A stretch of DNA of 64,000 bases from a bacterium. Its GTDB lineage: Bacteria > UBA8248. A program made the translations under genes and the position numbers. Shown piece by piece: positions 1 to 64,000 of this stretch. Position 1 is the first letter of the stretch. The number at the start of each line of letters is the position of its first letter. The notes below the pieces were generated by a model that ran no database searches, was not told the origin of the DNA, and saw only the letters and a program-made list of their open reading frames with translations. The DNA is taken from assembly GCA_965202625.1 (NCBI GenBank), contig CBDBBI010000010.1, forward strand, positions 1,824,001 through 1,888,000. Direction: 5' to 3'.

Positions 1-603
1 GCCCACGCGCTGAACATTGAAAACCGCATCCTTCAATGGAACCTGCTCGGGCAGCTTTCCTCTTGCAGCCTGCGTGCTCACCTCAAATGCGGGGACCACG
101 ATCACCCATCGGTAGCGCGACACCACGGGCATTCGCGCGTAGATGGCCTTTCCACCCGAGGTGGTCGCCGAAACGCAGCCCCCTCCCATCAGCGCGGGCA
201 CCACATTGTCGGGGTGCCCCTCCATTTCTACGGCGATTTGAACAAGCTCATCCATGCAAAGGGGGCCACCGAGCAGGATGTTCGCCCCCACGATTCCGCC
301 TACTATGGCGGCCGAACTGCTCCCTAGTCCCCGCGCGAGCGGTATGTGGTTGCGCTGCTTCATCCACAAGCCGGTGAAGGGCTTTTTCACCCGCTCATAC
401 ACTCGCTTCACGGCCTGAACGCAAACGTTCGACTCATCTTTGGGGATGACGTCCCGACCCTCTCCTTCCACTTGAAGCACCACGCCCCAAGGGAGACTGT
501 CCAGCTCCACACGATTGTAGATCCGCAAAGCGACGCCCAAGGCATCAAAACCCGGGCCCAAATTCGTCGTGCTCGCCGGAACCTGTACGCGCACCAAGGC
601 CAA
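1..603 (-). CDS. thrB: Homoserine kinase (3' end outside window)
   Basis: Not in the ORF track because it runs off the window edge. Manual minus-strand translation from TTG at 603 (GAGGA RBS upstream) gives LVRVQVPASTTNLGPGFDALGVAL...NHIPLARGLGSSSAAIVGG...EGHPDNV, the GHMP/ThrB signature motifs. Confidence 0.93.
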   Translation of the reverse strand, partial: MALVRVQVPASTTNLGPGFDALGVALRIYNRVELDSLPWGVVLQVEGEGRDVIPKDESNVCVQAVKRVYERVKKPFTGLWMKQRNHIPLARGLGSSSAAIVGGIVGANILLGGPLCMDELVQIAVEMEGHPDNVVPALMGGGCVSATTSGGKAIYARMPVVSRYRWVIVVPAFEVSTQAARGKLPEQVPLKDAVFNVQRVG

Positions 604-624
604 AACGGCTTCCTCAAAAAAACG

Positions 625-1206
625 CTAATGAGACCGGACGTCTTCCGATAGGGCGAAAGCGCAACCCGTTTTTCTCATTTCCTCAATGGCGTTTTCCCCA
701 TCTTGCGGGTGGAGGTTCACCGCTTTGATGGCGTCTTCCATCAAGACCACGTCAAACCCCTCACGTTTGCCGTCAAGCACCGTGGCGCGCACGCAATAAT
801 CCGTCGCTAGACCACAAACGAAAAGCCGCCGGATTCCCCTACCTCGCAAATCATCGGCAAGCGAAGTTCCATCAAACCCGGAATACGCCTCGGCGTCTCT
901 GGCGGTGGCCTTGGACACGACCAAGTCCACTCTAGCGGCGGGCATTCGTGGATGAAAAGCCGCACCCGAGGTTTCGGCCACGCAATGAACGGGCCAAATT
1001 CCACCTCGTGTTTGAAACGATACGTGATCCGGAGGGTGCCAATCCCGAGTCGCCACCTTCCAGCAGAGCGGCGTCTCCAAAAGCCTGTTCACCGGCGAGA
1101 CGACCGCATCACCGCCGGGGACGGCGAGCGCGCCACCTGGGCAAAAATCCACTTGCAGATCGACGATGAGGAGAGCATCTTCCGCACTTGGCGAATATTT
1201 CGGCAT
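625..1206 (-). CDS. pncA: Nicotinamidase/pyrazinamidase (isochorismatase family)
   Basis: Motifs DLQVDFCPGGAL, TRDWHP, WPVHCV, YSGF and GLATDYCV. Confidence 0.92.
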   Translation of the reverse strand: MPKYSPSAEDALLIVDLQVDFCPGGALAVPGGDAVVSPVNRLLETPLCWKVATRDWHPPDHVSFQTRGGIWPVHCVAETSGAAFHPRMPAARVDLVVSKATARDAEAYSGFDGTSLADDLRGRGIRRLFVCGLATDYCVRATVLDGKREGFDVVLMEDAIKAVNLHPQDGENAIEEMRKTGCAFALSEDVRSH

Positions 1207-1433
1207 GGTTGCGCGATTTCTCCCGCCAGCTCCATATTTAGGTCCAGCGCGAAATGACCTGGTGGAATCTCTCAGCGAGGCCCGCCGGCTTCTTCTCTCT
1301 TTTCAAGCCCTGCGGAACGCGACGCCCCTCTCCATCAAGAACGCATCATTGGGAAAATGCAATTTCTCCTCCGGCATTGTCGCGACGCGTTCATGCTCTC
1401 GCGCCTTGAAACAAAACGGTAAAAACAAAGCCC

Positions 1434-2261
1434 CTATTCTTCCGCTTGCAGCTTCAAATGCCATACTTTTCCATTCAAACCCCGGCGAATGGCAACGCTC
1501 ATGCCCAAGGGATGGGACCGAAAAACATCCTCAAAAAAATCCACCGTCCGAATCTCTTTTCCTTCCGCCTTAAATATAACGTCTCCTCGCCGAAGTCCCG
1601 CCTTCGACGCCGGGGTACCCTCCCGGACCTGAGATACCAAAAGTCCGTCCTCCCCTCTCCCCCCAAAGAAACGCGCCAGAGAGGGCGTCATCCTTTGAAG
1701 AGCGAGCCCCAGCTTTTTCCGATGCGTATGTTCGCGCTCCATCTGGATTCCAGACTTCATCACGATTGACTTGACGTATATCGGAGATTTCACTTTCAAG
1801 GCCAGCGCGATGGCGTCTGACGGCCGGCTGTCAATGAAAAATTTCTTCCCCATCCCCTCCATCTCGATAAAGGCGAAATAGACCCCTCCCCTCAGCTCCG
1901 TGATGACCACCCGGAGGATTCTCACATCCAGGTTCCCGATGATGTTTCGCATCAAGTCGTGCGCCATCGGGCGAGGCGGGGCGACTTTCTTAAGTGCCAT
2001 GAGAATCGCCTGCGCCTCCGCCGCCCCGATCCATATCGGTAGCAAAACACTCCCCTTTTTCTCCTCCAACAGCACGACGGGCTGGCGATTCCTTTGATCG
2101 ACCATAACATCCCTCACCTGCACCAAGCGAAGTTCGGAGGAGGTCGGCTGCGCGTTTGCCGGGTGCGCAAGAATGCTGAAAACAGCGGAAACGAGAAAAA
2201 AGGCATAGGATGACAACTTTTTGCGCGGCATACCCTTAGGACTCCTGATCGCCTCGCCCAC
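1434..2261 (-). CDS. Bifunctional nuclease (DUF151/BFN) domain fused to C-terminal PDZ, with N-terminal signal peptide
   Basis: LPIWIGAAEAQAI, PRPMAHDL and IDSRPSDAIALAL (DUF151); GLLVSQVREGTPASKAGLRRGDVI (PDZ); hydrophobic N-terminus ending PANA. Confidence 0.85.
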   Translation of the reverse strand: MGEAIRSPKGMPRKKLSSYAFFLVSAVFSILAHPANAQPTSSELRLVQVRDVMVDQRNRQPVVLLEEKKGSVLLPIWIGAAEAQAILMALKKVAPPRPMAHDLMRNIIGNLDVRILRVVITELRGGVYFAFIEMEGMGKKFFIDSRPSDAIALALKVKSPIYVKSIVMKSGIQMEREHTHRKKLGLALQRMTPSLARFFGGRGEDGLLVSQVREGTPASKAGLRRGDVIFKAEGKEIRTVDFFEDVFRSHPLGMSVAIRRGLNGKVWHLKLQAEE

Positions 2262-2285
2262 GTCCGTGAAGCGGAAGCGTTCGTT

Positions 2286-2747
2286 CTAGCGCGCGGATTC
2301 TATCGGGAGTCGAAACGCGCACTCCGGAATAGACGTATCCACCCTCTGCCCCGATTTTTCTTCTACCTTGATCTCAAAAATTCCATCGCAGTTGGCATCA
2401 AGAAGCGTCATGTCGTATGGATATCTGCCATCCGCATCCACGTTGATCGCGAAAACGAGATCGTTGATAGAGAACGTCTCAAACTGAAAACCCCACTCAT
2501 CAAGATATTGCTTGATCAGGGTTTCCTCTCCCGGAATGCGTCTGGTCAGGTCCCGCCTAACCCATCCCAGAAAACGAGAGCGTCGAAGCTCAGGCGTGTC
2601 GAAGCCCTCGGGCCTTTTCTCCACAGGGCCGCCCTCCGACTTCACGGTAGACCCGAATCCGTTTCCAGAGCCAAGGAGTGCCGCCGCCAGAAAGACGCAA
2701 ACGCATATTCGAGAAAACCTCATGCTCACCAAAAACTCCCCCAGCAT
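2286..2747 (-). CDS. Hypothetical exported protein
   Basis: Signal-peptide-like N-terminus; co-oriented with neighbours; acidic DADG/DANCDG motifs. Confidence 0.6.
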   Translation of the reverse strand: MLGEFLVSMRFSRICVCVFLAAALLGSGNGFGSTVKSEGGPVEKRPEGFDTPELRRSRFLGWVRRDLTRRIPGEETLIKQYLDEWGFQFETFSINDLVFAINVDADGRYPYDMTLLDANCDGIFEIKVEEKSGQRVDTSIPECAFRLPIESAR

Positions 2748-2983
2748 AATGTAAAATCAGCCGAACCGGAACCCATAGAGATTAGCATCCGCATACGTCG
2801 CGTTCAAGATACATATTTTCAGATCTCCAACAACGCGCGAAAGGTCGCGATTCTCCCGATGCGTTTTGATATTTGGGGGAAGCGGTCTATTCTTCACTCC
2901 ATCATCCCTTCACGGAACCCGGCGGGGCCGTCAGGCACGCGCCGGGAGGCGAGCATCGCGACAATTCGCAAGGAGGCGACTTC

Positions 2984-3337
2984 ATGACAACAGCGCAAAG
3001 AAAGGCACGGCTCATCCGACCGGAGGAGCGCGCATCCGAGGGCATGATCGGCGGCGCGAGCCACAGGGCCATCGTGTCGAAGGCGGACGATGGGGTTGAC
3101 CTCACCGTCTACTACTCGCGGATACAGCCGGGACAAACGCACGATTGGCATCATCACGAGGAGGACGAGGTCATATTCTGCGTGAGCGGAACGGGGAGAT
3201 ATGATCTCGATGACGGGACGATCAACTATGGCCCTAGGCAATTCATCTTCATGCCCAAGGGAACGCGCCACTGCAACAACTGCGTGGGCGAGGAAGACGT
3301 GATGCTCGTGGCCATCTTCCAGCCGGGCCGCGCATAA
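2984..3337 (+). CDS. Cupin domain protein
   Basis: AGGAGG RBS before ATG 2984; HDWHHHEEDEVIFCVSGTG...MPKGTRH cupin motifs. Confidence 0.88.
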   Translation: MTTAQRKARLIRPEERASEGMIGGASHRAIVSKADDGVDLTVYYSRIQPGQTHDWHHHEEDEVIFCVSGTGRYDLDDGTINYGPRQFIFMPKGTRHCNNCVGEEDVMLVAIFQPGRA

Positions 3338-3381
3338 AAACCACTTCCTCTCAAGCGGCGAAAGCAGGTTAAGGGGAAAGG

Positions 3382-4190
3382 ATGTTCACGAGGGCAAAGA
3401 TGGACCCCATGCGAAAGATCATCGCGTATTACGCGACGCTTCGGTATGGGGACTTGCCCGCAGAAACTGTTCAGACCGCCAGAGCTCTCATCATCGATTC
3501 TCTCGCGTGTGCCCCCCTAGCCGGCGCATCCTCGCCCCCCTGAACCCCGAGCTCGTCGAGCGTCACGCACGCTGGGGAGGCGCACCCGAGGCTACGGTCC
3601 TGGTATTCGGCCATCAGACATTACCCAGAACCACATTCTCGTCGCGATTTTGCCCGCCCTCCTCGCAGCCGGCGAGAGTCGCGGGCGAGCGATGCCAGGG
3701 CAGGAAGTCATCACGGCTCTGGTGGGCGCCGCGGGGCATCACCCTCAGGCTGAACTCCGTTGTCCACGAAACCATTCATCCAGGCTGGCTACCCACCCAT
3801 GGTGTTCGGTTCCGTCTCGGCCGGCATGGCCGCCGCGCGCGCTCTGGGGCTCGATGCGGCGGGGTTCGGCTACGTCCAATCACACGGAAACCGACAGGCA
3901 CTGCTCGACGGCGCAATCGCCAAGCGCTTACAACCCGCCTTCAGCACGCGGGCGGCCGCCCACGCGGCGGCTTTGGCGTAAACTGGCGCCGCCGGCCCCA
4001 AACGCATCCTTGCGGGAGCGAACGACATCATCGCGTTTTACGGCGGCGCAGGGGATGCGGGCGCACTCAAGAAAGGGCTGGGCGAGGAATTCCACGTCGC
4101 CTGAATCAGCATAAAGCCCTACCCGAGCTGCCGGGCTACCCATACCCATCCGCACGTCAGCGCGGCTCTCGAAGCACGCGAGCAACTCCC
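3382..4190 (+). pseudogene. MmgE/PrpD family protein, frameshifted and 3'-truncated
   Basis: Fragments in different frames: LRYGDLPAETVQTARALIIDSLAC; PALLAAGE..GQEVITALV; VFGSVSAGMAAARALGLD; AIAKRLQPAF; IKPYPSCRATH. Confidence 0.8.
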
Positions 4191-4368
4191 GCCATTCCTT
4201 GACGAGTGCGCGCAGTGGATCGACGAGCCTGTTCGGTGAGGGACGCCGGTAGGTCTTGATCTCCGCCGGATGCCCCTCCGCCGCGCGGACCCGGTGCTTG
4301 TCCGGCTCCTCCCAGGGGGCGAAAAGGGGCGCCGCAGCGGCAGGGTTGACGACCGGCGTTGGGTTCAT
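4186..4368 (-). pseudogene. Type III restriction (Res) subunit, N-terminal ~61 aa only
   Basis: Overlaps the mod stop codon (ATGA); PLFAPWEEP..RRPS..LVDPLRALVKEWRE resembles Res N-termini; no helicase motifs follow. Confidence 0.65.
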
Positions 4369-6336
4369 ACCTGCACCTCGAGAGTGATGCTGGTATCGCA
4401 GCCGAACACGTCCACCACTTTAATGCAGGCGGTGTGCCTGCCTGCGCTCTCGTAGGAGAAGTGCGCGTCGCTCACCGTCTTGAGGCTTCTGTCCTTTCGC
4501 GTGCGGTAGTCCTGCCAGTGGTGGTGGAAGGGCTGGCCCGGCGCCCAATCGAAATCAACCGCCCAGAAGTCGATGAAGTCAAACCCGTTTTCAACCGCCC
4601 GCTCCTCGAGCGCCTCCAGTTCTTTGGCGGGAACCTCCGTCAGAGAGGGAATGAAGCGGGTGAGCTTCACGTCGATCGTCTCGTCTTTCCGGATAACCTG
4701 CTCGGCGGTGAGTGCCGCCATCTCGTAAAACGGCGGAATTTCCACCCGGTTCTTTTCCATGATCTCTCTGGGAATGCGGCGCAGGCGCATTTTGAGGTCG
4801 AGCTCCGCCTCTATGGCGGCGACGGATTGATGGACGTCCATCTCGAAATCCCATGCCAGGCAGTTCACCTCGCACCCGCCCGCCGCCTTGGCGGCTTTGG
4901 CGACTTCCGCCGCCTCCTCCCTCGTGAAAATGCCGTCAATGCCGTCCACGTGAACGAAGGCGCCGCCTTTTCGCCCATGTATGAGCGGAGAGGGCGCGTC
5001 GTTCAGAATTTCCGCGCGGAAGAATTGAAGGACGAGGGCGCGGTGCTCCCCATCCGCCCCGTTCAGGGTCTCGCGCTGCCACCACTGCCGCTCGTAGCGG
5101 CCGAGGTTATACACGTCGAAGGAGCGATAGGGCCTGTCCTCCCTATACACCTCCCGCTGAATCCCTATCATGCGCTTGCGCGTCGTGTGAACGGCGAAGC
5201 GCCCGAAATCCGCGCATATCCACCGGCGGCCCAGCTTCTCCGCAACCGCCGCCGTCGTGCCCGAACCGCAAAAGAAATCCGCCACCAGATCCCCCTCGTT
5301 CGAGGACGCATTGATGATGCGTTCAAGAAGGGCTTCCGGCTTTTGGGTCGGGTAGCCGAGGCGTTGCGGATCGCGTTGTTGTATATGACTTATGTCTGTC
5401 CAGACATCGGCTGGTGTGATCTTCTCATCATCATAATACTTGTAAATTTTTCCTGCTGATTTGATACTCCAGTTTTCAATCCAGCGGAGAGCCGTCTGGC
5501 ATCTCGGTAGCCCCCCGATGGCGCTTTTTCACCATATCCTAAATCATAGACGTAGCCTCCACCTCCAGGGTTATCTATTGGCCCACTTCGGTATCGTCCC
5601 TTTTCGTCAGAATCCAACGATACAGTTTTTGACTTGCGTCACTGTATTCTTGAAACACATCGTTCCACCGTAGTCCGCCTTTGCGGTAGAAGAAAAGTTT
5701 TTCTTGGCGTCCACCGCTTTGATAATGCCAAATAATCTCATTTCTAAAATTTTCCTTGCCAAAAACTTCATCCAAAACGTTTCGCAAATAACCACTCACC
5801 CGCCAGTCGCAATGCACATAGATGCTTCCGTCCTCGGCGAGCAGTTCCCGCATGAGAGCCAGACGCTCGGACATCATGGCGAGGTAGGAGTCCGTCCCCT
5901 TTCCCCACGTGTCCCGATATGCCACGAACTCCAGCAGGGATTGCTCCTTGGCGACCGCCTCCCTCCCCTCTCCTATCCCCGCCTGAAAGGTGAAGTCCGC
6001 GCCCACGTCGAAGGGCGGGTCGATGTAGATGAGGCGTATCTTCCCCCGAAACTCCTCCAGCAGGGAGGCCATCACCAGCCTGTTGTCCCCCCAGATGAGG
6101 CGGTTTCTGAAACCATCCCGATGGGCACTCCCCGCATCGAACAACTCCCCCTGGGCCGCCGCGCGCGAGCGGGGCTCGTCTATCGTCTCTATCTTCTGAA
6201 ACGGCATGGCGCGGCCGGCGACGTCCGCCTCCCGACGGTTGCCGAACTCGTCGTATTTCCCCTCCCAGACGAGCTCCGTCTTCATCCGGAAGAGCGGATG
6301 CGGATTGTGCGGGCCAAAAGCGGGCTTGTCGCTCAT
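4365..6336 (-). pseudogene. mod: Type III R-M methyltransferase (Mod), frameshifted within the target-recognition domain
   Basis: IYIDPPF motif IV in the 5575-6336 piece; YPTQKPEALLERII and ADFFCGSGTT motif I in the 3' piece; two frame changes near 5615 and 5500. Confidence 0.85.
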
Positions 6337-6569
6337 GGAAAACGAATCTCGCTTGCGGAATCATTCAGGGGATACACCAGCAGAGGATAGCACGACGCGC
6401 ATTTCGGCGGAAACGGTGTAACCGGACAAAAATCATTGCGCATGGCCTGGAAAAATAGCGGATTTTCCGGAGCGTAAAACGCCCGGAAAAAGAACGTTGA
6501 AAAAACCTCTCAAAGCAGGTCGTCGAGCGTGATGGCCGCGAGGGCGTCCGGTGGTCTCAGAGGATACCA

Positions 6570-6960
6570 TGCTCGGATATTCCCAACCCAGATCGGCATC
6601 ATCAGCATTGGGAGCACCATGCGCCTTCCCGCGACGATTCCCAGACTCGCCAGATGGTATATGCTCTCCGGCGAACTGATAAACGCGCAAGAGGCGTATC
6701 GCTTGGGTCTCGTGATGAAATGAGCCAAAAACGGCGCGCTTCTCGACGCGGCGGCTACGATGACCAACCATATCATCAAGTGCTCGCCGATGTCGGTCCA
6801 ACACACAAGAAGGAGATTGCCGTCGCCGCCAACGTATCCATGTACGAGGGTTATCAGCTCTGTCGGCCTATCAGGAACCGCTTCTATCAAACACCGGACT
6901 ATCAGGAAGGAAAAAACACGTTCATGGAAAAACGAAAGCCCAAGTGGAAAACTGCTGAGC
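6570..6960 (+). pseudogene. Enoyl-CoA hydratase/isomerase C-terminal remnant
   Basis: MLSGELINAQEAYRLGLV, then a stop, then TPDYQEGKNTFMEKRKPKWK in another frame; N-terminus absent. Confidence 0.75.
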
Positions 6961-7025
6961 CACTCCGCTCAACGAGCGGGGGCGAGCGTTTCTCCTTGCA
7001 CCCAGAGCCGGGGGGATAGTCTGGC

Positions 7026-8276
7026 TTGAAGGACGAGGCGCATCAACCACCCTTGCGTCAGAGAACGCGCATGGTCTCTTCCATACCTCAGGATGGCGTC
7101 GGCTTTCGAGAGGGCTGGCCGATCATCCTCGCGTGCTTTTTCACCATATTCACGGCCTATGGTACCGCCTTCATCTTGGGGCCCATGCTCGACGTAATGG
7201 GCCGCGAGCTGAACCTCTCGATCACGGTCATGGGGCAGCTGGCGGCCATCGCCTTCATCCCCTGGGGACTGGGGGCCCCCCTGCTGGGGCCCATCTCGGA
7301 TCGCTACGGCAGGAAACAAATCATCCTCATCGGGGTGTTGGGCCTCTCCCTGTCCAACATCGCCACCTCGTTCGCCACTGATTATCTCACGACGGCCGCT
7401 TGCCGCATCACCGCGGGATTAAGCGGGGCTTTGGTTCCGCCCACGGCGGTGGCGACGATCGGGGACAGATTCACGGGCCGCCGCCGTGGGCTCGCACTTG
7501 GACTCGCCACCTCAGGCGTGGCAGTGAGCCTGCTCGTCGGAATTCCGGGCATAGCTTTTCTTACGGATCACCTCGGATGGCGAAGCGCACTTCGGATAGC
7601 GGGCACATTCGGCTTGATCCTCAGCCTTTATAGTTTCAAAACACTCCCCTCCCGAAGGCAGAACACTCCGTCGGGCTCCTACCTAGCCAGCTTCGCCTGG
7701 ATGCGCCAGCGGGTCTCATGGCTCTTGATGAGTGGAAACGTCATCGAGCGGTTCATGACTTCCGCCTTTCTCACCTACGTGTCCATTTTCCTGCTACGTC
7801 ACTTCGAAGTTTCCCTCTCTTCGGCGGGGAGCCTGCTCACGACCATGTCCGTCGGCGCGCTCATCGGCGGTCTCCTAGGGGGCGCGCTGGCGGGCGTCAG
7901 AGTCCGCTTCTTCATCATCACCGCCTTGGTTTTCCTACAGGGAGGGCTTCTGGCGGTTCATTTCTCTTGGGCAGCCCATCTTTTCCTCGCCATCACGGCG
8001 GGCTTTATCTTCTCGCTCTGTAGCCAGATCAGCCGACCGGTCGTGATGGACAAACTCATATCGCTCGCACCGCAAGCGCGCGGCGCCATCATCGGTGCCT
8101 ACTCGACGAGCAACCAAATCGGCCTGTTTCTGGGAGCCTCCTTGGGTGGGTTCGCCATACGCTGGGGCAGCTTCGAGGCACTCGGTTGGGTTGCGCTCAC
8201 GGCGGCGGCCCTAGGCGGCGTGTTCTACGGATCGAGCGCTTGGTTGCTTAGAAAAAAACGTCCACGCCCGCTCTAG
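7026..8276 (+). CDS. MFS transporter (DHA1-like)
   Basis: ~12 hydrophobic segments; motif A GPISDRYGRK. Confidence 0.9.
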   Translation: MKDEAHQPPLRQRTRMVSSIPQDGVGFREGWPIILACFFTIFTAYGTAFILGPMLDVMGRELNLSITVMGQLAAIAFIPWGLGAPLLGPISDRYGRKQIILIGVLGLSLSNIATSFATDYLTTAACRITAGLSGALVPPTAVATIGDRFTGRRRGLALGLATSGVAVSLLVGIPGIAFLTDHLGWRSALRIAGTFGLILSLYSFKTLPSRRQNTPSGSYLASFAWMRQRVSWLLMSGNVIERFMTSAFLTYVSIFLLRHFEVSLSSAGSLLTTMSVGALIGGLLGGALAGVRVRFFIITALVFLQGGLLAVHFSWAAHLFLAITAGFIFSLCSQISRPVVMDKLISLAPQARGAIIGAYSTSNQIGLFLGASLGGFAIRWGSFEALGWVALTAAALGGVFYGSSAWLLRKKRPRPL

Positions 8277-8281
8277 CAGGC

Positions 8282-9949
8282 TTACTTCCTCACAGCATCC
8301 TTGCGCCTCGGCTCCGGAAAAACGTCCTGATCGATCAGGACGTCGACGACGACGGGGGCTTCCTCCGAGAGCGCCTGCGCATACACATCTTCAAGGTCTT
8401 CGGGATTCTCCACACGATAGCCCACGGCCCCAAATACGCGAGCGTATTCATCAAAGCGCGGGTTGCCGATGGCATCCGCTATGTAGCGACCATCATAGAA
8501 ATGTTTTTGATAGGCACGCTCAGAACCCAAGTTGAAATTGTTCAAGATGACGCAGACAGTCGGTAGATCCTCCCGCATCGCAGTCTCCAACTCAGCGCCG
8601 TTACACAAGAACGCGCCGTCGCCGCTGATGGTGACAACCTTCTGATGCGGGCGTGCCAGTTTGGCCCCAAGTCCTAGGGGATAGCCCACTCCAATGGCAG
8701 CCAAATCTTGCGGGGCCACCAGATTCCTGGCGCGATCAAACCTTTGGTACTCATAGATATAGCTGGCGGCGCTCCCCGCGTCGTTCGTGATAATGGCGTT
8801 CTCTGGCAGGACCTTGGCGAGCGCCATATGCGCGCGTCTCGGGTCGATCGGCTTTCCGTTATATTCGAAAGCCCGCTTCCGATGCTTCTCCTGAGCGTCC
8901 CGGACCGCCTTAATCTCCCCTCGCCAGGCGGGACGCCTCACGCCCTCGCCCAGCGCCCCGAGCACGGCCCTGATGGCAAGGCCCGCCTCTGCGTTCATCG
9001 CCAATTCCGTCCGAAAATTCCTCCCAATGCTCTTAGGATCCACGGCGGCATGAATGAGCTTTGTGGCCCCGAAAAAATTCGGTCGCAGAAACGTGGTGGA
9101 ATGCGCCAGCCTCGTGCCGACGGCGAAAACGACGTCCGCCGTCTCGAAAAGGACGCGCGCCTCAGGAAGCGTTCCACGTCCGATGGAACCCAAGAACAAA
9201 GGGTGTTGATTCGGCACCAAGTCGTCCCTTCCGGTAGACGTCATGATGGCTGCGTCAAGCGCTTCCGCCAGGGCGAGCAAATCATCGCTCGCCCCATCCC
9301 AGAGAACGCCCCCGCCGCCTAAAAGCAATGGCCGCTCGGCAGACTCCAAAAGCGCCGCGGCTCGGACGACGGCTTCTGGGTCCGGGGCGAGCCTCGCCCG
9401 ATGCGGACGCGCTAGGCCATCTCCTTCTGGATACTCCGCCGTTTCGTTCATCACGTCGCGCGGCAGATCGACATGCACCGGGCCCGGCACTCCCGACAGA
9501 GCCATGTGGAAGGCCTCTCGAATCACGTCGGCCGCGCGCTCGGGCTTTCTCACCTGGACCGACCATTTCACCATCGGGCTGAACATGGCGATCTGGTCGA
9601 GTTCTTGGGTGGAATTGCGAAAAGTGTCCTTCATCATGGGCGCGCCGGTGATGACGAGCACCGGACTTTGCGCCATCATAGAATGCGCGACGCCGGTGAC
9701 GAGGTTTGTGGCGCCAGGCCCGTTTGTCGCCATGCACACGCCCACATGGCCGGTGAGTCGCGCATAGGCGTCGGCCATCAACGCGGCACTTTGCTCATGG
9801 CGCACCGTCAGGAAAGAAATGTCATCACGTCCATACATACCGTCGAGCACTTCGATCATGCACGAGCCCGCCATTCCGATGACGTGTCTTATGCCCAGCT
9901 TCGCCAATGTATCCGCCACCGCGTGACCAGCCGTCATGGTCGTCATCAA
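8282..9949 (-). CDS. ThDP-dependent enzyme, sulfoacetaldehyde acetyltransferase (Xsc)/acetolactate synthase-like
   Basis: RHEQSAALMADAYAR, NGPGATN and the GDGAF..NN ThDP motif. Confidence 0.88.
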   Translation of the reverse strand: MMTTMTAGHAVADTLAKLGIRHVIGMAGSCMIEVLDGMYGRDDISFLTVRHEQSAALMADAYARLTGHVGVCMATNGPGATNLVTGVAHSMMAQSPVLVITGAPMMKDTFRNSTQELDQIAMFSPMVKWSVQVRKPERAADVIREAFHMALSGVPGPVHVDLPRDVMNETAEYPEGDGLARPHRARLAPDPEAVVRAAALLESAERPLLLGGGGVLWDGASDDLLALAEALDAAIMTSTGRDDLVPNQHPLFLGSIGRGTLPEARVLFETADVVFAVGTRLAHSTTFLRPNFFGATKLIHAAVDPKSIGRNFRTELAMNAEAGLAIRAVLGALGEGVRRPAWRGEIKAVRDAQEKHRKRAFEYNGKPIDPRRAHMALAKVLPENAIITNDAGSAASYIYEYQRFDRARNLVAPQDLAAIGVGYPLGLGAKLARPHQKVVTISGDGAFLCNGAELETAMREDLPTVCVILNNFNLGSERAYQKHFYDGRYIADAIGNPRFDEYARVFGAVGYRVENPEDLEDVYAQALSEEAPVVVDVLIDQDVFPEPRRKDAVRK

Positions 9950-10065
9950 TTGATTCTCCTGAGAACCGAAGTGGGCGCACCCTCGTGCGCCATTGCTTCA
10001 TTGAGGAACGTTTTCCGACAACCCAGATTAGGCTTTGCGCGGGCGATTCGTCAAAAGCGTCAAAC

Positions 10066-10530
10066 CTAGCCCACGTTTCCTTTCGCGTGAATGGCGTTGG
10101 CGATCAGGTTCACCTGTGATGACCATCTCGAAACCATGACGGCGATCCAGTTTTCCGCCAGATGGCTGATGACCACCGTGGGCGGAAAACCTTCCCTCTG
10201 GTCTCCAGAAAGGCGATTCTCGCCGTATTCAAGGCGAAGACGACATCCGCGCGGCTGATCAGGCCGGCGCCCGGCCCATAGGCGCGCGTCCTGAGCACGG
10301 CCAGCGTCACGGCGGGAGAGAACTCGATGACTTTGTTCATCCGGACGATCACCCGGAAGCGTTCTCTGATCTGGCCCACCGGCGGCAGATGCCCACCACC
10401 GCGCACGCTTTCCCTGCCGGCGCAAATCATCTCCCTCCCGAAGGAGCGACTCGGTGGGTTCCTCTATCATCTCCAACGTCAGGCGATTCGCCTGCGTCGC
10501 GCGAGCGAGCGTGACGCGACCAAGCGCATC
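10066..10530 (-). pseudogene. Degraded sensor histidine kinase remnant (tentative)
   Basis: Fragments QIRERFRVIVR..VIEFS (HisKA helix 2-like) and QVNLIANAIHA (N-box-like) in different frames. Confidence 0.35.
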
Positions 10531-10998
10531 ATGTCTTTCATAGCAAACGAACGTTTATTTCCACCTCTCCGATATGAAGGTCGCATTCCTCAAAAAACCA
10601 AACATGGTTCGAAATATGTAGATTCAACCAAAGGTTTCGCAAATTATCCTATCCCTAAAATCTACCGAAAAGTAAAAAATACAAATACGGACTTGCAAAA
10701 TAATTCGTAATTTGTTTGTATTGAGAATGTATTTTTTTCGTTAAATATATGTTCTTCAAAGGTCGCCTACCGTCCACCCACCTGCACCCAAAGGAGACCA
10801 TTCACGAATAGCCGAAGAAAAAGAACACCACGGATCGGCCATGGATCGCGCACCATAATGGTCGCGAAAGGCGTTGCCCATCGCCCACCCATGCGTTCGA
10901 TGTGTTCCCCCATGCCGACGCACCCAGAAACGCTGACACTGTGGGTTCCGCATACCCGTTTTCATTCTGCCCAATGACGCTGAAAGGGGAGATATTTC

Positions 10999-11616
10999 AT
11001 GTTCCTCACGCGCAGACAACGAGAAATTTACGATTACCTCAAGGAATTCATCGAGACGAAAGGCTACGCGCCCTCCATCTTGGAGATCGGCAAGCACTTT
11101 CATCTTACCTCGCCCGCCACTATCCACAAGCACCTGCAAAACATCACAAAGAAGGGACTCATCAAAAGGAGCTGGAACAAAAGCCGCGCGATTGAGCTTG
11201 TTCCCGGCTCGGACACCATTCGCTCCGCTGCCGAACAAGGGCGGGCGGAACTTCCCCTGCGTGGCATGATCGCAGCAGGCGTGCCGCTTGAGGCGATAGA
11301 GGACACAGAGACTATATCGCTGCCTTGGTCATCGGGAGACGGTAATCTCTATGTCCTGAGAGTGAAGGGCAATTCGATGATCGAGGATCATATTCAGGAT
11401 GGGGACTACGTAATCGTGGAAAACCGGGAGAGCGCCCTGAACGGTGAAACCGTGGTGGCACTCGTGGAAAGAGAATCCGCCACCCTGAAACGGTTCTATC
11501 GCGAGGGCGCGCAAATCCGCCTACAGCCCTCGAACGCGGCGATGGAGCCCATTATCGTGCGTGAGGAGGACCTGAGGATTCAGGGCGTCGTCGTGGGCGT
11601 GCTCAGAAAATACTGA
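10999..11616 (+). CDS. lexA: SOS repressor LexA
   Basis: wHTH GYAPSILEIG..SPATIHKHL; IAAGVP cleavage site; GNSM Ser and ATLKRF Lys catalytic dyad. Confidence 0.97.
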   Translation: MFLTRRQREIYDYLKEFIETKGYAPSILEIGKHFHLTSPATIHKHLQNITKKGLIKRSWNKSRAIELVPGSDTIRSAAEQGRAELPLRGMIAAGVPLEAIEDTETISLPWSSGDGNLYVLRVKGNSMIEDHIQDGDYVIVENRESALNGETVVALVERESATLKRFYREGAQIRLQPSNAAMEPIIVREEDLRIQGVVVGVLRKY

Positions 11617-11637
11617 AGCCGCCGCACCAAGAGAGGG

Positions 11638-12867
11638 ATGGACATGCCGCACTGCTCGCGTGAAGGGGCGAATGAGTCGCCGCTTGCCCACCGACGCATC
11701 GCACACGTGGACATGGACGCTTTTTTCGTGTCCGTGGAGCGCATGAACGACCCCTCGCTGGAAGACAAGCCGGTGATCGTGGGAGGCAGCGTGGGACCGC
11801 GCGGGGTGGTATCCGCCGCCTCCTACGAGGCGAGAGCGTTCGGCGTTCACTCCGCCATGCCTATGGTCCGGGCCAAGTCGCTCTGTCCCCACGCCGTCTA
11901 CATACGGGCGAATCACAAAAAGTATGGCGACGCCTCCAGGCGGGTGATGGGAATACTGAGAGGCTTTACGCCCATCGTTCAGGCCGTCTCCGTGGATGAG
12001 GCGTTCCTGGACTTGAGCGGAACAGAACGCCTCCACGGCCCTCCTATGCACACGGCTACAAGAATCCGGAAAGCCATTCAGCGAGAGATGAATTGCTCGG
12101 CGTCCATCGGGGTGGCATCGAGTCGCTTGGTATCAAAAATCGCCTCCGCGCTCGCAAAACCCGCGGGGATTCTCTACGTTTGCGCGGGCGGTGAAACGGC
12201 GTTTTTGCACCCTTTGTCGGTGAGCAGAATTCCCGGCGTGGGCAAGGTGATGGTGCAGAAGCTGAAGCGCTTGGGAATCTCATCCATCGGTGATCTCGCA
12301 AGACAGTCCTCCCCTTTTCTCGAGGCGCAATTTAAAAACGCCGGGTCCGACCTCTACCGCAAGGCGCGGGGGCTAGACGACTCCGAGCTCGCACCCGAGA
12401 GCCAACCCAAAAGCATCGGCAAGGAGACCACCTTCTCAGAAGACGTCTCCGAACGCACCACTCTGGAAGCCGCCCTCACCAGTCTTGTCGAGCAGGCAAG
12501 CACGCGGGTGCGCCGGCGCGGCCTGCACGCGCGGGGCGTCACCCTCAAAATCCGCTTCTCCGACTTCAAGACCCTGACGCGCTCGTTCACTCTCGAGAAA
12601 CCCACACATCTCGACAAAGAGATCGTCAAACCTGCTCTCGACCTGCTGTGGCGCACGCGAGAGAGGGAAGCCAAAAATCAAAAAATTCGACTGTTGGGCA
12701 TTTATCTATCTGGGCTGAAAGCGGCCCAAACGCAGCCTCTCCTGATCGACGACCAAACCCGGTCGAGGGAAGAGTGCCTCGTAGAAAAACTGGATCAGAT
12801 CAGGGAACGCTTCGGCCATGAGGCTGTCTTCGTGCGAAAGAGCGTGGAGCGCATCAAAAATGCTTGA
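11638..12867 (+). CDS. dinB: DNA polymerase IV
   Basis: HVDMDAFFVSVE, SYEARAFGVHSAMP and SVDEAFLD. Confidence 0.95.
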   Translation: MDMPHCSREGANESPLAHRRIAHVDMDAFFVSVERMNDPSLEDKPVIVGGSVGPRGVVSAASYEARAFGVHSAMPMVRAKSLCPHAVYIRANHKKYGDASRRVMGILRGFTPIVQAVSVDEAFLDLSGTERLHGPPMHTATRIRKAIQREMNCSASIGVASSRLVSKIASALAKPAGILYVCAGGETAFLHPLSVSRIPGVGKVMVQKLKRLGISSIGDLARQSSPFLEAQFKNAGSDLYRKARGLDDSELAPESQPKSIGKETTFSEDVSERTTLEAALTSLVEQASTRVRRRGLHARGVTLKIRFSDFKTLTRSFTLEKPTHLDKEIVKPALDLLWRTREREAKNQKIRLLGIYLSGLKAAQTQPLLIDDQTRSREECLVEKLDQIRERFGHEAVFVRKSVERIKNA

Positions 12868-12869
12868 GC

Positions 12870-13775
12870 TCAGATCAGGATCAGAATGGTCCCCACAACC
12901 GTCATCAAGGCGCCCAGCAGGAGCTTCCCCGTTACGTTTTCCGTCTCGCGCAAGAACAGGTAAGAACCCAGAATCACGAGAAGCGGCTGCATCGCCGCGA
13001 TGGAGGAGACATTTACCGCGTAGGTGCGCGCCAGAGCACTACTGTAGGATGGAATCGCTATCGTCTGACAGGCGGCGGCCATGAGCATCCACTTCCAGCT
13101 CGCCCGGGGGATTCCACCCTTCTCTCCCCTGGGCCCAAAGGCGAACGCGAGACCCCAGGCGAAGACGATACCTATCCAGATCACCAACGCCGACGCGGCC
13201 AGCGCGTTCACGTCAAGCGTGATGGTTTTGAGCATGACCCCCGACGCGCTCCAGTTGAGCGTGGTCAAGCCGGCCGAGACATAGCCTCGGACGACGTCTG
13301 CCCGCATGAGACCCGCCTCGGCGTCTGGCCGCGCCTGGTCGGCGCGCACCACGACGGTGATACCCGCCATCAGACACAGCAATCCCAGAAAGATGGGAAG
13401 CGTGAACGGCTCGTCCAGCAACGCGGCGGCCAGCAACGCAGTGACGGCGGGCGTGCTCACGGCGATAGGAATGGTACGGCTCGGCCCGATTCGTCGGAGG
13501 GCATAATAGTAAGTAAGCCTGGAGACGGCGATCATGAAAAAGCCGGTGATGGGGAGCAACGCCCAAGTTCGCGTCAGCTGGGGCTGAAAGGCGGAGAGTG
13601 GGAGCACAAAGAAAACCAGGACGACGAGGGCGCCGTTTAAGGTCGAGGTGGCCGCAGCCGTCTTGAGAAGAGGTGCGTTTTTCATCGCCAAGCGAATGAA
13701 GAAAGATACGCACGTCCAGCTCAAGAGGGCGGAGACGGCGAACAGCTGGCCCGCGGTATGGGTGGATAGGTCCAT
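12870..13775 (-). CDS. EamA/DMT family transporter
   Basis: About 10 TM segments in two EamA repeats. Confidence 0.85.
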   Translation of the reverse strand: MDLSTHTAGQLFAVSALLSWTCVSFFIRLAMKNAPLLKTAAATSTLNGALVVLVFFVLPLSAFQPQLTRTWALLPITGFFMIAVSRLTYYYALRRIGPSRTIPIAVSTPAVTALLAAALLDEPFTLPIFLGLLCLMAGITVVVRADQARPDAEAGLMRADVVRGYVSAGLTTLNWSASGVMLKTITLDVNALAASALVIWIGIVFAWGLAFAFGPRGEKGGIPRASWKWMLMAAACQTIAIPSYSSALARTYAVNVSSIAAMQPLLVILGSYLFLRETENVTGKLLLGALMTVVGTILILI

Positions 13776-14038
13776 AAACGCTTTCTGGGGTTAGTGGGCA
13801 TCTTTGAGAAAGCCGCCGCTCAGGCCAGTGCAGAATCCATCCAGTCAACATGGAAGTCGTCGCATTCAGGCACACGACACCAACGCGTTTCCCGCGAAAC
13901 TTGGGATTCCGCCTTCTCGCCCAAGCCTGCCACGCCAAGGCGCCTCCATTTTCAGTGCGCGAGTCGCCTGGTGCTAAAAGCGTAGATTACTACACTATCG
14001 TCTCTTCGCGCCATGCAGGGTGCGAAATGCCGCCCCCC

Positions 14039-15181
14039 TCATTCGCCCATCGCACTCAGAGCAGACGAGACGAACCCTAAGAACCGCATCGCCTCCCAAA
14101 TTCTTCTAGGAGAGAGTATATCCCTTTCGACCCCTACGTGGCGAAAGCCATTCAAGATGAGCCATGAAACCGCCTCTTCAGAAGTCTCGCGCGCGCGATT
14201 CAACAACAAAATGCTCTCGGACGCCGGAACGAACGGATCGCCACGCCCATGCAGGAAAAACTTGCGTCCCCGAACCTTCGGGACAATGTCCTTCATCCCC
14301 CATTTCCGCAAACGCTCCCGCTGTTCGGCCCCTTGCTGGGCGTAGAGCGACTCGAAGCGATGAGGTGCCTTGTTCTCCATCAAGGCGATGAGGGAGCGGG
14401 CGCGCCCCGACAAACCCGCCATCAAATCGCTCACGTCCGCCTCCTCGTCCTCCAGTTTTCTCGAAATGATGAGGTCAACACGGTTTTGGAAGGCGACCAG
14501 ACCCAAAAGTTTCGCGTTGTAACGCAGAAAGAGCCATTTCCCGTGCCGGATGGGCAGTCCCCCGGGAAAGGCAGGCTGGTTCTCCCCGCCGCTCGTGGTG
14601 ATGTGCTTGAGTACGTTCTTCAGGTCGTAATACGCGCCCACACCAATGAAAGCGCCCACTTGATTCCGAACACTAGCCTTGGCCGCTGCGCGAAGGGCCG
14701 GCCCGGCGGCGAAGGAAAACGCCAGAAGACTGCACTTTTTGAAAGAAGCCCTCCTGCCACCCGCCATGCCCAACAACGCCTGCTCAATTCGCAGAACGTC
14801 ATCCTCTTCGGGGCGAAACTTTTTCATGCCGGGCAAATCGGGTGTGAGAACTGAAAATCCCAGTCTCGCCAGCGACTGCGCGAACGCCGAAAGCCGGTAA
14901 TCCCGCTTTCCCATCGCGCTCATTCCGTGAATGAGCAGGACGCATCCCCGAGAGGGCGCGTCTTTCCGGCGCGCCTCATCGCGCGGGGAATACAAATCTG
15001 CCGACACTCCGTTCAGCACGACTTCGGCCCTTCTCGGCACCCTCGTCAGAAGGGAGAGCCAGCCGCCCCGGCCGTCAAGCATCCCTTGCGTCAGCAGAAG
15101 GGCGTCCACCGGATGGCGAAGGCTTGGTGAGAATCTCGACGAGATGAACAGAACGACCAACAGCAGCGAGGCGAGGAGCAA
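14039..15181 (-). CDS. Membrane-anchored alpha/beta hydrolase fold protein
   Basis: N-terminal TM; LLIHG, LARLGFSVLTPD, AFSFAA nucleophile elbow, HGRGDPFVP and GFRH. Confidence 0.75.
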   Translation of the reverse strand: MLLASLLLVVLFISSRFSPSLRHPVDALLLTQGMLDGRGGWLSLLTRVPRRAEVVLNGVSADLYSPRDEARRKDAPSRGCVLLIHGMSAMGKRDYRLSAFAQSLARLGFSVLTPDLPGMKKFRPEEDDVLRIEQALLGMAGGRRASFKKCSLLAFSFAAGPALRAAAKASVRNQVGAFIGVGAYYDLKNVLKHITTSGGENQPAFPGGLPIRHGKWLFLRYNAKLLGLVAFQNRVDLIISRKLEDEEADVSDLMAGLSGRARSLIALMENKAPHRFESLYAQQGAEQRERLRKWGMKDIVPKVRGRKFFLHGRGDPFVPASESILLLNRARETSEEAVSWLILNGFRHVGVERDILSPRRIWEAMRFLGFVSSALSAMGE

Positions 15182-15216
15182 AACGCCTCGAAGTATGGAG
15201 GAGTTCCTGAGAGCGA

Positions 15217-18108
15217 TCAGCCTGCCCTCGTGTTCTCGAAATACGCTTTCAGGAACCTGCCCGTGTGCGATTTAGAGTTTCGGGACACCTCCTCGGGCGT
15301 CCCCTCAGCGACGATGCGTCCTCCCGCGTCCCCCCCCTCGGGGCCGAGGTCGATCACCCACTCTGCAGAGCGAATCACATCCAGGTTGTGTTCGACCACG
15401 ACCACCGTGTTTCCAAGCCCCACCAGTCGCGTCAACACGTTCAGCAACCGCTCCACGTCCTGAAAATGGAGCCCCGTCGTCGGCTCGTCCATGAGATACA
15501 TCACGTCCCGCGGCGATCTGGCGGCCAGCTGGCCCGCGATTTTCAGACGCTGGGCCTCGCCGCCGGACAGCGTATTCACGGGTTGCCCGATTCTAAGATA
15601 GTTCAGGCCCACGTCTCGGAGAATCAGCAGCTTGTTCAGCACCGACGGCACATGGTCGAAAAAGAGGGCGGCCTCATCCACCGTGAGATTTAGGACATCG
15701 TGGATATTCTTCCCCTTGTATTCGATCTCCATGGTCTGAGCCTTGAAGCGCCTCCCCTCGCAATCCGGGCAGCGGATGAACAAGTCGGCCATGAAGTGCA
15801 TCTCTATCTTCTGGATTCCGCTTCCCGCGCAGGACTCGCATCGTCCTCCTGTCGCGTTGAACGAGAAGTGCCCGGGACCGTAACCCATGTTTTTCGCCCG
15901 AGGGGTATCGGCGAAGAGTCGGCGAATCGCGTCGTATCCCTTCAAATACGTGATGGGGTTGCTCCGGGGGCTTCGCCCGATGGGACTCTGATCGAGCAGC
16001 ACGACGGAATCCACTTCCTCAAATCCCTCAATCCGCCCGAAGCGGCCGATAGGGTGTTGTACCTCGTGAAGAATCCGCGCCAGTGCCGGGTAGAGCGTGT
16101 CGTGCACCAGCGTGCTCTTGCCCGATCCAGAGACGCCCGTGATCGCCACCAGACGCCTCAAGGGAACGTGGAGGTCCACCTCCTTCAGGTTGTTCTCCCG
16201 CGCACCCAACAACGAAAGGCGAGCACCGCTCTCACTCGCCTTTCTCTTTATTTTCATCGGGCGAACATCCCGCTCTCCGCTCAGGAATTTCGCCGTCGCC
16301 GATTTCTCGCACCCGTTCAACGCCTCTCTAGCGCCTGAGAAAACCACCTCGCCGCCGCGCTCGCCCGCGCCGGGTCCTAAGTCCACGACATGGTCCGCCG
16401 CGTTAATGAGGTCGCGATCGTGCTCCACTACGATAAGGGTGTTTCCCCTGTCCACCAAATCCTTCAGGATGCCCGCCAAACGCGCGTTGTCCCTCGGGTG
16501 AAGCCCGATGGTCGGTTCATCAAGAATATAGAGCGTGCCTGTGAGGTGGGCACCCAGTTGATTCGCCAGATTGATCCTCTGGTGCTCGCCCCCGCTCAGG
16601 GTTCTGGTCTCTCGGTCCAGAGTCAGATACTCTAGGCCGACCTTGTGAAGAAAATCGAGTCGATCTCGCACTTGCTTGAGAACGTCTCCGGCGTACGCGT
16701 CCTGCTCCGGCGTCAGCGGTGGAGCCTCAAAATATCTTCTCAATGCTCCGATCGGCATGGCGCAAATCTCAGCGATGGTCCGATCGCCCAACCTTATCCA
16801 CAGCGCCTCGGGCCGCAGGCGCGCGCCCTGGCACGAGGCGCACTTTTGCTGGCTCTGATAGCGCCTTATCATCACGCGCACCCAAACCTTGTATTTTCTT
16901 TTCTTCAATCTCTCGAAAAACGGATAAATCCCCAAAAGCTTCCCTGAACCCTTAAACACCATCTTTTTCTGGCGCGGAGACATCCTCTCCCAGGGAACGT
17001 GAATGTCGAGACCCTCCTCCGCAGCGGCATCTTGAAGCTGCCGGCCGAAATGTCGGCGATAGCGTGGCCTCGTCCAAGGCTCCACCGCTCCTTGGGCGAG
17101 CGTCTTCTTCGGGTCCGGAACGATGAGCGCCTCATCGAAGCACAACGTTTTCCCAAAACCCCCGCATTCCGGGCACGCCCCGTTCGGGTTATTGAAACTG
17201 AACGTGTGCGGAACGGGCGGATCAAACATATTTCCGCAGCATTCAAGCTTTTGGCTGAACCGCAATCTCGGCCCGTCCACGAGCTGCACCTCAGCGACGC
17301 CGCCCCCCTCCCGAAACGCCGTCTCCAGCGACTCTCCCAAGCGTGCGCGGTTTTTGGGCGAAAGCCTCAGACGGTCGACCACGGCGCGAATCGCACGATG
17401 GCCTTGCACCGGGGGCGTTTCCTCCTGGGGTTTTCTCTTGGGAGAGCGGCTCCGCCTCGCGCGCGGGGTGGGGGGTGCCTCTTCTTTGAGTCTCTCGAAA
17501 AGCGTTGGCCCGACGTTGACAACCTCATCGTCCACCATCACCCGAACGTAGCCCCGCGCCATCAAGACTTTCAGTTCATCTTCCATCTCCCCCGACTCGC
17601 GTGGAGACAGGGGAAAGAGTATGAAGCCTCTCTCATCCGAATGTGCACTCAGCAAAAGTGCGACCGCTCCGTCGACGGTGGCGGGAGAAATCTCGCCCCT
17701 GCAATGCGGACAATGCATTTTCCCCGCCTTCGCAAACAAAAGGCGCAAATAATCGTAAATCTCCGAAGCTGTGCCCACCGTGGAGCGGGAATGATTCACC
17801 GGGTTGTATTGCTCGATGGCGATGGCCGGGCTGATGCCCTCGATGGAATCCACGTCGGGCTTGTCCACCCGCTCCAGGAACCGCCGCGCGTAGGTGGAGA
17901 GACTCTCCACGTATCTGCGGTGGCCTTCTGCGTATATGGTGTCGAACGCCAGAGAGGATTTTCCCGAACCGCTCGGGCCCGTAAGGACGATGAATCGCTC
18001 TCTGGGAAGGCGCAGCGAAACGTTCTTGAGGTTATGCTCCCGGGCACCCTCGATCCGCACCTCCTCCATCAGGGATGGAGCAACGGGGCCTGCGCTTCGC
18101 TTATTCAT
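15217..18108 (-). CDS. uvrA: Excinuclease ABC subunit A
   Basis: GAREHNLKN; two Walker A motifs (GPSGSGKSS, GVSGSGKST); two LSGGE signatures; Zn fingers. Confidence 0.96.
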   Translation of the reverse strand: MNKRSAGPVAPSLMEEVRIEGAREHNLKNVSLRLPRERFIVLTGPSGSGKSSLAFDTIYAEGHRRYVESLSTYARRFLERVDKPDVDSIEGISPAIAIEQYNPVNHSRSTVGTASEIYDYLRLLFAKAGKMHCPHCRGEISPATVDGAVALLLSAHSDERGFILFPLSPRESGEMEDELKVLMARGYVRVMVDDEVVNVGPTLFERLKEEAPPTPRARRSRSPKRKPQEETPPVQGHRAIRAVVDRLRLSPKNRARLGESLETAFREGGGVAEVQLVDGPRLRFSQKLECCGNMFDPPVPHTFSFNNPNGACPECGGFGKTLCFDEALIVPDPKKTLAQGAVEPWTRPRYRRHFGRQLQDAAAEEGLDIHVPWERMSPRQKKMVFKGSGKLLGIYPFFERLKKRKYKVWVRVMIRRYQSQQKCASCQGARLRPEALWIRLGDRTIAEICAMPIGALRRYFEAPPLTPEQDAYAGDVLKQVRDRLDFLHKVGLEYLTLDRETRTLSGGEHQRINLANQLGAHLTGTLYILDEPTIGLHPRDNARLAGILKDLVDRGNTLIVVEHDRDLINAADHVVDLGPGAGERGGEVVFSGAREALNGCEKSATAKFLSGERDVRPMKIKRKASESGARLSLLGARENNLKEVDLHVPLRRLVAITGVSGSGKSTLVHDTLYPALARILHEVQHPIGRFGRIEGFEEVDSVVLLDQSPIGRSPRSNPITYLKGYDAIRRLFADTPRAKNMGYGPGHFSFNATGGRCESCAGSGIQKIEMHFMADLFIRCPDCEGRRFKAQTMEIEYKGKNIHDVLNLTVDEAALFFDHVPSVLNKLLILRDVGLNYLRIGQPVNTLSGGEAQRLKIAGQLAARSPRDVMYLMDEPTTGLHFQDVERLLNVLTRLVGLGNTVVVVEHNLDVIRSAEWVIDLGPEGGDAGGRIVAEGTPEEVSRNSKSHTGRFLKAYFENTRAG

Positions 18109-18387
18109 CGTCTACTGGTAGTCACGTGGGCAGCGAACGGGATGATAACCCACCAATATGATGCGCGAGAAAAGCGCGTGTCAAGGCACTTTTGCGCACG
18201 CGAGATGAGAATTCAATCAAGGGTGGGGAATTTGACAAAGGCATTATTAGAGAACGCAAATAAAGCGATACAAGACGCCTGCCTACGATTGGATACTCCA
18301 GGGGCCCCCAAAACAACAGCCCTCTTGCCTTCTCAAAAGTCCGTAGACAATCGCCGCCGCTCCACAGAGGCGCGTCGGGGAGAAAAT

Positions 18388-19320
18388 CTACTCCCTAGGA
18401 GCGATGACGATGAAAGTAGGCGTAGGCCGGCCTGGAATGTGAATTTCCGGAGCCGGACCCCCCGCTCGAACCCACAGCTGCGAGCTCGATCCGCCGTCCA
18501 GGTTCATGGCGTCCCTCAGTCCAAGTCCCCCCTTCGATTCGGACAAAACCAAGTATTCCTGAAGCTCGCACCAGGAGACGCCGCGTGTTTCATTCTCGCT
18601 CACCAAGATGACGAGCCTATCCTTTGCGTCGAGTCCGACCACCGTTCTTCTCGTGGGACGCAGATATTCTCGATACCGCGCCAGTCCCTTAACAGGCTTC
18701 CTGTCCGCCACGAGATGGGGCCCCGCCTGAAACGCCTCTCTGACGCCAGAATCCTCAAATGCTTGGCGAGAGACAATTTTCGGTCTCCCATCTTCTTGCC
18801 CCACAGCGAACAATGCGCCGAAATGTAGGGCGATTTTGCGTCCTCGATACAACACTCGGCTGTTGAACGCCTTACCGCCCGAACGGAAATACCCCAGCGG
18901 GCGTCCGTTGACGTCATAATAGCCGGCGTTCACGATGACGACGGCTCCCATCCTCTCGCCAAGGCGGCTCAAGTCGATGGGGGAGAACCACTTGTACTTC
19001 TCGCGCCAGTGAAGGCGAATCTTAAACTTCTGATGACGCAGGCGCACCGCCTGCATTCGGCCGATAGCCCCGTCCTCAAACCGAATTCGAACGCTTCGCA
19101 CCTCCAGCGGAGGGACGCCGCGCCTCGTCCAGCGACCATCACCCACCAGATGCCCCTTGAACGGACAAGCAGACACGGCCCCAGCAGGCGGCGGGATGCC
19201 TATAGAAAAGACTCCGGCCAAGATAAGTGAAGCCAGACGCTTCGTCGCGAACGCTCCCTCGCCGTCAGCCCCTCTTCCGGATGCGCGCCCAAAACCCCTA
19301 AAAACCAACTGCGCATCCAT
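18388..19320 (-). CDS. Phosphodiester glycosidase (NAGPA/DUF2233) family protein
   Basis: VNAGYY, AFQAGPHLV, RRTVVG and AMNLDGGSSSQL; start codon uncertain. Confidence 0.82.
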   Translation of the reverse strand: MDAQLVFRGFGRASGRGADGEGAFATKRLASLILAGVFSIGIPPPAGAVSACPFKGHLVGDGRWTRRGVPPLEVRSVRIRFEDGAIGRMQAVRLRHQKFKIRLHWREKYKWFSPIDLSRLGERMGAVVIVNAGYYDVNGRPLGYFRSGGKAFNSRVLYRGRKIALHFGALFAVGQEDGRPKIVSRQAFEDSGVREAFQAGPHLVADRKPVKGLARYREYLRPTRRTVVGLDAKDRLVILVSENETRGVSWCELQEYLVLSESKGGLGLRDAMNLDGGSSSQLWVRAGGPAPEIHIPGRPTPTFIVIAPRE

Positions 19321-20905
19321 CCCTGCGATGATCGGATCCGCCCATAAACACGCCGTCGTCCAGTCGAACGATCCCCTGGCCTCCCCCGAAACCCTCATAG
19401 CCACCGGCACGGCGGACGTCATGTCCCCTTGATTCGAGTTCCTCAAGCACGGTCTCCGGCACGCCACCCTCTATTGCCACCTCGCGACCACCCAAAGCAC
19501 GAAAACGGGGCGCGTCGATAGCAGCCTGGACATCCATACCGAAATCCACCATGTTCGAGAGAACCTGCACATGGCCTTGCGGCTGCATGTCTCCTCCCAT
19601 GACGCCGAAGCTCATCCACGGCTCCCCCTCCTTCATCACGAACCCGGGGATGATGGTGTGCAAGGGTCGCTTGCCCGGCCCGATGCAATTCGGATGCCCC
19701 TCCTCCAGCACAAAACCGCTACCCCTGTTCTGCAGCATAACCCCCGTCTCGCCGCCGGTCACTCCGGAGCCAAAATGATGAAAGAGGCTGTTGATGAACG
19801 AGCACATGTTGCCCTGGGAGTCCGCCGTCGTGAGATACACAGTGTCGCTCCAGACGCCAAGCGTTCCGGCCTCCGGGCTGCCGGCTCGCCTCTCGTCGAT
19901 GCGCTTTCGCCGCTCATCGGCGTATTTCAAAGAGAGGAGCCCCTGGAGGGGCACGTCCGCCTCGTCCATGTCCGCCACGTAGCGATCTCTGTCCGAGAAG
20001 GCGAGCTTCATCGCCTCGATCATAAGGTGGAGATGATCGACCGATCCGTAGCGCATCTCCCCTAGAGGATAAGCACCTATGAGATTCAGACATATCAGCG
20101 CAGTGACGCCTTGGCCCGGGGGGGGTATCTCGCAAAGCGAATAGCCGCGGTAGTTCGCGTGAATCGGTTCCACCCAGACGCATTTCGTAGAGGCGAAATC
20201 CTCCATATCAAGCAAGCCGCCGAGCTCCTTCGTGTAGCGAACAATCTCCTCAGCTAACGGGCCTTCATAGAAAGCCTCGCGTCCGCCGGAGGCTATCGTC
20301 CGAAGCGACGCTCCCAACCTGGGGTTTCGGAATCTCTCCCCGATCTTTGGCGGGCGGTCCGCAGGCAGATAGGTTTGACGCGAGTACGCGCACCTCTTCA
20401 ACTTCTCCGCCTGGTTCGCCCATGCCCGCCCGATGATGGGGGAGAGGGGAAAGCCATCTTCCGCATATTGAATCGCCGGCTGAAGGAGCTCCGACATAGA
20501 CTTCTTCCCGCCCCCACATCGCTCGTGGGCGGCGAACCAGCCGTCCACCGCGCCGGGGACGGTACAGGAATAGACCCCCGTCTCTGGCATGGAGGAGAAC
20601 TCCCGGTAGCGCGACAGGGTAGCGTTAGACGGACTCTTCCCACTGCCGTTCAAACCCAGAAGCTCCTTCGCTCCAGCGTCCCAATACAGCATGAACATGT
20701 CTCCACCGGCCCCAGTGGACTGCGGCTCCAACACACTCAGTGCGGCGGCCGTGGCGATGGCCGCGTCCACCGCGTTTCCTCCCTCTCTCAACATCTGGAG
20801 ACCCGCCTCGGCGGCCAAGGGTTGGCTGGTCGCCACCAAGCCGCCGGATGCAAATACGGGAGAGCGGCCAACGGGCAAGGACATTTTCGCGATCGGCGCC
20901 TTCAA
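19298..20905 (-). CDS. ggt: Gamma-glutamyltransferase
   Basis: GGNAVDAAIA; DTVYLT nucleophile Thr; NSLFHHFGSG; PGKRPLHTIIP; GVMGGDMQPQG. Confidence 0.95.
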   Translation of the reverse strand: MKAPIAKMSLPVGRSPVFASGGLVATSQPLAAEAGLQMLREGGNAVDAAIATAAALSVLEPQSTGAGGDMFMLYWDAGAKELLGLNGSGKSPSNATLSRYREFSSMPETGVYSCTVPGAVDGWFAAHERCGGGKKSMSELLQPAIQYAEDGFPLSPIIGRAWANQAEKLKRCAYSRQTYLPADRPPKIGERFRNPRLGASLRTIASGGREAFYEGPLAEEIVRYTKELGGLLDMEDFASTKCVWVEPIHANYRGYSLCEIPPPGQGVTALICLNLIGAYPLGEMRYGSVDHLHLMIEAMKLAFSDRDRYVADMDEADVPLQGLLSLKYADERRKRIDERRAGSPEAGTLGVWSDTVYLTTADSQGNMCSFINSLFHHFGSGVTGGETGVMLQNRGSGFVLEEGHPNCIGPGKRPLHTIIPGFVMKEGEPWMSFGVMGGDMQPQGHVQVLSNMVDFGMDVQAAIDAPRFRALGGREVAIEGGVPETVLEELESRGHDVRRAGGYEGFGGGQGIVRLDDGVFMGGSDHRRDGCAVGF

Positions 20906-20908
20906 CGC

Positions 20909-22006
20909 TCACTCCTTCATGAAAAACGATGGCTCGTCAGTTGGTCGATCATCCGTTACTTGTTCTGCACCGCGGAGAAAAACCGCATCGCGCGCCCTCC
21001 TAATTGAAGGCGAAGTCATCGCGCCCGGCCCCACGACGCACCTATTCAAGACAGAATACCCATCCACACTCCCGCCTGGGAAAATGACCGATTCTCGCAC
21101 GACGGCACCATCCCTAAGGGTAGCACCCTCCATCAGAACAGCAAAAGGCCCCGCCTGCGCGTCTTTTTGGATGAGAACGTCACTCCCGAGCAAAACGGGA
21201 GGCACAACGTTTCCCTCTCCCCATCTCATCGGGGGACCTTCCAGCAGGGCAAACCCCCTCGGCGGCCATGGAAACTCAGGGACAAAGCGCCCCGACAGTA
21301 TATCGGCACTCGCTTGCAGATACTTTGAAAGGGTGCCCACGTCTGCCCAATAAGAATCGCTCAAAATCGCCCCGATCCTGGCACCGCTCTCCACCAATGG
21401 AGGGTAAATCTCCGTTGAAATATCGGATGCGACACCCGGGGGAATATGCTCCAGCATTTCAGGAGACATGACGCTCAATCCGGTGAACATCGCCTGGCGC
21501 AATTCGCCCTCCGGGATACCCGGCGCGCGCGCGCCCAAAAACCCTCGCAAGCGTCCTACCTCATCCAGTGCGAGAGCACCATATTTCTCCACCTCCGGCG
21601 AGCACCTGAGGATGAGCGTGGTGAGAAAACCGCCCTTTTGATGATGCGCCAACGCTTCCCCCAAGTCCGCGCCGCACGGGGCATCCGCGTTAAGAACAAA
21701 GAAAGGCTCTCCCCTCTCACGCAAAAACGCCTCTGCGTTCTTGATTCCGCCGGCGGTGCCCAAAATTTCAGGTTCGTGAAAATATTGAACGCGCACGCCG
21801 TGTGTGCGCGCGCCCAGAGCGGAGCGAATCTTCTCCGCGCCATGGTGCAAGTTGACCGCGGCCTCTCGCAGGCCGACCCTCGCCAGCTTCTCCAACGCGA
21901 AGCCGATGAGCGGCACGCCGCCCAAGGGCAAAAGTGGCTTAGGAATTTCCTCTCCCAACCCACCCAGCCTCTTGCCATAGCCCGCCGCCATCACGAACGC
22001 CCGCAT
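20909..22006 (-). CDS. NDP-sugar pyrophosphorylase/nucleotidyltransferase (mannose-1-P guanylyltransferase-like)
   Basis: MAAGYGKRL..PKPLLP, EPEILGTAGGI, YWADVGT and C-terminal hexapeptide repeats. Confidence 0.88.
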   Translation of the reverse strand: MRAFVMAAGYGKRLGGLGEEIPKPLLPLGGVPLIGFALEKLARVGLREAAVNLHHGAEKIRSALGARTHGVRVQYFHEPEILGTAGGIKNAEAFLRERGEPFFVLNADAPCGADLGEALAHHQKGGFLTTLILRCSPEVEKYGALALDEVGRLRGFLGARAPGIPEGELRQAMFTGLSVMSPEMLEHIPPGVASDISTEIYPPLVESGARIGAILSDSYWADVGTLSKYLQASADILSGRFVPEFPWPPRGFALLEGPPMRWGEGNVVPPVLLGSDVLIQKDAQAGPFAVLMEGATLRDGAVVRESVIFPGGSVDGYSVLNRCVVGPGAMTSPSIRRARDAVFLRGAEQVTDDRPTDEPSFFMKE

Positions 22007-22065
22007 CGCGCCCCCGCTTGCCCCTCGCTCTGCACACTCATCCCCCCACGCTTTCCATGAGAACG

Positions 22066-22096
22066 AAACAAAACCGGGCGTCTTACGCCGCCCGGC
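22066..22096 (-). terminator. Probable intrinsic terminator downstream of the xdh-family gene
   Basis: CCGGGCG/CGCCCGG stem followed on the minus strand by a T-rich tract. Confidence 0.55.
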
Positions 22097-22118
22097 TCTG
22101 TTCGAGTTTGAATGAAGG

Positions 22119-24449
22119 TCAAGCGACCTCGGCACCCCGCGCGTGAATGGCCATGGCGACGCTTTCCGGCGTGATGGGCAGCTTGGTGAAGCGATGGCCG
22201 ACAGCGTCTCGCACAGCGTTTGAAATTGCAGCCAGCGTGGGCACCAGGGAGCTCTCCCCTACGCCCTTCGCACCATAGGGGCCAGTCGCGTTCGCCGCCT
22301 CCACGATGATGGTGATGAATTCCGGCGTATCCATTGATACAGGGATCTCGTATCGAGCCAGATCGGGCGTGAGCACGCGACCCTCATGGACTTCGACCTC
22401 CTCGATCAACGCCTGGCCAATCCCCATTTCGATGCCACCCTGTATCTGCCCGATCACCCCTTGGGGGTTGATGGCACGGCCAACGTCATGAGCGGCGACC
22501 ATGCGCCTCACCCAAACCTCTCCCGTTTTCGGGTCAACCGCCACGTCCGCCACCTGGACGCCATAGCTGTATACCATGAACGGTACACCCTCTCCGGTCT
22601 CGGGGTTAAACGTCAAAGGTCCCGTGCTGAACCAACCCTGGCCGGTGATCTTCTTGCCGACCAAAAGCGCCTGCGCGACCACCGCGCTAAACAGGATCGA
22701 CCGCTCAGGCGCGCTCTTGACGAAAACGTTTCCGTTTCTGAAAGCCACGTCCTCCGCCCGACCTTCAAGCATCTCCGCTGCCACGGAAGCGAGTATGCCC
22801 CGCACTTCCGCGATGGCCTCGCATACCGCGTTACCGGGAATCGTGGTGGAGCGCGATCCGGCGGTAAAACCGCTCTCTGGAACGGCGTCGGTATCCACCT
22901 GCATGATGCGCACGTTCTCAAAACGCACGCCCATAGCTTCCGCCGCTATCTGAGCGAGCACCGTATGCGCACCTTGGCCGAGCTCGATGATACCGACCCC
23001 GACCTGCACCTTCCCGTCATCGGTCACGTGCACCTGGGCGCCACACGAATCCGAGGGCGACGCGGCGCCCGTGGAATACCAGAACCCCGCCACGCCGCGG
23101 CCATACAGCAGGCCATCGCCGTTCGCCTCCTCTCTCGGATGCGGCCCAAGCGCTCTCTCCGCCTCATCAAGACACTCCATGTAGCCCACGCTCTGGTCCA
23201 GCACCTGGCGGGTGGCAGTGGAGGAGCCGAGCTTGTAGCCGTTGCGTCGCCTCAATTCAAAGGGGTCCATACCCAGTGAGAGGGCCAGATCGTCCATCTG
23301 GCTTTCAATCGCGAAATGCACCTGGGGAACGCCCAAGCCGCGCATGGCGCACGTATTAACGTTGTTCGTGAGAACGAGGTAGCCGTCGGCCCAGACGTTT
23401 TCGCACTCATACGCGCCGGAGGAATGAATGATGAGTTTCTTGATGATGCCGGGCCCGACCGCGGCGTATGGACCCTTGTTGAGATAGATATGGACGCGCA
23501 TGGCAGTGATTTTGCCGTCTTTCCTCGCGCCAATTTTGTGCCGAATCACCGCGGGAACGCGCTTCGCCTTGCCACCCAGAGATTCCTCCCGCGTATAGTT
23601 GTAGATGGCAGGGCGGCGGGTCTGGAGGGCGACCAAACCCGCCCGCATAGCAATTTCGATGGAGGTCTCCTCCTTCCCTCCAAAGCCGCCGCCGGGCGGA
23701 GTGGAGATGAACTGAACCTCGTTTTGTCCCAGCCCCAAAACCGGAGCTATGACGCGCCTCACCATGTGCGGACACTGGGTAGGTCCCGTACAGGTGATGG
23801 AACCATCGGGGTTGGGAACCACGTAGCCCGCGTCCGGCTCAAGGTAGGCGTGATCGACGAACTGGGTCTCGTAGGTATTTTCCAGTATCACGTCCGCCTC
23901 GGCGAAACCTTCCTCAACGTCCCCCTTGCGGATCTTCAGATGGGTGAGTACGTTGCCCTTGGCGACCGGGTGATCCGGCTGGACAATGGGGGCGTCCTCC
24001 TTCAGAGCGTCTTGCACCTCAAAAACGGCGGGAAGCACCTTAGCCTCGACTTTCACTAGACCGGCCGCAAATTCCGCCTGCTCCAGCGTATCCGCCGCCA
24101 CGATAGCCACGACGTCCTGAAGCGAATAGATGCGCCCCTCCACTAGGACCGGCTGGTCGGGAATCAACATGCCGTAGCGCTTCTGGCATGGAATGTCCTT
24201 TGAGGTGAGGACACAGGCGACGCCCGGCGCATTCTCCGCCGCCCTCGAGTCGATTCGTTTCAGCGTTCCACAAGCGATGGGTGCCGTTACGGGAACGACA
24301 TATAGCGGGTTGATCAACCGGTGATCCGCGGCGAACAAGGGCGAGCCATCCGCTTTGGGCGGGCCGTCCACCCGGGGGACGTCGACGCCGATGAGCTCCC
24401 CATCGTCATCAGGCCCGCCGAACATCTCCTGATAAAAACGCTCTGACAT
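22119..24449 (-). CDS. Xanthine dehydrogenase-family molybdopterin-binding subunit
   Basis: DHAYLEP, GGGFGGKE, AMRGLGVPQ, ELGQGAHT, GQIQGG and GAKGVGE. Confidence 0.92.
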   Translation of the reverse strand: MSERFYQEMFGGPDDDGELIGVDVPRVDGPPKADGSPLFAADHRLINPLYVVPVTAPIACGTLKRIDSRAAENAPGVACVLTSKDIPCQKRYGMLIPDQPVLVEGRIYSLQDVVAIVAADTLEQAEFAAGLVKVEAKVLPAVFEVQDALKEDAPIVQPDHPVAKGNVLTHLKIRKGDVEEGFAEADVILENTYETQFVDHAYLEPDAGYVVPNPDGSITCTGPTQCPHMVRRVIAPVLGLGQNEVQFISTPPGGGFGGKEETSIEIAMRAGLVALQTRRPAIYNYTREESLGGKAKRVPAVIRHKIGARKDGKITAMRVHIYLNKGPYAAVGPGIIKKLIIHSSGAYECENVWADGYLVLTNNVNTCAMRGLGVPQVHFAIESQMDDLALSLGMDPFELRRRNGYKLGSSTATRQVLDQSVGYMECLDEAERALGPHPREEANGDGLLYGRGVAGFWYSTGAASPSDSCGAQVHVTDDGKVQVGVGIIELGQGAHTVLAQIAAEAMGVRFENVRIMQVDTDAVPESGFTAGSRSTTIPGNAVCEAIAEVRGILASVAAEMLEGRAEDVAFRNGNVFVKSAPERSILFSAVVAQALLVGKKITGQGWFSTGPLTFNPETGEGVPFMVYSYGVQVADVAVDPKTGEVWVRRMVAAHDVGRAINPQGVIGQIQGGIEMGIGQALIEEVEVHEGRVLTPDLARYEIPVSMDTPEFITIIVEAANATGPYGAKGVGESSLVPTLAAISNAVRDAVGHRFTKLPITPESVAMAIHARGAEVA

Positions 24450-24534
24450 GACAAGCCTCCGCTCCTAAAAACCTGCGTTCCTTGAAGTAGTGAAACGGAT
24501 TTACGCGCCTCGCGGAAACATGGAGACGAACGGC

Positions 24535-25446
24535 TCAAACCGCCTCCGGCCCGCCGGGCTTCTTCCTGAACAAGCGCTCTATCTCATCGGCCACCTCAGC
24601 ACCGGGGGGCAGATTGTCCTCCTCATCCGATTCCTCAAGCGCGTTCTCAAAATCCACGCCAGGAACGTCATCGGGAATCCGTCCCTTTTGCATGTCTTCC
24701 ACATACCTGGCGATGCGGGGATCCTTGATAAGGATTTGCTCCACCTGCTCGTCAAACGCGTCGATCGCGACGTCGAACTCCTCCAGGGATATTTCAAAAT
24801 CGCCCACGACACTCAACTTCTCCAGAAGAGCGCGCGTCGCCCTAGGGTTGGAGAGCGACGCGATGTAGTGCGGCACGTTCGCCCACAGGCTCACCGCCGG
24901 AAAACCCGCATCCTGCATGAGCGTATGAACGACGCCCACGATGCCCGTAGGCCCCTCATAGCGCGTTATCTCCACGCCGTGGGGCTCCACCAGCGAGGAG
25001 TCGGTGGCGATGGCCACCAGATGGCTGGGCCGTGTATGCAATTCCCCCGTGAGTAGTGCCCCCATCGTCACGATCATCCGCACGCCGAAGTGCTCCGCTA
25101 TTTCCAAGACTTCTCGGCTGAAACGCTTCCACCGCAAATGGGGTTCGGTTCCGACTCCGACGATCAGATCGCGCCCGAAGACGGGCTTTCGGCAATAGAA
25201 AAAATCGTTCGCCGGCCACTTCATCCGCCGCTCGCCGGATTCGTTGAATTTCACAGTAGGTCGCTGATCTGAGAACTGGAAAAAATCATCCGGATGAATC
25301 CGCGCCACGCGCTCCCCTCGAAAGTGGTGAACCAGGTAGCGCGCCGCCACTGTGGCGGATTCCGCCGCATCGTTCCATCCGGAGAACGCCATCACGAACA
25401 GGGGGGCTTTCACGTCGGCCACTTCACAGAGAAACGTAACACTCAT
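24535..25446 (-). CDS. PAC2 family (proteasome assembly chaperone-like) protein
   Basis: AFSGWNDAAESAT, FFQFSDQRP, GTEPHLRW, YEGPTGIVGV and SLWANVPHY. Confidence 0.88.
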   Translation of the reverse strand: MSVTFLCEVADVKAPLFVMAFSGWNDAAESATVAARYLVHHFRGERVARIHPDDFFQFSDQRPTVKFNESGERRMKWPANDFFYCRKPVFGRDLIVGVGTEPHLRWKRFSREVLEIAEHFGVRMIVTMGALLTGELHTRPSHLVAIATDSSLVEPHGVEITRYEGPTGIVGVVHTLMQDAGFPAVSLWANVPHYIASLSNPRATRALLEKLSVVGDFEISLEEFDVAIDAFDEQVEQILIKDPRIARYVEDMQKGRIPDDVPGVDFENALEESDEEDNLPPGAEVADEIERLFRKKPGGPEAV

Positions 25447-25575
25447 ATCCAGACACCCTCACTTTCGTCTTGTCCTTAAAAGTGTTTCCACCTTGAAACC
25501 TGCATACTAAACCCCGAACTGCGGCTTCTCAACGGCAAAAACCGACGACACCCACTTCATTTCGCAGGAGCAGCT

Positions 25576-26787
25576 CTATTCTCCCCTGGCAAACTTCTCA
25601 TCCTCCGGCGGATAGGTGAACAAATTGCTTCTGTGTCCTTCCCATCCAGGCGTCTCCCAGGAGGGCGCGCCCCCTAGAAGGGGCATTTCCCCTTGCGCAA
25701 TGTTCCCTTGCGTTCTGCTCCATTCCGCCTTGAGATCCTGGGTGTGCCCTCTGAAGTGCGGCATCACGTATCGCGCGAACAACTCGAGAGACGCCCTGAT
25801 TTTATGATTTTCTCCCCATTCGTGCGTCGTGAACATGAGGCCGCCGAATCCTCCTGTCTCCTCTTGTATTTTCTCGATTGCCTCAATCGCGTCATCCGGA
25901 GTGCCCACTATCCAATATCTTTGCTCGGCGGCCATCTTCGGCGTGATCTCCGATCGCGGCTGGTCGGGATACGCTTCGTAGGCGGGCTTCAGGCCGATGT
26001 CCATAAAGTAGTTCATGTCGCGGAGGGCGTATTCCTCCACGTCGGCCCAAGCCTTCTCACGGCTTTCAGCAAGATACAGATAGGTGGTGATTCGCCAGTT
26101 CTCACGCGAGACCCGCGTCCCGTGCTTTTGCGCGCACTCCTCCATGTAAGGCCACTGCTCGGAAAGAGAGAGATTGTCCAGAATACGTTTGCCTCCGGAG
26201 GAAAGCAGAATCATCTCGTATCGGGCGGCTAGGTCAATCGCGCCGCGGCTTCCAGCCGACGCGACGGCGAGCGGCATTCTGGGGCTTTGATAGGACCGTA
26301 CCTGAAGATGCACGTTTCTCAACTTCCAAAACCGACCCTCATAATCAAAAGGCTCGGGCGACTCCAGAAGTTTGACGATGACGTCCACCGACTCGTTCAT
26401 CATCGGACGCAGATCGGCCGGAGGGATGTCGAACAGCTTGATGTCGCTCACCAGATTGCTCGGACCCACCCCCAGAATGGCGCGCCCTCTGGTGAGTTGA
26501 TCCAAAAACGCCATCCGCTCCGCCACATGAAATGGATGATGATAAGGGAGGCTGAGCACCGAAGTCCCCAAACGTATACGCTTCGCCCTGGCCGAGGCCA
26601 TCGCAAGGGCCATCTCTGGTGCCGGAATCGTCTCCCAACCTCCAGAGTGATGCTCTCCGATGTAGAACTCATCAAAATCCAGGCAATCGGCGTATTCGAT
26701 GAGCGAGACGTCGCGCTCATAGGCAAGCGATGGATTCTCGGAAGGATGGTGAAGCGGCATCATGAAAAAAGAAAATTTCAAGCTCAA
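25576..26787 (-). CDS. LLM-class flavin-dependent oxidoreductase
   Basis: IGEHHSGGWE, IRLGTSVLSLPYHHP and LDQLTRGRAILGVG. Confidence 0.9.
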   Translation of the reverse strand: MSLKFSFFMMPLHHPSENPSLAYERDVSLIEYADCLDFDEFYIGEHHSGGWETIPAPEMALAMASARAKRIRLGTSVLSLPYHHPFHVAERMAFLDQLTRGRAILGVGPSNLVSDIKLFDIPPADLRPMMNESVDVIVKLLESPEPFDYEGRFWKLRNVHLQVRSYQSPRMPLAVASAGSRGAIDLAARYEMILLSSGGKRILDNLSLSEQWPYMEECAQKHGTRVSRENWRITTYLYLAESREKAWADVEEYALRDMNYFMDIGLKPAYEAYPDQPRSEITPKMAAEQRYWIVGTPDDAIEAIEKIQEETGGFGGLMFTTHEWGENHKIRASLELFARYVMPHFRGHTQDLKAEWSRTQGNIAQGEMPLLGGAPSWETPGWEGHRSNLFTYPPEDEKFARGE

Positions 26788-27171
26788 TCCTACCTAGGCA
26801 CCTAGTCGAGTCATAAACGAGAACATAAAATATCTATTTTTCCATGCTATACTATTTCTGAACTTTCAACATCCCGGAATGAAAAACCGAGGCATCCTTC
26901 CTCGTCGCATGCACCAAGGAGGCATCCTATGGGATGATCTTCAGCGAGAACAGTCGGGAGCAAGGCAAATTCGTGAACATTTCAAAAGCAGAAAGAGCGC
27001 ATTCACATACGCGCCGCCCCAATCGACATCTCCACCCGGTTCATACCACCCAGGCGACTTAGTCGCGAGCAGACACTCGAATTTTGCGGGAGGGCGAGCA
27101 CCCGGAGATGCCTCTCAAGGCCTTCCCGCTGCGCAAAACGAACCTAAAAACCAGAAAACGCGCTTGAACGT

Positions 27172-27669
27172 CTAGCCATCCAGCGCCTTGTTCCAGGCAT
27201 GAATTCTGTCTTTTTGCGCTTCGAACAATTCGGACGCGTCGCCTTCGATCTGCACTTTCTCGATCCCGTCTCCCTGCTCAATCGCATCCACCACGTCCTG
27301 TCCGGATGTAACACGCCCAAAGACGGTATGCTTGCCGTCAAGCCAGGCGGTGGGCACATGTGTGATGAAAAACTGGGAACCGTTCGTCCTTGGCCCTGCG
27401 TTCGCCATTGAGAGAACTCCCGGGCCGTCATGGAGAAGATCGGGAGAGCATTCATCCTCGAACTGATAGCCGGGCCCGCCCGTCCCGGCACCCAGAGGGC
27501 AGCCGCCCTGAATCATAAAATCCGAAATCACGCGGTGAAAAACAAGGCCATCGTAGTAGCCCCGCCGGGCGAGGTTCACAAAGCTCGCCACCGTCACCGG
27601 CGCCTTGTCCTCACGCAAATCGATCTGTATCTCCCCCCGTCTCGTCCTCATCACAACAGAAAGCACCAT
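27172..27669 (-). CDS. Cyclophilin-type peptidyl-prolyl isomerase
   Basis: [32 protein letters not shown] and LDGKHTVFG. Confidence 0.96.
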
Positions 27670-27693
27670 GAATTGCTCCTTTGTCGTTTGTCG

Positions 27694-29034
27694 CTAGAAT
27701 TGCATCCCTATTTCTTTCCCTACTTTGATCGCTTTATCACGGTCGTCGTCATTCTTGAAATAAAAGCGGATATCGGAAATTTCCTTTACGCTTTTTACGA
27801 TGTCGCTTTCCGTATGGAGTGTGACGGGTGTTCCCGCTTTCATTATCCACAAATTCTTCAAATACCCTCCTTGAGGAAAGAGATATTCCTTGAAACCTTT
27901 CGGCTTGGGCACCTTCCGTCTATACCATATCGACTTATCTTCAAGTCTTTTTTGAAAATCAGAAATTCTCGTAGTGTCATCTTGACGTATGACCAATGAT
28001 TTCAGGATATATCTACGAAGAAACCTTTCAGAAAATTCATGGGCTTCACCAAGTTTAGGCGTGTCGGAAGCCCACTTTATCGCTTCGATCACGGAGCTGT
28101 CGTCCAGGTTTTTATACAACCTTAATCTATCTTCTTCAGACTCCGAAGAAAAATATGCGCCCAGAGGATCGTCTTGTCTCCAAGTTTTTTTGTTCTCTGT
28201 CTTGTATGTTTCTTTCAATATTTCAATGACCATCATTTCCACAGCGTCCACGGCTTTGTGATAGTAGACATTCTGGTACATGTTCACATACGCCATCACG
28301 AAATCCTCTGCGACGGTTTTCCCTTTTTCACTAAAACAAAATGTATAGGGGTTTACCTCACGATCTTCAGGATGGGGAATTTTCTCTATCACTATGCTGT
28401 CAAGAAGCCACTCCAAATCTATGGCGCCGAATTGTGCTCCGCAAAAATATCTGTCCCGAATCAAAAAATCCAAACGATCCGCGTCCAGTTGACTCGACAC
28501 GATTCTCGAGTATTGGTCGTTCCCTGACTCCTGGCGGAAAAAATTGCTCACTTTCTCAAAAAATTCGCTGGACTCCGATTCCGCCGTCAAAATTTCCTTA
28601 ATCTCTTCGTCACCAGAAACGATCTCTTTTGTGTAATCTTCGTGGGTTTGTTTGTGTTTGACTCCCGGGCTTTGCAATACATTTTCGAACACATGCGAGT
28701 AAGGCCCATGCCCGACATCGTGCAAAAGAACGGCACAGAGCGTAGCCCTTTTCATTAACGGATGCGTTTCCCCACCACTTTCTTCGCCTAGCAACCCTTT
28801 TCTTTCAAAAACGTCCAGCATCCTTCTGGCTATCTGCAATGCCCCCAAAGAGTGTGAAAATCTCGTGTGGCTGTTGCCGGGGTAAACAAAATCAGAAAAA
28901 CCGAGTTGTTTGATTCTACGAAGTCGCTGCATCCAGGAAGTTTGGAGTAAAGCCCACAGAATTTTATCGTCTTCGTTGGATGGGGAGAATTTAATCAGAT
29001 TATGGATGGGGTCCCGAATCCTTTGTTCTTTCAA
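27694..29034 (-). CDS. HD-domain phosphohydrolase, SAMHD1/YwfO-like dNTP triphosphohydrolase (COG1078-type)
   Basis: RDPIH, QRLRRIKQLG..VYPG..HTRFSHSLG, LLHDVGHGPYSH, LDADRLDFLIRD and MYQNVYYH; AT-rich relative to flanks. Confidence 0.9.
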   Translation of the reverse strand: MKEQRIRDPIHNLIKFSPSNEDDKILWALLQTSWMQRLRRIKQLGFSDFVYPGNSHTRFSHSLGALQIARRMLDVFERKGLLGEESGGETHPLMKRATLCAVLLHDVGHGPYSHVFENVLQSPGVKHKQTHEDYTKEIVSGDEEIKEILTAESESSEFFEKVSNFFRQESGNDQYSRIVSSQLDADRLDFLIRDRYFCGAQFGAIDLEWLLDSIVIEKIPHPEDREVNPYTFCFSEKGKTVAEDFVMAYVNMYQNVYYHKAVDAVEMMVIEILKETYKTENKKTWRQDDPLGAYFSSESEEDRLRLYKNLDDSSVIEAIKWASDTPKLGEAHEFSERFLRRYILKSLVIRQDDTTRISDFQKRLEDKSIWYRRKVPKPKGFKEYLFPQGGYLKNLWIMKAGTPVTLHTESDIVKSVKEISDIRFYFKNDDDRDKAIKVGKEIGMQF

Positions 29035-29050
29035 CAGATTTACTCAAATT

Positions 29051-29545
29051 TCAAATGTTTTGAAGTTCTTTAAGAAGCTCTTCCGCCTTCTGCAGAACAT
29101 AAGAAGTCGCCTTGGCAGGCTTTAAGTTTTTAGTCTCTTGCACCGCTTCCTTTCTACTTCCTCGCTCATTTTTATAAAACGCGAGGGTGGACGCTATTTC
29201 AAGAATGAGTGTGGAACGTGCATCTATGGCATCGAAAAGTTTTTGTTCTCTTTCATCCAAATCAACAACACTAGATGATTGATCCCTGAGAGTAAAAGTG
29301 GACTGGAAGAAACGGTGAACAAGTTCTTCTTTTTCTATCACTTGCCCAGACACGAGCAATTCATCTATCGCATCCGCCACTTCATAACTATATGGCCCAT
29401 AATGGAGAATACGAAAATTCGCTTCGATATCTATGCCTGCATAACGCATCAATTGAATGGTCTTATGGATTCTTTTCCTGCCGACGAGCTTTTGACCTTC
29501 TTTATGTTTCAGCAGAGAAAGCAGAAATTCTTGTATTTGAGGCAT
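29051..29545 (-). CDS. YwgA-like winged-helix protein (Panacea/SocA/DUF4065-related fold)
   Basis: AAAGGAG RBS before ATG 29545; GRKRIHKTIQL...F..LHYGPYSYEVADAIDEL and LEIASTLAF. Confidence 0.75.
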   Translation of the reverse strand: MPQIQEFLLSLLKHKEGQKLVGRKRIHKTIQLMRYAGIDIEANFRILHYGPYSYEVADAIDELLVSGQVIEKEELVHRFFQSTFTLRDQSSSVVDLDEREQKLFDAIDARSTLILEIASTLAFYKNERGSRKEAVQETKNLKPAKATSYVLQKAEELLKELQNI

Positions 29546-29702
29546 GAATGCTCCTTTAATCGAGAATACTGTCAATTGATTAACGATTGACGAGCGAACA
29601 ACAACATATGCCTCAACTCACTACAATAACGAAAAAGTATTTTATTTCTAGCCGTAAATAGCCGTAAATCTCAAAGTATTTTCGCATAATATTCGCTTGA
29701 CA

Positions 29703-30716
29703 TTAAACCCTTCCTTCCAGCCGGAAAGCCTCGGCAAGAAGTTCATAGGATTTCACCCTGGCATCGAAGCTGTGCATCACGTTCACGACGATGAGCTCTT
29801 CGACACGATGCTCCGCGGCCAAAGACGTGAGCGTTCCTTCGACCTGCTCAGGATCCCCTGCGATGGTTCTGCTCTCGATCTCCCGGGCGAACGCGCGCTC
29901 CACATCTGTCCATGGATAGGCGAGCGCCTCATCGGGCGTGGGTACGCCACCCCCCTCGCCACGGCGGCTTCTGAGCATCAGAAGAGGTCTGCTGGCCGCA
30001 TGGTAGAGCGCCTCCTCTTCAGTTCGCGCGCAAATCACGAAAACGCCGAGGCTTCCCACAGGTTTCTTCCACCTGGGGGATGGACGAAAATCCCTGCGAT
30101 ACATGTCCATCACCTGGACGCTTCCATAGGCGTTGATGAAATGCGCGAAAGAGAACGCGCAGCCGAAATGCGCGGCGAGAGTCGCGCTTTGATCCGAGGT
30201 TCCCAAAAGCCACATTTCAGGCACCGTCTCTCCAGCGGGCATGGCGCGTATCCGGGCGAAAGGATGCTCCTTGGAAAACGATCCCTCAAGCCAGCCGCGA
30301 AGGTCAGAAACTTTTTGCGAGAAATCATCGTAGCGAAAACCACTTCGCCCAGGCGCCAAAGCGACGGACGTAAGCCTATCGGCCCCGGGCGCGCGGCCCA
30401 AACCCAGATCAATGCGCCCTGGGTGAAGAGTCTCCAGCATCCTGAACGACTCGGCCACCTTGAGTGGGCTGTAGTGGCTGAGCATCACCCCGCCCGAGCC
30501 TACGCGAATCGTTTTGGTCTTCACGGCGATCTGGCCGATCAGAACCTCGGGCGAGGCGCCCGCGAAAGCCCTGTGGCTGTGATGCTCCGCCAGCCAGTAA
30601 CGGTGATAACCCAGGCGCTCGGCGGCTTGGGCCAATCGCACAGTCTCGCTGATGGCGTCCGCCGCCGTTCCCCCCGCACGGACGGGAGACTGATCCAAAA
30701 CGCTCAGAAGCATCAT
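29703..30716 (-). CDS. LLM-class luciferase-like oxidoreductase (group 1)
   Basis: LSVLDQSP, RYWLAEHH, IRVGSGGVML.HYSPLKVAE and PGRIDLGLGRAPG. Confidence 0.92.
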   Translation of the reverse strand: MMLLSVLDQSPVRAGGTAADAISETVRLAQAAERLGYHRYWLAEHHSHRAFAGASPEVLIGQIAVKTKTIRVGSGGVMLSHYSPLKVAESFRMLETLHPGRIDLGLGRAPGADRLTSVALAPGRSGFRYDDFSQKVSDLRGWLEGSFSKEHPFARIRAMPAGETVPEMWLLGTSDQSATLAAHFGCAFSFAHFINAYGSVQVMDMYRRDFRPSPRWKKPVGSLGVFVICARTEEEALYHAASRPLLMLRSRRGEGGGVPTPDEALAYPWTDVERAFAREIESRTIAGDPEQVEGTLTSLAAEHRVEELIVVNVMHSFDARVKSYELLAEAFRLEGRV

Positions 30717-30763
30717 CTACTCGAGAATTAGGCGATGGGAGAAATTTTCGTGGAAACTTATTC

Positions 30764-31483
30764 TCATTTTTGAGGCGGTTTCGTCTGGATGTACTCCTCG
30801 ACGCGAAGAACACCCTTCGTTACGCGAATGAGATGTATGACCAGTTCTTTCTCGGACTCCGTTCTCGCGCGGCCTATGATATAGACCTTATTTCGCATGG
30901 CCTGCCAGCGATAATTCACGGACTTCACTCCCTCCGCCGCCAGAAGCTGCGCTTTGATTTTCGCCTCTATCCATGCGTTGCTGGCAATTCGGCTGATTTT
31001 GACGATGTCACGCTCATCAGCCGGCCCTTGCTTCGCCGCCGCGCGGCGACGCTCCACCTCGGAGGGGAAACCTAGGATGACGTGATTATAAATAGCCTTG
31101 ATTCTGGGGTCGCGCTGCGCAATGCGCAAAACGGCCTCTCGCTTCCACTTCGCGTCCACCACGCCGGTGAGCAACACCCTTCCCTCCCAAACAGTCGTAT
31201 CTACGTCCACCGGCAAGCCGCTATCGACGCGTAAATACTCTTTGAGCAAACTCGCATGTATTTTCGCATCCTCAAGCTGCCGACTTAAGGGACGGGCCTC
31301 CAAGGCGCTGCGCAAGGTCTCCTGGGCGACCACGAACGCCCCGGGAATGCATCCGCTCACCCATAAAGGCAAAAACGCGAGGAGGACAATCTTGGTCAAT
31401 GTGCCCACAAATTCCCCCGTGGACGGAGTAGAATAAAAATGCGCCTTTATTTTGCTTCCAGTCTCGCACGGAGGCAAGGCCAA
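30764..31483 (-). CDS. BON-domain lipoprotein (DolP/YraP-like)
   Basis: Lipobox-like VSGC; two BON repeats (GRVLLTG; DA/NA..I.AKIKA.LL); true start probably near 31408. Confidence 0.8.
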   Translation of the reverse strand: MALPPCETGSKIKAHFYSTPSTGEFVGTLTKIVLLAFLPLWVSGCIPGAFVVAQETLRSALEARPLSRQLEDAKIHASLLKEYLRVDSGLPVDVDTTVWEGRVLLTGVVDAKWKREAVLRIAQRDPRIKAIYNHVILGFPSEVERRRAAAKQGPADERDIVKISRIASNAWIEAKIKAQLLAAEGVKSVNYRWQAMRNKVYIIGRARTESEKELVIHLIRVTKGVLRVEEYIQTKPPQK

Positions 31484-31650
31484 GAAACGAAACGAGAAAC
31501 CTCCCCAACTGTTCGCGTCATCCCCCGGGGGCGCGGCCGCTTTTCCAATTGCAATACGCTTAAGGAAAAAGCATCATGCGTGTCTTGGTGAGCGAACGTC
31601 TGCGCTCTGCCAGCCGCGCGCGCGATCCTTCGTAGTTTTCGGGAGAGAAA

Positions 31651-31851
31651 ATGCCGATTTCAGACAACGCCTTCAAAACCCAGTGTGCCGCCTTCTTTGG
31701 AGATACACTCGACCTTGAGAGACGCGCCTTCATCCTCGTCGCCTTGAAAGGTCTTGAGAGGGGGCATGCATCGTTGCTGGAGCGCCTCTCGCCAGAGGCA
31801 ACGCCTGAGGGACACGCTAGCTTCCTGCGCTCCTTGGCGAGGGAGAAATAA
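31651..31851 (+). CDS. Small hypothetical protein immediately upstream of the amidase
   Basis: GGAGA RBS; stop 2 nt before the amidase TTG start. Confidence 0.55.
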   Translation: MPISDNAFKTQCAAFFGDTLDLERRAFILVALKGLERGHASLLERLSPEATPEGHASFLRSLAREK

Positions 31852-31852
31852 A

Positions 31853-33265
31853 TTGACCGACGACCCCACGAACCTCACCGCCGCGCAAATCGTCGATTGC
31901 GTCAAGGGAAAAAGAATGCGCGCCGTTCAGGTTGCCGAGGCGCATCTCAAGCGCGCGGAAAAAATCGGCGCCGTCCTGAACTCCTGGATCACGCTTGACC
32001 CAGAAGGCGCTATGAAGGCGGCCCAGGAAGTGGACGCCGCCATCACCCGGGGCGACGACCCCGGGCCCATGGCCGGCGCGCCGATAGGTCTGAAAGACCT
32101 GATTGACGTCGCAGGTCTGCCGACCACGGCGGGAAGCGTCATCAAACAGGATCGCGTCGCGGAATGGGACGCGCCCCTAGCCCGAAAGATACGCCGGTCA
32201 GGGGGCGTGATACTAGGCAAGCTGAATCTGCACGAATACGCCTTTGGCCCCACCGGTCACAATCCCCATTACGGGGATCAGAAAAACCCATGGGACGCCA
32301 CTCGAATCACAGGCGGATCAAGCGGCGGCTCGGGCAACAGCGTGGCAACGCGACAGGTCGCCATAGCCATCGGCTCCGACACGGGCGGCTCCATCCGCAT
32401 CCCCGCGTCCCTTTGCGGCGTCATCGGACATAAGCCCACCCACGGACTCGTCACGAAGGTGAATTGCGCGCCGTTGTCATGGTCGCTCGATTCTTTCGGA
32501 CCGCTAGCGCGTTCTGCCCAAGACTGCGCGCTGATGATGTCCTCAATCGCGGGATACGATCCGGTCGACCCCTCGTCCATCACGAGCGATCCACCCGATT
32601 TCACCGATGCGCTGAGCGCGCCCATCGAAAGTCTTCGGGTCGGCCACGCGCGGGAATACTACGAGGGGAGATCGGAACCCTCCGTGGCGGAGGCGGTGAA
32701 CAAGTTGGCGGGGACGCTCCGAGAGGCAGGTGCCAAGGTCGTCGACGTCAAAATACCCGACGTCGAGAACGCGGTTCACGCCGCCTCCGTCGTGATGGTA
32801 TCCGAAGCGGCGGCCACGCACGAGAAAAACGTGCGAGAAAAAGCACGGTATTTCGACCCGGGAGTTCTGGAGAGAATCCGAACGGGTTTTTTTATCTCCG
32901 CCATCTCATACATTCAGGCACTCAGATTCAGGGAGCAATGGACGAAGCGCATCTGTAAGGAAGTGTTCGGCCAGGTGGACCTCGTTCTCTCCGCCACCAC
33001 GCCAATTCCCGCTGCCTTACGCTCTCAAGCGACCGGAGTCGTGCGCGGCCAAGAAGTTGAAATCAGAACACTCATGATCTCCTTGACGAGGCTTTGGAAT
33101 TTTCTCGGCGGACCATCCACGGCGTTTCCCGCGGGGATGAGCGAGGAGGGATTGCCTCTCGGAGCGCAAATCATGGGCGCGCCCTTTGACGATCACCGCA
33201 CGCTCGCGTTAGTCCATCAACTGGAGAAAGCGGGCATCGTGAAAGTGGAGGAACCACCCCTCTAA
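31853..33265 (+). CDS. Amidase signature family enzyme (GatA/AtzE-like)
   Basis: GLKD, GGSSGGS and GSDTGGSIRIPASLCG. Confidence 0.92.
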   Translation: MTDDPTNLTAAQIVDCVKGKRMRAVQVAEAHLKRAEKIGAVLNSWITLDPEGAMKAAQEVDAAITRGDDPGPMAGAPIGLKDLIDVAGLPTTAGSVIKQDRVAEWDAPLARKIRRSGGVILGKLNLHEYAFGPTGHNPHYGDQKNPWDATRITGGSSGGSGNSVATRQVAIAIGSDTGGSIRIPASLCGVIGHKPTHGLVTKVNCAPLSWSLDSFGPLARSAQDCALMMSSIAGYDPVDPSSITSDPPDFTDALSAPIESLRVGHAREYYEGRSEPSVAEAVNKLAGTLREAGAKVVDVKIPDVENAVHAASVVMVSEAAATHEKNVREKARYFDPGVLERIRTGFFISAISYIQALRFREQWTKRICKEVFGQVDLVLSATTPIPAALRSQATGVVRGQEVEIRTLMISLTRLWNFLGGPSTAFPAGMSEEGLPLGAQIMGAPFDDHRTLALVHQLEKAGIVKVEEPPL

Positions 33266-33280
33266 CGCGCAAGAGCCGTC

Positions 33281-34537
33281 CTACTCTGGTCTGGCGCCAT
33301 TCGCCCCCATCGGAAATTTCTCGCAAAGCGCTCTGACATCCTCCCTCACCGACGCGATGCGCGACTCATTCGCGATGTCGGCCAGCACGTCGGCTATCCA
33401 TCCGCCCACGACTCTCATCTCAGCTTCTTTCATGTGACGAGACGTCAGCGCAGGCGTCCCGATGCGTATCCCGCTCGTGAACGCCGGTTTTCTGGTATCG
33501 AAGGGAATGGCGTTTTTGTTCACCGTGATTCCGGCCTGGCCCAGGGCGGTTTCCGCCTTCTTGCCGTTGAAGCCGGCCTCGCGCAGATCCAAGAGGAGCA
33601 GATGGTTGTCCGTCCCACCTGAAACCAGATGGATTCCCCGTCTCAGCAGCGCGTCCGCGAGGGCTTTTGCGTTTTTCACGATCTGTTCCGCATAGTCCTT
33701 GAACTCCGGGCCGCTCGCCTCCTTCAGCGCCACCGCCTTGGCCGCGATGACGTGCATCAGAGGCCCGCCCTGAAGTCCCGGAAAGATGGCCTTATTCATT
33801 AGCGCCGCATAGTCCTCGTCGCAAAGTATCATGCCGCCGCGAGGCCCCCTGAGCGTCTTGTGCGTCGTGGTGGTAATGATCTGCGCGTGGCCCGCAGGAC
33901 TGGGATGCGCGCCGCTCACGATGAGGCCCGCAACGTGGGCGATGTCCGCCATCACCACGGCGCCTACCTCGTTCGCGATCTCCCTGAACCGCGCGTAATC
34001 GATTGAGCGGGGATACGCACTCGCCCCCACGACCATCACCTTGGGCCGATGCGCTCTGGCCTGGCTCTCCACCTCGTCAAAATCGATCACGTGGTTCTCG
34101 GGATCCACACCGTAGGCCACCACATTGAACCAACGGCCCGAGAAAGTGACGGGATGCCCGTGAGTGAGGTGGCCCCCGTGAGAGAGATTCATCCCCAAAA
34201 GAGTGTCGCCGGGATCGAGTAAGCCATAATACACCGCAGCGTTCGCCTGGGCGCCGCTGTGCGGCTGCACACAAGCGTGATCCACACCGAAAAGGGACTT
34301 CGCCCGCTCAATGGCAAGGGACTCAACCACATCCACAAACTGACAGCCGCCGTAATACCGCTTTCCCGGAAACCCCTCGGCATACTTGTTCGTCATCACG
34401 CCGCCAGTCGCCTCCATCACCGCCTGGCTCACATAGTTCTCTGAAGCGATGAGTTCAAGCTCCTCCGCCTGACGCTTCTTCTCATTCTCCATGCCGACGA
34501 AAACGTCCGGGTCGCTCAGCGCAAGTGCCGATGACAT
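33281..34537 (-). CDS. glyA: Serine hydroxymethyltransferase
   Basis: [27 protein letters not shown] and SGIRIGTPA. Confidence 0.98.
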
Positions 34538-34747
34538 GAAGGCGCCCTCCAGATTGCTGCGGGAAAAGCGGGAAGCTCGTGGAGACCTCAAGACCACCAG
34601 AAGCTAACAAACGGATTTGGGAGCGTCAATCCCCGAGAGGGTGAAAACCCAGGGCGCGGCGCCCATTGCGAGGCGCGAACGCCTTGCGCGATTTTAAGGT
34701 ATAATGACGTTTAGAAATTGGGATCAAAGAGGAATTCATCATGCTGG

Positions 34748-35206
34748 ATGAAACCGACGATCTGCTCACCATCACTCCGGAAGGGGATTCCCTTGACCTC
34801 TCTTCCACTCGAGCCGGCGGCACTCGACTCAGCAGATCGGCTACGCGATGAAATTCTCTCGGGCGTGGGGAATCGCGACGCCTCCATGAACCAACTCAAG
34901 GATTTGGTGGCACGCCATGCCGACACCCTGCCCGGCTGGGCGGCGATGGGAGAAATCGCGCGCGCCGGCGGGGAGACCCTTAACGTATACGCCTACTTCA
35001 GGGTTGCCTATCACAGAGGACTCGACAAGGCGCGCGCCTCGGACTGGCGCGGCGACGGACATATCCCTTGGGAAATCCCCGCCAATTGGCCCTTTCTGCG
35101 CGCCATTCATGGTCTGGCCCAATGCGCCGACGCCCTCGGGGAATCCACCGAGGCGAAGCGCTGCGGCGATTTTTGGGGAACTCTCGCTCCGAGCCATCCG
35201 TTCTGA
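34748..35206 (+). CDS. DUF3151-like protein
   Basis: YAYFRVAYHRGLDKARASDWRGDGHIPW...NWPFLRAI..LA matches the DUF3151 pattern as I recall it. Confidence 0.7.
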   Translation: MKPTICSPSLRKGIPLTSLPLEPAALDSADRLRDEILSGVGNRDASMNQLKDLVARHADTLPGWAAMGEIARAGGETLNVYAYFRVAYHRGLDKARASDWRGDGHIPWEIPANWPFLRAIHGLAQCADALGESTEAKRCGDFWGTLAPSHPF

Positions 35207-35317
35207 GCACGACGCCTCTTCTCAATCGAGCGGGCAAAAAAATAAAAAGAAAGAGGAAAGAGAGATTGATGAGACACTTGGAGCCAGATGCCAAACACAC
35301 CGGGATAAAAAGTGCGA

Positions 35318-35644
35318 TCATCCCCCCATGTATTGCCCCATGAGGAGGACGTGATCATCCTCTTTCATCTCGGAATCGAGTGTATGGTGAATGCCCAGGA
35401 GCGCGTCGTTGACGGCGATCTCCAGGTGCTCGGCGAGCGTACCTGAGTCGTCATACCAAAGCGCCTCATCCAAGGTCCGATAACGCGCGCTCATCTTTCT
35501 TAGAACATCTCGAAGGGTAGCACCTTGGGGAACCCGCTCGTCGAAGAGTTTGCGCTCGTTCCCGTCTCCGCCCACGAACGTTGACGCCCAAGAGATAAAT
35601 TCCAGTCGAACGCGAATGCCGTCTGCGCCGCTCGTCTCGCCCAT
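35318..35644 (-). CDS. MoaD/ThiS-family sulfur carrier
   Basis: Beta-grasp size; C-terminal GG. Confidence 0.82.
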   Translation of the reverse strand: MGETSGADGIRVRLEFISWASTFVGGDGNERKLFDERVPQGATLRDVLRKMSARYRTLDEALWYDDSGTLAEHLEIAVNDALLGIHHTLDSEMKEDDHVLLMGQYMGG

Positions 35645-35670
35645 GGACCGCATCCTCCGCAACGATTGCG

Positions 35671-37548
35671 CTAATCGCTCGCCGCGGCGCCCCATAGGGC
35701 CTCGGCGACGTCCTCAAGGCCGAGCGCGCGCAAAAGCTCGACTCTGGGACGACCGGTGTCCCTGTCGTAACCTACCGTCTCGTACCAAATGTCGAGCATT
35801 CTCTGCCACTCATCCATGATTGAGACGCCCGCGACCGGCCCATCCACCGGAGTAGAACCGTAGCGCTTGGAGGGCTTCTCGAGCTCGGGGCCGATGCCGC
35901 AGCGCAAGTTGAACGCGCGCATCAAGGCGTTGATGCGGCGGCCGGTCTGTATTGCCTCATCCTTGTCGAGGTCCCATCCGGTGGCCGCCTGAACCGAGCG
36001 GCACAAAATATCCATCGGCGCCCACATGGTGAACACGCACGCCCCCAGAGAATCCTCAAACGCGCGGCGTCCCCTCAGACCGCCTACTTGCTTTGGCACA
36101 GCTTGCGGATCTTGGGGCTCCACGCGCGCGGGCAAGCCATAGTCCGTCGGAAACACCGGAGGGGCGGTATCCAGCGTTCCGCCGGAACCCGTGCAGGTGT
36201 CGATCATCTCCTGCCAGCGGGAGCGGTGGTCGTGCCCTCTCGGGGTATTGCCAATCTCGGTATAAATGGCGCAATTCCGCGCGTCTGCGCCGAGTTTCTC
36301 CGCCGCGCGCTTGGTGCCTTCGGCCAGGAGGTCGCCCATGCCCTCGCGCTTGCAAATCATATCGAGCAGCCTGTTCGCTCCATCAACGTCACCCCATTCC
36401 AGGTGGAAGCCCAGGTCCGCGTCCGTAATATAGCCTTTCTGCTGGCACTCCATCACCCAGCCGCAGAGCCAGCCAAACTCGTTCACATCCACGCAGGCGC
36501 GGTCGAGCTGGGTGTTCATCCAGGAGACCTTCTGGGGGTCGGTGGCACCAATCGTCCAGCCCGCCCCCGACCAACCCTCGTACTCGGGCTCGTCCACCAC
36601 CTGTCCCTTGTAGGGACCAGAGGAGATGACGTGCATGTGGCAATGGTGCATTCCGCATGCGCTGCATTGATGGCCCCGATGATCGAACCCCTCGCGCAGG
36701 CCGTTGGCTTCCCACTGCCCGGTTTCGACTTCCCCTGGCCACACGTTCGTCGTGTAGTTGCGAATCGGAAGCGCGCCCATGCCTTGTAAGTTTCGCACCC
36801 CGCCCAGGGTCCCGTACATGTACAGTCCCTTGGTGGAGGGGTCAGTCTGAAGGCTATGGGCGATGTCGTCTGCCGCCGTGAAGAGCGCTCTGGGATGGGC
36901 GGCGGCGACTCCTTTCTTTCCGCGCTCAATCACCACGGCTTTCACCTTTTTCTTGCCCATGACAGCCCCACAGCCATTCTTGCTGGCCACATGGCCATAA
37001 TCACCCTGTATGGCGGCGAAGCGCACAAGGCTCTCACCAGCGGGCCCAATGCTGTAGACGCTCAGATTGTGGCCGCTCAGCCCCAAGGTTTCCTCGAGTG
37101 CCTGCTGCGTCTCCCAGGTGTCCTTGCCCAACAGCTCGCCGGCATCGCAAAGCGTCACACCCCCATCGTAAACATGGAGGTACGCCCAATCGGGCGATTC
37201 CCCCTGAAATACGATGGCGTCGTAGCCGCAATACTTGAGATTCGCGCCAAAAAAGCCGTTCGCCTGTGTGTTGGTGGCCCCGTTCGTGAGTGCGCCCCGC
37301 GTCACCACGGTAAGCCCGCCAGTTCCCCAAACCGGCAACCCCGCCAGGGGTCCTGTTGCCAAGACGAGCCGGTTTTCGGGATGATCCCAGCCCACCTCGG
37401 ACGGCACCTCATCCCACAGAATCTTGGCACCTAAGCCTGCTCCGCCCACCCACTTTCTGCGGTCGGCCGCTTCAAACCTCTCTCCCCAAGTCTCTCCATT
37501 CGAGAGATCGACACGGAGGATTTCTCCTGCGTATGCGTAATCAGTCAA
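35671..37548 (-). CDS. Aldehyde:ferredoxin oxidoreductase family (W-bis-pterin) catalytic subunit
   Basis: ILRVDLS, LKYCGYDAIV, SIGPAGE.LVRFA, GAVMGKKKVKAV, C..C..HC and EPEYE. Confidence 0.92.
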   Translation of the reverse strand: MTDYAYAGEILRVDLSNGETWGERFEAADRRKWVGGAGLGAKILWDEVPSEVGWDHPENRLVLATGPLAGLPVWGTGGLTVVTRGALTNGATNTQANGFFGANLKYCGYDAIVFQGESPDWAYLHVYDGGVTLCDAGELLGKDTWETQQALEETLGLSGHNLSVYSIGPAGESLVRFAAIQGDYGHVASKNGCGAVMGKKKVKAVVIERGKKGVAAAHPRALFTAADDIAHSLQTDPSTKGLYMYGTLGGVRNLQGMGALPIRNYTTNVWPGEVETGQWEANGLREGFDHRGHQCSACGMHHCHMHVISSGPYKGQVVDEPEYEGWSGAGWTIGATDPQKVSWMNTQLDRACVDVNEFGWLCGWVMECQQKGYITDADLGFHLEWGDVDGANRLLDMICKREGMGDLLAEGTKRAAEKLGADARNCAIYTEIGNTPRGHDHRSRWQEMIDTCTGSGGTLDTAPPVFPTDYGLPARVEPQDPQAVPKQVGGLRGRRAFEDSLGACVFTMWAPMDILCRSVQAATGWDLDKDEAIQTGRRINALMRAFNLRCGIGPELEKPSKRYGSTPVDGPVAGVSIMDEWQRMLDIWYETVGYDRDTGRPRVELLRALGLEDVAEALWGAAASD

Positions 37549-37566
37549 GGCATCGACCCCCTTTAT

Positions 37567-38889
37567 TTATGAAGAGACGGCGATTTCGCCCGCCGGCGTC
37601 GATGGACGCCCGAGAATGGTTTCCGGCAACAGGCCGCCCGCCGCGCCAGAGGCTAGAAACGCGCGTTTGACGTCAAATGGATTCTTGCGCAGATGCGCCT
37701 TCCACGCAGAGATATCCGCTCCCGTATAGACGAGGCCCTTGAGCATCCCCACATCGTTCGTCGTCCAGATATCTCGAGTTTTTCCTAGAATGATCGCGCC
37801 GGTCATCCTCCCGCCACGGCACAGGAGTTTCCTGTAAGCGGGGCGATCCGCCTGCACGACCTCATAAACCTCGGCGCCTGCGTCGTCCCACTCCCCGAAG
37901 CTGGCTACCTCCAGATCGAGGACGTCCACGATGTTCATGAGTAGGCTGCCCTTGTATGCGGTATCCTCTCCCGCCATGTTCGCCGCCGCCACGCGGCCAT
38001 GCTGCATGGCGGTGGGCTCAATGGCGTGCACGACTCTCTCGCCCGTCACGGCGTCAGGCCCTTGCGCGACGTCCCCCGCCGCGTAGATGTTCTCCACGCT
38101 CGTTCGACAACGATCGTCCACCAGAATTCCCCGCTCGATCTCAAGGCCGGCGCCCGCCACCCAGTCAATGTTGGGCTTGATGCCCGTGGCCATGATAACC
38201 ATGTCGACTTCCAGATTGGGGCCATTCCTGAATGTGATGAGTTTGGCTCCCCCCGCGTCCGCAATGGACACCACCTCGGTAGAGGTGCGCACCTCCACTC
38301 CACGCGTGCTTAGCCAGTTTTCGACGATTCCCGCGCCCGCGGTGTCTATCATGCGCGGCAAGACGTGCGATTCTAGCTCCACCACAGTCAGCCGCACCCC
38401 CTGATTCACGAGGGCGTTTAAAATCGTGAAGGCGATGAAGCCCGCGCCGATCATCGCCACGCGGGCACCCTCGCCCACACCGGACACCACGGCGCGCGCC
38501 TGTGGCAACGTCCAGAAGCTGTGCACGTTCCTCCCGTCCGCACCCGGCACAGGCGCCTTCACAGGGGAGGAACCCGTGGCGATCAAGAGGTTGTCGTATG
38601 CAATCTCATCGCCTCTCTCTAAAATTAACCTGTTGGCGGACACGTCGATTCTCTCGGCGCGCGCGCCGAGCCTCGCCTCTACGTTCAGCGACGCGAGCCT
38701 AGAGGGCGTCGCGATGTAAAGGTGGGACTCTGCAATATCCCGCGCCAAGTAATAGGGCAGCACCATCCGCGAATAAGGCGCCTCGTCCGCTATCAAGACG
38801 ATACGGGAATCGCCCCCGTCCAACTCCCTGAGGGTGGCGATGGCGTTCCAGCCGGCCGTCCCGCCGCCTACGATGACGTGTTTGGCCAT
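37567..38889 (-). CDS. FAD/NAD(P)-dependent oxidoreductase (AOR-associated)
   Basis: GGGTAG, LLIATGS, GAGFIA and YAAGDVA. Confidence 0.9.
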   Translation of the reverse strand: MAKHVIVGGGTAGWNAIATLRELDGGDSRIVLIADEAPYSRMVLPYYLARDIAESHLYIATPSRLASLNVEARLGARAERIDVSANRLILERGDEIAYDNLLIATGSSPVKAPVPGADGRNVHSFWTLPQARAVVSGVGEGARVAMIGAGFIAFTILNALVNQGVRLTVVELESHVLPRMIDTAGAGIVENWLSTRGVEVRTSTEVVSIADAGGAKLITFRNGPNLEVDMVIMATGIKPNIDWVAGAGLEIERGILVDDRCRTSVENIYAAGDVAQGPDAVTGERVVHAIEPTAMQHGRVAAANMAGEDTAYKGSLLMNIVDVLDLEVASFGEWDDAGAEVYEVVQADRPAYRKLLCRGGRMTGAIILGKTRDIWTTNDVGMLKGLVYTGADISAWKAHLRKNPFDVKRAFLASGAAGGLLPETILGRPSTPAGEIAVSS

Positions 38890-38891
38890 GA

Positions 38892-39371
38892 TCAGATCAC
38901 CTCCGCAAGCGGCCCGGCGGGCGATTTCGCCCGCTCTGCGGCGAAGGGTCCCACCCAGTCGGCCAGCGCGGCCTCCTCGTAGAGGATGGCGTGCGTGGGA
39001 CATACAGACACGCATGCGGGATTCCCCCCGCACAAGTCGCACTTGAACGCCTTGTGGGTGTCGATGTTATAGAACATCGTGCCATAGGGACACGCGATAG
39101 TGCAGAGCTTGCAGCCCACGCAAACGTCGTTCGCCACCTCCTTCGCTCCGGCCGGTGAGATGCCGATCGCCTCGACGGGACACGCCGTCAGGCACCACGC
39201 CTCGTCACACTGCGGACACGTGTAGGGTGCGTAGCTCGTGTGGCCCTCGAACGAGGACACACGAATCACCGCTTTGGAGGGCTGAAACGTCCCCGTCTGC
39301 TCGTAGGAACACGCGAGCTCGCACCGCATGCAGCCGGTGCACTTCTCAGGAATGATCTTGAGTATTTTCAT
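38892..39371 (-). CDS. 4x[4Fe-4S] electron-transfer subunit
   Basis: CTGCMRCELAC, CPQCDEAWCLTACP, CVGCKLCTIACP and CDLC..PACVSVCP. Confidence 0.93.
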   Translation of the reverse strand: MKILKIIPEKCTGCMRCELACSYEQTGTFQPSKAVIRVSSFEGHTSYAPYTCPQCDEAWCLTACPVEAIGISPAGAKEVANDVCVGCKLCTIACPYGTMFYNIDTHKAFKCDLCGGNPACVSVCPTHAILYEEAALADWVGPFAAERAKSPAGPLAEVI

Positions 39372-39492
39372 CGCCCCCCCAAGAGCCTGAATGCGAAAAG
39401 CGCATCATTGAAAAGTGAAGATGACGTCATTTTCTCAGAGATGGGCGATTCAGGTCAAACGAAAACTCCAGGTTCATGGGCAGGCGCGGGCG

Positions 39493-40340
39493 TCAATCGC
39501 CAGAGGTCACCAGGGCGGCCCCCGCCACGACGATGAGCGTGGCCGCCACCAGACGCTTCGTGATAACTTCCACATCGCGCAGCAACACCGGCCGACAACA
39601 AGACGATGAAGATCGAGGTCATACGAATCAGGGGACTGATCACGGCAGTTGCCCATCACGCAGCGAGGCCCAGAACAGCACGGCGGCCGAGAGAGCCAGC
39701 AGGCCTGCCGGAACGCACGCCAAGGCGACTCTCAAGATCGGCTGAAACCGTTGCAACTTTGAGGCGAAGCGCGATGAAGCCAGCAGACCCGCATTGGCGA
39801 TCAACATGGCGAGCAGAATGCCCGACCAAGGAGCGTTCATGGCAGCCAGCCCAGCTTTTCGAAGATAGAGCGTGAAGCAAAACGCGACTAAGGAGATGAG
39901 GGCGAACATGTAGTGCATAAGAGAATGCCCGCCCCTTCCCCTCTCGCCGGCGAGCTAGAACAGTCCTATGACGATCAGGGCGATTCCCACCCAGACGCCC
40001 GGAAGTTCGTTCAGAACCATCACGCCCATCACCGCCGCCCCGATGGGAGAGGCCGCCACAAGGCGTTTGTCCTGCTCATCCCGAGGTCCGCGCTCGAACG
40101 CAAGGCACTACAGCACACCATGAAGTTCCCGACCACGCCGGTCAAGGCTTAGAAAACGAGGGCGACACCTCAATCTCCCTCGTAGCTGTCAGAGAAAAGC
40201 GAATAAAAGGCGGCCAGAACCGCCATCCATCCATTGACCCAAAAGGTGATCGTCAACGCCAAGGCGCACTCTAGCAGCTTGCGAATGAGAATTTGATTAT
40301 CCGCGAATAAAAAAGCGCCCATCAGCACGTGAAACTGCCG
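39493..40340 (-). pseudogene. EamA/DMT transporter pseudogene
   Basis: Hydrophobic frame with several in-frame stops: LMGAFLFADNQILIRK...LGMSRTNALVAASPIGAAVMGVMVLNE...LLRDVEVITKRLVAATLIVVAGAALVT. Confidence 0.7.
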
Positions 40341-40683
40341 GCGACGCGTCCACGATGAAATTCACCACCTCAACGCTCCGCCGTCATAGAAAAACAGAGG
40401 GAAGACGACAGAATCATCACCAAAACAAAACGGGCTGACTGGTTCAAAGAATACTGCTCTTCCTCTCGTTTGGTCGCTGAGTGAAAAAGCCGCGCCCCTC
40501 TTGGGGGGGGCTACCCGCCCAAGATGACCGTCAAAGCGCGCGCCACGGCGAGCACCCCGGACGAGCACGCGCAAATTGACACGATCCAGATTCTGATAAA
40601 AAATGGGAATTATATACTATAGTGCCCTGAAATAACCCCTAAGAATTAGTAAATTCAACAAATCTATTTATATTCATTTCTGC

Positions 40684-40713
40684 TTGACAAATCCAATAAG
40701 CATCCCGCATTAT
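40684..40713 (+). promoter_or_regulatory. Putative sigma70 promoter for the passenger transcript
   Basis: TTGACA-N18-CATTAT, ~10 nt upstream of the structured RNA. Confidence 0.5.
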
Positions 40714-40721
40714 CACTCCCA

Positions 40722-40881
40722 GATACCATCATAGAGAGCCCGTCTGTAAAGTCGGGTCGCTCGCTGAATACAATAGCCTTCGCACCCGATTCGGGGTAGC
40801 TCCCCGGACCAAGGTAAATAGGTGAGACCTCACTTTCTCTCTGTGATGGTAGCCAAGACCCGGCCTCGTCGAGATGCCGGG
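40722..40881 (+). ncRNA. Candidate structured RNA/leader of unassigned family
   Basis: 15-bp closing stem TACCATCATAGAGAG (40724-38)/CTCTCTGTGATGGTA (40837-51) with one G-U pair; it encloses several hairpins and is followed by a CCCGGC/GCCGGG hairpin; GC-rich within an AT-rich element. Confidence 0.55.
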
Positions 40882-40913
40882 AATAATGGTTATTTATTTC
40901 ACAGGAGAAAGTC

Positions 40914-41414
40914 ATGGCTTACGCGAAAATTGTCTTTGAAAATCCCAAGAATATGCCTCCCAAGAATATGTCTGGAATCAAAAAATATTTGTCTGGCCAA
41001 CACTATACGCGAAAAGCACCGGTTGGTTTTTCGTGGACAACACTCATGTTTTCATGGTTTGTGCCACTTCAGAGGCATAACTTCAAGTGGCTAGCAATCA
41101 TGTTTTTGTGTGGGTTTCCCGTTTCGATTGCAATATCTGCAAATATAACGGAATTTTCCACATATCCCCGATACATTGCATTCTTTATGATTTTTTTCAG
41201 TGTGATTTGCCGTCTTGTATTTCCTTTCATTTACAACAAAATCCATATCCAGGAATTGATCAAAAAGGGGTTTCGGGCAAAATCACTGCATATTTCATCT
41301 GCGTTGTTGTCTCCTAAAATAGATTCTTTGGATTCTCTTTCCACAAAATGGAATATGACAATTCCGCGCCTCGAAACCGAAAATACTGGAGAAGAATTTC
41401 CAGAAAAGGACTAA
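40914..41414 (+). CDS. DUF2628/HrgC-like membrane protein (IS passenger)
   Basis: AGGAG RBS; KAPVGFSWTT..F..F.PL.R..FKW and FPFIYNKIHIQELIKKGF. Confidence 0.75.
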   Translation: MAYAKIVFENPKNMPPKNMSGIKKYLSGQHYTRKAPVGFSWTTLMFSWFVPLQRHNFKWLAIMFLCGFPVSIAISANITEFSTYPRYIAFFMIFFSVICRLVFPFIYNKIHIQELIKKGFRAKSLHISSALLSPKIDSLDSLSTKWNMTIPRLETENTGEEFPEKD

Positions 41415-41417
41415 AAT

Positions 41418-41855
41418 GTGGAAGATCGCTCCAAGGAATTGATAGCTCTCAAAGCCAAGCTTAGCGACCGGGAATTTCATGTTCTGCAAAGCGAAATTGC
41501 TCGGCGGAAAAAATCCGTAAGTCTCACTTATGTTTTATGGTTTTTTCTTAGTGGTCTTGGCATCCACAAGTTTTACCTGGGCAAGATTTGGCAGGGGGTG
41601 CTTTATATAATTGCGCCAGCCATTGCCATCATATTTTTAGCCACGGGGTTTTTTATGAGTTTTGATCCATATGCAATAACCTCGTCCGAAGAATTGACGG
41701 AGGGCGAATTTATGATTGCGATAGGTTTTATGGGATTGATAGCCTATGGAATCTGTTGGTTCATAGACTTGTTCACCATTCAGAGTCAGGTGAACAGGTG
41801 CAATGAGGACATCGAAATTGAAACTGTTAAATCTCTTCTGGGAGCATCAAGATGA
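41418..41855 (+). CDS. TM2/NINE domain membrane protein (IS passenger)
   Basis: KKSVSLTYVLWFFLSGLGIHKFYLGK..QGVLY and WFIDLFTI..QV. Confidence 0.85.
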   Translation: MEDRSKELIALKAKLSDREFHVLQSEIARRKKSVSLTYVLWFFLSGLGIHKFYLGKIWQGVLYIIAPAIAIIFLATGFFMSFDPYAITSSEELTEGEFMIAIGFMGLIAYGICWFIDLFTIQSQVNRCNEDIEIETVKSLLGASR

Positions 41856-42172
41856 AATCTAATCGGAATCCCTCTTCTGCCAACCCCACTTACCATCATA
41901 TTCCGGCCAATATCGTTCACAGGCTGCTCGAATCGCTCGCCGCAGCTCTAGATACGATTTATCATCGTCCTCAAGAACTTTCCATTGAGGATGCAGTTCA
42001 TAACCTTCATCAGGTGATATTTGATGAAGTGGCCGTGGCGGGTCTGAGCGAAAATGAGAAAGCATTGTTTGATCAGTTGAAACAGCATTTTCTTTATCAG
42101 TGGGCAAAGCGTGAGAAGTTGCGTTCATTAAATTCTCCTAAAATAAGAAATAAAATTCAAAACTATTTATAA
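41852..42172 (+). CDS. Hypothetical protein (IS passenger)
   Basis: ATGA overlap with the TM2 gene; no family recognised. Confidence 0.55.
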   Translation: MKSNRNPSSANPTYHHIPANIVHRLLESLAAALDTIYHRPQELSIEDAVHNLHQVIFDEVAVAGLSENEKALFDQLKQHFLYQWAKREKLRSLNSPKIRNKIQNYL

Positions 42173-42184
42173 AGGAAATCAGAT

Positions 42185-42715
42185 ATGTTTAAGAAAATTA
42201 AATCAATTTCATTGACAGCAATTCTTTTTTGTTTTTTCTGTTTTTCAAATGTTGGCTTGTCATACGGAAAGGAGGTTGATTCTTTTCAGCAAATTATGAA
42301 TTATCTGTTCATTGGTAATGCGCTTGATGATGGTAAAGTAGACAATCTTTATTACGCAAAAATTTTTGATCGTGAGAAATGTATAGCTGGCTGGGAAGAT
42401 TCCGCAGGCGGATTTCTGAAAATATATTGGAACAACATAGACATAGATTCAATTAAATCTCAAGACAAATTCGCTGATGGCGTCTGGATGAAATACATAT
42501 TATTTTCTGGACATCCTGTTGTGGCGGAAGTTGAACTAAAGAATTTCTTTGTTATTATGGGTCTTGCAGCTAAAGGCGTTGCTACAGGAAAATACTCATT
42601 TATATCTATTCCTCTTGGACAACCTGAAACGCGTGATGATGAGCGTATGGCAAAAGCGATTCAGTTGCTGTATTCAAAACATTGCACTGGACTAAAGACA
42701 AAGATGGCATTTTGA
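42185..42715 (+). CDS. Hypothetical exported protein (IS passenger)
   Basis: AAGGA RBS; signal peptide MFKKIKSISLTAILFCFFCFSNVGLSYG. Confidence 0.7.
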   Translation: MFKKIKSISLTAILFCFFCFSNVGLSYGKEVDSFQQIMNYLFIGNALDDGKVDNLYYAKIFDREKCIAGWEDSAGGFLKIYWNNIDIDSIKSQDKFADGVWMKYILFSGHPVVAEVELKNFFVIMGLAAKGVATGKYSFISIPLGQPETRDDERMAKAIQLLYSKHCTGLKTKMAF

Positions 42716-42775
42716 TTGGGGGATGAAAATAAATGGAAACCCCAGCAGAAACTCCATCAGTAACAAATTGTGGAT

Positions 42776-42952
42776 TTATTTCGGCTTGTCCGTATGACGT
42801 ATCTGCACTGGACGCAATAAACGTTCCACCGCTTCATCCAGGCTCATTTCTTCCAACGTAAATTCTTCTTCTTTTTCGGCCTTGGAAGGCTGATACGTCG
42901 ATTTTGCGATTTCAATCACCGGTAATTTTTGTTGCGTCTTTTTCTTCGGCAT
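42776..42952 (-). CDS. 58-aa ORF coupled to the IS1595 transposase
   Basis: MPKKKTQQKLPVIEIAKSTYQPSKAEKEEEFTLEEMSLDEAVERLLRPVQIRHTDKPK; ATG 1 nt after the transposase stop; below the ORF-track length cutoff. Confidence 0.6.
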   Translation of the reverse strand: MPKKKTQQKLPVIEIAKSTYQPSKAEKEEEFTLEEMSLDEAVERLLRPVQIRHTDKPK

Positions 42953-42953
42953 T

Positions 42954-43892
42954 TTAGGCTACCAAATCCTTATACTTGAGCCGTTTCCCGTCCATTCCAT
43001 TCACCATTTTCTCCATCTGGTCAATAGTATCAAGAGGCCGAATGTTATGCCTACCGGAAAACTCATCAACATATTTCTGTAAATGCTTATGGCTCATTCG
43101 ATGATAGGTTCCATGAAATCCCTTTTTGAACATGGCCCAGAATGACTCCACGCCGTTGATGTGCGCCTGCTCGTTCACCCACTCTCCAAGGCCATGACTT
43201 ACGGCCTTGTGATTCTTGAGTCCTTTGTATGACTTGTGCTCGTCTGTATATTTAAGGGCGTTTCCATCCACATTCTCATTCACGAAATCATGTAGCGTTT
43301 CCTGCTTGGTGTCATCTACCACCTTGGCTCGAATCCGATTGGTGCTTCTATCCTTGATACCCACCACGGGAGCCTTTCCCACTGCGCCCCGCCCTTTGTT
43401 TTGTTTCTTGTCCTTGCGTTTGTTCTTTTCGAGTCCGCCCACATACGTCTCGTCTATTTCCACGGGGCCGTTGAAAAAATCTCCGTGAGCTTCAAATACC
43501 TTGCGAATCCGATGGGTCAAGTGCCAAGCGGATTTTTGACTGATTCCCAAGTCTCTATGGAGTTTCATACTGGAAACGCCCTTGAGATTGGTGATGCAGA
43601 AATAGAGTGCCAGCGCCCATACCTGAAAACCAAGATTTGAAGATTCCATGATGGTTTTGGTTCGGACGCTGAATCTTTTTCTGCATTCTTTCTCGCGGCA
43701 ACGAAAAGGCATGGTTTTGTGTTTTGCGCCTATGAGCACGTTCAGGGAACCGCAATAGGGACAACACACGCCCACTGGCCACCTCTTCTCGATAAACCAT
43801 TTCTCGGCGGCCTCATCATCAGGAAACATTCGCAAGGCATCCATGATACTCAATCCCTTTCTGAATGCCTTGCCGGGAGCTTTCTTTGCCAT
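42954..43892 (-). CDS. IS1595-family (ISXO2-like) DDE transposase
   Basis: Zn ribbon CPYCGS..CREKEC; HTH LHRDLGISQKSAW; VEIDETYVGG, YTDE and HINGVESFWA; YVDEFSGRHN; GAGGAG RBS before ATG 43892. Confidence 0.95.
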   Translation of the reverse strand: MAKKAPGKAFRKGLSIMDALRMFPDDEAAEKWFIEKRWPVGVCCPYCGSLNVLIGAKHKTMPFRCREKECRKRFSVRTKTIMESSNLGFQVWALALYFCITNLKGVSSMKLHRDLGISQKSAWHLTHRIRKVFEAHGDFFNGPVEIDETYVGGLEKNKRKDKKQNKGRGAVGKAPVVGIKDRSTNRIRAKVVDDTKQETLHDFVNENVDGNALKYTDEHKSYKGLKNHKAVSHGLGEWVNEQAHINGVESFWAMFKKGFHGTYHRMSHKHLQKYVDEFSGRHNIRPLDTIDQMEKMVNGMDGKRLKYKDLVA

Positions 43893-43932
43893 TGATTTCT
43901 CCTCATGTTTTCTCTTGTCATTCAATGGCAAA

Positions 43933-43961
43933 ATTATACTAAATAGTGCCCAAATTGTCAA
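43933..43961 (-). promoter_or_regulatory. Consensus sigma70 promoter of the transposase, containing a TIR-like operator
   Basis: Minus strand reads TTGACA-atttgggcactatttag(17)-TATAAT. Confidence 0.8.
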
Positions 43962-44014
43962 GCGTTATATTTTGGGTGTGATTGCATTCATGGGCACTAT
44001 TGTTTATAAGTCCC

Positions 44015-44840
44015 TAAAAAATCCAAAAAAAACAAGAGCAAAAACAAAATGGAGAGCCTGTTTATCGGAATCACCTCTACGAGCCTCCCGCGTTGTATGG
44101 CGAGCCAGAAGCTGTATGCCGAGATGATGTTGAAAAATCCTCCGACGAGCATCCACCAGACGCTCTTCTTACTCCATGTTCTGGGGTTGAGTTCATGGTT
44201 TTTGACGAACGGTATCGAGCCAAGTTGAAGGAGCGCGCCCGTGAGTGCTGTGGCGCAGATGCCGAAGGCGGGAGAGGGTATCGTCTGAAACGCGATCTTG
44301 CGAAGCGGCGGTGCGAAGGAGAAGAAAAAGGCCGCCAAAATCGGCATGAAGATAATGCCAGAATGGGGTCGCGCGACACGCCCCTGCGCCTCTCTCCTGA
44401 ACCAGCGGTATCGCCCCAAAGACGACGGCGAAAGTCCCCAGCGCAACGGGGAAGGTGATGGTCTCGCCAAGCAGGAGCACGGCCAGCAGCGCGCTCCACA
44501 TCGGATGGACTTGCAGCATGATTTGAGAGCGCGCCATTCCGATGAGCGCGGCTGATATAAAATTCAGGTTTCTCGATAAAAAATGAGAGCAAAATCCGGC
44601 CATCACGAACCAGAAAATCCCCGCTAGGGGCCATTTTTCGAGACCCGCGCCCGCCATATAAATGGCTGCGGCGTATGTCGTCAGCGTCAGGTTGCTCGCG
44701 AAGGTGAGCGCCTTTGGGCCCATCCATTGAAGAGCGCCGCGATAGACCGTTTGCGCCGCGGCCAGAAAAACGCCGGACAGGAACGACAACAACACGGGAG
44801 GGAGCGATTCGATCAAGGGCAATCCAGGAAGTCTAGAGGG
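44015..44840 (-). pseudogene. EamA/DMT transporter, frameshifted and interrupted by the IS (tail at 40511-40604)
   Basis: Overlapping EamA fragments in ORFs 44193-44885 and 43997-44470; coding sense resumes left of the IS (IFYQNLDRVNLRVLV...LTVILGG*). Confidence 0.8.
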
Positions 44841-44969
44841 TGAAATGAACTGACAGGTGCGCATTATGACATGAGAAACCCCCACCCGAAATCAGTGCGC
44901 TTGCCCATGAGAGAGTGTCTTGTGATACATTTCTCCTCTCTTCCCCGCTTCCATTAGAGGACGAGGAAA

Positions 44970-45644
44970 ATGTCGTGCGACGCTTCAATGCCCGCCATGG
45001 AAATCTTTCCCAAATACGCCCTTTTGCCCGAAATGTATGCACAGGAAATGGAGGGATTGACGCCAGAACAGATCGACGCGAGACAATCCGGCAAAACTTG
45101 GGGACTGTGGTCGATACGCGAGCAGGTCAGCCACATAGGATACGTGAACTACAGGTGGTTTCTGCAAATATGGGGGAAATCCCTATTCGGGGAGGATTCG
45201 CCGAGGCCGGAATCCCTCTATCATACGGGCGGTGCGGATCGCCTTCTTGACCCCAAGCGATTTTATGAGATGGACGATTTGCTCGCGGCTTATGAGGATG
45301 GCTGCCGCCTGGCCCTGAACATTCTGAAACGCGAAACCGCCGAATCGTTGCGGGCGAGAACCAAAACTAGGGAAATCCCCCGAAGCTACGTATGGCCCTC
45401 GGGGGACAAATATATCGATTGGATTCAGGGCGTGGTGCTGAAAACCCACCCCGGCGGCTTCTGGCGGGACGAGAGCCAAGAGAATCTCTTTCATTACACC
45501 CTGGAGTGGACTTTTCGTCACGCGCTCTGGGAAGGATTCGCCCACCTCAAAACCATTCAGGCACACAAACGCATCCAGGGGATCAAAACGAAAATAGCGC
45601 TGGATGAGCGCATAGGCTACCTCGCCGCGCTCACCTGGGAGTGA
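44970..45644 (+). CDS. DinB/YfiT-like putative metalloenzyme
   Basis: WSIREQVSHI and C-terminal H...E..H (RHALWEGFAHL); GAGGA RBS. Confidence 0.65.
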   Translation: MSCDASMPAMEIFPKYALLPEMYAQEMEGLTPEQIDARQSGKTWGLWSIREQVSHIGYVNYRWFLQIWGKSLFGEDSPRPESLYHTGGADRLLDPKRFYEMDDLLAAYEDGCRLALNILKRETAESLRARTKTREIPRSYVWPSGDKYIDWIQGVVLKTHPGGFWRDESQENLFHYTLEWTFRHALWEGFAHLKTIQAHKRIQGIKTKIALDERIGYLAALTWE

Positions 45645-45692
45645 GCACCCACTCAATCAGGCTCTCAGGCGCGTCATCGACCGAGAACAAAT

Positions 45693-46110
45693 TCAGACTC
45701 TCCTCTGAGACGAAACCCTCTGGGCGCGCATGGTGCAAAAATTCCAGCAAAGAATCATAATAGCCACAAGTGTTGAGCAGGCCGACCGGCTGGTTGTGAT
45801 ATCCCAAATGAAGCCAGGTGATTCATCTCCATGGTCTCCTCCAACGTGCCAAGCCCCCCCTGGCGAGGCGATGAATCCATCGGCCAGCTCCGTCATCAGC
45901 GCCTTTCTGTCGTGCATCGTGCACACCACGCACAGGCGGGCAACCCCCTGAACGGCGTCGGCCAAAACACCCATGAGTCCCACTCCACCCGCACCATAGA
46001 CCACGCCGACGCCATGCGCCCACAAAGCATGACCCAGGTTCCGCGTCGCCTCGCTGTATTCAGGCCGAACCCCCTTTGACGAACCTGCGAAAACGCATAT
46101 CCATTTCAAG
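45693..46110 (-). pseudogene. LOG family (TIGR00730) nucleotide phosphoribohydrolase with deletions/frameshift
   Basis: ICVFAGSS, VYGAGGVGLMG.LADAV and MHDRKALM.ELADGFIA.PGG; central segment missing; frame lost after PGG. Confidence 0.8.
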
Positions 46111-46230
46111 GATATCACCTCCCTCCGGAATCGGCGCGCCGTCTGGGCGTAGACGTTCACCGGGTTTCACCTTTCACTCTCAGCGCCCGTTGGCGTCTCC
46201 TATACCATTGCGGATACGCTCTCGCTCACC

Positions 46231-46975
46231 ATGAAATCCTCATCTGGAATATCATGTACTGTTGTGGACGTCGCGCGTCCGACATTGTGAGGCGGCATCC
46301 GCTGAGAAATGCTGAATGTTACGATATCAACGGAGTTTCAAGGGACCCCGCCGAGCCAGACCCTTGTCGCCCGCATTGAGGAGATGGGGTTGTCCCACCA
46401 AATGACGACGACGTTCACGATCCAGCCAGCCAGAAACCCTCTGATCCTCGCCTCCTACTGGCCGCCCGAACCGGAAGAGCGACGCCTGATCGTCTACGTT
46501 CGCGCCCGCGCCCATCACCCCCATCGCCGCCGTTCCGTACCCAATCGGGCGAGGGGAAGCAAATATCCCTTTCTGGCGGCGCTTTGTGAGCTGGCGATCC
46601 GCTGGGGGGAAGGAGATAACTTGTTGGCGGGCGACCACAACACCGGGCGCATCAGCGAGGACGAGAGCGTAAAGTGTTTCCATCACTTTGAAGATAGATT
46701 TATGATGGCCATGGCAGAGGCGGGTTGGGTGGATGCGTACCACACCGCTTACAGCCAAAAGCGTGCATAAATCTGGCGGGCGCCCGGCGGGGGAGGACGC
46801 TTCCGGCTGGATCACACCTTCGTCAACCGTCACGCGCAAAACAGGCTCATCATCATGCGCATCGACTGGATGAGAAGAAGTCCGAGGCCGCTGAGCTACC
46901 ACGTGCCCCTGTGGATCACGCTGAAGGATGAATTCGAGAACGGCAAGGAAAATGCGGCGCAAGCGTTCATCCGCT
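46231..46975 (+). pseudogene. Endonuclease/exonuclease/phosphatase (ExoIII-like) pseudogene
   Basis: ILIWNI, LLAGDHNTG, GWVDAY, then a stop, then RFRLDHTFV and LSYHVPL in broken frames. Confidence 0.7.
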
Positions 46976-47809
46976 AGAGAACAGAACCACAGAGCCTGCG
47001 GCGAGGACGACGCCCGTCCCTTTCCTCAGCGTGAGTCTCTCCTTCAAGAAGATGATCGCGAGCACGCCGGTCAACACGAAACTCAGCTGCGCGATGGGCG
47101 CCACGACGACCGCGTCACCATAGGTGAATCCCACGGCGATGGCCACGTAGCTCGAAGAGGTAAGCACGCCGCACACGAAGGGCAACCAAAGCGCTACGCC
47201 GCGTCTGGGCAATGGGTCCTTTTGGGCAAGCGCGAAGGGCACGGCCATGCAGGTGACGCCCACACTTTGAACGGACGTCATCATGGCGGGCTTAGCGCCC
47301 ATCCCGAGTCCCAGCTTATACAAAAACCCGATAACGCCGAACATGCACATGGCCACAATCGCAAGGGCGACGGATCGTTTGTCAGCCACGGACGCCATCA
47401 CGCCGCTTCCGGTCGCCATCACGGCGCAGGCGGCCAGAATGAGAGCAAGACATTGAAGAAAATTGACGCTCTCGCCCAGAAAAAATACCGTAAGAATGGC
47501 AGTCACCGCGAAATTCAGCCGGACAATCGGCACGAGCGCTACAGCCTCCCCTCGCCGCAGGGCGAGCAGGACGCACAAAAATGCTGTGAACGCCAAAATT
47601 CCGTTGATGAACCCGAAAACGAGCCCCTGGGTCCAGAGCAGTTCCCCGCGATACCAGGCCAGCCCGAACGCGTTCGGCAGATAGGCCATGTTTTGCAGAA
47701 ACATGAAGGGCGCGCCGCGCAACTCCCACTGCTGGCCCCATTTATAGAGAAAGTCATTGACGCCAAGAAAACAAAGCGAGATGAGCGCGAAGACGACTTC
47801 GGGCGGCAT
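46967..47809 (-). CDS. EamA/DMT family transporter
   Basis: Two EamA repeats (LVPIVRLNF..FLGE; VAPIAQLSF..FLKERLT). Confidence 0.88.
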   Translation of the reverse strand: MPPEVVFALISLCFLGVNDFLYKWGQQWELRGAPFMFLQNMAYLPNAFGLAWYRGELLWTQGLVFGFINGILAFTAFLCVLLALRRGEAVALVPIVRLNFAVTAILTVFFLGESVNFLQCLALILAACAVMATGSGVMASVADKRSVALAIVAMCMFGVIGFLYKLGLGMGAKPAMMTSVQSVGVTCMAVPFALAQKDPLPRRGVALWLPFVCGVLTSSSYVAIAVGFTYGDAVVVAPIAQLSFVLTGVLAIIFLKERLTLRKGTGVVLAAGSVVLFSSG

Positions 47810-48292
47810 ACGGAACTCCTCGCGCGGATATCCCTGCCCGCCGCGCACGCCTTGGCTGAAGGGGGAGAGAAGATCGCCCTCAATTCAGGAAAGCTCCAAA
47901 GGGCGCGGGCGCGAAAACAGAGGCAGGTTAAGACTCTCGTCAGCGCGTGTCAAAGAGAGGAAGCGGAGAATCCATCCGTCTCATGGGATGCCGAATGAGG
48001 CGCTGGCGAGCAGCTGGTTACCGCCTCGCCGTAGTCTATAAAAGCGCTTGCGGAGTCATGGCCGCTCCCCCACGCAAAAAAAAGCACCACTCCTCCCGCC
48101 CCCTTCGCGAAACGTGTTCCCAAAATACGCGCTAAGAGGACGAGGAAGCCAGCCTATGCTTTCTCGGGCGACTCAGATGGCCCTCACTGGCAGGGCATAA
48201 AACATGGTATCTTTGTAGCCGCGGAATTCAGAGGACTCCGTCGTCATCCGAAAACCCTCTTGTTTTTCCCATCACTTTCCAGGAGGTGGGGC

Positions 48293-48757
48293 TTGGGCCG
48301 CGAATATCCGCTTCGCCCCATCGTCGGCGTAGGGGCCGTCGTCGTCGAAGATGAAAAAGTTCTCATCGTCCGCCGAGGGCGACCCCCCCAAATGGGCGCC
48401 TGGAGCATTCCGGGCGGGGGCGTCCGGCTAGGGGAGGAACTTGAGTGCGCCTGTATGCGAGAGGTAAGGGAGGAGACGGGACTGAAGGTCGATATCGTCT
48501 CCGAAGGGCGGGTTTTGAACCGCATCACCCGGGACGAATGGGGACGCGCGCGATTCCATTACGTGCTCATTGATTACGTGTGTCGCCCTGCCGGGGGCGT
48601 CCTTCGGGCAGCAAGCGACGTCTCGGAGGCGAAGTGGCTCCCCTTAAACGAGATATCCGCCTTGCGTCCGATGACAAGCGGAACGGCAGAGTTCATACTA
48701 GAGTCGGTCGCCGCGCTCGACGAATCATCTCATCAGGAAAGACGAGAGCACACATGA
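48293..48757 (+). CDS. NUDIX hydrolase
   Basis: Nudix box GGGVRLGEELECACMREVREETGL; AGGAGG RBS. Confidence 0.92.
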   Translation: MGREYPLRPIVGVGAVVVEDEKVLIVRRGRPPQMGAWSIPGGGVRLGEELECACMREVREETGLKVDIVSEGRVLNRITRDEWGRARFHYVLIDYVCRPAGGVLRAASDVSEAKWLPLNEISALRPMTSGTAEFILESVAALDESSHQERREHT

Positions 48758-49491
48758 ACGATGGCGGAGAAAAGCGCTTCTCGAACGAGCGCCTCGCAGC
48801 CTTGTTCCTGCGCCTCGCCACGCGCGAGCTCAAAACCTCCGCCTCCCATCTCAAAAGAAGGTTCCGCGTCTTCGTCGAGGAGTCGGACCCCTGGAAGGCG
48901 CGCGAGGAGATTGAATCCTTATCCGGAACCATTCATCGCCTCAGTCGCCTCATCGAAACGCTCTCGGATACGGCCGACATCGAGTCCCAGCGCGTAAGTC
49001 TCGAGAACGCCGAGATCAACCTCGCCCATCTATTCAGCGAACGCATCAGCAAACGGCTCTGGCGTTTTCCGTCCTATCGGTTTCTGCCCGAGATGCCGTC
49101 CCGACTTGAAACGTGGGGCGACAAGCGGAGGCTCGCCTCCCTCATCGACGATTTACTCGACGCGGCCATTCACGTCGCGCCCGACGGCGGCATCATCCAC
49201 GCGCTCCTCACGAAGGAAAACGGGCAGGTCGTTCTGTCCACCCACAATCGCGACGCCAAGATACCAACATCTCGCTTCGAGTCGTTCATCGACTGGATGG
49301 AGGAAGACGTAGAGAATCCAGAAGCACTTCGGGGAATCTCCATCAGTCTCTACCGCAGCTACCGCGCCGCCCGCATGCTGGGCGGGCGTCTGGAGCTCAT
49401 GGCCCCGCCCGAGGGCGGCGCGGCGTTCACCGTCAAGCTTCCGGACGGCGAATCGCCGCATCCCCCGCCTTCAGGGAGTCCGCCCGCATGA
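48754..49491 (+). CDS. Histidine-kinase-like protein with degenerate H, N, G1 and G2 boxes
   Basis: HisKA/HATPase layout, but ATRELKTSA, LIDDLLDAA, THNRDAKIP and RGISISL replace the canonical motifs; GGAAFTVKLP retained. Confidence 0.75.
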   Translation: MNDGGEKRFSNERLAALFLRLATRELKTSASHLKRRFRVFVEESDPWKAREEIESLSGTIHRLSRLIETLSDTADIESQRVSLENAEINLAHLFSERISKRLWRFPSYRFLPEMPSRLETWGDKRRLASLIDDLLDAAIHVAPDGGIIHALLTKENGQVVLSTHNRDAKIPTSRFESFIDWMEEDVENPEALRGISISLYRSYRAARMLGGRLELMAPPEGGAAFTVKLPDGESPHPPPSGSPPA

Positions 49492-50552
49492 ACGACGAGC
49501 AGCGCATCTCCGAGGAGACACTCGTTCGCTTCGCCACGAAGGCCATCACTACCCTCGGGGCGAGCGAGGAGCGCGCCAGGGAAACCGCAGAAATTCTCAC
49601 GGCAGCCGACCTGCGAGGGATATCGAGTCACGGCGTGGCGGGCGGGACGGGCTTACGCGAACTCATCGAGCGGATTCGCAAAGGCGCCATCGACCCGAAA
49701 GCCACGCCGAGCGTCAGGCGAAACGAAAACTGGGCCATCGCCGCCATGGACGCACGGGGGGGCATCGGCCCGGCGGCGGCGATGGACGCGACCCGCCTCG
49801 CAGGCGACCTGGCGGAGAGATATGGAGTCGGAAAGGTCTACGTGCACAACGCGAATCACTTCGGGGCGGCGTGCGTGTACGTGGAAGCGCTGATCGAGCG
49901 GGGTCTCGCCGGACGCGCCACCTGCACCTCCGGGGCCTGGATGATCCCCTATGGGGGAAACAGGCTTCGGCTCGGCACGAACCCCATCGCCTGGGGGGTG
50001 CCCGCGGGAGATCGGGCCATCGTCATCGACATGGCCACTACCCAGCGCGCGGTGAGTCCCGCCATTCGCGCCAGCCGCGCGGGAGAGGTGATCCCGCCCG
50101 ATTATTTTCTCCACGAGAACGGGGATGTCATGTCCGGTCACGTGGAGTACGATGCGCTACTCAAAGGTTCCGTCCTGCCTCTGGGAGGGAAGCAGTTCGG
50201 CTACAAAGGCTCCGGCCTTGCTATGCTGGTGGATCTGGACGGCGTCATCGGCGGAGGCATGGCGGGGCGCGTTCCGACGCTACGCGTGAAGCCCGACGCA
50301 CGCATCGCCCAGACCATAGAGGCATGGAGGCTGGATGCGCTCTATCCCGAGGAAGAAGCGAGGAGACGACTGGCAGAGGCGGTGCGGGACATCAAAACCT
50401 GCGGTGGGGCGGAGATGCTGCTTCCGGGCGAGCGCGAGGCGATCAAAAAGGCGAAGGCGGAGCAAGACGGCATCCCCTATGAAGCCTCCCAGTGGAACAC
50501 CCTTGAAATGATAGCGGGCGGGCTGGGCATTGAAACCCCCGAGGCCATATAG
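49488..50552 (+). CDS. Ldh_2 family (malate/L-lactate/sulfolactate dehydrogenase-like) oxidoreductase
   Basis: ADLRGISSHG, NANHFGA, LGTNPIAW, IDMATT, YKGSGLA and LPGERE. Confidence 0.9.
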   Translation: MNDEQRISEETLVRFATKAITTLGASEERARETAEILTAADLRGISSHGVAGGTGLRELIERIRKGAIDPKATPSVRRNENWAIAAMDARGGIGPAAAMDATRLAGDLAERYGVGKVYVHNANHFGAACVYVEALIERGLAGRATCTSGAWMIPYGGNRLRLGTNPIAWGVPAGDRAIVIDMATTQRAVSPAIRASRAGEVIPPDYFLHENGDVMSGHVEYDALLKGSVLPLGGKQFGYKGSGLAMLVDLDGVIGGGMAGRVPTLRVKPDARIAQTIEAWRLDALYPEEEARRRLAEAVRDIKTCGGAEMLLPGEREAIKKAKAEQDGIPYEASQWNTLEMIAGGLGIETPEAI

Positions 50553-50620
50553 CGCAGCCGACCGAAAGGGGCTGCTGTTTCGAGGGCGGCGCCTCGCAAG
50601 CCACGCCGACGTGCCATCAA

Positions 50621-51871
50621 CTAGGCATTTCGCTCCAGATGGACGTTTTTGATCCGCCGCTCGCTCGCCGCACTCACGATAAGCGCCCACTTTCCTAAGG
50701 ATACGCGCTCGCCCGCCTTGGGAATGCGCTCGAACCGCTTCAGGAGATATCCCGCCAGAGTCTCGTAGTCCCCCTCGGGAATGGGCAGTGAAAGAGATTC
50801 GCGCACATCCTCGACTTCCATGCGTGCGTCAATGAGATATTGATCCTCACCCACCTTGCGGAACATTCGCACCTCATCGACGTCATATTCGTCGGCGATG
50901 TCTCCCACGATCTCCTCCACCAAATCCTCCATCGTCACAATTCCGGCGCAAGCCCCGTATTCATCCACTACCACGGCCATTTTATCCTTCCGACTCATCA
51001 GCTCCTTGAGAAGATCGTCGGCAGGCTTCGTCTCCGGCACGAAATAGACGCTTCGGATGAGCCCCGCCTTTTCCTTGAGGCGCCCGGTGGCGGCGGCCCC
51101 CAGCCCGAGAACGTCTTTGGCGTGAACAACCCCGACGATGTGGTGCAGGTTCTCTCTGTAGATCAGAATCCGCGAATGGCCGTCGTCCTCGATCTTTTCG
51201 ATCACCTCCTCCACCGTGCCGCTCTCGTCCACCGCCGAGAGATCCACTATGGGCACCAGCACGTTCTCCATGTCCAGCGCGCCAAACGTGAATATGCGGC
51301 CGATCATCTGTCGCTCCAGAACTTGCACGTCTCCGTCGCTTTGCTCCTCCATCAGGTATTCGAGCTCTTGTCGGGTGACGAACGGAGCCCCCTCTCCACC
51401 GCGCATCCTCAAGCCCAGCACCGCACCGATGAGCGCGCTGATCAGCCAGACGAAGGGATACACCACCCGCCTCGCCCCCCAGACGACGCGCGCCAGATAG
51501 GGGGCAAGCAGATCGGCCCGAGCCTGGCAATATCCCTTGGGAATCACCTCTCCAAACACCACGAGCAGGGGGATCACCAAGGCGACCGAGAGCGCCTCCC
51601 CATACGCGGGGCCGATGAAGTTGATGGCCGCGATGGTGAACAGGGAAACGTTCGTCACGAAGCTGGCGTTATGGCAGGTCAGAATCGTGCCCATGAGCCA
51701 CTCGGGCTTCTCCAATAACGACAGGGCGAGCGATGCCCCCCTGTCCCCCCCCTCCGCCTTGGCGCGCAGACGGGCGCGATCCGCGGAGACGATGGCAATC
51801 TCCGCGCCTGAGAACAACGCTTCCGCTATAAAGAGGACGAGGCCGACCACGACGACGGAGAGGACATCCAT
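50621..51871 (-). CDS. CNNM/CorC-HlyC (hemolysin-family) transporter, DUF21-CBS-CorC
   Basis: FSGAEIA, FGEVIPK, VVDEYG.GIVT.EDLVEEIVG and YETLAG. Confidence 0.92.
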   Translation of the reverse strand: MDVLSVVVVGLVLFIAEALFSGAEIAIVSADRARLRAKAEGGDRGASLALSLLEKPEWLMGTILTCHNASFVTNVSLFTIAAINFIGPAYGEALSVALVIPLLVVFGEVIPKGYCQARADLLAPYLARVVWGARRVVYPFVWLISALIGAVLGLRMRGGEGAPFVTRQELEYLMEEQSDGDVQVLERQMIGRIFTFGALDMENVLVPIVDLSAVDESGTVEEVIEKIEDDGHSRILIYRENLHHIVGVVHAKDVLGLGAAATGRLKEKAGLIRSVYFVPETKPADDLLKELMSRKDKMAVVVDEYGACAGIVTMEDLVEEIVGDIADEYDVDEVRMFRKVGEDQYLIDARMEVEDVRESLSLPIPEGDYETLAGYLLKRFERIPKAGERVSLGKWALIVSAASERRIKNVHLERNA

Positions 51872-51872
51872 C

Positions 51873-53144
51873 CTAGAAATCCTCCCGTCTTCGCGCCTGC
51901 ACCCGAAGGACGCGGGAGCCGCTCGTCTCGACCACAGTGAACTCCACGTTCCCCAAGCGAACCTTCTCGTCCAGCGAAGGCACGTGGCCGAGCATCGTGA
52001 ACACCGCGCCGCCCAGCGTGTTCGCCTCCTCATAGGCGGGAAGCTCCCAGCCGCTCACCGCAGAGAACTCCGCCAAGGGAACGCGGCCCTGGCAAAGATA
52101 CGAATCGTCCTCCTCGCGCTGGATCCAGGTTTCCTCGACCTCGACGTGCTCGTTGGTGATCTCGCCGAATATCTCCTCGAGCAAATCCGTCATCGTCACC
52201 AGGCCGAGGGTTCCGCCGAACTCATCCTGCACGATGGCGATGTGGGTGCGCTCGTGTCGAAACCGTCGAAACAGACGGTCGAGCTTCATACCGCCCGGAA
52301 TCACGAGAGGCGAGCGCAACATCCGCTTCGTCAGACGTTCCTCCGGGTCGAAGCGCTTCCGCCCCGCCTGACGCAGAAAATCTTTGACGTAAAGGATGCC
52401 CACTATCCGATCCCGGTCTCCCTCGAAAATCGGAATGCGCGAATGCGCCGCCGCGCGGACGCGCTCGCTCACCTCCGAGACGGGCAGGTTCATCTCCCAA
52501 CACTCCAGGTCCATGCGGGGCACCGCCACGTCGGACGCGGTTTTGTCGTGAAAGTCGAAAACGTTGTGAATGAGCTCGCGCTCGCCCTCGGCGAGCTCGC
52601 CCTCGGCGTGGCCCGCGTCCACGAGATGCAGGAATTCATCCTCCATCAGGATGCTTTGGGGGTCGCGCGGGGGAGCTCCCATGCAGGAGAGAACGCCATT
52701 CGCCACCTGTAAGAAGATCCACCGCAGCGGGGCAATCAAGCGCGCGAACACGGATATAGGATAGGCCAGGAATCGCGAGAGGCGCTCCGGATACCGGGCG
52801 GCCAGGGATTTGGGCGTGATCTCGCCGAATATCATGAGCAGCGGCGCCATCAAAACGGGCGCGAGCCACCTGCGCTCAGGCGCGAGATGCGACACCACGG
52901 TCCCCGTGAACAGAACAGAAGCGACGATGTTTATGATTTCGTTGCCCATCAATATGGAGGTGATCAGCCGCCGGGGCTTGCCCAGCAAGCTGGACACGCG
53001 CTCGCCCGCGCCCCCCTCTCGGGACATAGCGAGCACCTTGGGACGCGAAAGGGAGAAAAGCGCCGTCTCGCTGGCCGAGAAGCCAGCTGAGCAGAGCATG
53101 AGAAAGACGAAAGCGGCGAGGCGAAAGAGCAAGTCAGCATCCAT
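51873..53144 (-). CDS. CNNM/CorC-HlyC transporter (tandem paralog)
   Basis: FSASETALFSL, FGEITPKS and DEFGG..GLVT..DLLEEIFGEI. Confidence 0.92.
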   Translation of the reverse strand: MDADLLFRLAAFVFLMLCSAGFSASETALFSLSRPKVLAMSREGGAGERVSSLLGKPRRLITSILMGNEIINIVASVLFTGTVVSHLAPERRWLAPVLMAPLLMIFGEITPKSLAARYPERLSRFLAYPISVFARLIAPLRWIFLQVANGVLSCMGAPPRDPQSILMEDEFLHLVDAGHAEGELAEGERELIHNVFDFHDKTASDVAVPRMDLECWEMNLPVSEVSERVRAAAHSRIPIFEGDRDRIVGILYVKDFLRQAGRKRFDPEERLTKRMLRSPLVIPGGMKLDRLFRRFRHERTHIAIVQDEFGGTLGLVTMTDLLEEIFGEITNEHVEVEETWIQREEDDSYLCQGRVPLAEFSAVSGWELPAYEEANTLGGAVFTMLGHVPSLDEKVRLGNVEFTVVETSGSRVLRVQARRREDF

Positions 53145-53220
53145 TAACCAATGCCTCCCGGCTGATTTTGATTCAGACCCATCCGCCCCGGAGGTTCGGG
53201 TTCAGGCATAGGCACTTCCG

Positions 53221-54102
53221 CTACCATGAGGCTACTAACCTCCTTAGATAGTCCCGAAACGAGAGGCCGATATCCTTGCGCTCCAGGGCGAATTCGACCG
53301 TCGCTTCCAGAAAACCCAGTTTATCGCCCGCGTCATAGCGCTTTCCCTCATACTCATAGGCGTAGAGGGGCGCATGATCGAGCAGCCCTCGCAACCCATC
53401 GGTGAGCTGAATCTCTCCCCTCGCGTCAGGTCGCGCGCGTTCGAGAGATGAGAAAACTTCGGGCGGCAAAACGTAGCGGCCAACGATGGCGACATCCGAT
53501 GGCGCATCCTTCGGATCCGGTTTTTCTACCACCCCTTTGAGCGGTATGACGCCCGGAGAGGGCGCCGGCGCGTCGGACGGATCGACGACGCCATATTTGG
53601 AGAGCGCGCTCCTCTGCACCCGCAACCCGGCGATCACTCCGCCGCCGTGCGCCTCGAACACGCCCACCAACTGGCCGATGGCAGGCGTTTCGCTCCGGAT
53701 GATGTCATCACACAACATGACGGCAAAAGGGGCATCTCCCACGGCAGACTTCGCGCACAGAACCGCGTGCCCCAGCCCCAGGGGGCGATTCTGGCGTATC
53801 GACGTTACCTGCGCCTTGCGGGAGATTTCCTCCACAACCGTCAGCAATTCCTCCTCGTCCCTCTCGCGCAAATGAGACTCCACCTCGAAGGCGACGTCAA
53901 AGTGGTCTACAATGGAGACCTTCCCGCGACCGGTGATGAAGATGATCTCCTCAATGCCGGCGTCCAGTGCTTCCTGCACCCCAATCTGAATCTGGGGAAT
54001 ATCCACGATGGGAAGCATCTCTTTCGGAATCACCTTGGTGGCGGGCAAAAAGCGCGTACCGAGCCCGGCCACCGGAAAAACGGCCTTGCGAACCCGACTC
54101 AT
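53221..54102 (-). CDS. galU: UTP-glucose-1-phosphate uridylyltransferase
   Basis: KAVFPVAGLGTRFLPATK.IPKEMLPIVD, LGLGHAVLCA and GEIQLTD. Confidence 0.96.
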   Translation of the reverse strand: MSRVRKAVFPVAGLGTRFLPATKVIPKEMLPIVDIPQIQIGVQEALDAGIEEIIFITGRGKVSIVDHFDVAFEVESHLRERDEEELLTVVEEISRKAQVTSIRQNRPLGLGHAVLCAKSAVGDAPFAVMLCDDIIRSETPAIGQLVGVFEAHGGGVIAGLRVQRSALSKYGVVDPSDAPAPSPGVIPLKGVVEKPDPKDAPSDVAIVGRYVLPPEVFSSLERARPDARGEIQLTDGLRGLLDHAPLYAYEYEGKRYDAGDKLGFLEATVEFALERKDIGLSFRDYLRRLVASW

Positions 54103-54190
54103 AAGGATGCGCTCACGAGAGAGGGGAAATGACGATATACGTGAATTCGGGACATTCTGCTTTGACCATAAAAAAAAGGGCGCATCATGG

Positions 54191-57267
<3,077 letters not shown>

Positions 57268-57272
57268 CTAAG

Positions 57273-57305
57273 AAAAACTCCCCGGCGGCTTATGCCGACG
57301 GGGAG
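57273..57305 (-). terminator. Intrinsic terminator/attenuator between pal and cpoB
   Basis: CTCCCCG-TCGGC ATAA GCCGC-CGGGGAG followed by TTTTT on the minus strand. Confidence 0.65.
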
Positions 57306-57338
57306 GCCTCTTTACTTTAAGCGGGACAGGCTGGACGA

Positions 57339-57938
57339 CTAGTTCACGCCCGCCGGAAGGCCGCCAATAATGTTAAATTCCGCCCGACGGTTCTTTGCCC
57401 ATGCCGCTTCGCTGGAGCGAGCGTCATCTGGCCGCTCCTCGCCGTAGCTCACTGTATCGATCCGTTCGGGCTGCACGCCAAGGGAGACCAGATAATCCTT
57501 CGCTTTCAGCGAACGCCTGTGCCCCAGCGCGATATTGTATTCTACCGTACCACGTTCGTCGCAGTGTCCCTCAATCTGTACCCGAATGGTCTGGAACTCC
57601 TGCAGGAACTTTGCCTTGGCGTCCAGAATGGAGCGCATGTCGGGGCGGATCTCAGATTTGTCGAAGTCGAAGTACACCTTCTGATTCTCGAAATTGGACA
57701 ACGATTGCCGGAAAGTGGCGACCTGGAGGCGACGTTCCGCCTCCGCCATGCTCGTCTCGCGGCGCTCGGCGACGCGTTGATCCCCACTCATCATGGAGTC
57801 TTGTGCCATGGACGAAGACGGCTTTACGGCAGGCTCCTCCTCGGTTTGCGCCACATGCCTCGTGCACCCCACAGCAAGCATAATCGCCGCAACCATTATC
57901 AAGGATTGACAGGACTTCACGTGACGCGATAACGACAT
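57339..57938 (-). CDS. pal: Peptidoglycan-associated lipoprotein
   Basis: AVGC lipobox; VYFDFDKS, IEGHCDERGT.EYNIALG, SYGEERP and KNRRAEF. Confidence 0.96.
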   Translation of the reverse strand: MSLSRHVKSCQSLIMVAAIMLAVGCTRHVAQTEEEPAVKPSSSMAQDSMMSGDQRVAERRETSMAEAERRLQVATFRQSLSNFENQKVYFDFDKSEIRPDMRSILDAKAKFLQEFQTIRVQIEGHCDERGTVEYNIALGHRRSLKAKDYLVSLGVQPERIDTVSYGEERPDDARSSEAAWAKNRRAEFNIIGGLPAGVN

Positions 57939-58138
57939 TCAAAAATCCTCCCGGGAGTTTTTCGCTTATTCTATGCACTATGTGCATATAGCCATGTTGG
58001 GCAAGCGTTATACGCCTCGGAGTAAGAGATACCCTCCGATTCACCTTCGTATAGAGGCATATTCTAAAGGATGAAGGCGCGATGGGCAAGCCCATTTATT
58101 CAATTTTTCAAGAGGCACACGCCCCGTTCTCAAAAACA

Positions 58139-59491
58139 TCATCTGGACGACGGCGACCAAGCGGGTTCTTGTCCAGGTCGAAGCCGCTTGAGCTGCGTGC
58201 CGGCGGAGGTCATGACGTAGACGTATTTTCTGCCGCTCCGATCTGAGGAGAACGCGATGTGCCGGCCATCGGGAGACCAAGTGGGAGATTCGTTGCGGCC
58301 CTGGCCGCCCGTGAGACGACGCAGGTCGGAGCCGTCGACGTTCATGGTGGCGATGTCTATTTCCTTTCCTCGTTTGATGCGGCTCGTCAACGCTATCCTG
58401 TCCCCTCGGGGACTCCAATCGGGTTCGGTATTGTATTTTCCCTTGAACGTGATGCGCCGAGGGCTGGAGCCGTCCAGAGCCATGACGTAGACGTGGGGAT
58501 TCCCCGAACGGCTTGACGTAAAGGCGATTTTTTTGCCGTCCGGCGAGAACGAGGGGGATACGTCAATGCCGAAGCTCCGAGTGAGCCTTCTCTTCACGCG
58601 CGCGCGCAAATCATAGCGAAAGATCTCAAAGTTTCCCCCCACAATCTCGGCGAACGCGAAGTAGCGCGAATCCGGAGAAAAGGCACCCCCTATGGCCTGC
58701 ACGCGCCTTGAGCTCACCTTGCGCCCGCGCGCCCCGCTCGTGGGCAATAGAAACACGCCGGGCGGCTTAGATTTGAACGAAGAATACGCCAGCCACCTAC
58801 CGTCCGGAGACCACGCGGGTGCGTTGTTGCCCATTCCGTTGCGCGTCACCCGCCTCGGATCGGCGCCGTCCCAATCCATTATGTATATCTCCCCGCGCTC
58901 TTTGGGTGAGCGCCTCGACACGAAAGCGAGCTGGGTGTCGAATATCCCCTCCTCGCCCGTGAAGCGCTCAAGTACTGCGTTGGCGAATCGGTGGGCCAGC
59001 GAACGCCAGTCGATCTTCGAGTATTCATATCGCCTACCCAGCTCTTGGGCGGAGCGGAGCGTATCGTAGAGGTAGAGTTCGGCGGTGATGTTGTTTCCCG
59101 AAATGACGTAGCCGCCCTTGATGAGTGCCTCCACCCTGACCATCTTGCTCCATTGGGAGAACCTCTGCTCTTTCTTGCGAGTCCCCGCGCGCATGGGATT
59201 TTCGAGATAACCTCTCCGGTCAGGAATGAAAAACTGGCCGGTGCGCCTGAGGTCGGATTCGATGAGTTTCGCTATCTTGAGTCCCAGGGCGTCGCGCCGC
59301 CCGTCGAGCGGGCGAAGCTCCGGTATCGCCAATCGTATCTTCTTCGCCGTCGGGGAGTGAATGTCGATGAACACGCGCGCAGCGTCCGCCGCCCCCTGTA
59401 CCCAGGGAAAAATCGCCGCCACCCAAAAAATCGCCCAGAAAAACGTCCGACTTTCGCGCCCCTTATGCCTGATTTTCCACTGGATTCGCAT
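58139..59491 (-). CDS. tolB: TolB
   Basis: AHRFAN..LERFTGEEGIFDTQLAFV; PD40 repeats (P.WSPDG); TGATG coupling to tolA. Confidence 0.93.
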   Translation of the reverse strand: MRIQWKIRHKGRESRTFFWAIFWVAAIFPWVQGAADAARVFIDIHSPTAKKIRLAIPELRPLDGRRDALGLKIAKLIESDLRRTGQFFIPDRRGYLENPMRAGTRKKEQRFSQWSKMVRVEALIKGGYVISGNNITAELYLYDTLRSAQELGRRYEYSKIDWRSLAHRFANAVLERFTGEEGIFDTQLAFVSRRSPKERGEIYIMDWDGADPRRVTRNGMGNNAPAWSPDGRWLAYSSFKSKPPGVFLLPTSGARGRKVSSRRVQAIGGAFSPDSRYFAFAEIVGGNFEIFRYDLRARVKRRLTRSFGIDVSPSFSPDGKKIAFTSSRSGNPHVYVMALDGSSPRRITFKGKYNTEPDWSPRGDRIALTSRIKRGKEIDIATMNVDGSDLRRLTGGQGRNESPTWSPDGRHIAFSSDRSGRKYVYVMTSAGTQLKRLRPGQEPAWSPSSR

Positions 59492-60531
59492 CAGCAGCCG
59501 AGCCTTTTTCCGCAGAATCGAAAACCGAGCAAAAGCCATTTCTCTTTTGCTGTATCAGGAGGCGAGGGCAGGGTAGGCTTCGAGGCCCGCTTCACGGCGC
59601 GCAGCGCCGCCTGATCGTAAATACGGTTTCCACTGGTGCGCACTATCCGCAAATTACGATGTCCTCCCCTACGGCTCACGTCAATCGAGACCGAAGCTCT
59701 CATCTTGCTCACGTTGGAGAGGCTAAGCGGAAGCGTCCAGTGGTTCCGAATCCGCCGCGCGAGCAGACCATAGTATCTTTCCATCTCCGAGCGCGCGACC
59801 CCGCCGCCGCCGAGACTGCCGCCACCCTGCCCATCACCTCCCCCCGAGCCGAGATACCCCTTCAAGGGTCCACGGCTTCTGGACGCAAGGTCCGCCTTCG
59901 CTAGGCGATTATCGCGCATTCGATCAGCCGGCGGTCTGTTTTTCTTTTTTGGGCTCCTCGCCCCTCTGGTCGCGTCGCTCTTGCGTTTCTCGTAGCGCGA
60001 GCGCCAACGCCTCTCGCGCTCGCGGCGAACGCGGATTCGCTCAAGGCGCGCCTCTCGAGCGAGGTCGCGCCTTTTCTTCCGCACCGCCCTTTTCTTGCCC
60101 TCGCCGCTCTTCTTCACAATGCGGCGAAGCTTCCTGGGAGGACTCTTCTGTTTGAGGATTCTTTTTTTCTCATCCGACGCGGACCTCTTCTGAGGCACCA
60201 CTATCTTCCTCGCGCCCTTGGCCGGCGCCTCCACGTCTTCTGGCCGATCTCCGGATTTGCCCCGCGCCGCGCCACCCGGAATTTCATCCGCACCCACCAG
60301 ACTGACGGCCGTCCCACTGCCGAAGAAACGGTATTTTGGCTGCGAGGGCGCCATGCTCACCCAAACGAAGAGCACCGCGTGCAGAAAAACGGAAGCCGCC
60401 CACGCCCTGCGAAACCAGCGATCATGAACCAGTGCACTCCGCTCCTCACGCGCCCTTGAAACCTCCGCTTCCACTCGTGGAGGAGGTCCGCCCTCGGCGT
60501 TGTTTTCCGGAAACTTTCGCTTCTCGCTCAT
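59491..60531 (-). CDS. tolA: TolA/TonB-family energy transducer
   Basis: TM segment with S..LH (ASVFLHAV), long charged linker and TonB_C domain (SGNRIYDQAALRAV); position in the operon. Confidence 0.8.
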   Translation of the reverse strand: MSEKRKFPENNAEGGPPPRVEAEVSRAREERSALVHDRWFRRAWAASVFLHAVLFVWVSMAPSQPKYRFFGSGTAVSLVGADEIPGGAARGKSGDRPEDVEAPAKGARKIVVPQKRSASDEKKRILKQKSPPRKLRRIVKKSGEGKKRAVRKKRRDLAREARLERIRVRRERERRWRSRYEKRKSDATRGARSPKKKNRPPADRMRDNRLAKADLASRSRGPLKGYLGSGGGDGQGGGSLGGGGVARSEMERYYGLLARRIRNHWTLPLSLSNVSKMRASVSIDVSRRGGHRNLRIVRTSGNRIYDQAALRAVKRASKPTLPSPPDTAKEKWLLLGFRFCGKRLGC

Positions 60532-60546
60532 GAGACCACCGAATTC

Positions 60547-61002
60547 TCAGCGTCTTCGCCGCCCGGTCTGGGGGGGCTCCAAGGGGTCGGTCACCATGTT
60601 CAAGCGGTTGACGCCCGCCGCGCGAATGATGGACATGGCTTTCACCACCTCGCCGTAGGGAACTGCGCGATCCGCCCTCAGGAAGATTTCCCGACGCCGC
60701 CTGCCCTTGAAGATCGCCGTGAGTTTCTCCTTCAACGCAGAGTTGGTCAGCAGACTGTCATTGAGATATATGCGACGGTTCTTGTCCAAGATGATGACGA
60801 CCGCATCCTCCGCCACGCTCGCCTTCGCCGCTCTCACCTGGGGCAAATCTACGTTCACGGCCTGATTCTGCGTCTCGAGCAGCGGCGCGGTGACCATGAA
60901 AATCACCAGCAACACCAGCATCACGTCCACGAGCGGCGTGACGTTGATGTCCGATATGCTTGACCCACGGTTCAGATTAACGGCCAAAGCGCCTCCCGTC
61001 AC
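60547..61002 (-). CDS. tolR: TolR
   Basis: INVTPLVDVMLVLLVIFMVTAP and LRADRAVPYG. Confidence 0.93.
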   Translation of the reverse strand: MTGGALAVNLNRGSSISDINVTPLVDVMLVLLVIFMVTAPLLETQNQAVNVDLPQVRAAKASVAEDAVVIILDKNRRIYLNDSLLTNSALKEKLTAIFKGRRRREIFLRADRAVPYGEVVKAMSIIRAAGVNRLNMVTDPLEPPQTGRRRR

Positions 61003-61817
61003 AAACGCATGAATTGACGACCAACGAGATTGAGAAAATCCGCCGTGAAGTTCTCGATTTCATCCGCGATCACCTTCACGCGGCCCTGATAGTGATTATA
61101 CGCAATCACCGCGGGGATGGCCGCGAGCAGTCCGAGCGCCGTGGCGATGAGCGCCTCGCTGATGCCCGGCGCGACCACGGCGAGCCCCGCCGAGCCTCTG
61201 GCGCCAATCTCCCGAAACGAATTCATGATGCCCCACACCGTGCCAAAGAGGCCAATGAACGGGGTGGCACTCGCCGTTGTAGCCAAAAAGGTCATCATGC
61301 GCTCCAACTTGCCCAACTGCTCGTTCGCCGCCCGCCTGAGCGCGCGCTCGACGCTCTCCACCCCCGTCATCTCCGAGGTGAGAACGCCCGAATCCTCGGC
61401 TCCCCCCCGAGAGCGCGTTTTCAGCAGCTGCTCGGCCTCAATATAGCCGGCGGCGAACACCTCGCCCACCGGACCGCTCTCGTGAGCGTCCATCTCCGCA
61501 TAGAGATGATCCAGGCGCTTGGAGCGCCAGAACGTCTCGACGAACGTCGCCGAGCACCTGCTCGCCCTGCGAAGCTCCCAGAACTTCCAGATGATGATGG
61601 CCCACGACGAAAGCGAGAAAACCACGAGCAGGAGCAAAACGCCCATCACCATACCGCCCGACTGCGTGGCGAGGGTGAATATGCCCATCTCCTGCTTAAG
61701 GGGCGCGAACGGAAGCGCATCGCTCGGTGGCAACGCGGCCGCGGCCAAAAACGGTAGCAAAACCACTCTCCTCCTAGGCGGAGGGTGCAGTATCGCCCCT
61801 TTGTCAGTCGCAGTCAA
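60999..61817 (-). CDS. tolQ: TolQ
   Basis: FLATTASATPFIGLFGTVWGIM and VAPGISEALIATA.GL.AAIPAV. Confidence 0.94.
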   Translation of the reverse strand: MTATDKGAILHPPPRRRVVLLPFLAAAALPPSDALPFAPLKQEMGIFTLATQSGGMVMGVLLLLVVFSLSSWAIIIWKFWELRRASRCSATFVETFWRSKRLDHLYAEMDAHESGPVGEVFAAGYIEAEQLLKTRSRGGAEDSGVLTSEMTGVESVERALRRAANEQLGKLERMMTFLATTASATPFIGLFGTVWGIMNSFREIGARGSAGLAVVAPGISEALIATALGLLAAIPAVIAYNHYQGRVKVIADEIENFTADFLNLVGRQFMRL

Positions 61818-61905
61818 TATGAATGGTCGAACGCTGAATTGTTGACATCTCTTCTCATCTCAGGGATAATGAATTCCTCGCCCGTTGCTGGAGGCCCCGC
61901 TCCGA

Positions 61906-63099
61906 ATGGACGCTCAAGCGATCAAGGCCGCCATCTCAAAACGCATCGACGATGAGGCGGACGCGCTGTGGGCACTTGCGCTCGCGATTCACGCCGATCC
62001 GGAGCTCAGATTTGAGGAGTACCGCGCGGCGGCGCGCCTGTCCGCCTATCTGGAGGACCGCGGATTCGCGCTCACCCGAGGGGTGTCGAACCTGCCTACT
62101 GCGTTTCTCGCGGACAGGCCCGCGGTGGATGCGAAAAAGCCCTCCGTCTCGTTCCTCTCAGAGTATGACGCGCTGCCTGGACTCGGTCATGCCTGCGCCC
62201 ACAACATCATCGGAGTCGCCAGCGCGGCTGCGGGTGCCGCGCTCAAGGAAGCGCTCGGGCCCGAGCACGGGAGCGTCGCCGTCTTCGGCACACCCGGAGA
62301 GGAGGGCGGGGGCGGCAAGGCGCTAATGGCGCAAACCGGCATGTTTCAAGGAGTAGGTGCCGCCATGATGATGCACCCTTCGGACGAAACCAGGGTCGAG
62401 GCGCGTTTTCTCGCCCTCTCTGAACTTCGCTTTCATTTCAGGGGTCGCGCCGCGCACGCCTCCGTCGCCCCGGAGCAGGGCGTCAACGCGCTCGACGCGC
62501 TTGTCATCACGTTCAACGCCGTCTCCTCTCTCCGCCAGCAGCTTTGCCAAAGCGATCGCGTTCACGGCGTCATCACAGAGGGCGGGGACGTTCCCAACGT
62601 CATCCCCGAGAGAGCCTCCGGCTGGTTTTTCGTGAGAAGCGATACGCTGGAGGGACTCTCGGAGTTGCTCTCCCGGGTCATCGCCTGCGCGCAGGGGGCG
62701 GCCAAGTCCACGGGCGCGAAACTAAAAATCGAGAAACATCCTATCACATACGCCCCCCTGCGGCTCAACCCCCCCCTGGCATCGCTGTTTCGAAAAAACC
62801 TCAACCAGCTGGGCGTCCATGAGCCAGATTCGCCGCCGCCCCTGCGAATGGGATCTTCCGACGTCGGAAACGCCAGCCAGCACACGCCCACCATTCATCC
62901 GCAAATCCAGATGGTTCCTTCAGGGGTTTCCGCCCACACGCGGGAGTTCGCCGAGGCATCGGCGGGCGAGGAGGGCAGGCGCGTCCTGCTCGCCGGTGCG
63001 AAGGCGCTGGCGATGACGGGCGCGGACTTTCTTCTGGACGAGGGCGCACGGGGGGAGGTGGAGGCGGAATTCAAGAGGCGAGAAAGCACATCAAAATGA
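61906..63099 (+). CDS. M20 family amidohydrolase (ACY1L2/PM20D2-like)
   Basis: IHADPELRFEE, EYDALPGLGHACAHN, GTPGEEGGGGK and GSSDVGN. Confidence 0.92.
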   Translation: MDAQAIKAAISKRIDDEADALWALALAIHADPELRFEEYRAAARLSAYLEDRGFALTRGVSNLPTAFLADRPAVDAKKPSVSFLSEYDALPGLGHACAHNIIGVASAAAGAALKEALGPEHGSVAVFGTPGEEGGGGKALMAQTGMFQGVGAAMMMHPSDETRVEARFLALSELRFHFRGRAAHASVAPEQGVNALDALVITFNAVSSLRQQLCQSDRVHGVITEGGDVPNVIPERASGWFFVRSDTLEGLSELLSRVIACAQGAAKSTGAKLKIEKHPITYAPLRLNPPLASLFRKNLNQLGVHEPDSPPPLRMGSSDVGNASQHTPTIHPQIQMVPSGVSAHTREFAEASAGEEGRRVLLAGAKALAMTGADFLLDEGARGEVEAEFKRRESTSK

Positions 63100-64000
63100 A
63101 CGAAAAGCGAAAAACAAACGTGAAGCCGGGGCCTCGCATCGTCGCCATCATCGTCCTGTTCCTGATGCCGGCACTCGCTTGGCCCGCACCAAAGGCGCGT
63201 CCAGCGAAACCGCCGCCCGGAGAGAGTGCCACGCTTCCGGTGCTGCCCTCCAGAGTCAAGAAACTCCTGGCGGCCAAGCGATACCAGGAGCTCATCCGGA
63301 CGCTACGTCGGGAAAAGGGGAGCTTGGGCGGCAGGCGTTCTTTCCTTCTAGGACACGCTTACCTGCAACTTAAGCGGTTTCGTCCGGCGGTCGCGCAATT
63401 CGAAAAGGCGCTCAGGGAGAGTCCCGCTCTTGAACGCCACGCCTCGCTGTTTCTGGCAAAAGCCGCTCTGGGAGCCGGGTGGAACGGGGTCGCCCGCCGC
63501 GCACTCGAAGGATTGCTCAAAAAAAAGGAGCGCCCTCCGGAGACTCCTTTCGTCTACTCCGCGCTCATACGCATTCACCGGAAGGAGAAGCGGCCGTTGA
63601 ACGCGGCGAAGCTTGCAAGGCGCTATGTCCACTCGTATCCGAGGAGCCGAGAGGTGCCGTATTTTCTGCTGAGGCAGGCGGAGGCGCTCCTCGCCGCCCG
63701 ACAAGACCGAAAGGCCGCACTCCTCCTGCGGGAGTTATGGTTGCGCCATCCGGAGCGCCTTGAAGCGGATCGCGCCCAAAGGCTCGCGGCAAAAATCGCC
63801 GCCACTCTCACACCGCCTCTCAAGAAACCCGGTCCCAAAGCTCACTACGAGCGGGCCCGACTCTTAAGAAAACGCTATCATTTCAATAAAGCACTGAAGA
63901 GCTTTGCGGATTTGAAGCGCCTGTTTCCAAAATCCCCCTACCACAAGGGCATCACGCTACACGAGGCGCTCACCCTTTTCTCCCTGCGTAAGACGAAGCA
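63096..64000 (+). CDS. Exported TPR-repeat protein (partial; possibly the N-terminus of a soluble lytic transglycosylase)
   Basis: ATGA overlap with the M20 gene; signal peptide (IVAIIVLFLMPALAWPA); TPR-like helices; appears open to the window end. Confidence 0.65.
   Translation, partial: MNEKRKTNVKPGPRIVAIIVLFLMPALAWPAPKARPAKPPPGESATLPVLPSRVKKLLAAKRYQELIRTLRREKGSLGGRRSFLLGHAYLQLKRFRPAVAQFEKALRESPALERHASLFLAKAALGAGWNGVARRALEGLLKKKERPPETPFVYSALIRIHRKEKRPLNAAKLARRYVHSYPRSREVPYFLLRQAEALLAARQDRKAALLLRELWLRHPERLEADRAQRLAAKIAATLTPPLKKPGPKAHYERARLLRKRYHFNKALKSFADLKRLFPKSPYHKGITLHEALTLFSLRKTK

What the first reader, a model, noticed from the sequence alone, without database searches (positions are those of the whole stretch)
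40722..40881. Unassigned, highly structured ~160-nt RNA just inside the left end of an IS1595 element
Seen: after a TTGACA-N18-CATTAT promoter, a 15-bp stem (40724-38/40837-51) whose single G-U pair favours the + strand. It closes a multibranch region: a GNRA-capped hairpin CCCGtCT-GTAA-AGtCGGG (40739-56), whose 3' arm can alternatively pair with ACCCGAT (40784-90) in a mutually exclusive fold; CGGGG-TAGCT-CCCCG (40792-806); and GTGA-GACC-TCAC (40822-33). A further CCCGGC/GCCGGG hairpin (40859-81) lies ~20 nt before the RBS. The region is GC-rich in an AT-rich element and has no convincing ORF. I could not match it from memory to known riboswitches, ribozymes or tRNA. Inference: a novel riboswitch-like leader of the passenger operon, an RNA antitoxin, or a transposon-encoded ncRNA.
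Basis: partly seen in the sequence, partly recalled or inferred. Interest (0 to 1): 0.75.

Follow-up and report, generated by a model that had tools for sequence, protein, structure and literature searches.

The report
Conserved RNA leader of transposon cargo genes
The flagged stretch is a real, strongly conserved folded RNA that sits in front of the passenger genes of a jumping gene and of many similar genes in other bacteria, and it looks built to switch their translation on or off.

Summary
Window 40722-40881 (+) folds better than all 200 shuffles (z -4.4). It belongs to a large RNA family that Rfam 15 does not catch. My covariance model finds 71 copies in 18 of 23 genomes of the genus. It also finds 72 matches in 69 of 80 loci from MAGs of at least seven phylum-level groups.

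Covariation is strong: 91% of cells are paired against 65% after shuffling, and 33 of 42 pairs change on both sides.

Architecture: sigma-70 promoter, a 15-21 bp P1, P2, P3-internal loop-P4(-P5), an invariant GGCCCGG tail forming hairpin P6, then the ribosome-binding site.

The RNA always points into cargo genes, mostly for secreted or membrane proteins. It often lies inside IS1595-family transposons. Here that element is 40605-44014, with an 8-bp target duplication and an empty site in another metagenome.

The 3' strand of P1 is complementary, locus by locus, to that locus's own Shine-Dalgarno region (own -14.0 against cross -10.4 kcal/mol; 0 of 5000 permutations as low). P1 and an anti-SD helix therefore exclude each other.

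Best reading: a portable, riboswitch-like translational control leader. The signal is unknown.

It shares its core module with sRNA-Xcc1 (RF02221), so it is a new, larger variant of that little-understood family.

The parts
40597..40604 (.). Left copy of the 8-bp target-site duplication TAAAAAAT
   Evidence: the same 8 bases stand at 44015-44022. A contig of run X4 joins 40604 to 44026 without the element.
40605..44014 (.). IS1595-family transposon carrying passenger genes (3,410 bp)
   Evidence: Terminal inverted repeats 40605-27 / 43992-44014, 23 nt, 87%. Transposase with Pfam DDE_Tnp_IS1595 (1e-38) and Zn_ribbon_IS1595. Empty site in X4. The same GGGAATTATA ends are found in L076 from another phylum.
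40684..40713 (+). Sigma-70-type promoter TTGACA-N18-CATTAT of the leader
   Evidence: An exact TTGAC lies 33-43 nt upstream of the model start in 31 of 63 distinct full-length relatives.
40722..40738 (+). P1 5' strand (acts as the anti-anti-SD)
   Evidence: Pairs with 40837-40854. All 17 P1 pairs show changes on both sides in 71 distinct relatives, with 95% of cells paired.
40739..40756 (+). P2 hairpin CCCGUC-loop-GUCGGG; the 3' arm CGGG is invariant
   Evidence: 83-90% of cells paired, mostly one-sided C-to-U changes, and one pair with A-U/G-C exchange.
40760..40826 (+). Core module: P3 (40760-65 / 40821-26), the invariant internal loop GAAUACAAUA (40766-75) / AAAUA (40816-20), P4 (40776-80 / 40811-15) and branch P5 (40790-96 / 40802-08, loop UAGCU)
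   Evidence: P4 5 of 5 and P5 8 of 8 pairs covary; P3 95% paired. The module is shared with RF02221 members.
40837..40854 (+). P1 3' strand, which doubles as the anti-Shine-Dalgarno strand
   Evidence: In the predicted ground state of the full leader, 40833-40855 pairs with 40887-40912.
40857..40881 (+). Invariant tail G(G/A)CCCGG and hairpin P6 (CCCGGC 40859-64 / GCCGGG 40876-81)
   Evidence: at least 5 of 8 tail bases pair downstream in 78 of 102 hits. Compensatory variants are seen in L086, L109, L126 and L054. It is not a terminator.
40887..40916 (+). Expression platform: a copy-like mimic of the P1 5' strand (UCACAGGAGA, 40899-908) holding the SD AGGAGA (40903-08) and the start codon ATG (40914-16)
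   Evidence: Locus-specific complementarity to the P1 3' strand in relatives.
40914..42715 (+). Passenger genes: 166-aa membrane protein (40914-41414), TM2-domain protein (41418-41855), 106-aa protein (41852-42172), 176-aa protein with a hydrophobic N-terminus (42185-42715)
   Evidence: TM2, 1.4e-11. A sister element in run X5 replaces 40917-42768 with 1,357 other bases.
42776..43961 (-). Transposase (42954-43961) followed by a 58-aa ORF (42776-42952)
   Evidence: The 58-aa protein has only 8 relatives, one of them named as from Nitrospinae.

Best explanation
The RNA is the 5' leader of the transposon's passenger operon. It is one copy of a widespread, multi-copy family of cis-acting translational control leaders.

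Proposed mechanism:
1. Transcription starts at the leader's own sigma-70 promoter, a few bases before P1.
2. The first 17 nt (U) pair with 40837-54 (A). This closes a long P1 around a conserved core: P2, and P3-internal loop-P4-P5.
3. Strand A is also complementary to the Shine-Dalgarno region (D, 40887-40912). D imitates U.
4. With P1 closed, the SD is free and the cargo is translated.
5. With P1 open, or with U lost or occupied, A pairs with D. P6 caps that helix and the SD and AUG are buried.

The near-invariant internal loop and the CGGG/CCCGG segments most likely form the site where a small ligand or a protein tips this balance.

What is shown:
- the fold
- the covariation
- the promoter
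- the orientation relative to cargo
- the locus-specific A:D complementarity
- the linkage to mobile elements

What is inferred:
- that the two states regulate translation
- which state is 'on'
- that a ligand or protein decides between them
For: Real structured RNA on this strand:
- z -4.39 for the + strand against -2.43 for the - strand.
- In 71 distinct relatives, 91.1% of cells are paired against 65.0% after shuffling and 36-52% after sliding the partner. 33 of 42 pairs change on both sides.
- G-U plus U-G pairs number 265 against 55 A-C plus C-A.

It is a leader:
- TTGAC lies at a fixed distance in 31 of 63 relatives.
- No terminator follows it.
- An RBS and ATG follow 20-60 nt downstream in most loci.
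- A metatranscriptome contig spans 40805-40960 without any difference (weak evidence).

There is a switch:
- The P1 3' strand binds its own SD region better than the SD regions of other loci. In the broad set, -13.98 against -10.44 kcal/mol, n=33, with 0 of 5000 permutations as low.
- In the genus set, -11.60 against -10.18, n=17, p 0.018.
- The duplex covers positions -23 to -9 before the ATG in at least 70% of loci.
- In the window, P1 is the predicted fold for transcripts ending at or before 40900. It is fully replaced by the anti-SD helix once 40916 is reached: MFE -81.0 against -73.6 kcal/mol with P1 enforced, and SD unpaired probability 0.00.

It travels with cargo:
- IS1595 transposase genes lie beside copies in several phyla, in two layouts. 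The RNA is always upstream of the cargo.
- Cargo was swapped behind the same leader in run X5.

The same logic holds in 10 genuine sRNA-Xcc1 loci: -16.9 against -11.0 kcal/mol, with 0 of 5000 permutations as low.
Against: - In 32 of 34 relatives the P1 state is predicted to be about 10 kcal/mol more stable than any fold with the P1 5' strand unpaired. Most copies would therefore sit 'on' unless something removes or occupies that strand. A 15-21 bp P1 is unusually long for a riboswitch.
- The downstream genes give no coherent clue to a ligand. Among 44 first ORFs: CsgG 2, OMP beta-barrel 2, TM2 2, and mostly no Pfam family.
- The genus replicate of the anti-SD test is only modestly significant (p 0.018). 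My start-codon calls there are crude (15 of 34 hits had no call, 2 more were dropped as duplicate P1 strands, and at least one call is visibly wrong).
- Energies come from nearest-neighbour models that ignore tertiary structure.
- No direct expression data exist. The RNA contig cannot show ends or rule out DNA carry-over.
- CGGG and CCCGG are invariant although their partners vary. That hints at a further pairing or contact I could not resolve.
Confidence: 0.55

Rival explanations
1. It is a processing or stability leader with no sensed signal. The long 5'-terminal P1 protects the 5' end or is cut by RNase III. The conserved core binds a housekeeping protein. The A:D pairing merely silences messages whose 5' strand has been lost. 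In effect it would be a natural 'insulator' that lets any cargo be expressed in any host.
For: - P1 is 15-21 bp, perfect, and starts at the transcript's 5' end.
- P1 is much more stable than the alternative fold in 32 of 34 loci.
- The family sits in front of unrelated cargo in many phyla and on mobile elements.
- An 88-nt stable species was reported for the relative sRNA-Xcc1 (PMC2996969, passages read).
Against: - A simple stabiliser needs no near-invariant 16-nt internal loop, and no SD mimic re-tuned in every copy.
- In the window itself the two states are close enough for the alternative to be the predicted ground state.
Confidence: 0.2
2. It is an independent trans-acting small RNA, as its relative sRNA-Xcc1 is annotated.
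For: - It shares its core module with RF02221.
- RF02221's founder was seen as a band of about 100 nt on Northern blots (PMC2996969).
- The preprint read cites its description as a trans-acting sRNA (Chen et al. 2011). I did not read that paper.
Against: - No terminator follows P6.
- The variable parts are locked in helices.
- The only locus-specific complementarity found is to the RNA's own downstream SD region.
- Copies always have a co-oriented ORF close behind.
Confidence: 0.08
3. It serves transposition: a guide, scaffold or regulator for the IS1595 transposase, or an antitoxin-like maintenance RNA.
For: - It lies 117 nt inside the left end here (40605 to 40722), and 52-146 nt inside the end in L021, L069, L073, L075 and L076.
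- Transposase genes are strongly enriched next to copies.
Against: - In the other common layout the RNA lies in the middle of the element, behind the transposase gene. Its position is fixed relative to cargo, not to the end.
- 22 of 29 copies in five genomes have no PF12762 match within 3 kb, and 7 of 15 PF12762 matches have no RNA nearby.
- The variable segments are base-paired internally, so they are not free to read DNA.
Confidence: 0.05
4. The conserved sequence acts as DNA, for example as a homology patch or a folded single-strand site for exchanging cargo, in the manner of an integron attC site.
For: - Cargo is exchanged between the leader and the transposase module in X5.
- P1 is conserved in structure rather than in sequence.
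- Relatives lie in integron cassettes (preprint 10.1101/2025.06.18.660453, passages read).
Against: - Strand asymmetry: 265 G-U against 55 A-C pairs.
- A promoter at fixed distance.
- SD mimicry.
- The interior is conserved in sequence, unlike what I recall of attC sites, whose interior varies (recalled, not from a call).
Confidence: 0.04

Closest known systems
sRNA-Xcc1 (Rfam RF02221), an RNA in integron cassettes of Xanthomonas and other proteobacteria
   Same: - The same core module: GUCGGG, then a short stem, the internal loop (U)GAAUACAAnA / (G)AAAUA(G), a second short stem, and a downstream CCCGGC segment.
- A model built only from my family (R2) hits 6 of 10 genuine RF02221 sites at E below 0.05. 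The two best are at about 2e-5 in a 27.5-kb search.
- Both lie upstream of diverse genes on mobile DNA, and both are multi-copy (preprint passages).
- In both, the segment 3' of the module is complementary to an upstream segment and to the locus's own SD region.
   Different: - The window scores 15.4 bits against a cut-off of 53.
- My full model hits only 1 of 10 RF02221 loci (21 bits).
- In RF02221, GUCGGG and CCCGGC pair with each other as the closing stem, and a local second hairpin follows the module.
- Here each of the two has its own covarying partner (P2, P6). The place of the second hairpin is taken by the 3' strand of a long P1, whose 5' strand lies upstream. Many copies add branch P5.
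- RF02221 loci carry a terminator-like hairpin between the upstream segment and the RNA, and a small hairpin with a U-run after it.
Translational 'ON' riboswitches such as the add adenine riboswitch (recalled, not tested here)
   Same: It works alike on paper. The 3' strand of the closing helix P1 can pair either with its 5' partner (SD free) or with the SD region (SD buried). A conserved multi-helix core sits inside P1.
   Different: - No ligand is known, and no coherent gene set points to one.
- P1 is two to three times longer.
- The family is carried on transposons.
- There is no sequence or fold relation.
Fold-back inhibition in IS10/IS50 (recalled): RNA pairing that hides the transposase RBS in read-through transcripts
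   Same: A transposon-borne mRNA structure that decides whether an RBS is accessible, depending on which 5' sequence is present.
   Different: There it controls the transposase and blocks transcripts that begin outside the element. Here it controls the cargo, and the upstream strand frees the RBS rather than hiding it.
Transposon-encoded structured RNAs: IS110 bridge RNA and IS200/605 omega RNA (bridge RNA paper seen only in the search listing; IS110 and omega RNA passages of another preprint read)
   Same: A covarying ncRNA encoded near the end of an insertion sequence.
   Different: Those RNAs bind the recombinase or nuclease and read DNA with free loops. Here the RNA tracks the cargo, its variable parts are paired, and most copies lack a transposase.

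Membership tests
sRNA-Xcc1 (RF02221) | Infernal score at or above the family's gathering cut-off (53 bits) | tested here: not met
   15.4 bits, E 8.3, at 40750-40873. No match at gathering in the window or in 14 other loci.
sRNA-Xcc1 (RF02221) | Core module: stem, GAAUACAA / GAAAUA internal loop, stem | tested here: met
   R2, built from 16 of my short-type copies, finds 6 of 10 genuine RF02221 sites at E below 0.05 with filters off. Sequences were compared.
sRNA-Xcc1 (RF02221) | Closing stem formed by GUCGGG with CCCGGC | tested here: inconclusive
   Both segments are invariant here, and RNAalifold pairs them. But rare tail variants covary with the downstream arm (P6) rather than with GUCGGG (L086, L109). 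P2 also has support of its own.
sRNA-Xcc1 (RF02221) | Local second hairpin between the module and the closing stem | tested here: not met
   That position holds the P1 3' strand, which pairs with the far upstream strand. 17 of 17 pairs covary.
Riboswitch (cis-acting ligand-sensing leader) | Conserved, covarying aptamer-like fold in a 5' UTR | tested here: met
Riboswitch (cis-acting ligand-sensing leader) | Expression platform with mutually exclusive pairings that involve the SD or a terminator | tested here: met
   Locus-specific complementarity of the P1 3' strand to the SD region. A predicted fold switch in the window.
Riboswitch (cis-acting ligand-sensing leader) | Direct, selective binding of a small ligand | not testable with these tools
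   Needs in-line probing, SHAPE or calorimetry.
Riboswitch (cis-acting ligand-sensing leader) | Controlled genes share a pathway that points to the ligand | tested here: not met
   44 first ORFs: scattered envelope and secreted families, mostly with no Pfam hit. 27 of 33 have a hydrophobic N-terminus.
IS1595-family transposon (the host element) | DDE transposase of the IS1595 type with an N-terminal zinc ribbon | tested here: met
   PF12762 at 1e-38 and PF12760 at 2.8e-6.
   Inverted repeats of 23 nt. TAAAAAAT on both sides. Empty site in X4.

The most novel reading that the evidence does not exclude
This is a new, widespread riboswitch class with an unknown ligand. It rides on IS1595-family transposons, and in its reduced sRNA-Xcc1 form on integron cassettes. 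It gates translation of horizontally moving envelope and secreted proteins. It would then be a portable sensor-plus-promoter cassette that makes foreign cargo conditionally expressible in at least seven phylum-level groups. The 'trans-acting sRNA' sRNA-Xcc1 would be a partial view of the same cis-acting switch.
Probability: 0.3. Interest if true: 0.9.

Novelty: new variant of a known kind. Interest (0 to 1): 0.78.

Why it matters
A large, multi-copy family of structured RNAs, spread over many Gram-negative phyla and absent from Rfam 15, has apparently gone undescribed.

- It links a defined RNA switch architecture to transposon cargo. It suggests how passenger genes bring their own promoter and translational control wherever they land.
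- It offers a concrete, testable reinterpretation of sRNA-Xcc1. That RNA has been catalogued since 2010-2011 with no mechanism established in the passages I read.
- If a ligand exists, it would mark a signal that many bacteria use to regulate surface proteins. Many of the named hits are marine or sponge-associated MAGs.

Tried and rejected
Rfam:
- At gathering score: window and 14 relatives, nothing.
- At E up to 10 or 1: only chance-level hits, apart from the weak sRNA-Xcc1 lead.

BLAST of the leader region (40600-40920) against plasmid and phage collections: no match.

RF02221 in the window's own genome: only sub-threshold hits elsewhere, and none over the cut-off in the 14 control genomes.

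Pairings that were not upheld:
- The pseudoknot or alternative pairing of UCGGGUC with GGCCCGG. It could not be confirmed, because both sides are invariant and rare variants favour P6.
It is not conserved.
- The GTGA-GACC-TCAC hairpin. It is not conserved and is replaced by P3.

MITE reading: rejected, because P1 differs between copies within one genome.

The 58-aa ORF as a dedicated partner: unlikely, with only 8 relatives, one of them named as from Nitrospinae.

Sequencing runs:
- X6 (RNA) covers only 40805-40960 and one short transposase stretch as contigs. That says nothing about ends, level or absence elsewhere.
- Holes in X4 and X5 cover are not findings.

Literature (and 'find' in a 2026 preprint): I found no description of an RNA tied to IS1595 elements. 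These searches cover only the held library. Supplements were not consulted.

I did not use complex prediction, structure prediction or the protein atlas. No claim here needs them.
Full report
**1. The observation**

- A TTGACA-N18-CATTAT promoter at 40684-40713.
- A perfect 15-bp stem, 40724-38 with 40837-51. It extends to G40722-C40854.
- Hairpins at 40739-56, 40792-806 and 40859-81.

The + strand of 40722-40881 folds at -66.6 kcal/mol. None of 200 dinucleotide shuffles does as well (mean -48.1, z -4.39). The - strand is less exceptional (z -2.43). The stretch is a G+C island (0.52) in an element of about 0.40.

**2. The host element**

- Inverted repeats of 23 nt at 40605-27 and 43992-44014 bound a 3,410-bp element.
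- Its transposase (42954-43961, - strand) matches DDE_Tnp_IS1595 (1e-38) and Zn_ribbon_IS1595.
- TAAAAAAT is duplicated at 40597-604 and 44015-22.
- A contig of a sponge-metagenome run joins 40604 to 44026 without the element. That is an empty site.
- A contig from another sample of the same organism label keeps the leader up to the start codon (40916). It then carries 1,357 different bases in place of 40917-42768, and resumes before the 58-aa ORF and the transposase. So cargo is exchanged behind a constant leader.

**3. The RNA belongs to a family**

BLAST in 61 related genomes found the core (about 40750-40867) in several same-genus genomes and in two genera of another family, often in several copies.

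Hand comparison showed three things.
- The long stem changes sequence but stays paired.
- The blocks GUCGGGUC-CYCGC-UGAAUACAAnA and GAAUAGGYGRG, and the tail GGCCCGG, are almost invariant.
- There are two forms: a long one with branch P5, and a short one with P4 as a plain hairpin.

On an 8-sequence alignment (A2), my structure of 42 pairs was 94.9% paired. 17 pairs changed on both sides, against a shuffled mean of 8.2 (0 of 500 shuffles as high). With the partner slid, 40-52% of cells were paired.

The covariance model R1 found:
- 71 matches at E up to 1e-3 in 18 of 23 genomes of the genus, up to 9 per genome. These include a second, short-type copy in the window's own genome at G000:C2:19854-19968.
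- Within the class, matches only in that genus (17 of 22) and in 2 of 7 genomes of one other family. There were none in 19 genomes of the other genera of its own family.

The distribution is therefore patchy.

**4. Breadth**

By their titles, the records are MAGs of Alpha- and Gammaproteobacteria, Nitrospirales, Nitrospinota, Acidobacteriota, Gemmatimonadota, Rhodothermales, Verrucomicrobiota and others. Many carry names of marine or sponge-associated bins.

- R1 matched 72 times in 69 of the 80 loci returned (E up to 0.01). The other 11 loci had no match.
- Whole-genome searches of five of these MAGs gave 2 to 11 copies each.
- On the 71 distinct aligned sequences, 91.1% of cells pair. The figures are 65.0% after shuffling and 36-52% after sliding.
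- 33 of 42 pairs change on both sides: P1 17 of 17, P4 5 of 5, P5 8 of 8, P3 2 of 6, P2 1 of 6, the rest mostly one-sided.
- That alignment was fitted to the model, which flatters it. Even so, the margin is large, and A2 was a plain MAFFT alignment.
- G-U plus U-G pairs outnumber A-C plus C-A by 265 to 55. The folding strand is therefore the one that reads into the cargo.

The window's organism is probably a member of Nitrospinota.
- Same-genus copies match, over the flanks printed, copies in records titled Nitrospinaceae or Nitrospinota (L089 matches L011).
- The closest named homologue of the 58-aa ORF is labelled Nitrospinae.

**5. Known families**

Rfam 15 has nothing at gathering score in the window or in 14 other loci. 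It has nothing meaningful at relaxed thresholds.

One lead was a 15.4-bit, E 8.3 alignment to sRNA-Xcc1 (RF02221, cut-off 53). It matched the AAUACAA...GAAUA loop.

I fetched genuine RF02221 members from 151 gammaproteobacterial genomes. 9 genomes had matches over the cut-off. I used ten loci and left aside two from genomes flagged as unpublished.
- They show the same module: GUCGGG, a short stem, (U)GAAUACAAnA, a short stem and loop, (G)AAAUA(G), the return strand, and later CCCGGC.
- R1 hit only one of the ten, at 21 bits.
- A 52-position model of the module alone (R2) was built only from 16 short-type copies of my family. It hit 6 of the 10 RF02221 sites at E below 0.05 (best 1.7e-5 and 2.5e-5). 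Four more sites came in between E 0.08 and 4.

The two families are related, but the architecture differs. See the closest-known comparison and the membership test.

**6. What the RNA is attached to**

In the flanks of 66 listed hits, a TTGAC box precedes P1. It is exact in 31 of 63 distinct full-length hits, 33-43 nt before the model start with a mode of 35-36.

After P1 comes the tail and a G+C-rich hairpin, P6.
- At least 5 of 8 tail bases pair downstream in 78 of 102 distinct hits.
- The shuffled control is only slightly lower (4.6 against 5.4 bases).
- Rare tail variants are compensated in L086, L109, L126 and L054.

An RBS and ATG follow some 20-60 nt later.

The first ORFs mostly begin with a hydrophobic segment: 27 of 33 by a crude hydropathy test, 8 of them with a lipobox-like motif. 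Pfam on 44 of them gave CsgG 2, OMP_b-brl 2, TM2 2, Surface_Ag_2 2, and single hits to Peptidase_M43, SNase, Rhodanese, TbpB_B_D and HTH families. Most had no hit.

In the window the cargo is a 166-aa membrane protein, a TM2-domain protein, a 106-aa protein and a 176-aa protein.

**7. Link to IS1595 elements**

tblastn with the window's transposase found homologues (36-60% identity) in the loci of RNA copies from several phyla. There are two layouts.
- Transposase, then RNA, then cargo, all on one strand: for example L005, L007, L027, L043, L057, L104, L080, L088, L112, L004, L066.
- RNA, then cargo, facing the transposase: the window, L120, L062, L076, L073, L058, L069, L029, L055, L115.

In five genomes of the genus, 7 of 29 RNA copies lie within 3 kb of a PF12762 match. 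8 of 15 PF12762 matches lie within 3 kb of an RNA copy.

The terminal motif GGGAATTATA recurs in other phyla. In L076 it bounds a 3.07-kb element with the RNA 101 nt inside the end. That motif, with at most one mismatch, stands in a fitting orientation near 31 of 106 hits. Part of that number is expected by chance.

The RNA is thus a frequent component of cargo-carrying IS1595-family elements. It is positioned relative to the cargo, not the end, and most copies are not next to a transposase today.

**8. The switch**

Comparing RF02221 loci, I saw that the segment 3' of the module is complementary both to an upstream segment and to the SD region of the downstream gene. The same holds here. P1's 3' strand (CUCUCUGUGA...) can pair with UCACAGGAGA (40899-908), which contains the SD. 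That region resembles P1's 5' strand (UCAUAGAGAG).

I tested this by comparing each locus's own pairing energy with all cross-locus pairings.

| Set | n | Own (kcal/mol) | Cross (kcal/mol) | Permutations |
|---|---|---|---|---|
| Broad set, P1 3' strand vs SD region | 33 | -13.98 | -10.44 | 0 of 5000 as low; Mann-Whitney 4.5e-6 |
| Genus set, P1 3' strand vs SD region | 17 | -11.60 | -10.18 | p 0.018 |
| RF02221 loci, 3' segment vs SD region | 10 | -16.92 | -10.99 | 0 of 5000 as low |
| RF02221 loci, 3' segment vs upstream 80 nt | 10 | -25.98 | -19.12 | 0 of 5000 as low |

Caveats on the sets:
- The broad set holds loci with an ATG preceded by an SD-like motif; the others were dropped.
- In the genus set, 15 of 34 hits lacked a simple start call, 2 more were dropped as duplicate P1 strands, and at least one call is visibly wrong.

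The best duplex covers positions -23 to -9 before the ATG in at least 70% of loci.

For the window:
- P1 is the predicted fold of transcripts ending at 40855, 40885 or 40900 (15 of 15 pairs).
- It is wholly replaced once the transcript reaches 40916.
- The full leader's minimum is -81.0 kcal/mol, with 40833-55 paired to 40887-912 under P6.
- With P1 enforced the energy is -73.6, and the SD has an equilibrium unpaired probability of 0.00.

In 34 relatives the balance is the other way.
- P1 enforced averages -81.5, against -71.1 with the 5' strand held single.
- The alternative is lower in only 2 of 34.
- Freeing the 3' strand raises the paired fraction of the SD region from 0.43 to 0.62.

**9. 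Reading**

The simplest account is a cis-acting translational control leader.
- U:A (P1) leaves the SD open. A:D closes it.
- The near-invariant core is the part that receives the signal.

I cannot say what the signal is.

The long P1 and its predicted dominance in most copies argue against a simple equilibrium switch. They fit kinetic control, a protein partner, or a design in which loss or capture of the 5' strand shuts translation off.

The invariance of CGGG and CCCGG, despite variable partners, suggests a further contact. It may be the helix that these two segments form in RF02221.

The rivals (stability or processing leader, trans-acting sRNA, transposition RNA, DNA-level site) are weighed in their own section above.

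**10. Literature**

Five searches of the held library found no description of an RNA tied to IS1595 elements or of this motif. A term search inside a 2026 preprint on prokaryotic noncoding families found none either (it has no mention of IS1595).

For sRNA-Xcc1 I read passages of two papers.
- PMC2996969: discovery, an 88-nt species, Northern band of about 100 nt.
- bioRxiv 10.1101/2025.06.18.660453: the RNA lies upstream of symE in the most widespread Xanthomonas integron cassette, oriented against the integron's Pc promoter.

Chen et al. 2011 is known to me only through that preprint's text and reference list. Supplements were not available and might hold motif lists that bear on novelty.

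**11. Verdict**

This is a real, ancient-looking or widely transferred, strongly covarying leader RNA with an evident expression platform. It is carried with cargo on IS1595-family transposons, is distantly related to sRNA-Xcc1, and is not in Rfam 15. It is a new variant of a known but poorly understood kind. The mechanism is proposed, not shown.

Noticed in passing
window 40597-44022: Complete IS1595-family transposon with an 8-bp duplication TAAAAAAT. Run X4 holds the empty site, joining 40604 to 44026.
   Followed up: yes
window 40917-42768: In run X5 a sister element has 1,357 different bases here. It keeps the leader up to the ATG and keeps the 58-aa ORF and transposase module. This is cargo exchange with sharp borders.
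   Followed up: partly
window 42776-42952 (-): A 58-aa lysine- and glutamate-rich ORF directly after the transposase gene. It has only 8 relatives in 5.8 billion proteins; the only one with a source name is from Nitrospinae. Function unknown. A similar 52-aa ORF lies downstream of the cargo in L007.
   Followed up: partly
L148 (G000:C2:16500-22500), RNA at L148:3355-3469 (-): The genome's second, short-type copy precedes an A+T-rich gene for a small protein with a hydrophobic N-terminus. Next to it are three paralogous genes of about 140 aa, all starting MRKFHLNVT.HAE.RMSQRGVR. The contig is 22.6 kb and may be mobile.
   Followed up: no
L067:1421-2306: Four matches to the RNA model within about 900 bases, two on each strand, in a Vicinamibacterales MAG. 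This is a divergent or tandem cluster.
   Followed up: no
L008 / L053 (G042:C5, about 702503-702637): A copy whose P1 5' strand and P2 5' arm are missing. The IS-end motif GGGAATTATAT abuts the CGGG of P2, as if an IS1595 element had landed in, or recombined at, the RNA.
   Followed up: no
L149-L160 (RF02221 loci), about 70 nt upstream of each RNA: Genuine sRNA-Xcc1 copies are preceded by a terminator-like hairpin plus a U-run. Its loop often reads ACCCGUCAG and could pair with the RNA's GUCGGG. A segment complementary to the RNA's 3' half stands before that hairpin. The Rfam model may describe only part of a larger element.
   Followed up: partly
L160:2588-2640 (+): About 1 kb from an sRNA-Xcc1 copy, the module model R2 finds a second site (E 0.0086). 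It has the CGGGUCGCCCGC spelling typical of the family described here.
   Followed up: no
window 40664-40915 (-) and 40822-41094 (+): Two mechanical ORFs of 83 and 90 aa overlap the RNA. The 83-aa ORF has no Pfam match; the 90-aa ORF was not scanned. The covariation pattern of the region is that of RNA helices.
   Followed up: partly
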